Source of the DNA: Eledone cirrhosa
Taxonomy: Eukaryota
NCBI GenBank assembly: GCA_964016885.1
Contig: OZ024743.1
Span: forward strand, 154,380,001-154,444,000
Direction: 5' to 3'
DNA: 64,000 nucleotides
The position numbers and the translations under genes were made by a program. Of the stretch, positions 1 through 64,000 are shown in pieces. Positions within the stretch are counted from its first letter, which is position 1. Each line of letters starts with the position of its first letter. Below the pieces are notes generated by a model. It searched no databases. It was given only the letters and a program-made list of their open reading frames with translations, and had not been told where the DNA came from.

Positions 1-16
1 CTGATCTATATTATAT

Positions 17-72
17 TTTATCTGATGAAAGCACGCCATAATTTAACTTGGTGTCCTTGAAATATGTATAAT
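17..72 (+). ncRNA. Hammerhead ribozyme motif (type I) in ~120-bp repeat, copy 1
   Basis: CTGATGA at 22-28; helix II aagcacgcca/tggtgtcctt (imperfect); GAAA at 59-62; tatGTA triplet ending 68; helix I tta/taa with one extra U before the core. Confidence 0.6.
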
Positions 73-119
73 GAAATAAATATGGTTTTATAAATATAGT
101 TTCCATTTGTTAATATATC

Positions 120-268
<149 letters not shown>

Positions 269-272
269 TATA

Positions 273-304
<32 letters not shown>

Positions 305-466
305 AATATATATATATATATTTATTCATTTATTCATTTATTTATTTACAGTATTAACAATTGTTTCATTAATCAGATGGTTCTAAAATCCGGTGATCTT
401 TTTTCTTGTGTCAAACAACGCCGGATGTTAAAACTAGGGAAAGATAATTTGCTTCGAAATCACTAG

Positions 467-558
467 GCGTATCTGAGGAACTTGCGAATCCAGAGTCAGG
501 TTCGATCCACAAACAAATTGCACCTGACCTGTTCACCGGAGAAATAATTGTAATACGT
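467..558 (+). ncRNA. Hammerhead ribozyme motif with long helix II
   Basis: Helix I gcgtat/atacgt; core CTGAGGA at 473-479; ~60-nt helix II region with gtcaggt/acctgac; GAAA-taatt-GTA at 541-552; AATAAA follows. Base of helix II is degenerate. Confidence 0.65.
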
Positions 559-678
559 AATAAATTGTGTTCCGATGCATGACTGATTCTTCATTTTCCA
601 CTGTAACATACTCGACTCCGAAGGAGCATAGAGTGCTCAACCGCCATACTGCCTATGGATACATCCTAGCAACGATAC

Positions 679-744
<66 letters not shown>

Positions 745-807
745 CATATTTATAAAAATTATAAAAAATAAACAAAGAAGCCTTCAATACATCACAAGTC
801 TTTATTA

Positions 808-848
808 GCTGACAATGTTTCGTCCCATTAATAAGGACTCATCAGAGC
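808..848 (-). ncRNA. Minimal type I hammerhead ribozyme (pLTR of the adjacent PLE)
   Basis: Minus strand reads gct-CTGATGA-gtcc(ttattaatg)ggac-GAAAC-att-GTC-agc, then aataaa; downstream of and co-oriented with the PLE ORF. Confidence 0.85.
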
Positions 849-2332
849 AAGTAAAGAGACAAGAAGCTTTAACGGCCAGAACAAGCCACCACTCAGAAGA
901 ACAGGGAATGTATATCTATGAAAACTTAGGAAAGACATCATGGAAAGACATGCTAAAGCTAAAAGTGTGCATTTGCACATATAGTCTATAGGGCAAGAGA
1001 GCCAGTAATATGTCAAACCCACGTTGAAAGAACAATATAAGACAAATACATGAAACACAACATGGTAATACAATATGAGAATTATATGATATAGAATACA
1101 ATATAATGGATAATAAGAAATAAAATGCTTAATATATATGTCTATATATATATCCATATATATACACATTTAAACAACACATACTAACACTTATTTAAAT
1201 ATTTAAATATAAGTATACTCGTTATAATATAATAATCATTATAATAGCATAATCAGCCTGACGGTGTGCATAAACAATATCAAAAACATTGGAATAATAT
1301 ACTGACATTAAAAAATATATAAAACTACATCATACGTATCATTTAAGGTCAACAAATTGTATATAAAATGTTTCACAGGGTAAGAAAAAATATCATATAA
1401 AAATAAAGTATGGTGAAAAGAAAATATATAACTATATATAATATTGACAATAAATGTCCAGAGGTATATGCAGTTCAAATTCATAAAATATTACAAAACA
1501 GTACCTCAATATCGGACATTTATATATAATTCAATTACATAAAAATAATATGATATATTAATGTTAATATTGCAATAGCAGACACACAGAATCAATGGAA
1601 AATGCTTAAGACATATTTACGCGATGTATACAAATAGACATATCAGGAGACAATAACAAATGACAGGAGAACAGACAGCATGTGGTAGTAAAAAAATAAA
1701 TAAAATAAAACGAAAAACGAAAACAAAAAACAAGCACAGACACGTAGGCGTTACAAGTCATTAGGTAAATATATATAATATTACTATTCTGGATCAAAGA
1801 ATTAAATTGAAAACCTTATTAAATTAATTAATACTAAAACTGTTTAAATGACATTATGGGTCCCTTCATATGGAACCAAATTTAAGTCATCAAGGTCGAA
1901 TAAAATTAAGATATTTCAATAAGAAAACTAAAAGATCTATCAAGATATATTACGATCCGTCCAGACGAATTACGTTATCAACGAACAAAATCTAAATAAA
2001 ACTATGGTAGACCAATGGGAACAGAAAGAAGTAGAACTATGGAGGGTAGGAAGGAGCATAAAAGTAAAAATTTATATATAATCAATATAAATTGACTATA
2101 TATAAATTTTATATAATATTAAATATAATATTATTTTCATCCCAACCGGGGATGAAAATAAACATAGAAACTGATAAGGCGACAATGGTGAGTAAAAATG
2201 TAAATAATGGTTAAGATGATAGATAGGGTAAGATAGCTAAAAAGCCTATGAAAACTGAAATCGAAAAACCGTAGAAAACCAATAATCGTAATAATAATGA
2301 ACTAAAACCCAAGAGATAAGGAAATACAGCAG

Positions 2333-4070
2333 CTAATGGATACGGTTTAAACTACCAGAGCTTTTAGGTCTATAATAGAAGAAGGAATTAGAAATAGCAT
2401 GCGGACAGGAAGAACAAATTTCAGATTTTCTATTAAGCAATACGTTCCTAGAGAAAATTGTAGAGTGGGTCTCTAGGATACAAAGATTACAGAATTTAGC
2501 GTGTGTTGAAAGGTGATTAGAGTGTGCTACTATACGCCAATTTAGGCTATATGGTATACCAGCCCCTTTTAAATCCCAGATATGGTGTGCTAAAGAAGTA
2601 GAGTTCTTAAATTTGATATGCTTAAAATTCGAAATATGTGAATTAAACCTAGTTTTAAAAGTATTAGATGTGGAGCCTATATATATTCTACAAGAAGAGT
2701 TACTCTTAAATTCACATGCATAAACAATATTCCTAGAGAGGCAGTGACCATTCAAAGGGCAGTTATTACTTAATCTACAGTTACACTTCCTGGTACTAGT
2801 GATTATCTGATTATGCGATGCATTATTCCTAGGGTTATTAGAAGATAGATCTGCTCGGGTGGTAAGTTGTTAATAGAGCTATCTAGATTAGTGGTACGCA
2901 AAGAGCAGTAGCTGTCACTAATTTTCCTATTATTAGTACTAGCTAGATGCGAATTAATGTTAGGGGTCTTAGAGAAGGAGAGTTTAATTACATTGTTATT
3001 AAAGATACTATGGTATTTATTAGTAGGAGGGAAATTTTTCTCTAAAATAGAAAAGAAAGATCTAGGGATATTAGTTAATACTTCATGATTATAAGGCGGT
3101 TAAAGTAAGTATTGAGCCTCCTCCTATTCTTACCTTTACTATTTCTATTTCTATCTCGTATCCTATTAATAGGATTAGGGTTAATACTAGGACCAGTTGA
3201 ATTAACACTATTAGAAGCCGTTAAAACATTACCACTGGGTGAACGTTCAGAGCGTCTATCCAGTTGACTAGAACTAATCTCAAAAAGTGTACCATTAGAC
3301 TCACTATTACGATTATTATTGTGGTAGTTATACATATGGTTCGGTTTGGATGAATCAATAACATTTCTATGATTCCTAAATTTTCTTCTCCCATTCAAGG
3401 CCATATTATGGGATTACACGTTATTATGGGTAATCGTAGACATTCCAAGGTTGTCATGTTTATAGTGTATTCTACCAGAGTAACCAGAGTTAGCTAGGGC
3501 ATTATTATAATACTCAGCATGTGAATTAAATATTCCTATATCTTTAGAGAGTGTGGAGATTCTATTAGATACACCATTAATAATAGAACTAATCATAGAT
3601 TTAGGGTGGTTGGAATTAGGATTAACGTAAGAGAGTGTCTCATTTGGCTTGTGGAAGGGTTTATAATTATTAGTGACCACGTCTAATGTCACATGTAACA
3701 AGTTAACTGCTCTATCATTCTTATCAATCGTGATCGAAAGGTTAACATTTAAAAAAAATTTATATAACTTCTTCCTATTATGTTCAATGCTATTAGTACT
3801 AGAGTTTATCACAAATAATGCATCATCATGATAAAGTCCACCTTTAAGGTGCGGAAATCTAACATAAAGTTCGTTCAATAGGTACAGCCCAACAAGATCA
3901 GTTACCTGCGCAGAATCACTCGAACCCATGGTAACGTCAAAGTTGTTGGGTGTGTTTTTACGCGTCAAAAGTGTATCCTCGAAATTGATGATAGTCCCAC
4001 GGGCGGCTAGTATAACATCAATCTGGGGTCGCGTAAGACTAGACATTTTTCGGCTCTGTTGGATTACATT
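2333..4070 (-). mobile_element. 5'-truncated, disrupted Penelope-like element (RT C-terminal half, linker, GIY-YIG endonuclease)
   Basis: FDVTMGSSDSAQVTDLVGLYLL, GLYHDDALF and YKPFHKPN..SNHP in 3414-4046; NIVYACE..YIGSTSNTFKTRFNSH..CNLC in 2333-2755; stops and frameshifts between them. Confidence 0.9.
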
Positions 4071-4152
4071 GAGCTATATCTGATACTGTCATTTCTCTAA
4101 TACGACGAGTGTGTTTAACTCTAACGCACTCACGTATTTTAATCTTATATAT

Positions 4153-4239
<87 letters not shown>

Positions 4240-4328
4240 AAAGTTCTATTTAAATTGTTGGGATGCAAGAAGCAAATATTTTTATAACTGACATAAAGCA
4301 CTCAACAAGTAATTGGAGTAAAAATACA

Positions 4329-4448
4329 ATATTAACGAATGGAAACTATATTTATAACACCATATTTATTTCATTATACATATTTCAAGGACACCAAGTT
4401 AAATTATGGTGTGCTTTCATCAGATAAAATATAATATAGAGCAGTTTT
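4329..4448 (-). repeat. HHR-bearing ~120-bp repeat, copy 2 (intact core, HHR at 4373-4428)
   Basis: Reverse complement of 1-115 and of 4608-4729; CTGATGA..acacca/tggtgt..GAAA tatGTA. Confidence 0.8.
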
Positions 4449-4607
4449 CTCTCTCTCCCTCTTTCTCTTTCTTCGTAACCCAACGGCTTATTTAAAAATA
4501 TTCAATACAAATTTACATAATAGTAAAAATAATGTTATAACCCCACTATCCGGGGGCTTCCAACAGTAATGGTTGCATTGTTTAAGGGTATGCCAATATT
4601 TATTTAT

Positions 4608-4729
4608 AAAACTGCTCTATATTATATTTTATCTCATGAAAGCACACCATAATTTAACTTGGTGTCCTTGAAATATGTATACTGAAATAAATCTGGTTTT
4701 ATAAGTATAAGTTCCATTTGTTAATATCG
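4608..4729 (+). repeat. HHR-bearing ~120-bp repeat, copy 3 (core mutated to CTCATGA)
   Basis: Near-identical to 1-115; forms an inverted pair with 4329-4448; followed by (TA)n. Confidence 0.8.
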
Positions 4730-4765
4730 TTTCAATGTATGTATATATATATATATATCTACATA

Positions 4766-4993
<228 letters not shown>

Positions 4994-6038
4994 TGTATGT
5001 GTGTGTGGGTATGTGTGTGTGTAAAACGCAAAGATAAATAACAAAGCTAACAACACTCTACAATGGAAAATATAATAGATTGACACTTGAATAGCGACAT
5101 GCGTGAAGTAAGTGGATAAACCAACAGAACAAAACAGTAGAAGGAAGCTATTCATTAGTATAACGCTTCAAATGGTAGGAAAAGTGCCGTATCATTACAA
5201 ATGTTGTTCCGTCCTCATCAGGTGTGCATATGTATTTGTATATGAATGTATGTATGTATATATATTAATTAATCATATTATTTAAGAAACATTAACCTGG
5301 CGATTCGGTGAAGAAATTAAGTTTAGAAACAAAATTGATTTGTGATATGAGACATGAAAACTAATCGATACATTCTTTGTACAAATCCACCCCTTCAGAC
5401 AATTAGCATTTGGTATTCAACGTTGGTATTCTCAGCATGTTTAAAGTACATTATATGATCAGATCGAATCCTGTGCATCTCATATGCGAAGCCACACATT
5501 CAAATACCTAATTTTACTTCTTTCTCTATTCACTTTTCGATTTGCTTCCGTCACTATTTCGTGTAGTAGCTGGCATCTGTTCATATTGTATATACTGAAT
5601 TGCCCAGCTTCCTAAACTATACTGTCGATCGTTGCATTTCGCACCATCTCACCTTTTAAATATTTTAAGTTCAATGAAAGGAAAGATTGCACTTCAAACC
5701 ATCTCGATTTTGCATAGACTTCAGATATTCTACACCGAATATCACCTTATTAATGCATATTGCAGAATAGGTACCATTCCTCACCCCACATTTCGCTGCA
5801 TAAATGTTAGACCTATTCATTGGTATATAAGGAGCACTGAATTAAAATATGATATAATGTTTGTCCTAACAGCTTTTTCTTTGATAAAAAACGCATACTC
5901 TTTTAGCTGTTGAAGTATGCCCTTATGCATATGAATTGGTGCCTTATATTTTAGACGTATGTTAGGGTATATTTGGAATACTGATTCCAAAAATGACATG
6001 TGTCTGCCGTAGCCACTCTAGAAGTATATTTTTCAAAG

Positions 6039-6159
6039 ACAACAACTAAAGCAGATATAGTTTATGTCGTTGAGACGAGAGTGCTGTTGAAGGATTCACA
6101 TTGCATAGTTTCAATGAATAGCAATGCATCTTGTACATGGTATTCGTTTGATCTAGATG
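6039..6159 (+). other. Possible host-gene internal exon (121 bp)
   Basis: tttttcaaAG acceptor, G/GTAAGC donor and open frame TTTKADIVYVVETRVLLKDSHCIVSMNSNASCTWYSFDLD; no homology recognised. Confidence 0.25.
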
Positions 6160-6499
6160 GTAAGCCCTTCCTTTGCAATCATACAAAACTGAATTAGTAA
6201 GAACATGCTAGAAGCATTAATCTAGACAATATGAGTCTTGAAATAGATTACTTGGACAGTCAATTACATCACTTTTATGAAGATGTTCATGGTTTATGTA
6301 AATACCAAATTATGAAACGAGGTACCATGGAGAGTGGAATACATATGCTATAGATTTTTAGAAAAACCACACTCAAGAGCTCCTCTAGATGAACCACTAA
6401 TGGCGGATAAGTTTTCTACCTTGCGAATTACAATTGCTATGTAAGATGGTTTCTTATTTAGTAATATCTGATTATTTTCATAGCATGTAGTATATTAAT

Positions 6500-6672
6500 A
6501 ACAATAATTGTTTCTAATGTTGACACAAGGCCAGCCATTACCCCAGTGCATTACTGATCCTTTATTTTATCTATCCCGTAAGTATGAAAGGCAAGGTTAA
6601 CCTCAGCGGGATGTAAATTCAGAGCGTAACGGTCCGTAACTCTATTCTGCAAAGAATGGTGTCCGACTCTCT
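6500..6672 (-). mobile_element. SINE-like dispersed repeat (octopus-type)
   Basis: cacaaggccagc..ccccagtgcattactg..ttattttatc..cccgtaag..gaaaggcaa motif shared with 18620-18842 (inverted), 24314-24365 and 49345-49527; (TAA)-type tail. Confidence 0.7.
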
Positions 6673-6971
6673 ATATTAATAACAATAATATTGTGTTTAA
6701 ATCTTTACCAAACTCCCATGATATTAACTAGAAGAGAATCTGAGAATCAGTGGTTCAAATATATACAATAATAAGACTAAATATTAAGGCATCAAAATAA
6801 AATTTACTATTAGAAACCCTATTTTAATTTTCCAAGTGGACACCTCTGCATATAATGATGTGATGTGAATCTTTCTGCGAATATATAGTACAGAAAAAAC
6901 GATTTCGAATCCTTCACCTAAACTACGCAAGAATGTGGAATGCCTTCGTGATAGTGACGTGGATAGTGAGT

Positions 6972-7173
6972 GGCATTAGACTGCGGGTCCTCCGAGGGCC
7001 AAATGAGTCACATATGTGTTGCCTGAGGGCCGCACATGACAACTAATTGCGCACATTACAATTAATAGTTTTTATTATATATTATACTCGCGCTATAAAA
7101 ACCGTTATGCGGGCCACAGGTATGCTTGCAATGAGCCGCAAGTAGCCCAAGTGCCACACGTTTGACATGCTTG
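6972..7173. mobile_element. hAT (Charlie-like) MITE remnant
   Basis: Repeated gcgggcc/gggccgca subterminal motifs and a terminal gtttgacatgcttg typical of hAT-Charlie ends; other end eroded. Confidence 0.55.
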
Positions 7174-7384
7174 TTCTAATGGACTTGGTTTTTACAAACA
7201 TCGACTATTCAATTACAAACATTTACGTAGATCAGTCTGTCTGTTTGTTTCTCTCTTCTCTCTCAACCCCCCTCTCTCTCTCACTCTCATTCTCTCTCTC
7301 TATATATATACTGTGACAATTATTTACTGAAAAACTGAGAAAGGTATCCTAACTGCTCATATAGGTATGCGTACAAGAAGGTCG

Positions 7385-7481
<97 letters not shown>

Positions 7482-7897
7482 GTTGGTATCCACGGGAAGT
7501 GAAATTTGTACTGAGAAAATGGTATAAACCAAATAATTATGACATCAAGAAATTTAATTTCACGCTTTGCACACCTTTTCTTTTTAGTTACCCCCTTTTG
7601 CATTATCTAAACGTTTACTTTATTTATAGCTAAATTCGAAATTACCTGCCCTTGAAGAACCCACGCGTATTTTCCAAAAACCTCAAATTACCTGCAGAGG
7701 GACTATATTTCTTATATATAACAGGCTGGATGTGTTGAGGTGCATAAATCCATGACAAGTAAGTGCATGTATATGTCACTGTTGTAACTACTTATATATA
7801 TATATATAGATAGATAGATAGATATATAGTGGTGGAACATTGGAAGGTAATATCCGTAGTGCTAGAGCACTCAGTCCAAGGGATGAGTTAGGTAGAG

Positions 7898-8035
7898 GTG
7901 GTTACACAACAGTTAGTTCACTATATCGAGAACAATTGTTTCACCTTCGCGGATCTTCATACACATCTCGAGCTGAAGATCCGGGAAGGTGAAACAATTG
8001 TTCTCGGTATGGTGAACTAACTCTTGTGTAACCAC
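7898..8035. repeat. 62-bp-arm inverted repeat whose right arm is a hammerhead motif
   Basis: Arms 7898-7959 and 7974-8035 with a 14-nt loop; + strand reads cgag-CTGAAGA-tccgggaaggt-GAAAC-aatt-GTT-ctcg (7969-8006). Confidence 0.85.
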
Positions 8036-8110
<75 letters not shown>

Positions 8111-8274
8111 CATAGTTGGGGAGGATCAAAACCAACCTAACACTGAGTGTGTTCTGTTATTATTTCTGGGAATATTATTACAACAATATAAACCCTCCCA
8201 AAGTATAAACATATTTGTTTCGACAAACGATTTCATATGAAAACCCTTGCAAAACAAATTCATCGCCTTCACGG

Positions 8275-9835
<1,561 letters not shown>

Positions 9836-9870
9836 TATATAATAACTTGTGTGTTACACCTCTATTCTTT

Positions 9871-9964
<94 letters not shown>

Positions 9965-9965
<1 letters not shown>

Positions 9966-10724
9966 CTTAGTCTTAGTCTTAGTTCCTCCAGTCCCTTGTA
10001 GAACATTGGGCGCGACGAGCTTCCTCCACTTGATCCTGTTACTGGCGGCTCTTCTAGCACCTCTCCAGATAATTCCCATCTCCCGCAGGTCCTCCCTGAA
10101 TGTGCTCTGCCATGTTTTTCGTGGTCTTCCCCGTTCTCTCCTGCCACCTTCTGGTAACCAATCCATGGCAATATGAGCAGGTCGATCTGCCGGCAAACGA
10201 AGGATGTGGCCCGCGAACCTCCGTCTCCTTTTCCGGACAATGTCCCTTAACCTCTCCAATCCTGACCTCCTCATCACTTCCTCGTTGCTAACTTGGTCTC
10301 CCCATGACATTTTCAATATGGTCCGAATGCAACGACGGTGGAATACATCAAGCTTGTAACATACACTCTCCGTACACTTCCATGTCTCACAGGCATATAT
10401 CGCTGTTGGTACTACAATAAACCTGTACACACGGAATCTGACCGCGTTGCCGACGGAACACATGGACCATACGGACAGAGTCGCTGGAAGACCGCCGCTG
10501 CTTTTCCCAGCCTTGTGCGCACATCCACCTCAGCATCCCCATCGTCAGAAATGTTGCTGCCAAGGTATTGGAACTGTTTTACACATTCAATATTACGCTG
10601 ACCAACCATGATGGGAGGATTTGGATGGTCACCTGTCGACATGGTCTTGTTTTTTCACAACTGATGCGCAGGCCAACTTTCTCTGCATTGTCATTTAGAA
10701 CGTTTGCAATATCTTGCACTGCTT
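9965..10724 (-). mobile_element. RTE-clade LINE 3' fragment
   Basis: [49 protein letters not shown]; (CTAAGA)3 tail; flanked by microsatellites. Confidence 0.9.
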
Positions 10725-10730
10725 CTCTCT

Positions 10731-10867
<137 letters not shown>

Positions 10868-11110
10868 ATATATATGTATGTATATATATATATATATGTA
10901 TGTATATATACATATTTCCTTCTTCGGTTAGCTTCCCCCTGTGTTGTTTACTTGTCTCACTCGCTTTACGCGTTTCTATTGTCCTAATAACTTATTTAAG
11001 TTATTATCGCTCCAAAGTGAGGTATATGATCGTTTGGTAAATCACTGATGAGGGACTCATTTTATAACATGTTATCCATGTGCAACCAGCAGTATTCTTC
11101 TCACCTATAT

Positions 11111-11173
<63 letters not shown>

Positions 11174-11330
11174 TATATATAGAGATGTAAAAAATGAAAC
11201 GTTTGTACGGTTGTTACTTAAATCTAAGTATGTATACGTACATGCATATATGTATATACACGTACAGTAGTATGTATATATATACATACTACTGTACGTC
11301 TGTATACATATATGTATGTGCGTATACATA

Positions 11331-11420
<90 letters not shown>

Positions 11421-11459
11421 TAGGTATACGTACATATATATAATGTGTCCCTAGATTCA

Positions 11460-11990
11460 TTAGATAAAATATATACAGTATTTCTTCTCACAATTAGCAT
11501 AAATCAACCACACACAAAAATCATTTAAACGAGGCTAGAATTTTAAAATATTCTTATGAAGGAACAATCGATAAATGATATAGCTTTTCATCCGCAACTC
11601 ACAGTTACATACATTTACCTAGTATTTCTGATAGCCTGTAGAATTTGAGTAGACATATGGGTAACCATACATAATTAGGTACAAAGTCAAATTTAGAAGA
11701 AAAAATGTACATAAACATAACAAAATCATCAAAATATCTCTACTACAGGCGGTTTCACTCACTTTTTGGCTATATCCGATCTTGGATAAATCAACGAGGT
11801 TGGAAATCATCAGGAGATAAACTCAATTGGACAAATATTCCTCTTACATGATCCCCGCCAGAAACGAATTAAAAATGGCTAAGAATCGTTACATATTAAA
11901 TGGTCAAGGCATAAACTGTGTGATCGGTGCGTGACGGCGAGTAGGCTGGTTGCCAGAAAGCGCAGCCGAATACTCCCTAAAGTCTTACTC
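11460..11990 (-). repeat. Non-coding repeat block A copy 1, with HHR at 11735-11819
   Basis: Aligns with 13140-13660 and partly with 15800-15955; minus strand reads tatctc-CTGATGA-~50 nt-GAAAC-cgcctgta-GTA-gagata. Confidence 0.75.
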
Positions 11991-12049
11991 AACCTTTCGG
12001 GAATATATAAAATGTAATGGGTATATACATAATAACTAGACAAAGCCAT

Positions 12050-12345
12050 CTGATGAATTATAAGAGCCCACTTGAATAAGTATCTGTTGATCTTATACAA
12101 GCTTCTACATAAATTGGTATAATTTCACCCAAATTGTAGAAATCTTATAGTGAAACGAGTCGTCTGGGAAGTGATATATGTGTTATATCTCATATGAAAT
12201 GATACAGCCAATGTAACACACAATACAATTAGTTAGCAGGCCGAACGTTTAATTAGGAATATACTCAGGCATTTCCTAATGTTTGTTGAGTGAGTTGGAA
12301 TTTGGCCGGCATATCGCTATTAGCTTTCTCCGATTATGTATTTAT
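12050..12345 (+). repeat. Non-coding repeat block B copy 1, with long-helix-II HHR at 12046-12168
   Basis: CTGATGA at 12050; attataaga/tcttatagt helix II base; GAAAC-gagtc-GTC-tggg; duplicated at 12745-13040. Confidence 0.8.
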
Positions 12346-12744
12346 ATATTTACTCTTGGAGCAACAGATATGAACTTTCCCGATATAAGGTATGACTCTC
12401 TTTGTTTATTTTTTATATGAATATTGATTGTTTGTTCTTGTATCTCATTCTGTTATTTTGCCCGAGAAAATAGCTATGTGTGTCATCAAGCGATGCGCAC
12501 ATATGGTTATTTTTTCATATCCAATTGATTTATAGCACGTAGCTTGAATTATTTTCAGAATTCATTGACATGCGCATGTATTGTTTTTTGGCGGTAGTCT
12601 CCTTCCTCCTATTTTCGAGACAGTGTGAGATTATCTTTAGAACTGCTGGACTAACAACCTAGCAGCCCCCTCAAGCACTGATGGTGATTATCGCTAAATA
12701 TTGATGTTGATTTGGTTATCAATATAGATATGATTGTGCACCCA

Positions 12745-13040
12745 CTGATGAATTATAAGAGCCCACTTGAATAAGTATCTCTTGATCTTATACAAGCTTC
12801 TACATAAATTGGTATAATTTCACCCAACTTGTAAAAATCTTATAATGAAACGAGTCGTCTTGGAAGTGATACATTTGATATATCTCATATGAAATGATAC
12901 AGCCAATTGTCCACACAATACAATTAGTTAGCACCCTGAACGTTTAATTAGGAATATACTCAGATATTTCCTAATGTTTGTTAAGTGGGTCGGAATTTGG
13001 CCGGAATATCGCTATTAGCTTTCTCCGATTATCTATTTAT
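12745..13040 (+). repeat. Repeat block B copy 2, with HHR at 12741-12863
   Basis: ccca-CTGATGA-attataaga..tcttataat (9/9 pairs)-GAAAC-gagtc-GTC-ttgg. Confidence 0.8.
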
Positions 13041-13139
13041 ATTTATATATATATGCTTTTGGCAACTATTGACGGTGTGGCTGAAAGACGAATTAATTAA
13101 ATAACAGAGCAATATATAAAAAATATGACCATATTATTA

Positions 13140-13660
13140 TTAGGTAAAATATATACAGTATTTCTTCTCCCAATCAGCATAAATCAACCACACAAAAAAT
13201 CATTTAAACGAGGCTAGAAGTTTAAAATATACTTATGAAGAAACAATAGATAAATGATATAGCTTGTTATCTGCGACTCACAGCTACAGAAAATTTACCT
13301 AGTATTTCTGATAACCTGTAGAAATTGACTAGACATATATTTAACCATACATAATTGTGTACAGAATCAAATTTAGAAGAAAAAAATGTAGCTAAACATA
13401 CCAAAATCATCAAAATATATCTACCATGGCGGTTTCATCACTTTTTGGATATATCCGATCTTGAATAAATCAACGAGGTTGAACATCATCGGGAGTTAAA
13501 CTCAATTGGACAAATATTTGTCTTACCTGATCCCCGCCAGAAAGGAATTCAAAATGGCTGATAATCGTCACGTAGCTAGTGGTCATGGCAGAGAGTTTGT
13601 GATTGGTGCCTGTCTGCGAGTAGGCTGGTTGCTAGAAAGCGCAGCCGAATACTGCCTAAT
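13140..13660 (-). repeat. Repeat block A copy 2, with degenerate HHR at 13416-13498
   Basis: Diverged direct copy of 11460-11990; core reads CCGATGA; GAAAC-cgccatg-GTA retained. Confidence 0.75.
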
Positions 13661-13969
13661 GGGAGTATATACACTTTAAAGGGTATATACATATAAAATA
13701 GACAAGGAGAAACTAAGAGAATTATAAATAAATAAATAAATAGATAAATAAATAAATAAATACATACACAAGCACAATAACAACAAACACATATAAACAC
13801 ACACTAGTAAAGATAGAATACATTAACCAATACACAGTCACCCAATCACGAACACACATCAAACAAAACACTATACCAACACGCAAACGCATGCGCAATG
13901 AAGACAAAATAAAATAAACAAATAAATAAATAAATAAATAAATAAATAAATATATAAACAGACTAAATA

Positions 13970-14262
13970 AAGATGGCGCAGAAAATAAAATGTAACGGGA
14001 GGAAACAATAGCACAACTGACAATGTTGCAGATGTGCAACGAAAGAACTTTGATAAACTATATATATGTGTATGTGTCTATATTGTATCTGTATTATTTT
14101 TGACCGTTGATCAGTCAATGGCAACAATGAGGACCGAATAAATTAGATTACCGATATAAAAGACACAGAGAGCGAAAAGCGAAAACCAACCAAACAGTAA
14201 GTGTGTTCAGTTATTAATTCTGGCAATATTACAGAAATATGACCCTCCCCAAGTATAACAAA
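13970..14262 (+). repeat. Dispersed pLTR-like repeat with degenerate HHR (14012-14053)
   Basis: Homologous to 59365-59695, 8127-8272 and 60166-60195 (inverted) through the accctccc(a)aagtataac motif; CTGACAA-t-gttgca(gatg)tgcaac-GAAA. Confidence 0.65.
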
Positions 14263-14277
14263 ATATATATATATATA

Positions 14278-14718
14278 TATAATTGTAGGAATCGGGTTGA
14301 TTACCCCCTATCCGGGAAATGCCTCTCTAGTAACATTGTCTACAAATGTAAGGTTGTAACACCCACGTCTCATAGGGCCTACATAGGGTTAACCGCCAAT
14401 AGATTCAAGCAGCGTCTTTACATGCATATCCGTTCTTTTCGTTACCCTCTAAGAAGGAATATGACGTCACTTTCAACTTATATCTGGAGTCTAAAAGACA
14501 GCCACACCCAATATAAGTTACACTGGGAGATCCTAGCTAGGGCTAGATCGTATAGCGGTAATAAAAGACCATGTGACCTCTGCGTTGCTGAGGCCCTGGA
14601 AATACTCTATGCCAGAGACCACATCTTAAACAAAAAATCTGAGGCAATTTCGGCTTGTAAACATAAATTGCACAAAACTTTCCTGTATTACAGCCCCACG
14701 CTATACCCTAACGGATAG
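14278..14718 (+). mobile_element. Penelope-like element GIY-YIG endonuclease fragment
   Basis: NCRNRVDYPLSGKCLSSNIVYKC..YIGLTANRFKQRLYMH..TSLSTYIW..CDLC; 5'-truncated at (TA)n; ~1 kb of probable 3' UTR follows. Confidence 0.9.
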
Positions 14719-15719
14719 TACGATTTATACGTGGATATTTTACGCCTTGTTGTGGGAGCTAAGTATGTTTTATTTATACCATTACTTATTTGCATAGGTA
14801 AGTATATATTACCCGTATGTTTGTGAAGGTACGTATACCTTCTCGTACGTATATTTGATTGTTTATGTCATGGGATATAATTTTATATATTCTGGTACAT
14901 ATGGTTTGACAATGTGTATACGGGAGTTATGCGTCTGTGCGTGTATGCAGGTTCGTACGTATGTTGGGTGTGTGTATATGTGTACTTCATGTTTTGGTTC
15001 ACATACGTCTCCGAACATTCGTGTATTTACATGTAGGTATGGATGTGCGCTTGTTATATACGTATTTATTTATTTATATACGTTTATATAATTATTTATT
15101 TATTTGTATACACGCATACACACACATATTTATATGAGCGTGGTTTTGTATACCGATGGTAAGTGTTATGCGTATGCTTGTGTATGTAAGTATTTGTTTG
15201 CGTGTATGTATTTATTTATTTCTATTACTTCTGTATTGTATTTATTTACTTTGCTCTTAACTCTGTAGCGGAGATTCATTCGGTCTCCTAGTTAGAATTT
15301 TAGTCTACGACTTCTGCTATACGATTTACGTGGTTTTGTCTTTGCGTGCTATTGTTCTCCACGGTCCACATATGACGTATTATCTTCGTTTTTTTCGTTC
15401 ATTGCCAGAGAACGTCTCTATGAACCACCTAAGAGAACATTAGTCTAAGACCTCTTTTATACCATAAACGTGGTTCTGTCTTTGCGCGTAATTGTTTTTC
15501 ACCGCTCCTATCAATGACGTATTATATTCGTTTTTTCCCGTTCTTCGCCAGCGAACGTTTCCAAGAACCAAAGTATCGTCTTCCTGTCTTCCTCCGGTTG
15601 CAACGTTTTTTGAAATATCCACTTCTGCGTTTACAGATTGACTTTGTTAGTTTCAGAAGATCCCGTTAAGGTTGAAAGCACCGATTCTTTGCTTAAACTT
15701 TAATCTGTTATTTTAATAA

Positions 15720-15770
<51 letters not shown>

Positions 15771-15980
15771 TTTGGCAAACCATTCATAGTGTGGATCAAT
15801 GACGAATTAATTAAATAATTAATAATCAGAGCAATATATAAGAATCATTAGATAACATATATACAGTATTTCGTCTTCCAATCAGAATAACTCAACCACA
15901 TAAACAATCATTTAAATGAGGCTATAAGTTTAAAAAAAATATACTTATGAAGAAACACACACACACAGACGCCCCCCCCC

Positions 15981-16050
<70 letters not shown>

Positions 16051-16629
16051 GTACATACCAAGTAAAAGTAAAACGAAATCAAAGTATCGTTTTACCATAA
16101 CAGCTCAATCGAAATTGAATGCGGATAATATATTTCAGAGCATAATCGTACGATAGTATTATGGGAATCCCAATATTTATACATGTGACTAGGCGGGAAA
16201 TAATCAGAGCATACATTTGTTACTTATTACATCACTAATTTTTTATATATAGCTGTTTCAGACCAAAAGAGAAAATATATTAATTACCATAGTTAAAATA
16301 AACACAATGAGTAGCAAATAAAAATTTGGTTTTCATCGGTAATTATATTTTTTTAATACTACAAAATGTAAGATATCCATTGGGAGATAATTGTCTCATA
16401 AGTGTTGTTAAGCGGAGCAAATAAACCAGACACCATGTGTGTTTTGCATCAAACGGACAGCAAAGAGGTTCATACGAGAGGTAGAAATAGCTAATAAACA
16501 ACTTAAATAGGTATAGCTCAACCACAAATAAATCGAAATAGAAACATGTCGATTTCGTTGTTCCATAAAATTTCAATGGACATTAGATGCGAAGCATTTT
16601 ATTCCTGAGCATATAAGCGGCAACATGAT

Positions 16630-16788
16630 GCAGTCTGCAACCAATCCACGCCCTGCTGCATTTTTGGCCGAAGAGGGTAAACTCTCTGAATATCGGTTGC
16701 TCTCTTACAGGTTTGCGGTCGAGTCTGTAGCAGAGGAGATGTCTTCTGTCCTTGACGCTAGGACCACCATTTTACTCACCACTGTAGG
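16630..16788 (+). mobile_element. Degenerate CRE-like fragment
   Basis: Nucleotide similarity to 17945-18105. Confidence 0.6.
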
Positions 16789-17469
16789 ATAAATAAGTAG
16801 ATAGCCGTATAAACATACACACCAGTATCATTTAACTTTTGACAGCATATAATAATATAGATTAAATTAGAAATATTGACAACTAGTAAAACTTTCATTA
16901 ATTCAATAATTATTTTCTAATCAAATAAACTGGTTTCTCGATATAGCTAATGTGTTAAAATAACATTATGTTATAGCTTGTGTTATAATATATAATTAAA
17001 TATATATTATTTCTCAGTGGGCTATCAGATTATATTATCGTATACATAAACCTGATTCATTATCTTCTGTAAATGAAAATGTTGATGATATGTAATGTAC
17101 ACTGCAAATCCAAACTTTAAATATACTTTTTAAAAGTTATCTTAAACAAAATAGTAAAACATTTCCATATAATACGCCATTGGTAGTAAACGTAATATAA
17201 ACATGTATTAAATAATTGGCACTTTATATTAATGCGGGTAAGATACACTGGTATTACTTTTATAGCAAAAAACGCTAAGCAATGGATTATTGACTAACTA
17301 ATGCATTAGATAGTGTTTTATGAATATTTTGATGTTAAATGCGAAATGAGGATTAGAAAAAGAGAGGTAAAATATCTTTTGTTGTGTTACGTTGCCAATA
17401 CATTCCTCACGTGTGCGCTTCGTATAGACCTCATCGCCGGAGTATCACGGCCCCTCTTATTGTTTGGTA

Positions 17470-18245
17470 TCTGTTTGACGCTACGTTGGGCAGGCCTACG
17501 TCTGCCATGACCTACAATCGGTGGTTCCTTCCCTGGCAGGAATCGGCCTCCAGGTGAACTCGGCTAAGTCGGAGGTGGTGAATGTCAGCCACGCTGCTGG
17601 CACGCAGCAAGACAATAATAGCCTGCGCATTGGCGTTTCCTTGAGGCTCGGCCTCGGGATCTGCGAGCCACACCAATGTCGCTGCGGATCCACCGTGGAC
17701 CCTTTCGGCCTCCACCCGCTTACCTGTCGACACAGTGCCGGCCGCCTTCCACGCCATGCTGATTTCAGCGAGGTCATAAAACATGGCTTGGACGCTGCAG
17801 GCTTCCCTTCCCAGTTCAAGGCGGTGGGGCTGCACCGAGGGGACGGCAATAGGCCAGATGGAATGACCATCTTCCCGTTCCGCGGTGGAAAACCCCTCGT
17901 CTGGGATGCCGCTTGCACCGACACTTTCTGCAGCCGCAACCTGGTGCAGTGTACGATTAAACCCGGGCTCTGCTGCACGTCGAGCCCAGGTGGCTAAACT
18001 CCTCAAATACCGGTCGCTCTCCGACAGGTTTGCGGTTGTACCCCTGGCAGTGGAGACTTCTGGTGTCCTCGGTCCATGGGCTACCTCCCTACTCACCACC
18101 ATATGCACTGAGCTGGCCAGCCGCAGGTGTGAGCCTCGCGTGCAGGAGTGGCTTTTCCAGTGCGTCTCCCTTGCCATCCTCCGGGGAAACGCGTTCTCCA
18201 TTCTGATCGCCGGGGCTGTAAGGGGGAGCGGGGGCATCGCGTATC
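17470..18245 (+). mobile_element. CRE-clade non-LTR retrotransposon 3' part (zinc knuckle and restriction-like endonuclease), frameshifted
   Basis: LRLGLGICEPHQCRCG..HPLTC..RH; RPDGMTIFPF..GKPLVWDA; KY..PLAVETSGVLG..LFQCVSLAILRGNA. Confidence 0.85.
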
Positions 18246-18619
18246 ATATCATTCCATATTTAATTATGGTCGGTATGTGTATGTTTATATATATTACTTT
18301 TATTTTCATTCAGCATCATGTCATTCTTCATTGCTTTTCTCTGAGACAAATAGATAATTATCTCGTATAAATGTATATGTTGACAGAAAAAAGGAGAGAA
18401 ATATAGAGTATAATCATCTTAATGTTGATTTATGTTCCCTAACCTTCTGTATTTCTTATATGTCTGTTGATGATTTTAGTGCATTTACTATTCATTAATT
18501 ATATTATCTTTATCATATTTATTACGTTTCAACGAGAAAAGGACGAATGTTTAAGTTATTGAAAATCTCTTCCTGAAGTACTTTAATCTACTAATCATGT
18601 TTGTTATTTTACTGACGTT

Positions 18620-18842
18620 AAATTGTCCGAGATATGCTTAAAGCTATTTATTACTGCAATCTACCCAATTTACGTTTTGAGTTCAAATTCCGCCGTGGTT
18701 ACCATTACGTTTCACCTTTACGGAGTCGATAAACTAAAGTACCAGAAATGAACTGGTGTCGATTTAATCGCCTTTCTCCTTTCTTTAAATTGCTGGCTTT
18801 GTACTAATATTAGAAATAATAATAATAATAATAATAATAATT
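18620..18842 (+). mobile_element. SINE-like dispersed repeat (octopus-type)
   Basis: gagttcaaattccgccg B-box-like motif, gtcgataa..gtaccag..attgctggc, (TAA)n tail; inverse of the 6500-6672 family. Confidence 0.65.
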
Positions 18843-19494
18843 ACTATTTTGACTGAGTGTTGACCGCAGCTCTGAGCACTTTGGGTACATACATTCTTAC
18901 TTTTCCTTTTGTTTGTATTATATTGGATGCAATCTCTTGTTTGTATTTTATTGGTGCAGTGTCTAGTAGCGTTGATCTCTCTATGTTGCATGTGTAGGTA
19001 AAACTTGTAGTTTTTCTATCATCCCCATCGCATTTATTATTATGGGAATTGTTTCAGATATCACCATCTATATTCAGGTTGATTCTATCTCCAGATCTTT
19101 CTATTTAGCAAAGTTCTATAAATCCGTGATACATATATTGCTGACGGTTGTGACTGATGCATCAACCATGGAACTTTCCTTTTCTCTTCCGACCTTGACT
19201 ACACCGTCTGATCAATTGGCTTAGATCTCCCAATCTGGATGCATTGCCCTATTCCAGAGTATAGGTTTGTTTGTCATGCATTGACGCCTTGTCACTGAAT
19301 GTCTGAATCACCGCTTTTCGGTTGGTATTTCGTAATGTGTGAAGATATACTTTGTTGACTACGAATGGACAGCGGATGATAATGTTTTCTCCCATATATT
19401 CCACATATTCTGCATGTACAGTATTTTACTTATTTATGTACTTTTGACAGAGTGGCTGGTTTGATATTTTACTGCCGTTAGTAATCTCACGCTT

Positions 19495-19569
<75 letters not shown>

Positions 19570-19581
19570 GTTATTGTTATT

Positions 19582-19833
19582 CCTTGAATCTCAGTCATTG
19601 ATGTTGGTTAACTGGAAAGTCCGTTGGATTGAATATCAAGCCACTACCTGCAGCCTCAGATATTCAGGACGTATCGGAGGGTTCTTGCCGTTCCAAGCAA
19701 GCATGCCTTTTGAAGCGTTCCAAAAAGCGTGAAGGGGCCGATTTTCTTTAACCATCCCTGGAAACCTTTGGAGATAGTCCCCAGTGCGCCTATGACAATC
19801 GGGATCACTTTGACTTCATGGCAGTTCCAAATC
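19582..19833 (-). mobile_element. R4/Dong-like family A, 3'-terminal fragment
   Basis: Matches 25366-25617; (TTA)n on both sides. Confidence 0.9.
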
Positions 19834-19897
<64 letters not shown>

Positions 19898-19906
19898 GTT
19901 GTTATT

Positions 19907-20230
19907 CCTTGAATCTCAGTCATTGATGTTGGTTAACTGGAAAGTCCGTTAGATTGAATATCAAGCCACTACCTGCAGCCTCAGATATTCAGGACGTATC
20001 GGAGGGTTATTGCTGTTCCAAGCAAGCATGCCTTTTGAAGCGTTCCAAAAAGCGTGAAGGGGCCGATTTTCTTTAACCATCCCTGGAAACTTTTGGAGAT
20101 AGTCCCCAGTGCGCCTATGACAATCGGGATCACTTTGACTTCATGGCAATTCCAAATCCTTTTCACCTCCCACTTTAGGTCCTGGTATCGGTTAATTTTC
20201 TCCCTCTCCTTCTCTTGCACTCTCGTGTCG
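19907..20230 (-). mobile_element. R4/Dong-like family A, 3'-terminal fragment
   Basis: EKINRYQDLKWE..VIPIVIGALG..LQKACLLGTA; (TTA)n on both sides. Confidence 0.9.
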
Positions 20231-20285
<55 letters not shown>

Positions 20286-20286
<1 letters not shown>

Positions 20287-23200
20287 AGTTGCATTTATCT
20301 TGCTTTATGTTCATACAAGTTATCACCAAGTCACAACCAGTAACCTCAAGAGACAACAAGGTCCGCCATGTTCATGAAAGAATATACATACTCACACATG
20401 CATCTTTAGTGTTTAGACTTGTGATGTACTTATATTGACAGAATCTTCCTTAGTATATGGGCAGTTCCAATTAGTACTATCTGTTGTATTTCTCCTATAC
20501 GCGGGTTTCCTGGGATTTGCGATAAGTAATCATTAGACCACTTAGGTATCATTGCCAGAGCGCCTACAATCACTGGTATTGTTTTAGTTCTCCATTTCCA
20601 CATTTTTCCAATTTCTATCTCCAGGTCCTTATACTTGCTCAATTTTTCAAATGTCTTTATAGATACATTCTTGTCTATTGGAACAGACATATCAATTAGC
20701 AGGCATACCTTCTTTTTAAAGTCCTTCAATATTATATCAGGTCTAGTTGCATCTATTGTTCGGTCTGTTTGGATGCTAAAGTTCCACAAGATTGAGATGT
20801 CATCTTTTTCAAGTACGGGAGGTGGTTGATGCTCCCACCAATTCTTTTGATGGGGCAGGTCAAAATGCTTACACATTATCCAATGTATGTATTGTGCAGC
20901 TCTGTCATGCCTGTTTAGGTATTCGGTTGGAGCTATAGGACTGCACATTGAAATTATATGGTGAATGGTCTCTGGTTGTTTTTTGCATACACGGCATAAT
21001 GGGCTGCATCCATTTTTTATTATGTTGGCTTGGTAATTTGTTGTTGGCAGACACTGATCTTGTGCTGATATAATCAGTCCTTCAGTCTCCGATTTCAGTC
21101 CAGAAGATGCCAACCACTGATGAGTTAAAGTTTTGTCAACATCAGGATTGTTAGCTCGCTCTGGGTATTTTCCATACAGAGGCTTTTCTTGCCATTTCTT
21201 AGCCAGTTTCTGTAGCAGTTCTTTCTTTGTAGTTACTTTTACCTGCTTTGCTTTTTCTGAGTTTTCCATTTCAGCAGTAAATGGGACTTCTGAAATTTGT
21301 AGTCCATTACTGTATCTTTGTGCATATTTTGTAATGGAATATGATCGTTTGATGCTTTCGTGTTTCAAAACGAGTTTGATCATCCAATCATGTCATTCCC
21401 TTAGATATGTAGATAATCCAATTGTTGCAGTTTTCAACGCAATGTCTAACTGGATTAACCCACGTCCTCCTTCTTTCCTAGGGAGATATATTCTATGTAT
21501 ATCTGCCTTAGGGTGATGCATTCTGTGCATGGTTAAGAATTTTCGAATTTTTGTATCGAGCCTACGGATCTCTGTGCTTGACCAGTTGATGACATTGTAA
21601 CTGTAGGTTACTACTGGTATGGCAAGCGTGTTTATGGCATCGATCCTATTCCTTGCATTCAATTCCGTTCGTAAGATTGCGGTAACATTCCTTCCTTATC
21701 CTTTCCCTCTTTGTCGAGTGCTTGATTCCGTCTCCTTCACAAACACCTAGATATTTGTAAGTTTTTTCTTGATCAAGTTCTCTTATCACGTTCCCCCGAC
21801 CTAGATTAATGTCTGAACTCTTCAGCAGCTTTCCTCTGGTGAACGTTGCTTTGGCGCATTTATCTAGTCCAAACTCCATTTTAATGTCATCACTGAACTG
21901 TTTCACAGTGGATAATAGCCCTTGCAATTGACATCATTTTTTGCAAATAGTTTCAGGTCATCCATGTAGAACAGGTGATTAATGGTTTTGTCATAGACTT
22001 TATATCCATGTTTTGTTTCATTGAGCATTTTACTTAATGGTATAAGTGCGATGCAGAATAAAAGCGGTGATAAAGAGTCGCCCTGAAAAATTCCACAATT
22101 AGTATTAACTTCTCCAGCTTCCAGTGATTTTGTTTCACTATTCAAAAGGAGTGTCGTTTTCCATGTCTTCATACTGAATGACAAAAACCTCCTGACAACG
22201 GGGGATATTTTGAAAATCTCTAAACATTTTTCAATCCAACTGTGTGGCAAACTTTCAAATGCTTTTTTATAATCTATCCAAGCAATCGATAGATTTTTGT
22301 GTCTATTATGACAATCTTCCAGTATCATTTTGTTAACCAGAAGCTGATCCTTACAGCCATATGAGCCTCGTTTACACCCTTTCTGCTCAATGGGAAATAG
22401 GCCATTTGTTATCAGGTGGACATATGTGTATTCAGTTAGGACTGATGTTAACATTTTATACATTGTGGTCAAGCAAGTTATCGGTCTGTAATTTTTGGGA
22501 TTGTTTGTCTCATCATTCTTCGGAAGCAGGAATGTGATGCCGTTAACTAGCCATGATGTTATCTTTTCTGGCTCCTTAACTATTTCATTGTAAAGTTGGG
22601 CTAACAGCTCATGAGACTCTGTGAAGGCATTTATCCAAAAGTTTTGTATTTTGTCTTTTCCTGGGGATTTCCATTTGCTGGTTTTTCTTAGAGCCAAGCG
22701 CAACTGTTCAACTGTTATATTTTCCCATGTTTGTTCCTCAAGGTGAGCTGTATCTTTCATTTGTCTGTCTATCCATGGGGCATGTATGTTATGAACTTTT
22801 TCTTCGGCCCAGATCTTTTCCCAGATTTCTTGCACTTCCTCCTTGGGTGGTATTGATTTAGCAGTTATTGTTGACTCACCAATTTTTCTGTAGAAGTTTC
22901 TTTGGTTGTTTTTGAACATATTATTGTTCTTATAGAATCTAGATCGTTTTTCAAAGCGCCTTATCCGAGCAGCTTTGGCCGCCACTTTTTGCTTGATTAT
23001 TTCTATCGGCATGCCTATGTCACATGTTGATTTTATACTGTACTTTTTTTTTCAATTTTCTAAGTTTAGTTTGTTTAACATGTTCACCTACTTTATAGTT
23101 TGTTAAGATTTCTATGTCAGATCGGAGAAGGTTTATTTGGCGATTGATGTTCTCTTACCAATTAGATTTCTTGTGGGAATTCCTTTGTTTTTTCATCTTC

Positions 23201-24229
23201 ACTCCACATAAGTGTGTGGTGACTTTAGCCGATGCATAATAGAGATGATTTAAATCAGTAATGTTTAGTTTGTTTGTGATGATAATATTTTTGAGAATTA
23301 TGTTAGTCTTGTGTATTATCTTTTGGTTCTGTTTGGAGTTCTGGATCTTAGGAAGGGTGTCTCGTTGCCCCATGTCAGATTCTTTCATTTTCATCCATTC
23401 GATCATAATTTCATCCTTCAAGTTGGCAAGTTCATTCTCATTCATTTCTTTATCATTTACGATCTCATTATTTTCATTTGGAGTTTCATCCTGAGCATGC
23501 ACTCCCTCCACTTTTTCGACCCTTTCTTTAATTTGTTCTGTTGCCAGTGATTCCGCCCCAACCCTGGGATTCGAAGTGTTACAGTTTACCTCGTTTTCAC
23601 TGACACATGTTTCATTTTCCCTTCGCTGACTTTGTACTAATAGCTTGATCTGATCAATTTCTATATCAGTTAGTAACTTTTTTCTTACAATATTTCTTCG
23701 TATATTGGCTAGTTTGTTACTGTCAATATAGCCTCTGTTTTCGGGATGTTTCTTTTTCCAGTTGATATATGTCTGTTCTGTATTCGATGTATTTGATGGG
23801 TAGTACATGGCAGTGTAGAAAGCCTCAAGGACTTCTTTATTATCTTCCCTTGACCATTTTTCTCTCTTTTTCTTTGGATTTATTGGTGGTGAGCATGGAG
23901 GGCCAACAGTAGGAGTATTCCGTTTATGGGAGGTCTCCAGCTCCGAAGTGATGGGAAGGTTTGAACCATTAGCTGATTTTTCGACCCCAGTCTGGTTCCT
24001 CTCTGAGGGACGCGGCCCTTTTTTACTCGGGTGACGGCCGATCCGGTATGAGATTTTATCATTAGACATTTACTTTATTTTGTCGCGTGTTATCCTTATC
24101 CGCCAAGGGGTAATCATTTCGTGTTACCACTTCTAGAACGAGTGTCAACCAAGACTAGAGGGGTCGTTCTCCCCTAGAGACACGGCTATTCCCCGACGGC
24201 CGCCATCCCGGTATTTCTTGGTCACGGGG
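20286..24229 (-). mobile_element. Near full-length R4/Dong-like non-LTR element, family B (single ORF broken by frameshifts)
   Basis: KWSREDNKEVLEAFY N-terminus; KSPGKD, YRPITCL, EQKGC, WIDYKKAF, GIFQGDSLSPLLF, HLFYMDDLKL; CRVC..ETIHHIISMC..RHD; RPDII..ID..EKLSKYKDL endonuclease; 3' end on (TTA)n. Confidence 0.93.
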
Positions 24230-24589
24230 TTTTCTTTTTGTTGTTTTTTTAAATTGTTATTATCATGAGTGGTTCCTTAATGTGAGCATTGCGTGGCTTA
24301 AGAATGCAATTATTAATAATTGTCTCCACTCCAGGCACAAGGCCAGCAATCACCCAGTGCATTACAATAATATAATATACTTTTTGTTGTAGTTGGCTGT
24401 TATTGTTGTTGGCTATGTCGGTGGTGGTGCCGGGGCTTTTTATATTGTTGGTGAGGAAGGGGTGAGCCAGCAGTCCCATAGTTGTTGATGTGGCCAGGTC
24501 ACTAAGTCAATCTATTTATATCTTTTGCTAGCCTTCTTCTTGTCTAGTGATACCGCCACCTTCCCCTTTCTCTCTCAAGTTAACAGGGG

Positions 24590-24960
24590 AATAGTGGTGG
24601 TAGCATTGAGGAGTGGTGGCGGCGACGATGGGATAGTGGTAGCAATGATGGATGGGGTGGGGTGGTGTCAGCAGCCAGCGGGGTGATATGGGAGACAGTA
24701 GCGGCGGTATCGATACTGAGACAGTGGTGGTGGTGATGTCGATACCGAGGCAGTGGTGGTGGTGATGTGATCGTATTACTGTAGTGATGGTGTTGTAGCG
24801 GTGGTAGCAATGAAGGAGTGGTGGCGGCGGTGATGGGTTAGTGGTGGTAATGATGGCAGTAGTGAGTGGTGGTGGTGAAATTGCGGTTATCTGCCTGTTG
24901 TGTTTAGTGTACACAGAGAGGTGATGGGGTAGGTGGTGTATCTAGTTTCTGGTGTTGGTG
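24590..24960. repeat. Degenerate (GGT)-rich low-complexity tract
   Basis: Imperfect ggt/agt/gat triplets; the ORFs here are compositional artefacts. Confidence 0.7.
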
Positions 24961-25277
24961 AGATTGGTGTTGTTTGGCTGTTCTATATAGTGTAGACAGA
25001 GGAGGGGGGGGGTTCTTCTTCCATTTATAGCCATTTTCTTGTTTGAATATACAATGTACAATACAAAGTTGAATATTTGAATATTTGAGCCTTATAACAA
25101 TATATTTTGGGTCCGAATTTTTTGGGGCTCAAGCCGGATGCTTTACGTAGCATTTGTACTAAGAGTTGTTATTTCACAAATGATTTTAATATGTTAAAGA
25201 TTCAAAACTTACGGGAGCGATTTCATGACCTTCTACCACCTCGTGCGTCTTCTTCCCTTCTTCTTCTTCTTCTTCTT

Positions 25278-25308
<31 letters not shown>

Positions 25309-25310
25309 TA

Positions 25311-25355
<45 letters not shown>

Positions 25356-25365
25356 GTTACTATTC

Positions 25366-28289
25366 CTTGAATCTGAGCCATTGATGTTAGTTAACCGGAA
25401 AGTCCGTTGGAATGAATATCAAGCCACTACCTGCAGCCTCAGATATTCAGGAAGTATCGGAGGGTTCTTGCTGTTCCCAGCAAGCGTGCCTTTTGAAGCG
25501 TTCCAAAAAGCGTGAAGGGGCCGATTTTCTTTAACCATCCCTGGAGAATTTTGGAGATAGTCCCCAGTGCGCCTATGACAATCGGGATCACTTTGACTTC
25601 ATGACAGTTCCAAATCCTTTTTACCTCCCACTTTAAGTGCTGGTATCGGTTAATTTTCTCCCTCTCCTTCTCTTGCACGCTCGTGTCGAATGGGCAGGCC
25701 ACATCCACAATCAGACACGATCTTTTTTCTTTGTCCACAACCACCAGGTCAGGTCTATTGTGTTCCAGTTTCTTGTCCGTCTGTAATCTAAAATCCCACA
25801 GCACCTTCACCTGATCGTTCTCCATCACCGTCTCTGGCTTATGCTCATACCATTTCTCAGAATGTGGTAAACTCATTACGTTGCACAGGTGCCAGTGGAT
25901 CTCCCTGCCCATCACATCATGTCTCCAGCCCTTATAGTGGTTCTGGGCTAGATGTTTACACTCGGATACAATGTGAGCCACAGTCTCCTCTCTCTCTCCA
26001 CAGATCCTGCACAGTGGGCTAGCCTCCTCCTTGTAAATATGGTGTTTCAACCACTTCGTTTTGAGGGCCTGCTCCTGCGCAGCCATTAACATTCCTTCTG
26101 TAGCCTTTTTGAGATCTCCTCTTCTCAACCAGTTCCATGTCTGTGGATCTCTAAATTCAGTTTTCTCAAAGAAGGTACTATGAAGAGATTTTTCATGAAG
26201 GCTGCTCTTTCTCCATGTTGTTATTTCCTCCTTGGACATCCCCTGGCCTATTGTCCCCTCCTTCAGTACAGTTCTGAGCATTTGCTCCTTACTATCAGTC
26301 ACGTATTTGTGTAGGTTGTTTTTCTCCATCTGAACACAGTCCTCTATGCTGATAAGACCTCTTCCACCCTCATATCTCCTTAGGTAGAGTCTATCGACAT
26401 CACTCCTCTTGTGGAACATGTTGTAGATAGTCAATAGCTTCCTCGTCTTCCTATGCATTTCTCTTTGTTCAGCAACATTCCATCTCAGAATTCCCGCACT
26501 GTACCTAATAATAGACACAGCTCGGGAATTTACTGCACTTATGGCATTCCTTCAGTTCAGATGTGACTTTAATACGCTCCTTACTCTCCGAATGTATTCA
26601 GTTCTTATCAATTCCTTCATTTTTTGTTCTTGATGTCATCAGCCTCCAGAACGCCCAAATACGTGTATCCTTCTTCAGAGTCAATTTCCTTTATCATCTC
26701 ACCTGTTGGTACCTGGATTCCGTTACTTCTTCTCAACTTACCCCTCTTCATCACAATGACTCCACACTCACTAATACCAAATTACATGCATATATCATTG
26801 CTAAAAATACGGACAGTGTCAACAAGCACATCCAACTCCTTCTCACTTTTCCCGAAGAGCTTAAGATCGTCCATGAAGAGGAGATGATCGATGGTAAGCC
26901 CTCCCTTTCCCAACTTATATCCTGCTCTCACTTTTCGCAGTACACTGGTCAGGGGCATCAGAGCAAGGACAAACAACAGAGGGGACAGGCTATCTCCCTG
27001 GAAGATACCTGTTTGATCTTCACGCTTCCCAAGGATACTCCAGTTGATGTCAGCTGTGTTTCCCAGGACCTCATACTCCTGTCCAGCAACTGTCTGATGT
27101 TATCTGCCACCTTGAAGATCTCCAGGCTTTTGCTGATCCAAGAATGAGGCACCATGTCAAATGCCTTTCTGTAGTCTATCCATCCCATGGCAAGATCAGT
27201 GTGTCTCCTCCTGCAATTCCCCATTACCATCTTATCAATAAGTAACTGGTCCTTTGTACCACGTGACTTCTTTCGGCATCCTTTCTGTTCGTCCGGTAAC
27301 AAATTGTTTGTGTGGAGGTGATGGTAGATTTCCTCAGCCACAATGCTCGTCAACAGTTTCCACATTATGGACAGACATGTGATAGGTCTATACTTGGTAA
27401 CATCATTACCCTTGATTCGGTCTTTCATTATCAGAACTGTGGTACCTTTTGTCAACCACTCTGGCACCTCACCCGACACCAAGCAGTCATTGAACATGGC
27501 CGTCAGCTTCGGGTGGAGGGATGTTAAATTTTTAATCCAATACCCCTGCACACCATCTGGGCCTGGTGATTTCCAGTTGGTTAGTTTTTTGGCCTGTCCC
27601 TTAAGAGTTTCAACTGTGATACTCAAATCAGTTTGTTGGTGTGACTGCTCACCGATCTCCCTCTGTACTGTCTCAATCCACTCTGCCTGGACATTATGTC
27701 TAACATCCTGCTCCCATATTCCTCTCCAGAATGTTTTAGTTTGCTCCGCCCCAGGGATCAAGTCGTTGCCTCTTTCTTTCCCCTCAAGCTGTCCAAACAC
27801 CATCTTCTGGTTGTTGTCGAACATGCGGTTCTGTTTATACTGACTGACTCTGTTCTCGTATCGCCTGATTTTTGCACTCTTTGCTACAATGAGTTGCTTC
27901 AGTTCCTCTATGATAATATTTAGCTTTTTCCTCCTAGTTTTGTACTTTATTTCCAGTCTATTTTTAGTGCCTATGTTTTTTAGTGTCCCATTCAGTAGTG
28001 ACTCAAGCTTTCCTATGTCATTTCTCATTTCCCCGATTTGACCACTCAGTCGTTTCTTCCACCAAGGCTCTGCTCTTTCTTGTCTGTTGTTTCCCCTCGC
28101 TTTTATACCAAGTAGTTTCCTCACCTTATTTGCTGTTGCCTTGAGGATATTGTTGCACTGGTGAAGGCTCCTCGCCTCAAGGTATGGGATGACTTTGTTT
28201 ACCTTAGCTGTTGTTTCTCTTAACTTTTTCCTGTCTACAAATCTTAGGTTCATAGGTCTCCCCCTATCATTGTTCAATTCATCTACCAT
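25366..28289 (-). mobile_element. R4/Dong-like family A, 5'-truncated long copy (RT, CCHC, RLE; frameshifted)
   Basis: WKSPGPDGVQGYW, YRPITCL, WIDYRKAFD, HLLFMDDLKL, CRICGEREETVAHIVSEC, RPDLVV..VDVACP; bounded by (TTA)n. Confidence 0.93.
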
Positions 28290-28307
28290 TATTATTATTA
28301 TTATTAT

Positions 28308-29194
28308 TCCACCTCGGCGTTCTACAGAGGATTAGTGGAGGGGAAGAGCGACGACGTACTTGGGGAAACTCTAGGCGTCGACGAAAATCAACTAGCCAAT
28401 CTCTTCGGAAGAACTTTCGGGCCGGGGCCTAAGGACAACTTCCAGAAATCTCTGGCCTGGCAGTGCTACCGAGGAGCCTTGCCAGTTCGGGATAAACTCT
28501 ACAGGCATGGAGGTGCCGTCAGCCGGGCATGTCCGAGATGCGCGCAGGGCGACGAAACCGTCCTGCACGCACTCGTCCAGTGTCCGAAAATTGCTGACTT
28601 GTGGGTTTATGTCGAACACCTGCTGTCGCGTTTAGGACGGATCCGGCTATCATCTGAGTCCATCGTGAGCATTGCCCCGCCCTCCTTCTTTAGCCGGGAA
28701 GGGCAGGCAATTTTTATCTGTCTGGTGGCCATGGCGAAAGAGATAGTATGGTGGATACGTTTGAAAGGGCTGAAGACGAGCACTTACCTCTTCGGTGATT
28801 CTCTGATTGACTTTTTCAAATTTCATTTGAAAAGGAAAATCAGAGTAGAGAGGGAAGTGTTCTCTTCCCAGCATTTTGTTGAAAGATGGCTGAGAGAAGC
28901 AAGAATGGCCCGAGTGAATGGGCCTACTCTGAGCATATATCTGTAAATTAAAGGTGGACAACTGGGAGAGGGCACTTGCCTTGGTGGTCAGGGTCATTGT
29001 GGATTTTTACTGGGCTTTCTCCACAAATGTCCCTCCGAAGTCTCCCCCCTATTGGGGAATTTTTCATTGTTATTTTTTGTTACATCCTCTGTTTTTGTTT
29101 TTTACACGCAGAAATGCCCAATTGTACCGTCCTGCATTGTCCTGCACTGTCCTTAATGTCTACTTTATGTAAACCCTTGTGGTTAATAAAGAAA
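28308..29194 (+). mobile_element. Tx1/L1-clade element 3' fragment (ORF2 C-terminal CCHC and 3' UTR)
   Basis: WQCYRGALPV..CPRC..DETVLHALVQCP; aataaa near 29185; (TTA)n on both sides. Confidence 0.85.
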
Positions 29195-29259
<65 letters not shown>

Positions 29260-29269
29260 GTTATTACTC

Positions 29270-29514
29270 TTTGAGTCTCAGTCATTGATGTTAGTTAACT
29301 GGAAAGTTTGTTGAGATGAATATCAAGCCACTACCTGCAGCCTCAGATATTCAGGACGTATTGGAGGGTTCTTGCTGTTCCCAGTAAGCAGGCCTTTTGA
29401 AGCGTTCCAAAAAGGGTGAAGGGGCCAATTTTCTTTAACCATCACTGGAAACCTTTTGAGATAGTCCCTAGTGCGCCTATGACAATCGGGATCACTTTGA
29501 CTTCATGACAGTTC

Positions 29515-29515
<1 letters not shown>
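29270..29515 (-). mobile_element. R4/Dong-like family A, 3'-terminal fragment
   Basis: Matches 19582-19833; between (TTA)n arrays. Confidence 0.9.
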
Positions 29516-29548
<33 letters not shown>

Positions 29549-30144
29549 GAATACCATGGTTGACGGTGGCTCGGCTCTGTAAGGTATAGTAATTTTTAAC
29601 CGCAATAACAATTGTAAATTGTTTAAAACTTTAACCAAATTGTAGACAAAAACACCCTCCTCCTCGTGAGAGGGGTCTTTCTGCCCGTTATTTGGCCCTT
29701 CGGGGTTATATAACCGCTTATTGGAGTTTTGTGCCCAATATTTATTTTAAACCACAAAAAAACATGGCTACAATAAAGAATTTTCACAAGTCACGCCCAC
29801 TCATTCCGTATTCTTCCTCCTCAATCGTCACTACATCAGAGAGAAGATTGTCTCTATCCCTCCCTTCTCTTTCGCAAGTGACGCCAGTAAATAAAAATAA
29901 AAATATAGTTTCTGATAGTTTTCAAGAGCACATGCAAAACGTGGAACATGTCTCCACGACGACGACAACGACGAAAAATGTCTGCCGTAAATACGGAAAG
30001 CCATTTCATTCGTCTGACGTCATGAATAATAGCAGTAGCAGCCGTAATAACAGAAGCAGCAGCAACAGTGACAAAGAAAAACATCAGTAGCAGCCGCAAC
30101 AGCATCAGCAGCTGCTTAAACAACAACAGCATTAGCAGCAACAG

Positions 30145-30176
<32 letters not shown>

Positions 30177-30248
30177 ACAACCACAGCAACAGCGGCCGCG
30201 GCAGTCGTAGTACCAGCAGTAACGACAAAGGTAACAGCAGCTCTGTAG

Positions 30249-30279
<31 letters not shown>

Positions 30280-33200
30280 AGAAAAATCAATCTCGTTTGC
30301 AGGTATCGCAAAGAACCTGGAAACCATCCTTATAACAAATGAGGAATTACAGGAAGCAAACAAGATGGTGACGAAAACAGAACACCTAACAATCTGCAAG
30401 GCAGCCGAACATTTTTTCGAAACCCAACAGCACGGTACGGTCACGTACTTTACAGTAAGCACAACATCCCGTAGGGTTGAAAGAGCCACGGATGCTCAAA
30501 TACAAAAAGCCTTAGGGTCTGTGTGGCAGCGGAAAACGCATATCACCCGAGGCAAGAAATATGCCACCGTGGACGTGGTTTTTGCCACACCCCAGGAGGC
30601 AAAGGCTCAATCCTTAGTGACCCTAAGGAGCGAGGACATGGTGTTGGTGCCCTCCTGTGTGGACAAAAAAATGTGAGGGTCAAGCTGACCCCCCCGGGAT
30701 GGCGCCTTCTTGGCTGGCCGCGTCTGTCCTCGTCTGAATCGAGGACAAAACAACTACTGCAAGTACAGAAATAAGTACGAGAACATTGGGTCGGCACCTC
30801 CATTGAGATGTAAATCCAAACCAACCAGGAGTGCATCGAAACTATGCCTGATGTGATAGACTTCGATAACGGCACTCAACTGCTCATAAGTGTTGAGGGC
30901 AAACGCCCGAAATGCTTTCGCTGTGGATCGAAGACTCACCTCAGGGCCTTCTGCAATGAGAAGACCCTGAGAAAGGAGTAAAACCCCCCTCCTTCCGAAA
31001 CCGGCTCCACTGCTACCAGCAACAGGACAGGCGGTAACCAGGAAGGATAGGTCCGTTGCAGACATACCCACGCCACGGAAATCAAGAACAGCAACAGCAG
31101 TGGAAGTATTAACAGCAACAGCAACACTAACTGCAGCTGCAACAGAGACTCCACTGCAAACATCACCAACAACAGCAAATGAAAGCGTGGAGCTGGTACC
31201 CCTCCCTGACCTCACAGAATCGGACATGGAGTGTGAGGTGGGAGAGGCATGGCAAAAGGTCGCAAGAAGGCACAAACGCAGAAGCAGCGCATCGTCGCCT
31301 TCGAAAATGAAGGAAAGAAATGAAAAAAGGGTAAAGGCTAATGCAAAGAGACTTACAGCAGCAACACCACCAACACCATCACCACACACACTAGCACCAC
31401 CATCACCACCGGCGGCAACCCCACCGCAAACAACAGCAACACCTTCAACCTAACTACCACAAGCACCAACAACAAAACACACACACCCAGCAACAACGAC
31501 AAGAAAATAGCAGAAACACCCCCCACCCCCAGATAAACAATGCACAGCAATAAATACACACAACAAGAAACTAATGACTTGCATAATTGAACACACAGAC
31601 ATTTCACAGCACGACTACATAATACCAGCACCAATCAAAACACCAACGAACATAAGACTGGTAAGAATAGCACAGAAGCAATACACTAACATCAAAACGA
31701 AATTCCCCAAGGCAGTTGGTGATTTCAGAGACCTAGGAGGGACACTCGGATATACTCACAGAAGAGCCGACGACCAGCCGAAGGGACGATTCAACGGTCC
31801 CTTAAAAAGACGATCAAGTGAAAAGGGATGGAGAAACCATCCTTTCTCTACGAAAAGTGAGGTAAGTGATCTTTCCCATGTTTTCCATTCTATTTCAACA
31901 TGACTTAAATCAGAATAGGCAGCATAAATGCGCGTGGCTTGGGGTCGTCATGGAAGCAGGGCCACCTGCCCAACGATCTCAGGTCACTAAACATAGATGT
32001 AGTGGCCATCAGCGAGACCAGAATCTCCGAAGCACGGGCCTTCGCACCGATCTTCGGCGGCTACGATGTGTACGCATCTCCCAGCCGTCCTGGATCGGGG
32101 AGAGGAGTTGCTGTGCTTTTTCGTAGAGGTTTGGATCTCGCCATACGGGCCATCTTCCTGGACCCAGAGGGTACGTTGGAGATGCAGGACGTTACCAGCG
32201 GAGGCGGGCAAACTTTCAGGCTAGTGTCCGTCTATGCCACGACAGGAGTAGGGCGGCCTGATTTCTTCCGGCGTCAGGAGACCTTTCTTGGAACGTCCCG
32301 CTCTTTAATGTTAGTGGGCGACTGGAACGGGATCTTAGATGCACGCTGGGACTGTGTGGGATTAGCGGATAGGGGAGGAGGGTGAAAGAGCCTCATCAAC
32401 CTGCTCAGGCGTTTTGAACTCTCTGACAGGTACCGATTGGATTTCCCGAATGTGCCAATGTGGTCTTGGGAAAATCGCATAGGGTCATCCAGATCATATC
32501 TTGATAGAGTATTTTGTAGGAAAATAGATAGGTCTAGCATAGGCTGTCCACAATTCAAGATAGTCAGCTACATGGACCACAAATTCGTGATCTGTGTGCT
32601 TGAATTAGATAGGATTCATAGACGAGGACCCGGCTACTGGAGGCTAAACGCATCCTTACCAGCGAGCAAGGCCTACAGAGACCGGATAGGCGAACTAGTT
32701 AAGCGGGCGTTGACGGGGGCCATCGTCAACTACAAGTGGTGGTTTGCTCTGAAAAGAGCGATTAGAATAGAGTCCATTAGATTAGAGTCCATTTAGTAAG
32801 CATTTAGCAATAGATGAAAATAGAGCAGAGGGAGAACTAGTTAGAAAATTAAACGAGGCGCTTAGCAAAGGCATCGCGACCGACGTACTTGCGGCGAAAT
32901 TGGCCCTTGACCAATTCTTCAATGCAAAGCACGAAGGCTGCGTTGTCAGAGCTAGGGTACGTGCTCTGAGACGCGAGGGGACGAAAACCGTTCAATGGGC
33001 TCGAGTGGCGGAGGCGCGTCGTGGAAACAAAGCCACGATCCGGTCTTTGGTGGACCACGACGGGTGCATGCTACTCGATTCCGGGCAAATGTGTGAAGCT
33101 TTTCAGCGACACTTCGCTCAGCTGTTCGGGGGCAGCGGTGGGCCGGTTCGAAGGAAAGACTTTAGTATCTACCTCGACGGACTGCCGCGGCTCTCGGTCA

Positions 33201-34757
33201 CTGAGGCGGTGTGTTCGAAAAGCCGATAACAGCCGCTGAAGTACGGGAGGCAATGACTGGCTGCACAAAGGGTAAATTGCCTGGTTTGGATGGTCTGACC
33301 TATGAGCTTTACGTACAAATGCCAGACTGGTTCGGAGGACTCTTGGCGGATGTCTACTGCAACTGGCAACAGAACAGGCTAATTCCCAGCTCTGTGAGCC
33401 GAGGATCTGTGGCGCTGCTGAGAAAAGATCCGAACAAGGGGGATAACATAGATAATTTTAGAGACATAACTCTGCTAAACACAGAGTTCAAGATTTTGGT
33501 ACTAGCAAAGACGTTGGCGCTTGTCGTTGGTGGTTTGGTGGGAGAGGCACAGACATGTGCCATTCCCGACAGATCCATCCACGACAACGTCCACCTCATG
33601 CGATACATCGTAGAGAGGGTAGCTAGGGAACATGGCACGGGTGGGTCCTTGATCTATTTAGGTCAGTAGAAAGCTTTCGATAGGGTCGACCATCGTTACC
33701 TAGCGGCAATCCTGAGGGCGGCTGGCTTTGAAACCGTCTTCAGAGGCTGGATCGCTGCCATGCACAGCGACATCTGCTTTGTGGTGAGAGTGAACGGTCC
33801 CTTTCGGAACCGTTCAACATCATGCGCTAGGTCCGCCAAGGATGTCCTCTCTCGTCCGTCTTGTACGTATTGACTCTCGAGCCATTACTGCACAAACTGG
33901 AAACGTTGAGGGCGATCCCGCGTGAACTAGGATGCGGAAGATCCGTGTCAGCATATGCGGCCGATGTCACCGTAGTGGTATCGAACGCCAAACACATCAA
34001 GGCGATCGGCACTACACTAAGAGAATATGAAGCGGTGACAGGAGCAATGATCAACCAGGAAAAGTCAGTGGGCCTGCAGCTCCGCACCTGGAGAGGCAGC
34101 TTCATGCCGTCCAACAGCGTCGTCGGGCGCTGGACGGACTGACAGGTTAAATTGCTCGGCGCCTGGTTCGGTTCGGATCTCCAGACGGAGAAAAACTGGG
34201 ACGAGGTGACGAGCAGGGTGGCTTCTTTTACCCAGAAATGGGTCGAGAGGAAGGTATCCCTGAAATGTCGAGCGGAGGTGGCTAACGCGTGTATCGCGTC
34301 CGTCATCTACTACCGCTTACCGTCGTACTTTGTCCTAAGCCCCGCCTGACTGCGCTGGAGCGTTTGCTCTTTCGCTTTTTGTGGAAGGAATGCGCTCCGA
34401 TGGTCAGGAGGTCCATCTGCTGTCAACACCCGCTACGTGTCGGTTGGGAATGCCGTGGTGATGATGCGCAGACACGCGCTCAGGCTACGACATCTCCACC
34501 TCTTCCTCGACGGTGATCAGGTGTGGTCGCCATTTGCTAGACGTGTTTTTCCCCAGCTCGTCTCCTTGACGGAGCTGCAGTCCTGGGTCAAACGAAGACC
34601 GAGAGGGAGCGCTTGGCGACTGGAATGTCTTCAGGCGCTCACAGCCCTCGACCAATCGGGCAATGTGATCGGTGGAAACTCCACCTTGGCGTTCTATAGA
34701 GGATTAGTGGAGGGGAAGAGAGCCGACTTACTTGGGGAAACTCTAGGCGTCGACGGA
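29549..34757 (+). mobile_element. Tx1/L1-clade non-LTR element (ORF1 and ORF2 APE-RT), disrupted and 3'-truncated
   Basis: ORF1 zinc knuckle CFRCGSKTHLRAFC (~30913-30955); APE motifs VVAISETR, LVGDWN, SYLDRVF, DHK, GYWRLN; RT motifs PGLDGL, RDITLLNTEFKI, KAFDRVDH, RQGCPLS, AYAADV. Confidence 0.92.
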
Positions 34758-35443
34758 AAATACGGAAAAGGTAACGTTTCGGATAATCGTTCTTCATCAA
34801 TAACTAGAAAAAAGTAAATGATTTTTTTAATAAAACGTATTGATTATAACAAAATCCAACATGATAAATAAAACAATGTTTACCCATAAATGGAGATAAA
34901 CAGGAACAACGTCGATAGTTTTAGATTAGGAGTTCGAGGGTATGTTATGTGTAGATGTATGTAACAATATACCCGTGTGTAATTGAGTATATTTCAACAT
35001 TTTTTAGTGATTTTATGTGGATGATGTTTGATAGAATATAGCATTTTACTGGGTGGATGGTGTGAACAATGGATATTTGGTTGTACGGAACATGGGCTGT
35101 GACTTGCAAACACGAAGTTATATTGCACGTGAGGGCCTTTTACGGAGGGCATCAGTTAACTGAAATAAAATGTGTTATTAGTGGAAAGTCATGCGATTAT
35201 TAATATCAGTTAAGCTGGGTGTATTGACATCGAATCGTTAAGGAAAATACCACTGACGATAAGTTACAGGTAGAAGTGACCACGAAAATTGTTGTTACGT
35301 GCTACAGGTTGCAGTGATCTTGTCTTGTCGTGCTGATCATCCATTAAACGAGGTCAATGTTGAAATTACAGGTTTGTGTGATTGTGACATGGCAGTTGAA
35401 GAGAAGACAACTGTTGGTGGTATGGAGGACACGGGACAGAGGG

Positions 35444-35760
35444 TTCTTCTTCTTCTTCTTCTTCTTCTTCTTCTTCTTCTTCTTCTTCTTCTTCTTCTTC
35501 TTCTTCTTCTTCTTCTTCTTCTTCTTCTTCTTCTTCTTCTTCTTCTTCTTCTTCTTCTTCTTCATCTTCTTCGCCCACTTTCTCCTGCGAATATCGTGGG
35601 ACCGAGTCCTCAAACATTCCTTCGATTGTATCCTGTCAGAAGCAATCCTCCCCAATTGATCCAGTTGGATACCCATGCGAAACCAACCACGCTCATGGAT
35701 GTTATCCAACTATCTTGTTCGGGATCTATACCTGGGTCTCCTTCTGGTTGGTTTTGAACG
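35444..35760 (-). mobile_element. RTE-like 3' end with long (GAA)n tail
   Basis: GRSRTR.LDNI..RIASDR-like C-terminus running into (TTC)n at 35444-35571. Confidence 0.65.
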
Positions 35761-36069
35761 TACCAATAAGAATAATATTAATTGGTGGCTGATTGGTCCC
35801 TCTGAAAATGTCTCGTTACATTATGAGTTGATCAATATATCGTAACTATATGTATGTGTTAGCTAAACAGTATTATTGTTAGTAATGGCAAATTTATAAA
35901 AAGAATATGCACATGCTAATCGTTGTTCAGTTTATTTTATGTTGATAAACGTTTACATTTTATAAATATAATTCATTGTTTATTTACCATTAGAATATAC
36001 AGATTAATAGAAGGTAAAAGTATATTTTTCATACATATATACATTTAACTAATATAATCTCTTGTGACG

Positions 36070-36830
36070 CCAAACTCCACCAGTAGCAGACTGCGCATCA
36101 ACATGTGATATCTCTCTCCACAAAATTCGATCACCAGCAGCAGAGTTCAAAGAACAATGATCAAGTGCAGTCCATAATTTGACATTATCAAGCCATCGAT
36201 TTGGCTTCCGGCCTCTGCTTCACTTACCAGCCAACCTTCCTTCCCGGCATAATCTACTCACACCAAGTGTTAATCAGTTTATATGGTAGTATATGTTGAG
36301 CAAACTTAACCTGGCAATTGATGTAATTGGTCTAAGTTCGGTAATGTTGAGCAGCTCACTGCTACAGATACGGTCGCTGAGCCGCTTTCCAGTCATAACA
36401 CTTTCTGAATGTACTGACCAAACATTCGCTCGAGGCTGGCTTACACATCAACATGTCCAAAACAAAATGTATGAAATCAAATATAAATAATGCCAATCTC
36501 CAACACACAATCTACAACCAGCACATTGCTCAAGTTATGGAGTTTGTATATCTCGGTCACAAAGCATCAAACAACAATGGAATGGTTGCTGCACACTATC
36601 GAATCGCTCTAGGTTGGGCAGCTTTCGACAAGAACAAGGAAGTACTAACATCAAAATGAGTTTCCTATCATTTGAACGCTAAGTTATTTCATACTTACGT
36701 CCTACCAGTTGTGTTATATGGTCTTGACTGTTTGAATTGGACGACAAAGTCACTTCAGTAACTATCTACATTCCAGAACCACATCATGAGACTTATGATT
36801 GATATCATACACAGTGGCAAACAAAGATAA
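36070..36830. mobile_element. Two degenerate RTE-like fragments in opposite orientation
   Basis: Minus 36070-36420: EGRLAGK*SRGRKPNRWLDNV; plus 36430-36830: EFVYLG..RIALGWAAF..YVLPVVLYG. Confidence 0.65.
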
Positions 36831-37747
36831 TCAAAACTGTAGGTCATATGACGGGTAACAGTCAAATGAATTGAATTTTATCGCTACTATATTATTGAAT
36901 CTTCATCGGGGTATTGGAAAGTCAATTAAAGAAGGATTAAAATTAGAAAGACGAAATGGAGGAATGGTATTTAAAGTTTTGCTTACTCAATCAATATACA
37001 TTATGACAGAATATCCATTCGTCGACGCGTCATTAAACAGGATAACCTTAGAAATTTAATGTTTGATAAGTCGATGTATATTACGATACTCTACGATAAT
37101 GATAAATGTGGAACGATATAAAATATGCATAAACCAATCAAGGCTTTAAAACCAAGCTTAAGTCGTTTCCACACAACGTAGCCATATTAATATTTGGTTC
37201 TTTCAATGTAAATGTCCCTGTATCGGCATTGAAGCACATAAAGTCATTTGCTTCATCAACTTCAACGATAAAAGACAAATATAATATAAGAAAATGGCAG
37301 CAGGCTCTAAATTTCATTGTTATGATCATATACTATGATCATTCTGGTGAAAAGGGAGCACAATGATTGATGGGCAAAGAACAACAATAAAATGTTTCTC
37401 TAAATTTTGTTTTGGCATAAAACTGTTTGAGTAACATAATGTTATAAAATCAACTCTATCTGATTAATGTCAGGGACGTAAAAGCTTTCCTGCTTGATAG
37501 TTTTATATAATATAGATTGGCTAAAGACTACATCTTTCAGTTGGAATGGGTGTGTGTATAAACACTGCTGCTTCTCGATAATGTCAAAGTTGCTACGTAC
37601 AATGCTTGTGGCTGACAACGCTTGCTTTCTTTAACATTTTCATTATGTCAAAGATTTCATGTCTATCCACACAAGGTGATCAAATTTGCTCTCTCTTTCT
37701 CTCTCACCATGTCTCTCTCTTACACACACACACACACACACTCTCTC

Positions 37748-37783
<36 letters not shown>

Positions 37784-37934
37784 GCTACATAATTTCTTTA
37801 ATTTCTTTAGTCAAAATACGGCGATAGCTTACATTTCTAATAATTTCAAACCCACTCACTGTTTCGAAAATATTCTTACTTGACATTACAGTCGCTAAGT
37901 TTATAGCTTCTAATTTGAATGGGAAGAGACGGGT

Positions 37935-38006
37935 GATGTGTTTGTGTAAATGGTAGCACAGTGGTCCGGATAACCAAATATGTGGGTTCGATTCCCATGT
38001 ACGTCA
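37935..38006 (+). tRNA. tRNA-like cloverleaf (pseudo-tRNA or SINE head) inside a 53-bp direct repeat
   Basis: Acceptor gatgtgt/gtacgtc (wobbles), D arm tgtg/caca, anticodon arm tggt-ccggata-acca, T arm gtggg-TTCGATT-cccat; position 33 is C rather than U. Confidence 0.6.
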
Positions 38007-38113
38007 ATACTCATCTTTTTCCATTTCTCCGAGGGTTCTTAACCCCACTATCAAGCTAAATCATTTCTTTAATTTCTTTAGTCAAAATACGGCGATAGCT
38101 TACATTTCTAATA

Positions 38114-38156
<43 letters not shown>

Positions 38157-38457
38157 CGTGCCTGTGTGTATGTTTGTACGTGTGAGTATGCCTTTGTGAA
38201 TATAAAGTGTAATCCTTTTAGGACTTACAACTGTTTATTGTATCGATTGGACGAACAATACATCTCTCCATGGAGAGGGCACTATCGCACACATGTTTCT
38301 CTGAAATTCAACTTCCTGCATCAAACATTCGCAAGTAATATAAAATGTCTTGTGTGTAAACACAACGCTAACATCAATCAGATTTGAAATAATGCCATAT
38401 GAGAGGTTATGCACACTGTTGTTGACAGAAAGATAGTTGCATATGTTCTTGTGCAAT

Positions 38458-38509
<52 letters not shown>

Positions 38510-38513
38510 CATA

Positions 38514-39690
38514 CAGTGGCTCGGTTATTTGCGGACAGTTACATGAATTTAATATGAGAGGCATAAGTTATGAAACAGGAGCTTTGATTAAGAAAACTTA
38601 GCTATGGATAATTTTAAGACACTTCGAGATGCCTCTATTTCACTGAATACACCGTTAGCATCGATGATTGGTTCAAGACGAGATCTGTAGCGTTGAAATG
38701 CAAGAATCAGATGATCTTCATCTATTTCTGACAATATGCTAGTTATGGTGGACTACAGCTTTAATAGTGTTATGGGTGCCTTCCCAATCGATTTGCGCGA
38801 TATGTAGTAGTCCAAATGATTTATATCTGGGGATCTAGGAGGCTATATGTTTTGTTTCTTTTGGTCTTATGAGATGGCGTAAAACTTTATTTGTAGGTAT
38901 ACGGTCTTCCTTCTGCACATGCACTCTATACAAGGCCCCGCATCCCTCTCGAGCACATCCTTATAATGAGCAGCATTTGCCCTTAAAGCTCCAGGAAAGA
39001 AGTGAGGAGGCATGACGTCTCTCTGTTGCTTAGGTTACCAAAACAGTTGCTGTAGACGTTTTGTTCATGACCATTGAAATATCTTTTAGGACTCAGCACC
39101 AATACCTGACATTCCTTTGTTTGACCGTTTGGTACCGATCACAACTCTATTTATCAGTAACAAAACCATTGCATTCCAGACTCTTGCGGGTTTACTTAGC
39201 TTAATAAGCGCTTCGCGCATACCCGACCGGCAGCTTTCATCATTGCATACATGAATTGACGAATCTCCATCAAATATGATTTCAGTTGAAGGTCCTCATG
39301 CACAATTATTCCAATAGTGTACCTTGAAACCTTGAGCTCTTGAAAAATGATGCTATTTGAAGTCTTGGGATTCTTCTCTATAATGTGCTGCACCTTCTGA
39401 ACAATGTTGGATGATCTCGGGATATTACAACCTTTAGCAACCGTTTTAGCCTTAGCTACTGCTGTAGAACCTCCACCAGCTGAGTCCAACTCTTTATGAA
39501 GTTTCATAACAAACGACAGTGCAACATTGAAAATCTGAGCAATATCTAAATCAATTAACCCTTCTTTTAATGCAACGATTACACAATGCCTTTAAATTTC
39601 AGAGTCATGTTGTTATCATAATCTAAAAGGAAATCATAATCAGAACTAGTTACACAAAACTTTAGAATTATTAAAAGACCTAAACTAAAA
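38514..39690 (-). mobile_element. Degenerate Tc1/mariner-superfamily transposon (maT/DD37D-like)
   Basis: IIEKNPKTS..ELKVSRYTI..IVHEDLQLKSY; DVMPPHFFP; *PPRSPDINHLDYY (~38800-38845); end reads TA/CAGTG. Confidence 0.8.
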
Positions 39691-40355
39691 AAACTCACTC
39701 TCTCTCTCTATCTATATATGTATATATGTATTTCACTATCCATCAATCCCTATCCATCTATATATATCTCTCTATATATATTTCCCCCCTCTCCCTCTTA
39801 GTACCCACGTGGAAACGATCAGGCGAATAACGATAAAAATATAACATAAGAATTCCAACAGTTTAACAAATAAATATTTGAGATACTTGCAGATTTGTTT
39901 TCACCTGGACCAAAATATTTAGGTTTCGACCCGCGAAAAAATATGCCAAACATAATTTTTGAAAATGTATTGTTGGCAAACTAGGAATAAGGGATCTTAT
40001 CAACAAGTCTTCCTCCGAAGCCAAACATCGTCGTCTTGGCAGCAGTACAACTCCCGCTAGTTGCTTGACTAGAAATGTCTTGTTGGGTTGTTAGACCAGA
40101 GATGCTGAAAATAGCATCAGGCCACTCAACCTATCAAAAATAATCTAACTGGTCATGTGTTCAGCTAGGTGTGACATTATTGTAGAGAATGGATAGCGAT
40201 TGACTCACGTCACTCGCTATCCATTTTAGCTATTAACGCATTGTAGTGAAATTTGCAGCCGTTAACGCATTCGAAACATAAGTGATCCACATAAGACAGC
40301 CGATGAGCGGAAATTGCCCTTGCCATGTGTTTGCATTTCCTCCCCCCCCCCCCCC

Positions 40356-40396
<41 letters not shown>

Positions 40397-40629
40397 AACA
40401 TATAAGAGAATATAAAAGGTACCTTTACGTGTTTGTGTAGTCGATGACCGGAACAAAAGAAGAGAAGCACATTACCAGTTAGTTGTTTTCAACATAGTTG
40501 ATGAAGTTGTGTATCAGGAATACCTGATATATACGAAATGTGTTACCGAGTATGTCATATGTTGCAAGGAGTTAATTCTAAATGTATGGTAAAATGATTT
40601 ATGAGTATCAACATGTTCAAGCTAACTTT

Positions 40630-41851
40630 CAAACCGTGTCATTTTCGTGCCGAATATACTACAGCTGACCAAATATATTCACTACGGCATGTCCTCGAAA
40701 AGTTGTGGGAATATTACCAAGAGGTGTATACTTGAAACATCGATCTCCAAAAAACATTCGACAGCCTTCCACTGGACCTGTTGTAGAAGTACGGAGTCTA
40801 CAAACAACGTCTTATTTATGTTAGGTGCCTGTAGATATGCGCTACTATTTGTGTATAGTTAAATGGTGCGAAGTCGATGCTATTCAGTGTGGAACTTTGA
40901 CTCTGCCATGTGCGAGTATTATCACCTCTATTGATATCTTCATGTGTGGATTTATATACTCAGCCGCATTTCATGTGATATGAAAGACGTGATTATAGAA
41001 TCTTTTGGCTGATATTTACAGACGACAGGGTGCTACTTATCTCGTCGAAGTTGATCACTGATATACAGTGGATTCGTTTGCTGCCAACGGCTGTACGACA
41101 GAATTGGAAATCGATGCTGTAGTCATTTTCCGTCGACCGAGCCGTTGCATTAAGCTAAACAAGTGAGTGGAGTTACACACAAGCAGGTGAAGAAATTCAA
41201 GTATCTCTTAGCCGTTTTCACACCTTATGGCATTCAGGAATCAATTGTGATAATACAATAATGTGTCGGCTTCTGCACTCGGTAAAAAAAGAGAAGGGAG
41301 GTAGAATTATATGGTGACATCGTTATTTTCAATTTGATATGCATGCCTACTCTTACTGATTGTCGGAATCTTGTATAATGTCCGAAATAATGCGATTATG
41401 AATGCAAAATGTGGCAATGGAGTTCATCAAAATGTCTTTGGAGAAACCTATTTTCAATAGGGTGCGTAGTACGGAGATCAGAGAGTTACTATAATTAGAT
41501 CCACTACTTTTACGCATCAAGATATAAGAGGTCGAGTATTAAGATCGAGTCGTTAGAATGCCAAAGCAAAGAATCTCTGGATGAATTTTAAGAGCGACAC
41601 CAACCAACAAGACACCTATAGATCTGCCTATCTAAGAAGAACGAGGAGGAGGAGGATGAGGAAGAGGAGGAGGATGAGGAGGGGGATTATGAGGATGAGG
41701 AGAAGAAGAAGGAGAAGGAGAAGGAGAAGAAGAAGAAGAAGAAGAAGAAGAAGAAGAAGAAGAAGAAGAAGAAGAAGAAGAAGAAGAAGAAGAAGAAGAA
41801 GAAGAAGAAGAAGAAGAAGAAGAAGAAGAAGAAAAAGAAGAAGAAGAAGAA
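40630..41851 (+). mobile_element. Highly degenerate RTE-like RT remnant ending in (GAG/GAA)n
   Basis: TADQIF, EKLWEY and QVKKFKYL motifs in broken frames; purine triplet array at 41635-41851. Confidence 0.6.
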
Positions 41852-42087
41852 GTTAATAGAATCATACACAATGTTATATTGGGAGAAAGAATCAATGATG
41901 CAGTGTTGTTCGGTAGTTACTCTCAAATCAATGTCTTCTATATTAACGTATTATTCTAATAAAACAATAAAACAAAAGAAATATTTACCAGTTATAGAAG
42001 CTATATTTCTCTTTATTGTGAAAACTTCGAAACGCTGTTAGATGAAAACTAATAATTCAGATAATATGTATGTATTATATATATCAC

Positions 42088-42348
42088 CTTGACCGACCAG
42101 TCTGTCGGGCGTCCATTCGGTGCCGCTGGCAACAGCATGTCATGCTGTTTTAGCCATAAGATAACGCCTTCCCACTGGCTGGGCGGGCAGGCTGGTGCCT
42201 CTTCATCTCATTTAGACTGGAGTAGACTGGAGCAACGTGAAATAAAGTGTCTTGATCAAGGAAACAACACATCACCCGGTCCGAGAATTGAATTCACATC
42301 CTTTCCATTGCAAGCCCAATGCTCTAACCACTAAGCCTTGCGCCTTCA
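42088..42348 (-). mobile_element. tRNA-derived CORE-type SINE
   Basis: ggcttagtggttagagc A box, gaattcaattctc B-box-like motif, tccttgatcaagacacttta..tgctccagt core; inserted next to (TA)n. Confidence 0.8.
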
Positions 42349-42351
42349 CAC

Positions 42352-42533
<182 letters not shown>

Positions 42534-42984
42534 ATACATACACATGCACACACGTATATATATAATTATTCTAAGTTTTTTTCCATTTGTTTTTAGATGT
42601 TCTATGTTTGTGTCTCCTGTAATTCGTTTAATAATAAAATAATGATGCAATCCGAACCTAATGTTGTCGCCGAAACCACGCCATTGGAATATATATAGTG
42701 ATTTTGTAACGATAAAACTTTAAAGGAACAAAACTAGACCAGCCTCCTGCTGTTTTAATCAAACCAATATTTAACTCTGTTTCCGCACCACCACAGGACT
42801 CAACATCAATGGTGGATGGGTTGTGTAACGTAGCGTACTTTTCCTACTACTATTCCATAATGGTTAACTAAACGAGATGACCAGTTCTATCTAGTGGTGA
42901 ACCACCAAACATAGAAGAATAGGTATATATATTCTCTTTTACTATTTTACTCTTTTACCTGTTCCAGCAATCCGGCTGAAGCCA

Positions 42985-44760
42985 TGCTGGGGCACCGCCC
43001 TTGTTGCTACACATTTTATCTCCAGCCTGTATTGGTTGGCCACTGGTGTAAGAGGGAGTCTGTTGCTGCTGCCCTTAGGTTTCCCTCGTTTCTTAATGTG
43101 GGCTCATCCGGGATCCTGGATAGCAAGGAGTCGAGATGTTTCTTGAACACATCCACTTCCATACGATGCAGATCTCTCAGATCCCTCGGCAGCTTGTTGA
43201 AGATTTGAGGGCCCTTGAATCCTAGGCTATTGGAATATCTTCTCCTTATTCTAGATGTGGAAGACGGGACCTTTCGCACGACACAGTGACGTCCTGTTCG
43301 ACGGTTATGTTCCTAATGTCAAAGTTTGGTGCTAGTCTCTCCAGGATTTTCCACATATATATCACTGCGTATCTCTCCCGTCTTCGTTCCAAGGAGTAGA
43401 GGTTCAGTTCTTTTAGCCTCTCCCAGTAGATTATCTCCTTCATCATCCTCATGACTATCGGGCGGCCGATATGTGACACATATTATTATCTTTAGTTGCT
43501 TCATATGTACTATCAGTGTGTCACCGACTGAGTTTGAATGTGTCAACAGTACAATTGGTGTGACACCTTCACAGATATACAGAGCAACCCCACCATGATT
43601 TCTCTCCTTCCTGTCCGAACGGAATAGAGTATATTTCGGTATATGTATTTCTGCACCTGCTATACTGCTTGTCAGGTGCGTTTCGGTTAGTGCCATGCAT
43701 AATGCTTGATTGCTTATGGCTAAGTCTCCCAAGTAAGAAATGTTACTCATGTTAGTGAGTTTTACAAGGCTTCTGACATTTAGCAGCAGCACTGGTGTGA
43801 CTTTTGGGGTGAAAGCAATGGCTGTCGGTACGACATCTGGCCTGGTGTCAGCGACGGCCACTCTGGTCCCTTAATTGTGGTGGTCTCGAGTGCTGGTTGG
43901 GTGACCCTGGCTCTTGAAACGATGCAGCCAGGTCAGCGCTTCCACAATCTACTCTGACATCACTAAAACATGTTTCTGCTCTGCTGCTGCCATCTGTATC
44001 TCGTCGGCATGTGCGTGCCTTCTCCTTGTTGGCGCGGCACGTGCGACATCAGCATACTCCTGGAGCGGCATGTTTTGGCTTTGGTCTGGGCATATTGCGC
44101 GAGTAGGATGGGCATAGTTCGTTTGGGGCCTGGGGAGAGCGAATCTGCAGCCCATCCCTGTCTCTCCATGCCAGCAGGTCCAGTTCCTGAAGAACATGCA
44201 CATTACCTGGGTTTTCTTGCTCCCAGTGTCTCGGTGCTTTCTTTTCTTCCCTTGGACAGTTGTCCACAGGTCCCTCTGCGCTTGGTTCTCCTTCGGAAGG
44301 TGGTTTCGCTTCTCACCTTTACCGTTTGCTTGATGGTTGTCCGGCCTGCCCTCCCTGACTGTGGCGGCGTGTATCTCATTTTCTTTCAGGTCCGTGCTTG
44401 TGCTTTCTTCCTTTTCTTTTTCCTTTCTTCTCCCTTTCTCCCCGTTTTTCTCCTCCTCGGGGACACGGCTTAGAATACCCATATGTGGCGCTATGAGGTC
44501 GTAGGCGTTCTCGATTTCTTTTTTTTCTTTCTATCTGCGCCAGAGTCCTCAGGAAGCCATGGTTCCTCAGGGTCTCTGCAATCTTTTTGCTTGGTTGTGG
44601 CCCATCATCCAGGCTCCACCTTATGATCCAAACCGCTAGTTCCATATTTGACCAGTTTCGCTGGTTTTTAATTTCACCTTTTCCCTGCATGCAGTCCATT
44701 TCGCTGTAGACGGGAGAGAGAGAGATAGCGGGAAGGGTAGGGAACATGTTAGAGAGGGAA
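42985..44760 (-). mobile_element. Internally deleted CR1-clade LINE (ORF1, APE N-terminus fused to ORF2 C-terminus)
   Basis: LLNVRSL..ALTETHL..FRSDR..GGVALYI..YRPP joined at ~43440 to YWERLKELNLYSLERRR..FNKLP..FKKHLD..IPDEP. Confidence 0.88.
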
Positions 44761-44802
44761 AGAGAGACGAGTCCAGTGAGAAATTGAAGGTGCGATTTAG
44801 AG

Positions 44803-44876
<74 letters not shown>

Positions 44877-45643
44877 AAGAACGGGAGAGACAGCGAGAAA
44901 ATTAGCAGCGTATACTTGAAACGGTCAAAGACAACCTTAAATAACAATGATTAATGTTGTCCGAAAAACAATAATATTTCGTGGTTAAAACACCAAAAGA
45001 ATGTGAAAACAATGATATCAACATGAAATATAAAGGGAGAGGAGAGGAAACAAAATAAATAAATAAAAATAAGTTAATGAAAGCCAAATAAGTTAAAGAT
45101 ATAGAATCGCGAAGGATCCATATAAGTTGATTTTAACTGCAGGTATGGGTTTGCTTACAAATATAATCAACGGACACCGTATATATATATATATCGTGAA
45201 CGTAGTTATCACTATATCAGTATATCAAAAACAATAACATATATATATGCTCACTAAGTTAAAAATAAAAATAAAATTATATAAAATTTTATTAAATCAC
45301 GGTACACAAAATAAAATTAAATTAAAATTAGATTACTTAACTAGCTTTCTATATTCTGTATGGCAGACAAAGAGAGCACGTGTGTGTGTCCTGTTTTTTA
45401 AAAGAATATATCAAACAGCGAAAATAAACCCATTATAAACGCTAACATACGTAAAATAATTGCGTCAAAATATTGAAGAGGTTTTTGTTAATTTCAAAGA
45501 GCTAAAAAAGTTATAACTTCCAGATTTCTGTTAATTTAAATTTCAAATCTCGCAATAAGGTGGACAAATGTTTTTATATATATAAATTAATAACAGCAAT
45601 GAATAAAAACAAAGAACAAGTTCCTTATATTAAAAGATTCATC

Positions 45644-45769
45644 ATTTTACGATCGTTTCTAGGATATATATGTGCGTTGGTATGTATATCATATAGATCT
45701 ATGTAAAAATATTACAAACTATCAGAGGAAATATCCATACCTTCACATATATATGCTGTCTTCAGAAAT
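45644..45769 (-). ncRNA. Hammerhead ribozyme motif with ~99-nt helix II
   Basis: attt-CTGAAGA-[atatatatgtg/cacatatatat, ggtatg/catacc]-GAAAC-gatc-GTA-aaat; downstream of a co-oriented PLE endonuclease. Confidence 0.8.
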
Positions 45770-46499
45770 AATGAGATTTGTTTATTGAAAAAACCCAACA
45801 AAGATTTAATATAATAGGTATGTTTGGGAACAGCTTTTGAATTGACCAATAGAAAAATAGTAAGAAATAAAGTTGATAGAATAGTAGTAGTAGATATTTA
45901 ATTTAGGGGTAGAGGAATGCAGACTTATGTCTTGAATGGAAAAAACATACTTTGAATGAAAATAATATTTTGAGGATGAAAAGAGGTCAATCCGGTGAAG
46001 GGTACACGAACATTTGATGTTATTAAAGAATAATGTTAATGTTAAAACCGAAGGAGAGTAACATTTTAGGGTAAAGGTACTACTGAAAAATACCAATCTT
46101 ATTTAAAACCCAAGGAATTTAGATCTATAACAAGAAATTAAATTAATTGATTGGTATACTTATAGGGATACATTTATATATGTCATAAATAAGAATTAGA
46201 TGTTATTAAAGAATGTTGTTAAAAACGAAGGAAAATAAAATTTTGGGATAAGTGTAGTAGTGAGAAATACCAATCTTATATAGACTACAACGAATCTAGA
46301 TTCATAATAGGAAATTAAATTAATTTATATGTATACTTTTAGGTATTCATTTTAGGAAAAGAGGGAAATAAAATTGTGAAGTTCTCTGTAGTAAAGTACT
46401 AATTATAGGTTAACTAAATACAAAAAACTAATTATAATAATATGTAAAATATAAGTGTAATGTGTATATTAATTATGTTTATAATATTTGAAAGTTCTT

Positions 46500-47245
46500 C
46501 TAATTCTATGATTGCAAGATATAATTACTTATTGTCGCTTATTTAATAGGATATCCTTAGATTTCATTATTTCAAAAAGTTCCTGGGAGCATAATCTACA
46601 CTCATATCTGTTATTTTGATAAGGGGTGGCCCTTTTGAGCACACTCCAGGTCAGATTGTAATCGAAATTCTTTTTTCTATAATTATTAATTGTTTCAGCC
46701 AAGGATGTTGTATTAGCTAATGCAGCATTTTAAAAACTATTTTTGTGGGTATCTTACTTTAAATTGGTTAGACGTAGCTCCTATATATGAATAAGTTGAG
46801 TCCTTAGTGCTAATTTTACATTTATATACTATGTTATTAATAAGACAATTTCCCTTTATTGGGCAATTTCTTTTGTTTCTACAGTTACAACCATTCGTGA
46901 ATATTATATCAGGGGAGTTAGTCAAATTTGGTGTGGAATTTACTCGACTTGTTATATGTGAAGGAGATGGTGGTTTGTTGCGGTTAATTTTAGTATTATG
47001 GTTGGTTTGATGTGTTGGTGGTATATTCGTGTTTTGTTTTTTTACATTTATATGCATTGTACGCACTTATATTTTGTTGTATATTTTTGGTAGTAGAGTA
47101 GGAAAATTTGACAGTTGATCTATTTAAAATTTGATGGTATTTATGGTTTGGCGGGAAGATTTTCTCTAGGAGAGTAAAAAGTATTTTAGGGATATTATCT
47201 TTAATTTGTAGATTAAATGGAGGATTATACCAAGTAACTCATATT
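46500..47245 (-). mobile_element. Penelope-like element remnant (linker and GIY-YIG)
   Basis: WYNPPF..FPPNHKYH; CNCRNKRNCPIKGNCLINNIVYKC..YIGATSNQFKVRY. Confidence 0.88.
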
Positions 47246-47804
47246 GATACCCTGCAATTGACAAGGTCAAAGTATAAATAATGAGCATTATAATTTTAGA
47301 CACGGAATTTACTGTGTTTATTTCTACATATATTATTATATAATGTTCAGTATCTATACTTTGTGCTTGTTAATTGCAGGGTATTAATTTCAGTTAATAA
47401 CTCTGTATTTTATTTGTATTTCGTCTCCCTAACAAGGTGAGCTTATAAGTTGAGTGTAATAAGGTTATTATTTCTAGCATAACCACTTATACCACGTATA
47501 GCGTGCAACCCACGAGGGGTATTATTTACTCCTTGAGTTGCTGTTAGATGTGTTTTGTTTCATTTGATCTTATCTCTCGCTCAGGAAAGCCTACGGATTA
47601 TCTGTTACAAACACAATTTTCAGGGCGAAACAGATTGAATCTCTAATCTGTCCGAGAGATGAAATGGTTATTGATACGGTATGTATATCCTACTGTATGT
47701 TTCAGGTTAAATATATAAAACATTTGTGGCATTCTCTACCCTCGGACTTTACTGTGTTTATTTCTACATATATTATTATATATAAATATATATATATATA
47801 TATT

Positions 47805-47910
<106 letters not shown>

Positions 47911-47928
47911 TGTGTGTGTGCGTACGTG

Positions 47929-47976
<48 letters not shown>

Positions 47977-48539
47977 AGACATAAATAAATAAATACCTAT
48001 TTTTTAGAGAAACCATCAGAATCAATTGTATAAAACATAGGAAAGGTGTTTGTTTACCGCCCGTTTGTGAACGCCATCACCACTAAAGAGTCGTAAATGT
48101 AAACAAGGTTTTCCCTTAAGATTCTGGAAGGTTAGAATTTCATGTACAGTTATCACTGCTTATTCTGAGAGGTATTTTCAGCTCTCGCGTTCTGACGTGA
48201 TTAAACTACGATTAAATAGTATAGAAACCATTGAAATCATTCCGACCATACTTCCTGCATAACATCGATTGTACCACGTGCGAAAAGCACATGTTACAAA
48301 AAGCAATGCACGAATAACATTGATTAGACAGACAAAAATCAAAGAAATCTAAATACTTTAGAAATTGAACAAAGAAAAACTTACATTTCAGCACCAGGAA
48401 AATAATGGCTTCGAAAGAAATTCGCTAATTACAATTATAAGAAAATGATCATTAGCAAATGAGGACTAGAGTCTTACCAACAGATCGGCCTAATAATTGG
48501 CAAAACATCTCGTGAAGTCTAGAGGAGGAGAACACAAAT

Positions 48540-49320
48540 TGTCCACGCGTCTGTTCTCTACTATAAATGCAAGATATGGTAGTTTGGTGGGAGTATGAGA
48601 GCCATTTAAGCTGATAGGTGGCAGCTCGACAAAAGTTGGCTTCAAGGTTTAGTTTCATCTTGTCGTCTAGTAGCTGAGTAAATGTAAATGTTGGTCCAAG
48701 ACTGAGGAGTTTAAGTTCTTCATGTGATCTTAACCCGATACATTGATGATATACTGATCCTCACATCATCCAGTGCTGAGGTCGACATAATAGCCGCAAA
48801 TTTCTCAAACATAGATAGCAACATAATACTCACATGATAATACCGCATCAAAATAGTTCGCTGTCACTGATTTATTTCATCTTAGAATAAAAAAGAAGGT
48901 AATATTTACAGCAACTTCTATAGGAAAGCCGTCAGCAGAGACCTGTTTGTGCATTATAGTTCAAACCTCCCCTTTTGTTCTAAAAAAGGATACATAAGAA
49001 ATGAACTGACCCGAATCCGGAGTAAGTGAAGTAAGACAGAGGACCAGTTCACTCACACTGCACACTTCATGGATGTACTGAAGACGAACGGATACCCGTC
49101 ATCCACAGTGAATCGTCTTAGGAATCGGAAGCGACACAGGTATAATTCCTCCTTCAACATCTGCTTCATGAAAGCACCACCCTTCAGTGAAAATGCAACC
49201 CCATCAATCCGCGCAGTTCACTCCGGCCCTTCATTGTGGAGATGTCCATCGAAAAATGAACCAGTGACAAAAACAACCAATGTGTGCTAAATAATTGACT
49301 GCTCTATCTGCAACACATTA
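48540..49320. mobile_element. Degenerate PLE with inverted 5' segment
   Basis: Plus strand from 48721: TRYIDDILI..FYRK..LFVHYSS..RNELTRI..LKTNGYP; minus strand below 48721: EELKLLSLGPTF, a PLE N-terminal-type motif. Confidence 0.7.
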
Positions 49321-49344
49321 GGACGAAATAAATCAAAGATATAT

Positions 49345-49527
49345 AATAATTGTTTCTACTATTCGCACAAGGCTAGCAACTATCCCATTGCATTACTGGT
49401 ACTTTATTTTATCGAACCCGTAAGGAGGAAAGGCAAAGTTAACCTTGGCGTGATTTGAACTCACCATAAAGGGACGTAATTATGCTGGAAATCATGGTGT
49501 CCGATCCTCTACCGATACTGCCTATCC
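49345..49527 (-). mobile_element. SINE-like dispersed repeat (same family as 6500-6672)
   Basis: cacaaggctagc..gcattactggtactttattttatcgaacccgtaagg..aaaggcaaagttaacct..ttgaactc. Confidence 0.7.
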
Positions 49528-49648
49528 ACCAGTTTCGACGAAAGATGCTAATAATGAATACCAGATAAACGGTTTTCGTTGCCTTCACATTACCGTCTAT
49601 TACACATTGTTTTAACCTTCTTAAACATATCATTTTAAACACTACACA

Positions 49649-49761
<113 letters not shown>

Positions 49762-50389
49762 GCTTTTAAATGGTCTATGAAAAAAATGTATCGAGAGCAT
49801 GTGGACAGGAATAGACACAAAAATAAACACGAAAAGAGAAAAGTATATATTTATCAGGACTGCTTGCTGTTTCCATTACACCAGGTTTCACGTTTGATTA
49901 ACTGTGTACGTACACATTTACAGCGACAGCAAAAACAAATGGAAGCGTCATAATTTCGTCAGATTCCATGAGTGCCAAAGATTATCAAATTATTAGAGGT
50001 CAGAGGAAGCACACGTTTGTCATTTGATTCGTATCTGCAGCTTCCAGACAGTCTTTTCATTGTATGAACTATCCCATGTTTTGCATGTGTACTTGTAAAC
50101 CACATATAATCAAACGCACATTTCCTCTGCACATCCTAATATTAGCTCTTTCCGCATAGATCTCTCGGACATTCTTAATCTAAGGTTAAACTAGCTAAAC
50201 TTAAATACTATATCTCTCAAATTTTACAGTAGCATTCTTCTCCCTCCTCTCTCAATCTCTTTGAATACCAGCACATTACTCTCGTAAATCTAAGTTTTAA
50301 AGACCTCATATATTTAAAATCATTTGCTTCGTTATTCCCGATGTGTATCCTTGTGATCGCTCCGTTGCGAAATGCCGTCAGTGCATATG

Positions 50390-51045
50390 TTAATTTTAAC
50401 AACGTTGTTGGCCACATAGACTTCGAGAGTTTTGACGCAGTTAGCAACGGATCATTCTCCATGCTTGCCTTTAGACTATGAATCACATGTAAGTGATAAA
50501 TATGCAACATATTCTATGGAAAATATCCCTGTATAAACATATCTGTTCACCACATTTCTGCCCTACTCTGCAGATCCAAAATATCTTGCATACGAGACCT
50601 TGCAGATACACAACAGATCCAACAAGACTAGTAGCAGAAACAACAGTGTGAAAGATTTTCTTGTTCAGTTTCTCTCACCAAGCGCCGGGAGGCTAGCATA
50701 CCACCAACGAAGGCAAGTATCTCTAAGTAAAGCATATAATATATCAGATTCCCGAATTTCAAAGCGAGAAGCATCATTACTGTCCATTTCGCTATTATCA
50801 AAAAACTACCTACATTCACCAAGGGACTTATCAACTGTTCATGATATATATGTGGATTATAAGGTATCCTGCGAAAATGTGGTATCCCGTGCGTTGGAAG
50901 CACTAACCAAATGCTAAATATACAGCTCAAACAATACACAACCACGAGGGCTTCCTCAGTCAAAAACACCTTTATATATATCGGGGTCACCATAGAATAT
51001 GGAAACTGGCTTTTAAAAGAGCAACTCCGAAAACACACACGTCTT
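50390..51045 (+). mobile_element. Very degenerate PLE remnant
   Basis: FYGK..ISVHHISALL..SKISCIR parallels 48910-49010; YIGVT..LKEQLRKH GIY-YIG trace. Confidence 0.5.
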
Positions 51046-51186
51046 TATATATCAGTAGTTGTAATACTTAATAACTATATTACATAATAAATACATTGCC
51101 TGAGATGCTACCCGAAGAAGACGTGTAAGTATCTGCATGATAAACGAATAACACAACATGAATACCTATTACAGTAAATTACGAAA

Positions 51187-51540
51187 TACGAGGTTTGTCT
51201 CAAAAGGAGAGGTAGCGATGTTTTATTTAAATGTGCATATATGTACAAGCTATCTACTTTAAAATACGATCCTTTGGAAGTTACAGTGTGGTTCTCACAT
51301 TTTTACGTTGATGGTAGCAGTACCGGACGTCATTTTCTGTCAGTCTCCTTAGCACATCGGTTAAAATTCATTGCATATTCTCACAATCTCAAAACGAATA
51401 CCCTTCAACTTCTATTTCAAATTAGGAAATAGGTAGAAATCACACAGAGCTAAATCTGGCCTGTTGGAATGATGTGGAAGAGGGGGAATGTGTTACTTTA
51501 TCAAATATTCTCTAATTGTAAATGATGTGTGAGTAGAAGT
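51187..51540 (-). mobile_element. mariner transposase 3' remnant
   Basis: LPHHSNRPDLALCDFYLFPNLK*KLKGIRF (YSPDLAP motif region); TA/CGAGG terminus. Confidence 0.8.
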
Positions 51541-51683
51541 GTCAATTAACTGTCTGTCCTTTAGAATACATTTCTTAGTGACCAGCAGTTGAAAAAAATG
51601 ATAACCAATTTTTTCAACGTGGAGTTCTCACGCGTAATCATCCAAGAAATTTGTCTCAATTTCGAGTCTTTCTAGAAAATACT

Positions 51684-51856
51684 GACCCAGGTTTGCTGCA
51701 CGCCGAGCTGAGGAGACCAAACCCTCCAAGTACCGGTCGTTCACCAACAGGCTCGTGGTGATGCCCTTGGCACTGGAGCCTTCTGGTGTCCTATTCACCA
51801 CCATAGGCGCTGAGCTAGCCAGCCGCAGGTGTGAGCCTCGCGAGTTAGAATGGCAC
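51684..51856 (+). mobile_element. CRE-like fragment
   Basis: Nucleotide similarity to 17961-18152 (ctgctgcacg..gccagccgcaggtgtgagcctcgcg). Confidence 0.75.
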
Positions 51857-52338
51857 TTCCTTAATTGTCGATGGAGTGACATCGCATAATTAAATGTTTC
51901 GGTGGCAGATTTTCAGAGTTTCACAGAAAATCTGATTCTGTACCGTTATCCGATAATTTCTTGCATGGCAAAATTAACAGCAGTTATTAACATGTGTGTA
52001 AATGAAATGCAATAACTCACGTCGGGGTAAATTAATCAAGTTGAACAAATTAATGTTCAAGCTAGGTCATAACCGGCACGTTTATATACAGCAACATACG
52101 TTGATACGTACATCAGTACTCTTACCTTTTTGCCAAACCACATATAATGAAATGTGGAAAGCTAGCCTTCATTGTGTTATCATTATTTGTTACATACTTT
52201 GTTATGTATTACCACATCAGAACTGGAAGGTCACGTACGACGTTGAATGCTTGATCCTATTCATAATATTATTTATTGACCTGAGTGATACAAATGCAGC
52301 CTCAGTAGTCAACATCATAACGCCTTATAACACGAATA

Positions 52339-52378
<40 letters not shown>

Positions 52379-52401
52379 CATGTGAGTGGGTGTGTGTGTG
52401 T

Positions 52402-52438
<37 letters not shown>

Positions 52439-54094
52439 TGTGTGTGGGTGTGTGTGTGTGTGTGTGTGAGTGTGTCTGTGTGCGTTTGTCCGTAAGTAAC
52501 CCGCGAAAAGCCTCGCATGTGACCAGCAATGGAGTCTATATCTAAGATACTACCGCTGTTACACATTCTATATTCTAATCTGCATTTGAAGAAAATCTAG
52601 TCATCTAATTTGAATGAAGTAATACACATATACTGACCAGCATCTGATCCATAGACCTGTTGCTTCATCTGTTTGCTCTTTATGTTGCTCTAATGATGGC
52701 CCGTGTTTCTTGGACTGGTAGGCTTTTTGACATATCCTCTTACACGTGCTCTTATCCATTTGCTGTCCAAATTCCCAAATCCCCACTCAATGTATCACAA
52801 TAAATAGCCTGATCAATCCGTATCGCCAAAATTCTCGATCCTCTAGATTCTTCGCAATCCACCCATGTGGTCATTACTTGTGTTGAGTTGAAACAGTTAA
52901 AATGAGACATTAAATGCATTCATCTCATCGGCTTTAGAGGTCCTTTAATACGTGTGGGGCGTTGAGATTTTAGCTAGGCCTAACAAATGAAGGAACGAAA
53001 TTCTTAATGAAGATTAGCATAATGAATTCCTGTATCGCTTGAAGAAGGATTGCAGCATATGTGTAAGGCATTCCTGTAAAACGAGAAAATTATATAACTA
53101 CACCAAACATAGCTATATTCAAATGGGCCATTCCAAAGAAATGTTTATAAATTTCACTTTGAATTACGTGCACCAAATAGAAATTGAAAAGTTTAAAGAC
53201 AATAAAACCAAATATTTTCTCATGAAAACGTCTATATAATGAGAAAATAAATTGCTTCATCCTATTGGCAGGTAATTCAAACTACCTTAACTGGGGAAAT
53301 TTAGATAATCTGAAAATGTTAAAAATGTTTTGCATTGAGCCTACAGGCATATTTAGATTTAGATATAACCTTCTGAAATTATTACCTTTCTTAAGTGAAA
53401 TCTACAGATATATCATTGTTAATTTTTATTTTTGGCAAAGACGAGTTTTAGCTGTACGGTGGGATGAGTTATTGTTTTCTTCAACCTTTGATTATCAGTT
53501 ATTTCAATGCGATTTAGCTTTATGTGAGTTGAAAATGATTAGATGTTACTAAAAGAAGAGATTTTAGGAAAGAGCAGTATGAATTTTTATCTCATGGAAT
53601 ATAACTTATTGTAGCCCGTGATAATTCGATTCAACCACATTAATTTAACAAGAGCTTTAGCAGCTGCTGAGATAATCAAAGCCTAGAATGAAGTTTCTGT
53701 CAAGCTGAGTCAACAACTCGGTTTTGATTTCTTTCTCTTATACATCATACTTATGCCAATAATGTGAGAGGAAATAGCCTTAGAAGTGCTAGAATGCTCG
53801 TTATATACATTGTGAAGTGAATGTGGTAAACTATATATCTATTATATTAGCATGGTAAGATAGAGAGTTAGTTGATGAGAGAGGCTAACAGAGAGCAATG
53901 AGTATTATGAATTAGATACAAGGGGATCTGGCTGCTGCGATAAATGAGGATAGGTGGGCAGGGCGGTGTCAAATCCACAGTGGCATGTACACACCGTCAT
54001 ACGCAATGAGAAGTACTGTCAGTTACACAGAAGTAGGCACAACATTCAAGAAAAGGAACATTCGCGTTAGAGTTTTTGACGAAATTGGAAGACT

Positions 54095-55700
54095 CATTCA
54101 TCATCAGGTGCCAGAACTGGTCTAGACATCGGAGATAATGTGTCTCTAGTCATGCCTTATGTCAGTGTTCCGGATGTGGTCGTTCTTTCGCATCCTATTT
54201 CCTTTAACGTATTTGTTCGGGCTGTCTTAAAATGTTGTCCTTTGTTGTTCTTTCTCTTCCTGGTCTATTCTTTCCAGTAATCTTGACACAAAGAAACAGA
54301 TTCTCCAAGCGAACTCTTCCGTTTATTTTGATAAATAATTCAATTGCCTCTTTCTAATAGTAGGGACACGAGATTTTTCAATGACTATCATTCTATGAAT
54401 TTATTCTTGGCTTTCTTTTTGTCCAAAATATTTTGGATATTCTCCGGATAAACGACATATTGGCGGCGTCCAGTTTTCTTGCCATGTTATTGCTTATCAC
54501 CCAGCATACACAACCGGATAGAAGGACGAAACATACGTATGATTTAAAGACGCGGACTTTTGTATGTATACTTATATTTCTGTTTGTAAATATGGATTTC
54601 ATTTTGTTAAACGCCACTTTTGATAAGGAAGTACTGTTCTGTATTTCTCTGTCACATCTGCCGTCTGATATCAAGGTATATCCAAATTATGTAAAGCAGT
54701 ATACTTGTTTGATGTTTACGTCAATGCATTTGATGTTGCGCGACGCTATCTGAGACTTTCTGGAGACTACCGTGCACTCCGTTTTCTTTGTGTCTAATGT
54801 GAATTATTTTCCTTCGCTACTGGTGTCCCTGTGTCAAGAAGAGATTGAAGCCCTTGTTCTCAGTCGGCTATCAGGACGTTAGTAGTGGAGTACCTTAGGT
54901 TGTTGATGTTTCACCCTCCAAAATTAACTCCATCTGGACCTTCGATAATTGGTTCACTGTGTAAATTGAATAGTTCAGGTGAAAGCACGACGTCGTGTCT
55001 GACACCTCTTTGAATCATTTTGAAATCACTGATCCCACCATCTATGATTATAGCAGCCCCTTTTTCCCATTACAAATTTCGAAGTACATTACTCATTTCG
55101 GCGGTATTTGCAATCTAGTTCTAGTTCTTGGAGAATGTTGAACAAGTCACGTCGATCCACGTTGACGATCTTCATGTCTAGGGATTTCAGTTACCGTTTT
55201 TTTATTTCTTCTAAGTTTTTGTAAAATAGTTCTATTTCTGATTTGATCTAATTCGTTGTCGGTGCGTATATTTGTACATTTCCTATGTCTAATAGCTTTC
55301 ATTTAATTTGATAACTATGGCTTTATCTCTAACTGTCCCAAATAATTTCAAAGCCTTTGAACATGTATCTAAAATAATGCCGACCCGTCTTTCATTTTCA
55401 CCCTCACTGAGTATACCAAATTGTAACTAACCAATATCCCCAATCCTGCTCCTTTCCACCGAACATCAAATAGCCCCAAAAATGCTGATGTTAATTCTTT
55501 TCATTTCTTGTCTGATATTGTCAACATTTCTTTCCGAAACAATGTATGGACATTTCAAGTTGCGGTGGTTTCAGGTTTTGCGTTGTTGACAGTCGCTTGA
55601 TAACGGTCTGATGTTACCTGTCGCACATGACAGTCCCTACCGTGCAGGGGATTGCTCGTTTGAGAAACCCACTTCACGTCCTTCCACTACTCCATTTCAA
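54095..55700 (-). mobile_element. Degenerate, internally deleted RTE-clade LINE
   Basis: DNIRQEMKRINI..VRWKGAG APE start; GVRHDVVLSPELFNL; SDGRCDREI..AFNKMKSIF..KVRVFKSYV. Confidence 0.75.
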
Positions 55701-58239
55701 ATTCTTAACCATTGACTAACTTAAGATAAATACTCATAGTAGTTTACAATTTATTTGCCTGAGAGCAGGGCCTGTACTTGGTGTGTTGTCTCAGCCATTG
55801 AACTGCACTTGCGATATCCTCTGCCGGATACAATGAAAAGAGACCTGTTAAAACAAATTTCGATTGCCCACTCTTTTCTCCGTCACCTCTCTAAAATGAC
55901 TTCCCTGTCCTTGAGAAAGACGTTCCAAACCCTAGGTTCGCCCACACAATTCACCCTGCCTTTCAAATGTTTTTCCGGCCTGTGGCCCCTGCCGTACTCA
56001 AACAGTATATGTGGAACCAAAAGGCACTGACCTGGGCACCAAACAGAATCATGGGCTATATTATATATTGGTAGGTGTAACAGCCGTAAGTTTTTCCAGA
56101 TAAATAATACATTCGTTAAATAAAAAAAATGAAACAAAATATTATTATTCAAAAGTTTAAAAGTTGAAAGTTTAAAAACTGTTTTGAAATAAGGCATACA
56201 CACACGCTCACGGAAACAGTCCCACATACACCCATATATACATATTTACATAGCCACACAATATATACATATGTAAAAACTATTGGATGGACATTGACTC
56301 TAACGAGTTACTCCTCCTTTTGTCAGGTTTTGTTTTTCATCCCACAGGGTGTCCAATAACACTCCTCATCAAGCATGCATGGCGGGGGTTGCCAGTTTAG
56401 TCACCGACAACCCGAACATGTGATAGGTTTCAATGGGTTACATGTTACCAGTAGCACTCAGTAGCGATCTGACACATGTAGACTAATAAGATGACTATAT
56501 TAACGTCTCTGGTCTTCTGAATCGCTTGTCCTGCTTCTTCAAATGCACTACTCATGTTGCTCTTCTCATATCTGTCTCCGTTTTCGACAATAACCTACAC
56601 ATTGATAGACCGTTTACTTACATCAGTTACATCCGTATAAAGTTATGTTAAGCTTCATGCGTGTGAGTAAATTCGAGCAACATCATTAAATAAATGAGTA
56701 TTTTTGCATAAGAGGAATAATAAAGTTTCCAAATAGCAGATTGATTCGAACCTACATAATATAATCCCAAAACGTTGGGGATAGAATGATTTCATTATCA
56801 GAAAATAACCTAATCACGGATTTTCATATAAACCTTTCATAGAAATCCATCCCAACGGATTGGTTTCTCTGGAATAAAATATATCACGTAGCATTTCGCG
56901 TGATATCGGATTAGGTCTTATTCCAATAAACCGGGTATTTTAGAGAAAGATTTAGTATTTACGCAAATACGGGTCCGTTACAAAATATTTGTGAAATTGA
57001 AAACATTAATTTGGAAATAATCATTACTTTTTAAAAACCTATACACCATTTTTTCATTAATGTTAATAAACAAATGTTATTTAATAACAAATGTTTCGAA
57101 CCATAAGAAAAATGATGATAAATCAGGATTTCAAATGATTTTTTTATAAATTAATTCTATCATAACCAGTTTAAAATTGCGCAAGGTATTTATCGTGACC
57201 CTGTATGTTTCACGTGTGATACATAGCTATATATCCATTAAAATGTTTATTTGCATTAACAGAAATTGTAATTTTTAAATGAAATATAAGATGTTGAGTG
57301 CGGTATGAACGATAAATATATAAAAATAGTTTCATCCTGTCAAAATATATTTTATTGTTTATTATATCTACATTAGATAAATTATCTAAACATTATACAG
57401 CGTAGCATGTCTATTATGTAATAAAAATAATTGAAATAGGAGTTATTTTAGGTAATTTATATAAACTACAGCATTGATATGGCACATTAAAAACTGATCT
57501 CAGATATCAAAAACCAATAAAAAAGTTAAGTTAACTAATTTTTGGGAGCAAGTATATATTCAGTTTTCCATGTTCACGTAGTTGAAATGGGTTCTATCAT
57601 ATTCATTGCTTTTTATAGCTGGATGCCTTTTCTATAAAGTACCCCTTAACTATGCTGTAAAAACAGAATATATTGCCAGTCAGTAAAACTAAGGTAAAAT
57701 ATATTTATCATGTTTCCCAATATAATACTACTACAAGAAAACAGTCGTAAGGTTTCTTTTCACCAAATACAACAGAATGCAAGCAGTTTAAATAACTTGA
57801 TATTACCGCACGCCCGCACGCACACACATATACATCATGTTGCAATTACTAACAAGAGTCACACTTGGATGAAGTACATTAAAATATCATATCCGAAGGA
57901 AAACAACAGTACACAATTTAACAGCATCTGCGAGAAATATATATGTAAGTGCAAACTTTATATATTTCAGTAATGGTGCCACTGAGACGCAACATTTCCC
58001 ATGCCCACTAACGCAGCGTAAGTCATAGAATTCGTGGAAAAGCCCGTCTTCTGGTTTAATCAATGACAGTCGTTAACAACACCATTTACTGTTTCTCTTA
58101 TTGCCCATTTCATCGGATGTGATTGATATGCTTACATCTTGGAGTCGCTGGTAATAGAGAAGTAAGTCAGTCCATTATTATATGAATTTCGAATTTTCTT
58201 AATGTTTGTTGATTGGTACTTTTGTTCGTTTGTACCTGC

Positions 58240-58327
<88 letters not shown>

Positions 58328-58711
58328 CTCTCTGTACATATATATATATAAATGTTGAGTGTGTTGGTTGTTACCGACACCTCACTATGCAGGTTGGAGC
58401 ACTGTACGAACTACGCAGGTTGGTTTGTTTACTCCGGAGTAATGTAAAATTAGTAAGTCATACATGTTAAATTTGGCTTTGTTTATTATAATTCTCTGCT
58501 ATATATATTTCAGTGACAGCCATTATTGGCTCTCACTGAAATAGGAAGTATGAATTAATCAAGAAAAAAGAGGTAAACATGGTGGTGAAATGTGTTCCAC
58601 TGTCAATTCATCGATATGTCCAGCTCCTGGGTTTCTTGTTAGTCATCCGAGGGACAGGAATCATACATAAACACACACACACACACACACATACACATAC
58701 ACGCACACACG

Positions 58712-58769
<58 letters not shown>

Positions 58770-58956
58770 TATGTGTGTGTGTGTGTGGGTGTATGTGCGT
58801 GTGTGTGTCTGTATGGGTGTATGTGTGTTTATACGTGCGTGTGCATGTATGTATGTGTGTATGAGTGTGCGCATGATAAGAGTCATACGGTTTCTTTTCA
58901 TGAAATACAACTAAATACTAGTCATTTACCTTCACACATAAATATATATATATATG

Positions 58957-59068
<112 letters not shown>

Positions 59069-59364
59069 AGTGAAGAATAGAATTGGCTGTGTAGTTGGTA
59101 TTTAAGTTAACATAAAATGCAGTGTCAATACGAAGAAAGCAAGAACGGGGGTCCTCACAGTTGTCTACTGGCGTCTAGGATATTTCTACGCTTTAAAGAC
59201 AATATACCTCGCCCCAGGGCGTACATACCTGGATAATATATTGGGAAAACGGAAGAAGGAGGGAAGGAATCCGAAGGGGAAGAAAAGAGAAAACAGTAAC
59301 AATACACAGAAAAATAACAACAAATCGAGCATTATGCGAACAACTATGTTTATTATTAAATAAA

Positions 59365-59695
59365 AATGGCGTAGGCATACAATACAACAGGAGGAAACAT
59401 AATAGTACCTCTGATGATATAGCAGATGTGCAAAGAAATAACTTTGTTAGACTATATATATATATTTATATCTGTATTTTTGACCGTGGGAAAATCAATG
59501 ATAAACATTGATTGCCGCATGAATTAACTATGGAGATATAAAAGATACAGAAGCGAAAACCAACTAAACAGTGAGTGTGTTCTTTTATTATATGTGGCAA
59601 TATTATTACAACAATATGACCCTCCCAAGTATAACAATATCTGTTTCGACACACGATTTCATATCAAAAACCTCGCAAAAAAATTCATCGCCGTC
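59365..59695 (+). repeat. pLTR-like dispersed repeat, homologue of 13970-14262, with degenerate HHR
   Basis: aaatggcg..ggaggaaaca..CTGATGA(59411)-tatagcagatgtgcaaa-GAAA..gaccctcccaagtataac. Confidence 0.65.
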
Positions 59696-60127
59696 ATATA
59701 TATATATATAAATGAAAGGTATAGAAAATATTGTAGCAAAAAGCCAACAGTATTCCATAATATATAAGTGACTATAGCGTCAAAATAGGAAAAATAGTTA
59801 ACGTAAGATGTGAGAAAAATAATTCAAACTCATCTCAAAGACAATCAGGATATAGATTCATCCACAGAATTTAGTGAAATCCAGGGAAAAATCAATAGAG
59901 CCTTAACACACGATGAAATATAGTTTAAAATACTCATCCTTCAATTTGGAAAAACTTCAAATGCTCTGTATAGTCATAAAGACTATTTCACGAAAAGTTT
60001 CAGTGGAGATGGTCACGGTTGGCATTCGATCCTCAGCAGAGCTCAGCTCGATAACCAAAATTCTCACAGATTAATATGCCAAAAAGGGAATTTAAAACAG
60101 GCTGGTTCACCATCATGCGTGATTATA

Positions 60128-60169
<42 letters not shown>

Positions 60170-60320
60170 ATACTTTGGGAGGGTCATGTTGCCAATAAGA
60201 AACACACGCACCAGTTGCTTTCACTTCAATTTAATTTATTATATATTTATAAATTTACAAATTTATAAATTTCTGGTTGGTTGGTTGGTTCCACAACCAG
60301 ATAGTTGTTTATATATATAT

Positions 60321-60365
60321 AGTCATATTTCTTTCGTCACACACTCTGTGACCTCTTCAGTGACT
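60321..60365 (-). ncRNA. Minimal hammerhead ribozyme in a PLE pLTR
   Basis: agtca-CTGAAGA-g-gtcaca(gagtg)tgtgac-GAAA-gaaa-TA-tgact; ~300 nt downstream of the PLE stop codon. Confidence 0.8.
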
Positions 60366-60670
60366 GGGGGTTTCTTTCTTCGTTTCTGTGCCTTTCCTTT
60401 CTTCTATCCTACGCCATTTTGTTTGTGTGTGGGTTGCGTGCTCCGTTTGCGCATGCGCCACATCCGGGTGTCTGTGTGTGTTTGTGTTCATTTTTCTATT
60501 TTTCTATTTATATTTTTCTATTTGTTTGTTTATTTATTTATTTATTGTTGGTTGGTTGTTTGTTCTATGTGTGTGTGTGTTTTCATTTTGTCTTGTGTGT
60601 GTTTTCATTTTGTGTGTGTTTTCAATTGTAAGTTGTTTGTTCTATGTGTGTGTGTGTTTTCATTTTGTCC

Positions 60671-61814
60671 TTAATTGTAAGTTGTGATGTTGCTGTTCCA
60701 CTCATATTTTCTATTTAATTTTGGTTTTAATTCTTTTATGCTTACTGCCTCTGTAATTTGCCTAAACATTGCGTCTTTCTTGTGTGTGGATTCTATTTTT
60801 ATTTCTATGCTCTCTAATTTACCTCTGTGTTCTATCTTAGCATGTTGGTAGAGCACAGATGATTCTTTATTATCTTGGAGGTCTCGCCAGTGTTCATTTA
60901 TTCGTTCCCCTATACTACGAGCTGTCTCACCTATGTACACTATATTTTTGTTTCTACATTGTCCTTCAGTACATCTTATGCTATATACTACATTTCTAGT
61001 TTTACAGTTAATATGGGGGCTTATTTTACAGGTTATACATTTCTTATCTATACATGAGGGTCTTTGGAACGGGTTTGTCTTGCTAATAAGTGTTTTTACG
61101 GAGGTACCAGGTCTTTCTACTATCTTAATATTGAGATTATGTTTCTTTAGGGCCCTTCTAAATTTGTAGGCTAGTTCGCCTCTAGGGGTTGTATTGATGA
61201 ACATTACACTCTGGTATTTATTGCTATCATACCATGAGTTTATTCTATTGGCCTTGTTCTTAGTTCTTTCTATTCTATTCCAAAATTTGCTCCTATACAA
61301 GGGGCAGGTCCCATTTATGTCATTATTTACCATTTTTTCCCATTTGGTTCTGGCTCCTTTATACACTCTGATTCTATCTCTCTGATTGTAGCCAGAGAAC
61401 TGCATACGGTGGATGAAGTGTTGTATGTGTCTCTCTAGTTCTTCGGGGTTGCACATGCGGGACACATTTCTCATCACCCGTACCAAATCCGCAATCAGTA
61501 TGTTGATTTTGGTATGGTCCGAAATGGCCGAGTTTCGGTGGATCAGATGTTTGGAAGTCATGGGTTTGGCATAATGGGAATGGAGGATTTGTTTTTGGTT
61601 GTTAATTGTATCTAACCAGAGCTCTGTGTCTAGTACAGGTAATCGATGGTTGGGGTGTCGACTTGGGTAGTCTATAGTAATTCTAATGCTCTGCTGGATG
61701 GAGTTTGCTATTTGGTGGATGCTTTCCATTGTGTTTTTCTCTACTTCCTGACTGTTCTTTAGTGGGGGTGTCTTAACTACGATGTTTATATCATCTACGT
61801 AGCGGGAGTACATT
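60671..61814 (-). mobile_element. Penelope-like element 3' half (RT end, thumb, GIY-YIG), open frame
   Basis: YSRYVDD..LPVLD..HYAKP..SGY..CITC..NCKTRNVVYSIRC..YIGETARSIGERINEH..HAKIEH..EAVSI..LN. Confidence 0.93.
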
Positions 61815-61918
61815 AGAGAGTTACTATAGACTACCCAAGTAGACACCCCAACCATCGATTACCTGTACTAGACACAGAGCTCTGGTTAGATACAATTAAC
61901 AACCAAAAACAAATCCTC

Positions 61919-64000
61919 GAATAATACACACACACACGGAGACAACAACAACACACATCAACAACAACACACATCAACAACAACAACACACACGCATTCA
62001 ATGCCTCTCACCACCACCACAATCTTAACAAACACACAGACACAGAAAACAAGTAATGACAGTAGCACAGAAATCAGAGAAATAAGAGAAAGTAATAGGA
62101 TTAAAAGGAGAAGGAGATGGGAGACTAAGGACAAAGAGAATAACCAAGACGAACACACAGACACACAAAATAGGGTAGATAACAATATTGAGCCAGTGGA
62201 AAGAGACAGGAGTAATTATGAGAGACATAGAAACAACCATGAAGCTGAGGCTGCTGCTGTTGGTGGAAATAGAAACAACACTAACAATAACAATAGCACT
62301 AGTACACATAAAGCAGCAGCCTGGAACTCTCCGATTTATAACCCCTCCGATAAATCATTCGACCTACGACGAGTCCACGCCACGACTTTGCCATTTAACA
62401 AACGCACGCAGTTGCCGTCGCAGGTCGATAAATAAACAGAAGCAAAATTTAGTATAGCTAAATCCGAACTTAGAAATATTATAGAACAGTATAGCAAGAA
62501 GCATAATAGAATAGAGGCCCAGCAACTGGGAGAAGAATCTGCAAATGGCTTGCGTAAGCTCATGCAGCGCTCGCGTAATGGAGAGATAGCATGCTTTCCA
62601 ACAGACAAGTCTGGCAGAATGTCGGTTGACAGCCTGCCAAACTACATCCAGGCAATGCAACCCCACATCACTAACACAAGAGAGGTAACACTACAGGAGC
62701 ATGAGGATAGAGAAAAAACCCTCAATGCCCATATGGTGATGTGGACAAATATAATGCAGCCCAACAAAAGGACTGCCAACAACTTCCAGGCCTGGAACAA
62801 TGACGTGCCGGCGTTGTATGGGCTTCGAAAAGACCATAAAACGGGCTGGGACCCTGTCGCGGGACCACCAACACGGCCAGTCTGTGGGGCTAACATTGCT
62901 AGTAACTACAGACTGTCCTACCTCCTCTCCCTGATCATACGCCCCATCATTGAGATGTCCCCAGATGTGTGTGACAGCACGGAGGACCTCCTCAGCAGAA
63001 TCGGCGCGGGTAACCGATCTGGGGACCTAACAAACTGCATAATAGGCAGTATGTATGTTGTGTCCCTGTATCCATCTATTGACGTGGATTTTGCTGTGGA
63101 GAAATGCGTCGAAATGATCAGCGAGAGCAAGGTTGAGTTCCGTGGGATTGATACCAGTGAGATGTGACTTCTACTTAAGCTTACCCATAGTAATAGTTAC
63201 CTAGACACTTATGACCTTAGCAACCTGTGCCCTACAAGACCAGCAAGAGGCAGACCACCTACCATTACCTCAATGGCCAAGAAAACCCACACAGATAGAT
63301 GGAACGGGTGGACCAGAGCCATACGGACACCCGAAAACCACGATGAACTGAAGAAAATGATTGCACATGCGGTAGGGGCCAGCATAAAATTAACCCTTAA
63401 GGAACATATGTTCAAATTAAATGGTAAAACATATGCCCAAGAGGAAGGAGCAGCCATTGGTGTTAGCATTGCAGGCGACATAGCTAACTTATTCATGGTA
63501 TGGTGGGACAGTAGACTTAAACAAAAACTTAATGAACAATTAGAAGACAGCTTAACCCTGACAATGTACTCCCGCTACGTAGATGATATAAACATCGTAG
63601 TTAAGACACCCCCACTAAAGAACAGTCAGAAACTAGAGAAAAACACAATGGAAAGCATCCAGCAAATAGCAAACTCCATCCACCAGAGCATTAGAGTTAC
63701 TATAGACTACCCAAGTCGACACCCCAACCATCAATTACCTGTACTAGACACAGAGCTCTGGTTAGATACAATTAACAACCAAAAACAAATCCTCCATTCC
63801 CATTATGCCAAACCCATGACTTCCAAACATCTGATCCACCGAAACTCGGCCATTTCGGACCATACCAAAATCAACATACTGATTGCGGATTTGGTACGGG
63901 TGATGAGAAATGTGTCCCGCATGTGCAACCCCGAAGAACTAGAGAGACACATACAACACTTCATCCACCGTATGCAGTTCTCTGGCTACAATCAGAGAGA
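61919..64000 (+). mobile_element. Penelope-like element RT region (same family, opposite strand), runs off the window
   Basis: TDKSGR, LYGLRKDHK, TRPVCGA, V.SLYPSI, QEEGAAIG, YSRYVDD; 63563-64000 is near-identical to the reverse complement of ~61377-61814; stops at 62433 and 63165. Confidence 0.92.

Follow-up and report, generated by a model that had tools for sequence, protein, structure and literature searches.

A 64,000-nt stretch of contig OZ024743.1 (hereafter the window), part of a 3.0-Gb genome, contains many (TA)n tracts and retroelement fragments, and among them lie four hammerhead motifs in non-coding blocks that appear to be arranged symmetrically, as A-B-B-A. This layout raises the question of whether the four ribozymes form one functional module, as a preliminary description proposed, or have come together in some other way. 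After analyzing the locus and related copies elsewhere in the genome, we consider it very probable that an ORF-less element, B, is nested in an unrelated ORF-less element, A, and that the two are likely to be non-LTR retrozymes, Penelope-type retroelements that are non-autonomous and are copied in trans by a Penelope-like RT-endonuclease with (TA)n targets.

Architecture of the locus

Family A is present on the minus strand as two parts of one partial-tandem insertion. The downstream part, A1 (11434–12049), has its fixed 3′ end at ~11442, where it continues into a (TA)n tract (11330–11418), and the upstream unit, A2 (13057–13705), carries the unit junction motif at 13115. The A blocks 11434–12043 and 13114–13705 are 84% identical, A1 and A2 are 86% identical over 577 nt, and a short third fragment of the family, also on the minus strand, lies at 15769–15957. 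Between A1 and A2 lies the B insertion (12050–13054, plus strand), which consists of 1.45 units of an ORF-less 695-nt unit and is 5′-truncated at the upstream hammerhead core. The interval 12745–13042 is a second copy of 12050–12347, 695 nt apart and 93% identical. The two A blocks and two B repeats described earlier are present, but B does not amount to two full tandem blocks, and the left edge of A2 reaches ~13057.

B occupies the internal TA tract of A, which is uninterrupted in other family A copies; the 3′ end of B meets this tract at 13043–13056, the insertion site. Moreover, A1 and A2 have six derived variants in common, three of which were seen in only 1 of 66–110 other copies. Because such rare variants are common to both parts, we regard A1 and A2 as one insertion split by B.

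The idea of a single functional module with four ribozymes draws on the symmetric look of the window. However, a comparison of A with B revealed no similarity beyond TA runs, the two families are found separately elsewhere in the genome, and the A-B-B-A arrangement was absent from every other locus fetched. One A insertion is interrupted by B, and all four ribozymes are damaged. Therefore, such a module is next to inconceivable, and the corresponding claim of the preliminary description has to be abandoned. A and B do sometimes adjoin elsewhere (e.g., L005, L111 and L128), as do other (TA)n-targeting families. Since both families target (TA)n, we view the symmetry as an accident, and the A-B-B-A layout has no significance of its own.

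Copies and insertion signature of families A, B and B′

Both families are dispersed, with hundreds to thousands of copies each. A first look at the genome gave 4,309 and 3,159 candidates for the two families (40 scored in each), and the 3′-end patterns had 457 (B) and 259 (A) exact matches, with 0 for the controls. The unit measures ~700 nt in A and 695 nt in B. A 72%-identical relative of B, designated B′ and discovered in a flank, is young, with best matches that are 98–99% identical and 2,489 exact 3′ matches; its ORF-less units are 743–1,009 nt long. The longest stop-free frames are 72 aa in A, 88 aa in B and 48 aa in B′, in keeping with the earlier view of the blocks as ORF-less and retrozyme-like, and the GC content of 10001–14000 is 32–36% (below 50%). 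In L274, L290 and L295, the B′ units went from 743 to ~990–1,009 nt via an internal 248-nt duplication of the unit start.

The ends of the copies follow a clear pattern. Among the 30 best B matches, 29 share one 3′ end point, followed by (TA)n. Of the best 30 A matches, 25 end at their own fixed point into (TA)n, 4 extend into a following unit and 1 stops in a different repeat; family A has a second fixed 3′ end ~130 nt beyond the first. In the window, the B unit junction (12340–12360, plus strand), with a TA-like tract followed by ATATT(T)RCTCT at 12346, corresponds to the fixed 3′ end of insertions and is the probable internal RT start. The 5′ ends are variable in both A and B and fall mostly within TA. 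An inverted 5′ copy, joined head-to-head, was found in 26 of 70 A rows (23 distinct loci) and in 2 of the 30 best B matches, and none was flagged in 90 position-ordered B rows. TSDs are obscured by insertion into (TA)n.

A fixed 3′ end, 5′ truncation and partial tandem structure are Penelope-type traits. Tandem structure, inversion, a tail and (TA)n bias appear as Penelope features in Craig et al. (10.1101/2021.04.23.441226), and Frangieh et al. (PMC11167929) showed that two 3′ ends represent internal RT start sites. Because A and B are ORF-less and insert as Penelope-like elements do, they look like non-LTR retrozymes.

Hammerheads of the window

The four CUGANGA...GAAA...UH motifs reported previously were confirmed in the sequence, as was the spacing of 695 nt between the predicted cuts after 12164 and 12859. 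The 695-nt monomer proposed on this basis (12165–12859, plus strand) is the true repeat unit, and it is predicted to be strongly self-paired as a circle (z −4.0). However, when compared with the family alignments, none of the four window copies is an intact family hammerhead. The type I hammerhead of A1 (11734–11821, minus strand; core start at 11813, predicted cut at 11742/11741, helix II of ~50 nt) is decayed in the 3′ strand of helix II and in helix III. The B1 hammerhead (12050–12168, plus strand; predicted cut after 12164) has no helix I 5′ strand of its own, since the truncated element starts at the core; the adjoining A sequence fills the helix I position. The B2 hammerhead (12736–12868, plus strand; predicted cut after 12859) has helix I, the core, the 9-bp helix II base leading into two hairpins, and the pseudo-palindromic helix III, all as previously described, together with two point lesions, namely, a mismatch beside the cut and one in hairpin 2. 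The A2 hammerhead (13413–13500, minus strand) is a relic with a CCGAUGA core and a broken helix I.

The window copies alone folded no better than shuffled sequences (z −1.85, −1.73, +0.47 and +0.01). Judged from their lesions, the four hammerheads of the window are likely inactive. An Rfam scan of 9000–16000 returned no hammerhead at E ≤ 1 and only microsatellite-driven miRNA matches; the A and B hammerhead variants fall outside the Rfam models.

Helix II of the family hammerheads

The family alignments retain the core (CUGANGA, GAAA and UH) and helices I–III, with one type I hammerhead per unit. The B-clade skeleton has 2,847 exact genomic matches versus 0 for the reversed control, so its recurrence exceeds chance. 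In this clade, helix II is ~90 nt long and contains a three-way junction, in which the 9-bp base opens into two hairpins. The B-clade alignment comprised 52 of 107 collected hammerheads (14 of 39 B-short, 10 of 23 B-long and 28 of 45 B′). Across 25 named pairs, 95.9% of cells pair. Two-sided changes affect 6 of these pairs, hairpin 1 and the helix II base having two each and helix I and hairpin 2 one each, compared with no more than 2 in slid controls. These compensatory changes support the branched helix II that had been proposed for B, and they represent only two lineage splits, with four pairs distinguishing B from B′ and two changing within a small subfamily. Because the collecting pattern required a nearly intact base, the invariance of the helix II base is partly built in. 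RNAalifold independently predicted both B hairpins but not the outer helices, and further subfamilies among the skeleton matches vary hairpin 1 again with pairing kept (by eye).

Helix III differs between B-short, B-long and B′ and is palindromic in each. It forms only as a duplex, with predicted self-duplex energies of −6 to −19 kcal/mol. The helix II base is A-U or U.U, the usual G10.1-C11.1 pair being missing. In predictions, the active fold scores low in the complete B unit (0.04 for helix I and 0.17 for helix II), and in A it does not exceed 0.05 even in isolation. Given that whole units are predicted to disfavour the active fold, the RNA would have to fold co-transcriptionally, dimerise or be assisted by a protein in order to cleave, as has been reported for PAc.

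A branched helix II formed by two small hairpins had also been proposed for A, and here the family alignment (42 of 44 collected hammerheads) speaks against it. None of the nine pairs in the two proposed hairpins changes on both sides in the 42 rows. The first hairpin (caac/gttg) overlaps the real helix II base, which is TTCCA/TGGAA in the family, and it is broken at its outer pairs in 10–12 of 42 rows, including one subfamily. The helix II base itself swaps C-G to G-C in one subfamily. Since the hairpins display no two-sided change and the first one is often broken, we describe A as having a long helix II region (~50 nt) without a demonstrated branch.

The literature that we searched contained nothing relevant on a branched or long hammerhead helix II, although a fold of this kind may appear in Lunse et al. 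2017 or in the supplements of PMC4209133, PMC7229834 and the 2026 preprint. A branched helix II would escape Rfam and short-stem descriptors, and such ribozymes may therefore be under-counted. A long helix II may be common in this genome. We speculate that the helix II junction of B may be a docking or regulatory module for a Penelope protein.

5′ ends of genomic copies at the predicted cut site

We collected the 5′ ends of B from 90 position-ordered loci of the 457 matches and kept 87 of them, leaving out two duplicates (L106 and L120) and one copy that is rearranged internally (L116). Judged by the BLAST start, 18 of 81 copies end within 16 nt on the 3′ side of the cut, versus 0 of 63 within 16 nt on its 5′ side; six first-unit rows were excluded from the denominator of 81. 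After the TA overlap was stripped, the counts in windows of 30 nt were 16 of 79 on the 3′ side and 0 of 63 on the 5′ side (Fisher p = 6e-5). The stripping concerned BLAST over-extension through TA in four rows; L191 and L192 share a flank, and L203, a B copy, was left out. The B background is ~8.5% per 30 nt, so the excess is only ~2.4-fold. By eye, 13 distinct B copies retain diagnostic bases within 16 nt of the first cut, and L011, L195 and L347 each start at the base directly following the cut. On the second pass through B, 2 of 9 copies in the position-ordered sample stop at the cut, and 6 of the 22 best matches reaching it were verified to do so.

B′ was sampled at 70 position-ordered loci, of which 53 last-unit rows were kept after the removal of 2 duplicates, 2 edge rows and inner-unit rows. 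In this sample, 7 of 47 copies stop after the cut versus 0 of 40 before it (p = 0.014). Family A displayed no clear pile-up (~6 ends after the cut versus 4 before it, of 108). At L195, the copy that starts right behind the cut directly adjoins a short mid-unit B piece, an arrangement that resembles a template switch at a cleaved end. A 4-nt insertion at the B cut was considered as a template-jump scar and rejected, as it is a subfamily marker in ~1/3 of 109 junction rows.

The genomic copies, through their piled-up 5′ ends, probably preserve a fossil record of cleavage in vivo during the spread of the element. More tentatively, we propose that the B clade is a recently active retrozyme lineage with a conserved three-way-junction helix II, whose copies record at near-base resolution that each ribozyme cuts ~1/5 of germline templates.

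Candidate helper elements

A coding Penelope-like element, family D, lies next to the A and B blocks as a separate insertion (14282–15721, plus strand), which is 5′-truncated and retains the endonuclease end and the 3′ UTR. Elsewhere in the genome, family D has intact 713-aa ORFs and (TA)n ends. Its protein had no Pfam or PDB match, and its 1,249 homologues are unnamed except for one gene id. From an RT YxDD motif, a CxC...C linker and a GIY-YIG-like YIG, together with the tandem structure, we take family D to be Neptune-like. A related ORF of the window (2336–2869) gave a GIY-YIG match below threshold.

The unit junctions of B′ and D match at 38 of 50 positions (z 4.3, in a window picked by eye); when the comparison of D with B′ was confined to 80 nt upstream, z was 2.0. 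The B-D and A-D junction alignments were not significant. ATATT(T)RCTCT occurs just past the fixed end in A, B, B′ and D, and its only three matches in the window are A and B junctions. We searched 14 near-full-length copies of the coding families D and family 1 by BLAST and with profiles for a helper pLTR homologous to A or B and found none; apart from the junction, A, B and B′ gave only short or TA-rich matches. Because the B-D and A-D alignments are not significant and no wider homology was found, family D is no more than a candidate helper for the B clade.

The terminal repeat of D (15650–15700 in the window, plus strand; also L418–L425) has no canonical hammerhead core. It carries CAGAAGA...GAAA around a small hairpin, which is kept in 7 of 8 near-full-length copies and is possibly a non-canonical core. 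Another Penelope-like element, assigned to family 1, occupies 745–4073 on the minus strand; its 3′ UTR is long, and it has a short hammerhead of canonical form near 845. Family 1 has many young copies, with ORFs of up to ~900 aa.

Alternative explanations

The pile-up of 5′ ends could instead reflect TA microhomology, or stalling of RT at the edge of the folded hammerhead, with a ribozyme that does not cut in vivo. Most of the piled-up B ends coincide with an ATATAT 10 nt after the cut, as microhomology would have it; the most TA-like control site, the junction TA, collects 3 of 26 ends and, taken alone, is inseparable from the cut site (p = 0.27); and insertion of a Penelope element in vitro did not require its hammerhead, whose cut had no RNA-seq reads (PMC11167929). 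However, the five TA-like control windows together collect only 8 of 200 ends, and hardly any (0 of 63) fall at the much stronger hairpins just upstream of the cut. The start of three copies coincides exactly with the cut, several more begin between the cut and the TA site, and B′ repeats the pattern. We therefore judge this explanation unlikely and favour cleavage in vivo. It is quite possible that B spreads as a rolling-circle retrozyme, in which a ligated ~695-nt circle is the main RT template and partial tandems result from copying more than one time round. Rare variants are shared by tandem units in 20 of 132 cases, compared with 64 of 3,175 random pairs, although they fit the transcript of a young tandem equally well. 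Further points for the circle are that 7 of 87 B copies exceed 878 nt, more than a 5′-cut dimer allows, and thus need uncut or ligated RNA; that A reaches 2.8 units; that the units are predicted to be compact as circles (z −4.0 to −5.5); and that circles have been shown for coral, mussel and axolotl retrozymes (PMC7229834). However, the second-pass stops at the cut are not predicted by a closed circle, whereas a partly cut linear multimer predicts them. As read from the genomic copies, at least part of the templates are linear, cut RNAs.

A different doubt concerns the units themselves, since A and B might be truncated 3′ UTR or pLTR ends of coding Penelope-like elements outside our samples. 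Our full-length comparison covered only two coding families, whereas the genome has ~60,000 Penelope endonuclease candidates, and Li et al. (10.64898/2026.07.22.740005) report retrozymes homologous to pLTRs. However, in copies long enough, the unit start always follows the 3′ end of another unit and never an ORF (30 + 90 B, 30 + 70 A and 30 + 70 B-clade rows inspected), and subfamilies have altered their unit length through the internal 248-nt duplication. No RT or GIY-YIG ORF was found in A, B or B′ units, and no copy is continuous with a Penelope ORF. Truncated ends of coding elements are thus a very improbable source, and we continue to regard A and B as ORF-less elements that are probably mobilised in trans.

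A putative mechanism of spread

For the B clade, we envisage the following course. Read-through transcription of a partial tandem would produce RNA of more than unit length. As suggested by the genomic footprints, the B hammerhead, with its 9-bp helix II opening into two hairpins, would cut part of these RNAs, probably as a dimer via the palindromic helix III and perhaps with the assistance of a protein. A putative helper protein would nick a (TA)n tract, consistent with the fixed ends observed, and RT would start at an internal TA-like site of fixed position, 183 nt beyond the cut in the downstream direction; in A, two such sites ~130 nt apart would serve. Synthesis would then stop at variable points, with ~1 copy in 5 stopping at or just after the cut on the first and the second pass, which is the pattern seen among the copies. 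Because the ends pile up just 3′ of the cut, RT would be expected to run off the cut 5′ end, and the cDNA would join the target through the ATATAT 10 nt inside. Longer copies would derive from RNA whose site is intact, be it an uncut multimer or a ligated circle, and the data fit both.

Comparison with known systems

A and B resemble metazoan non-LTR retrozymes (PMC7229834; preprint 10.64898/2026.07.22.740005) in their ORF-less head-to-tail units, each with a type I hammerhead, in their low GC content, in a weak palindromic helix III that implies cleavage as a dimer, and in the proposed mobilisation by Penelope elements. A U.U at the helix II base, as in A and B′, also occurs in HHR_Amex2 of the axolotl. 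The units of these retrozymes span 150–450 bp/170–400 nt in the 2020 paper and 51–972 bp in the preprint; the units here, of 695–1,009 nt, exceed the former range and fall mostly within the latter. They are dispersed, mostly as fewer than two units in (TA)n, and have a helix II of ~50 nt (A) or of ~90 nt with a three-way junction (B clade). Li et al. argue in the same preprint (10.64898/2026.07.22.740005) that retrozymes derive from Penelope pLTRs and reach 972 bp, and they report that 8 of 9 retrozyme dimers tested did not cleave in vitro.

The pLTR hammerheads of Penelope-like elements (PMC4209133; Lunse et al. 2017, via PMC6765202) are likewise type I, with a short helix I, a palindromic helix III and a longer-than-canonical helix II. 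However, theirs is an unbranched helix II of 6–8 bp with G10.1-C11.1 (PMC4209133), whereas the helix II described here has an A-U/U.U base, is branched in the B clade and belongs to units without an ORF. Non-autonomous Chlamys elements (MRC1) and (TA)n-inserted Naiad and Neptune elements share partial tandems, 5′ truncation, an inverted 5′ copy, a tail, microsatellite targeting and non-coding derivatives with A and B (10.1101/2021.04.23.441226). Unlike A and B, Naiad and most Chlamys elements are without hammerheads. For A and B, we found no clear homology of the 3′ end to an autonomous family, and the tail of A measures ~130 nt instead of 30–40 bp. Craig et al. also call the role of the hammerhead in endonuclease-bearing Penelope-like elements unclear.

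Poseidon PAc of Anolis (PMC11167929) resembles the present families in internal RT initiation downstream of the hammerhead, in two start sites that yield a tail, and in AT-rich targets. In PAc, uncut RNA was the dominant substrate in vitro and no reads fell at the cut (PMC11167929), whereas the genomic copies here appear to record cut templates. Plant LTR retrozymes (PMC7761336 and the 2026 preprint) have a similar ~700-nt unit and a predicted compact fold; however, their hammerheads are of type III and lie in true LTRs that come with a PBS, a PPT and 4-bp TSDs, while those described here are type I, with an open-ended helix I, in partial tandems.

Other repeats of the window and of the genome

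A (TA)n-ended repeat family with a hammerhead whose helix II is 30 nt long occurs at 1–321, 4146–4448 and 4612–4932 in direct and inverted copies, with cores at 22 (plus strand) and 4423 (minus strand) and a relic near 4632. Another TA-ended family, at 13706–14281 (plus strand) and 59357–59640, has a hammerhead-like relic near 14017, and its first copy is joined head-to-head with A2 without a TA spacer. At 8288–9965, terminal inverted repeats of ~520 nt (93% identical) flank microsatellite-rich DNA in a MITE-like arrangement, and a third Penelope-like element with an inverted 5′ copy (61377–61814 versus 63563–64000) lies at 60671–64000. Elsewhere in the genome, other type I hammerhead families have a helix II of 36–90 nt and a palindromic helix III (L252:5635, L009:3567 and L028:983 on the plus strand; L252:3979, L067:418 and L257:7515 on the minus strand).

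Significance

A and B are new elements of a known kind, the non-LTR retrozymes, and the B-clade fold and the cut-site footprint go beyond the published descriptions that we found. Since B′ is young and a candidate helper with an intact 713-aa ORF exists, the system can be tested at the bench. If true, the record of ~1/5 of templates being cut would constitute in vivo evidence of the function of Penelope-type hammerheads, and it would favour partly cut linear multimers over closed circles as templates. The census of 5′ ends makes the genome itself a record of cleavage, and it can test circular against linear templates in any species with such families.
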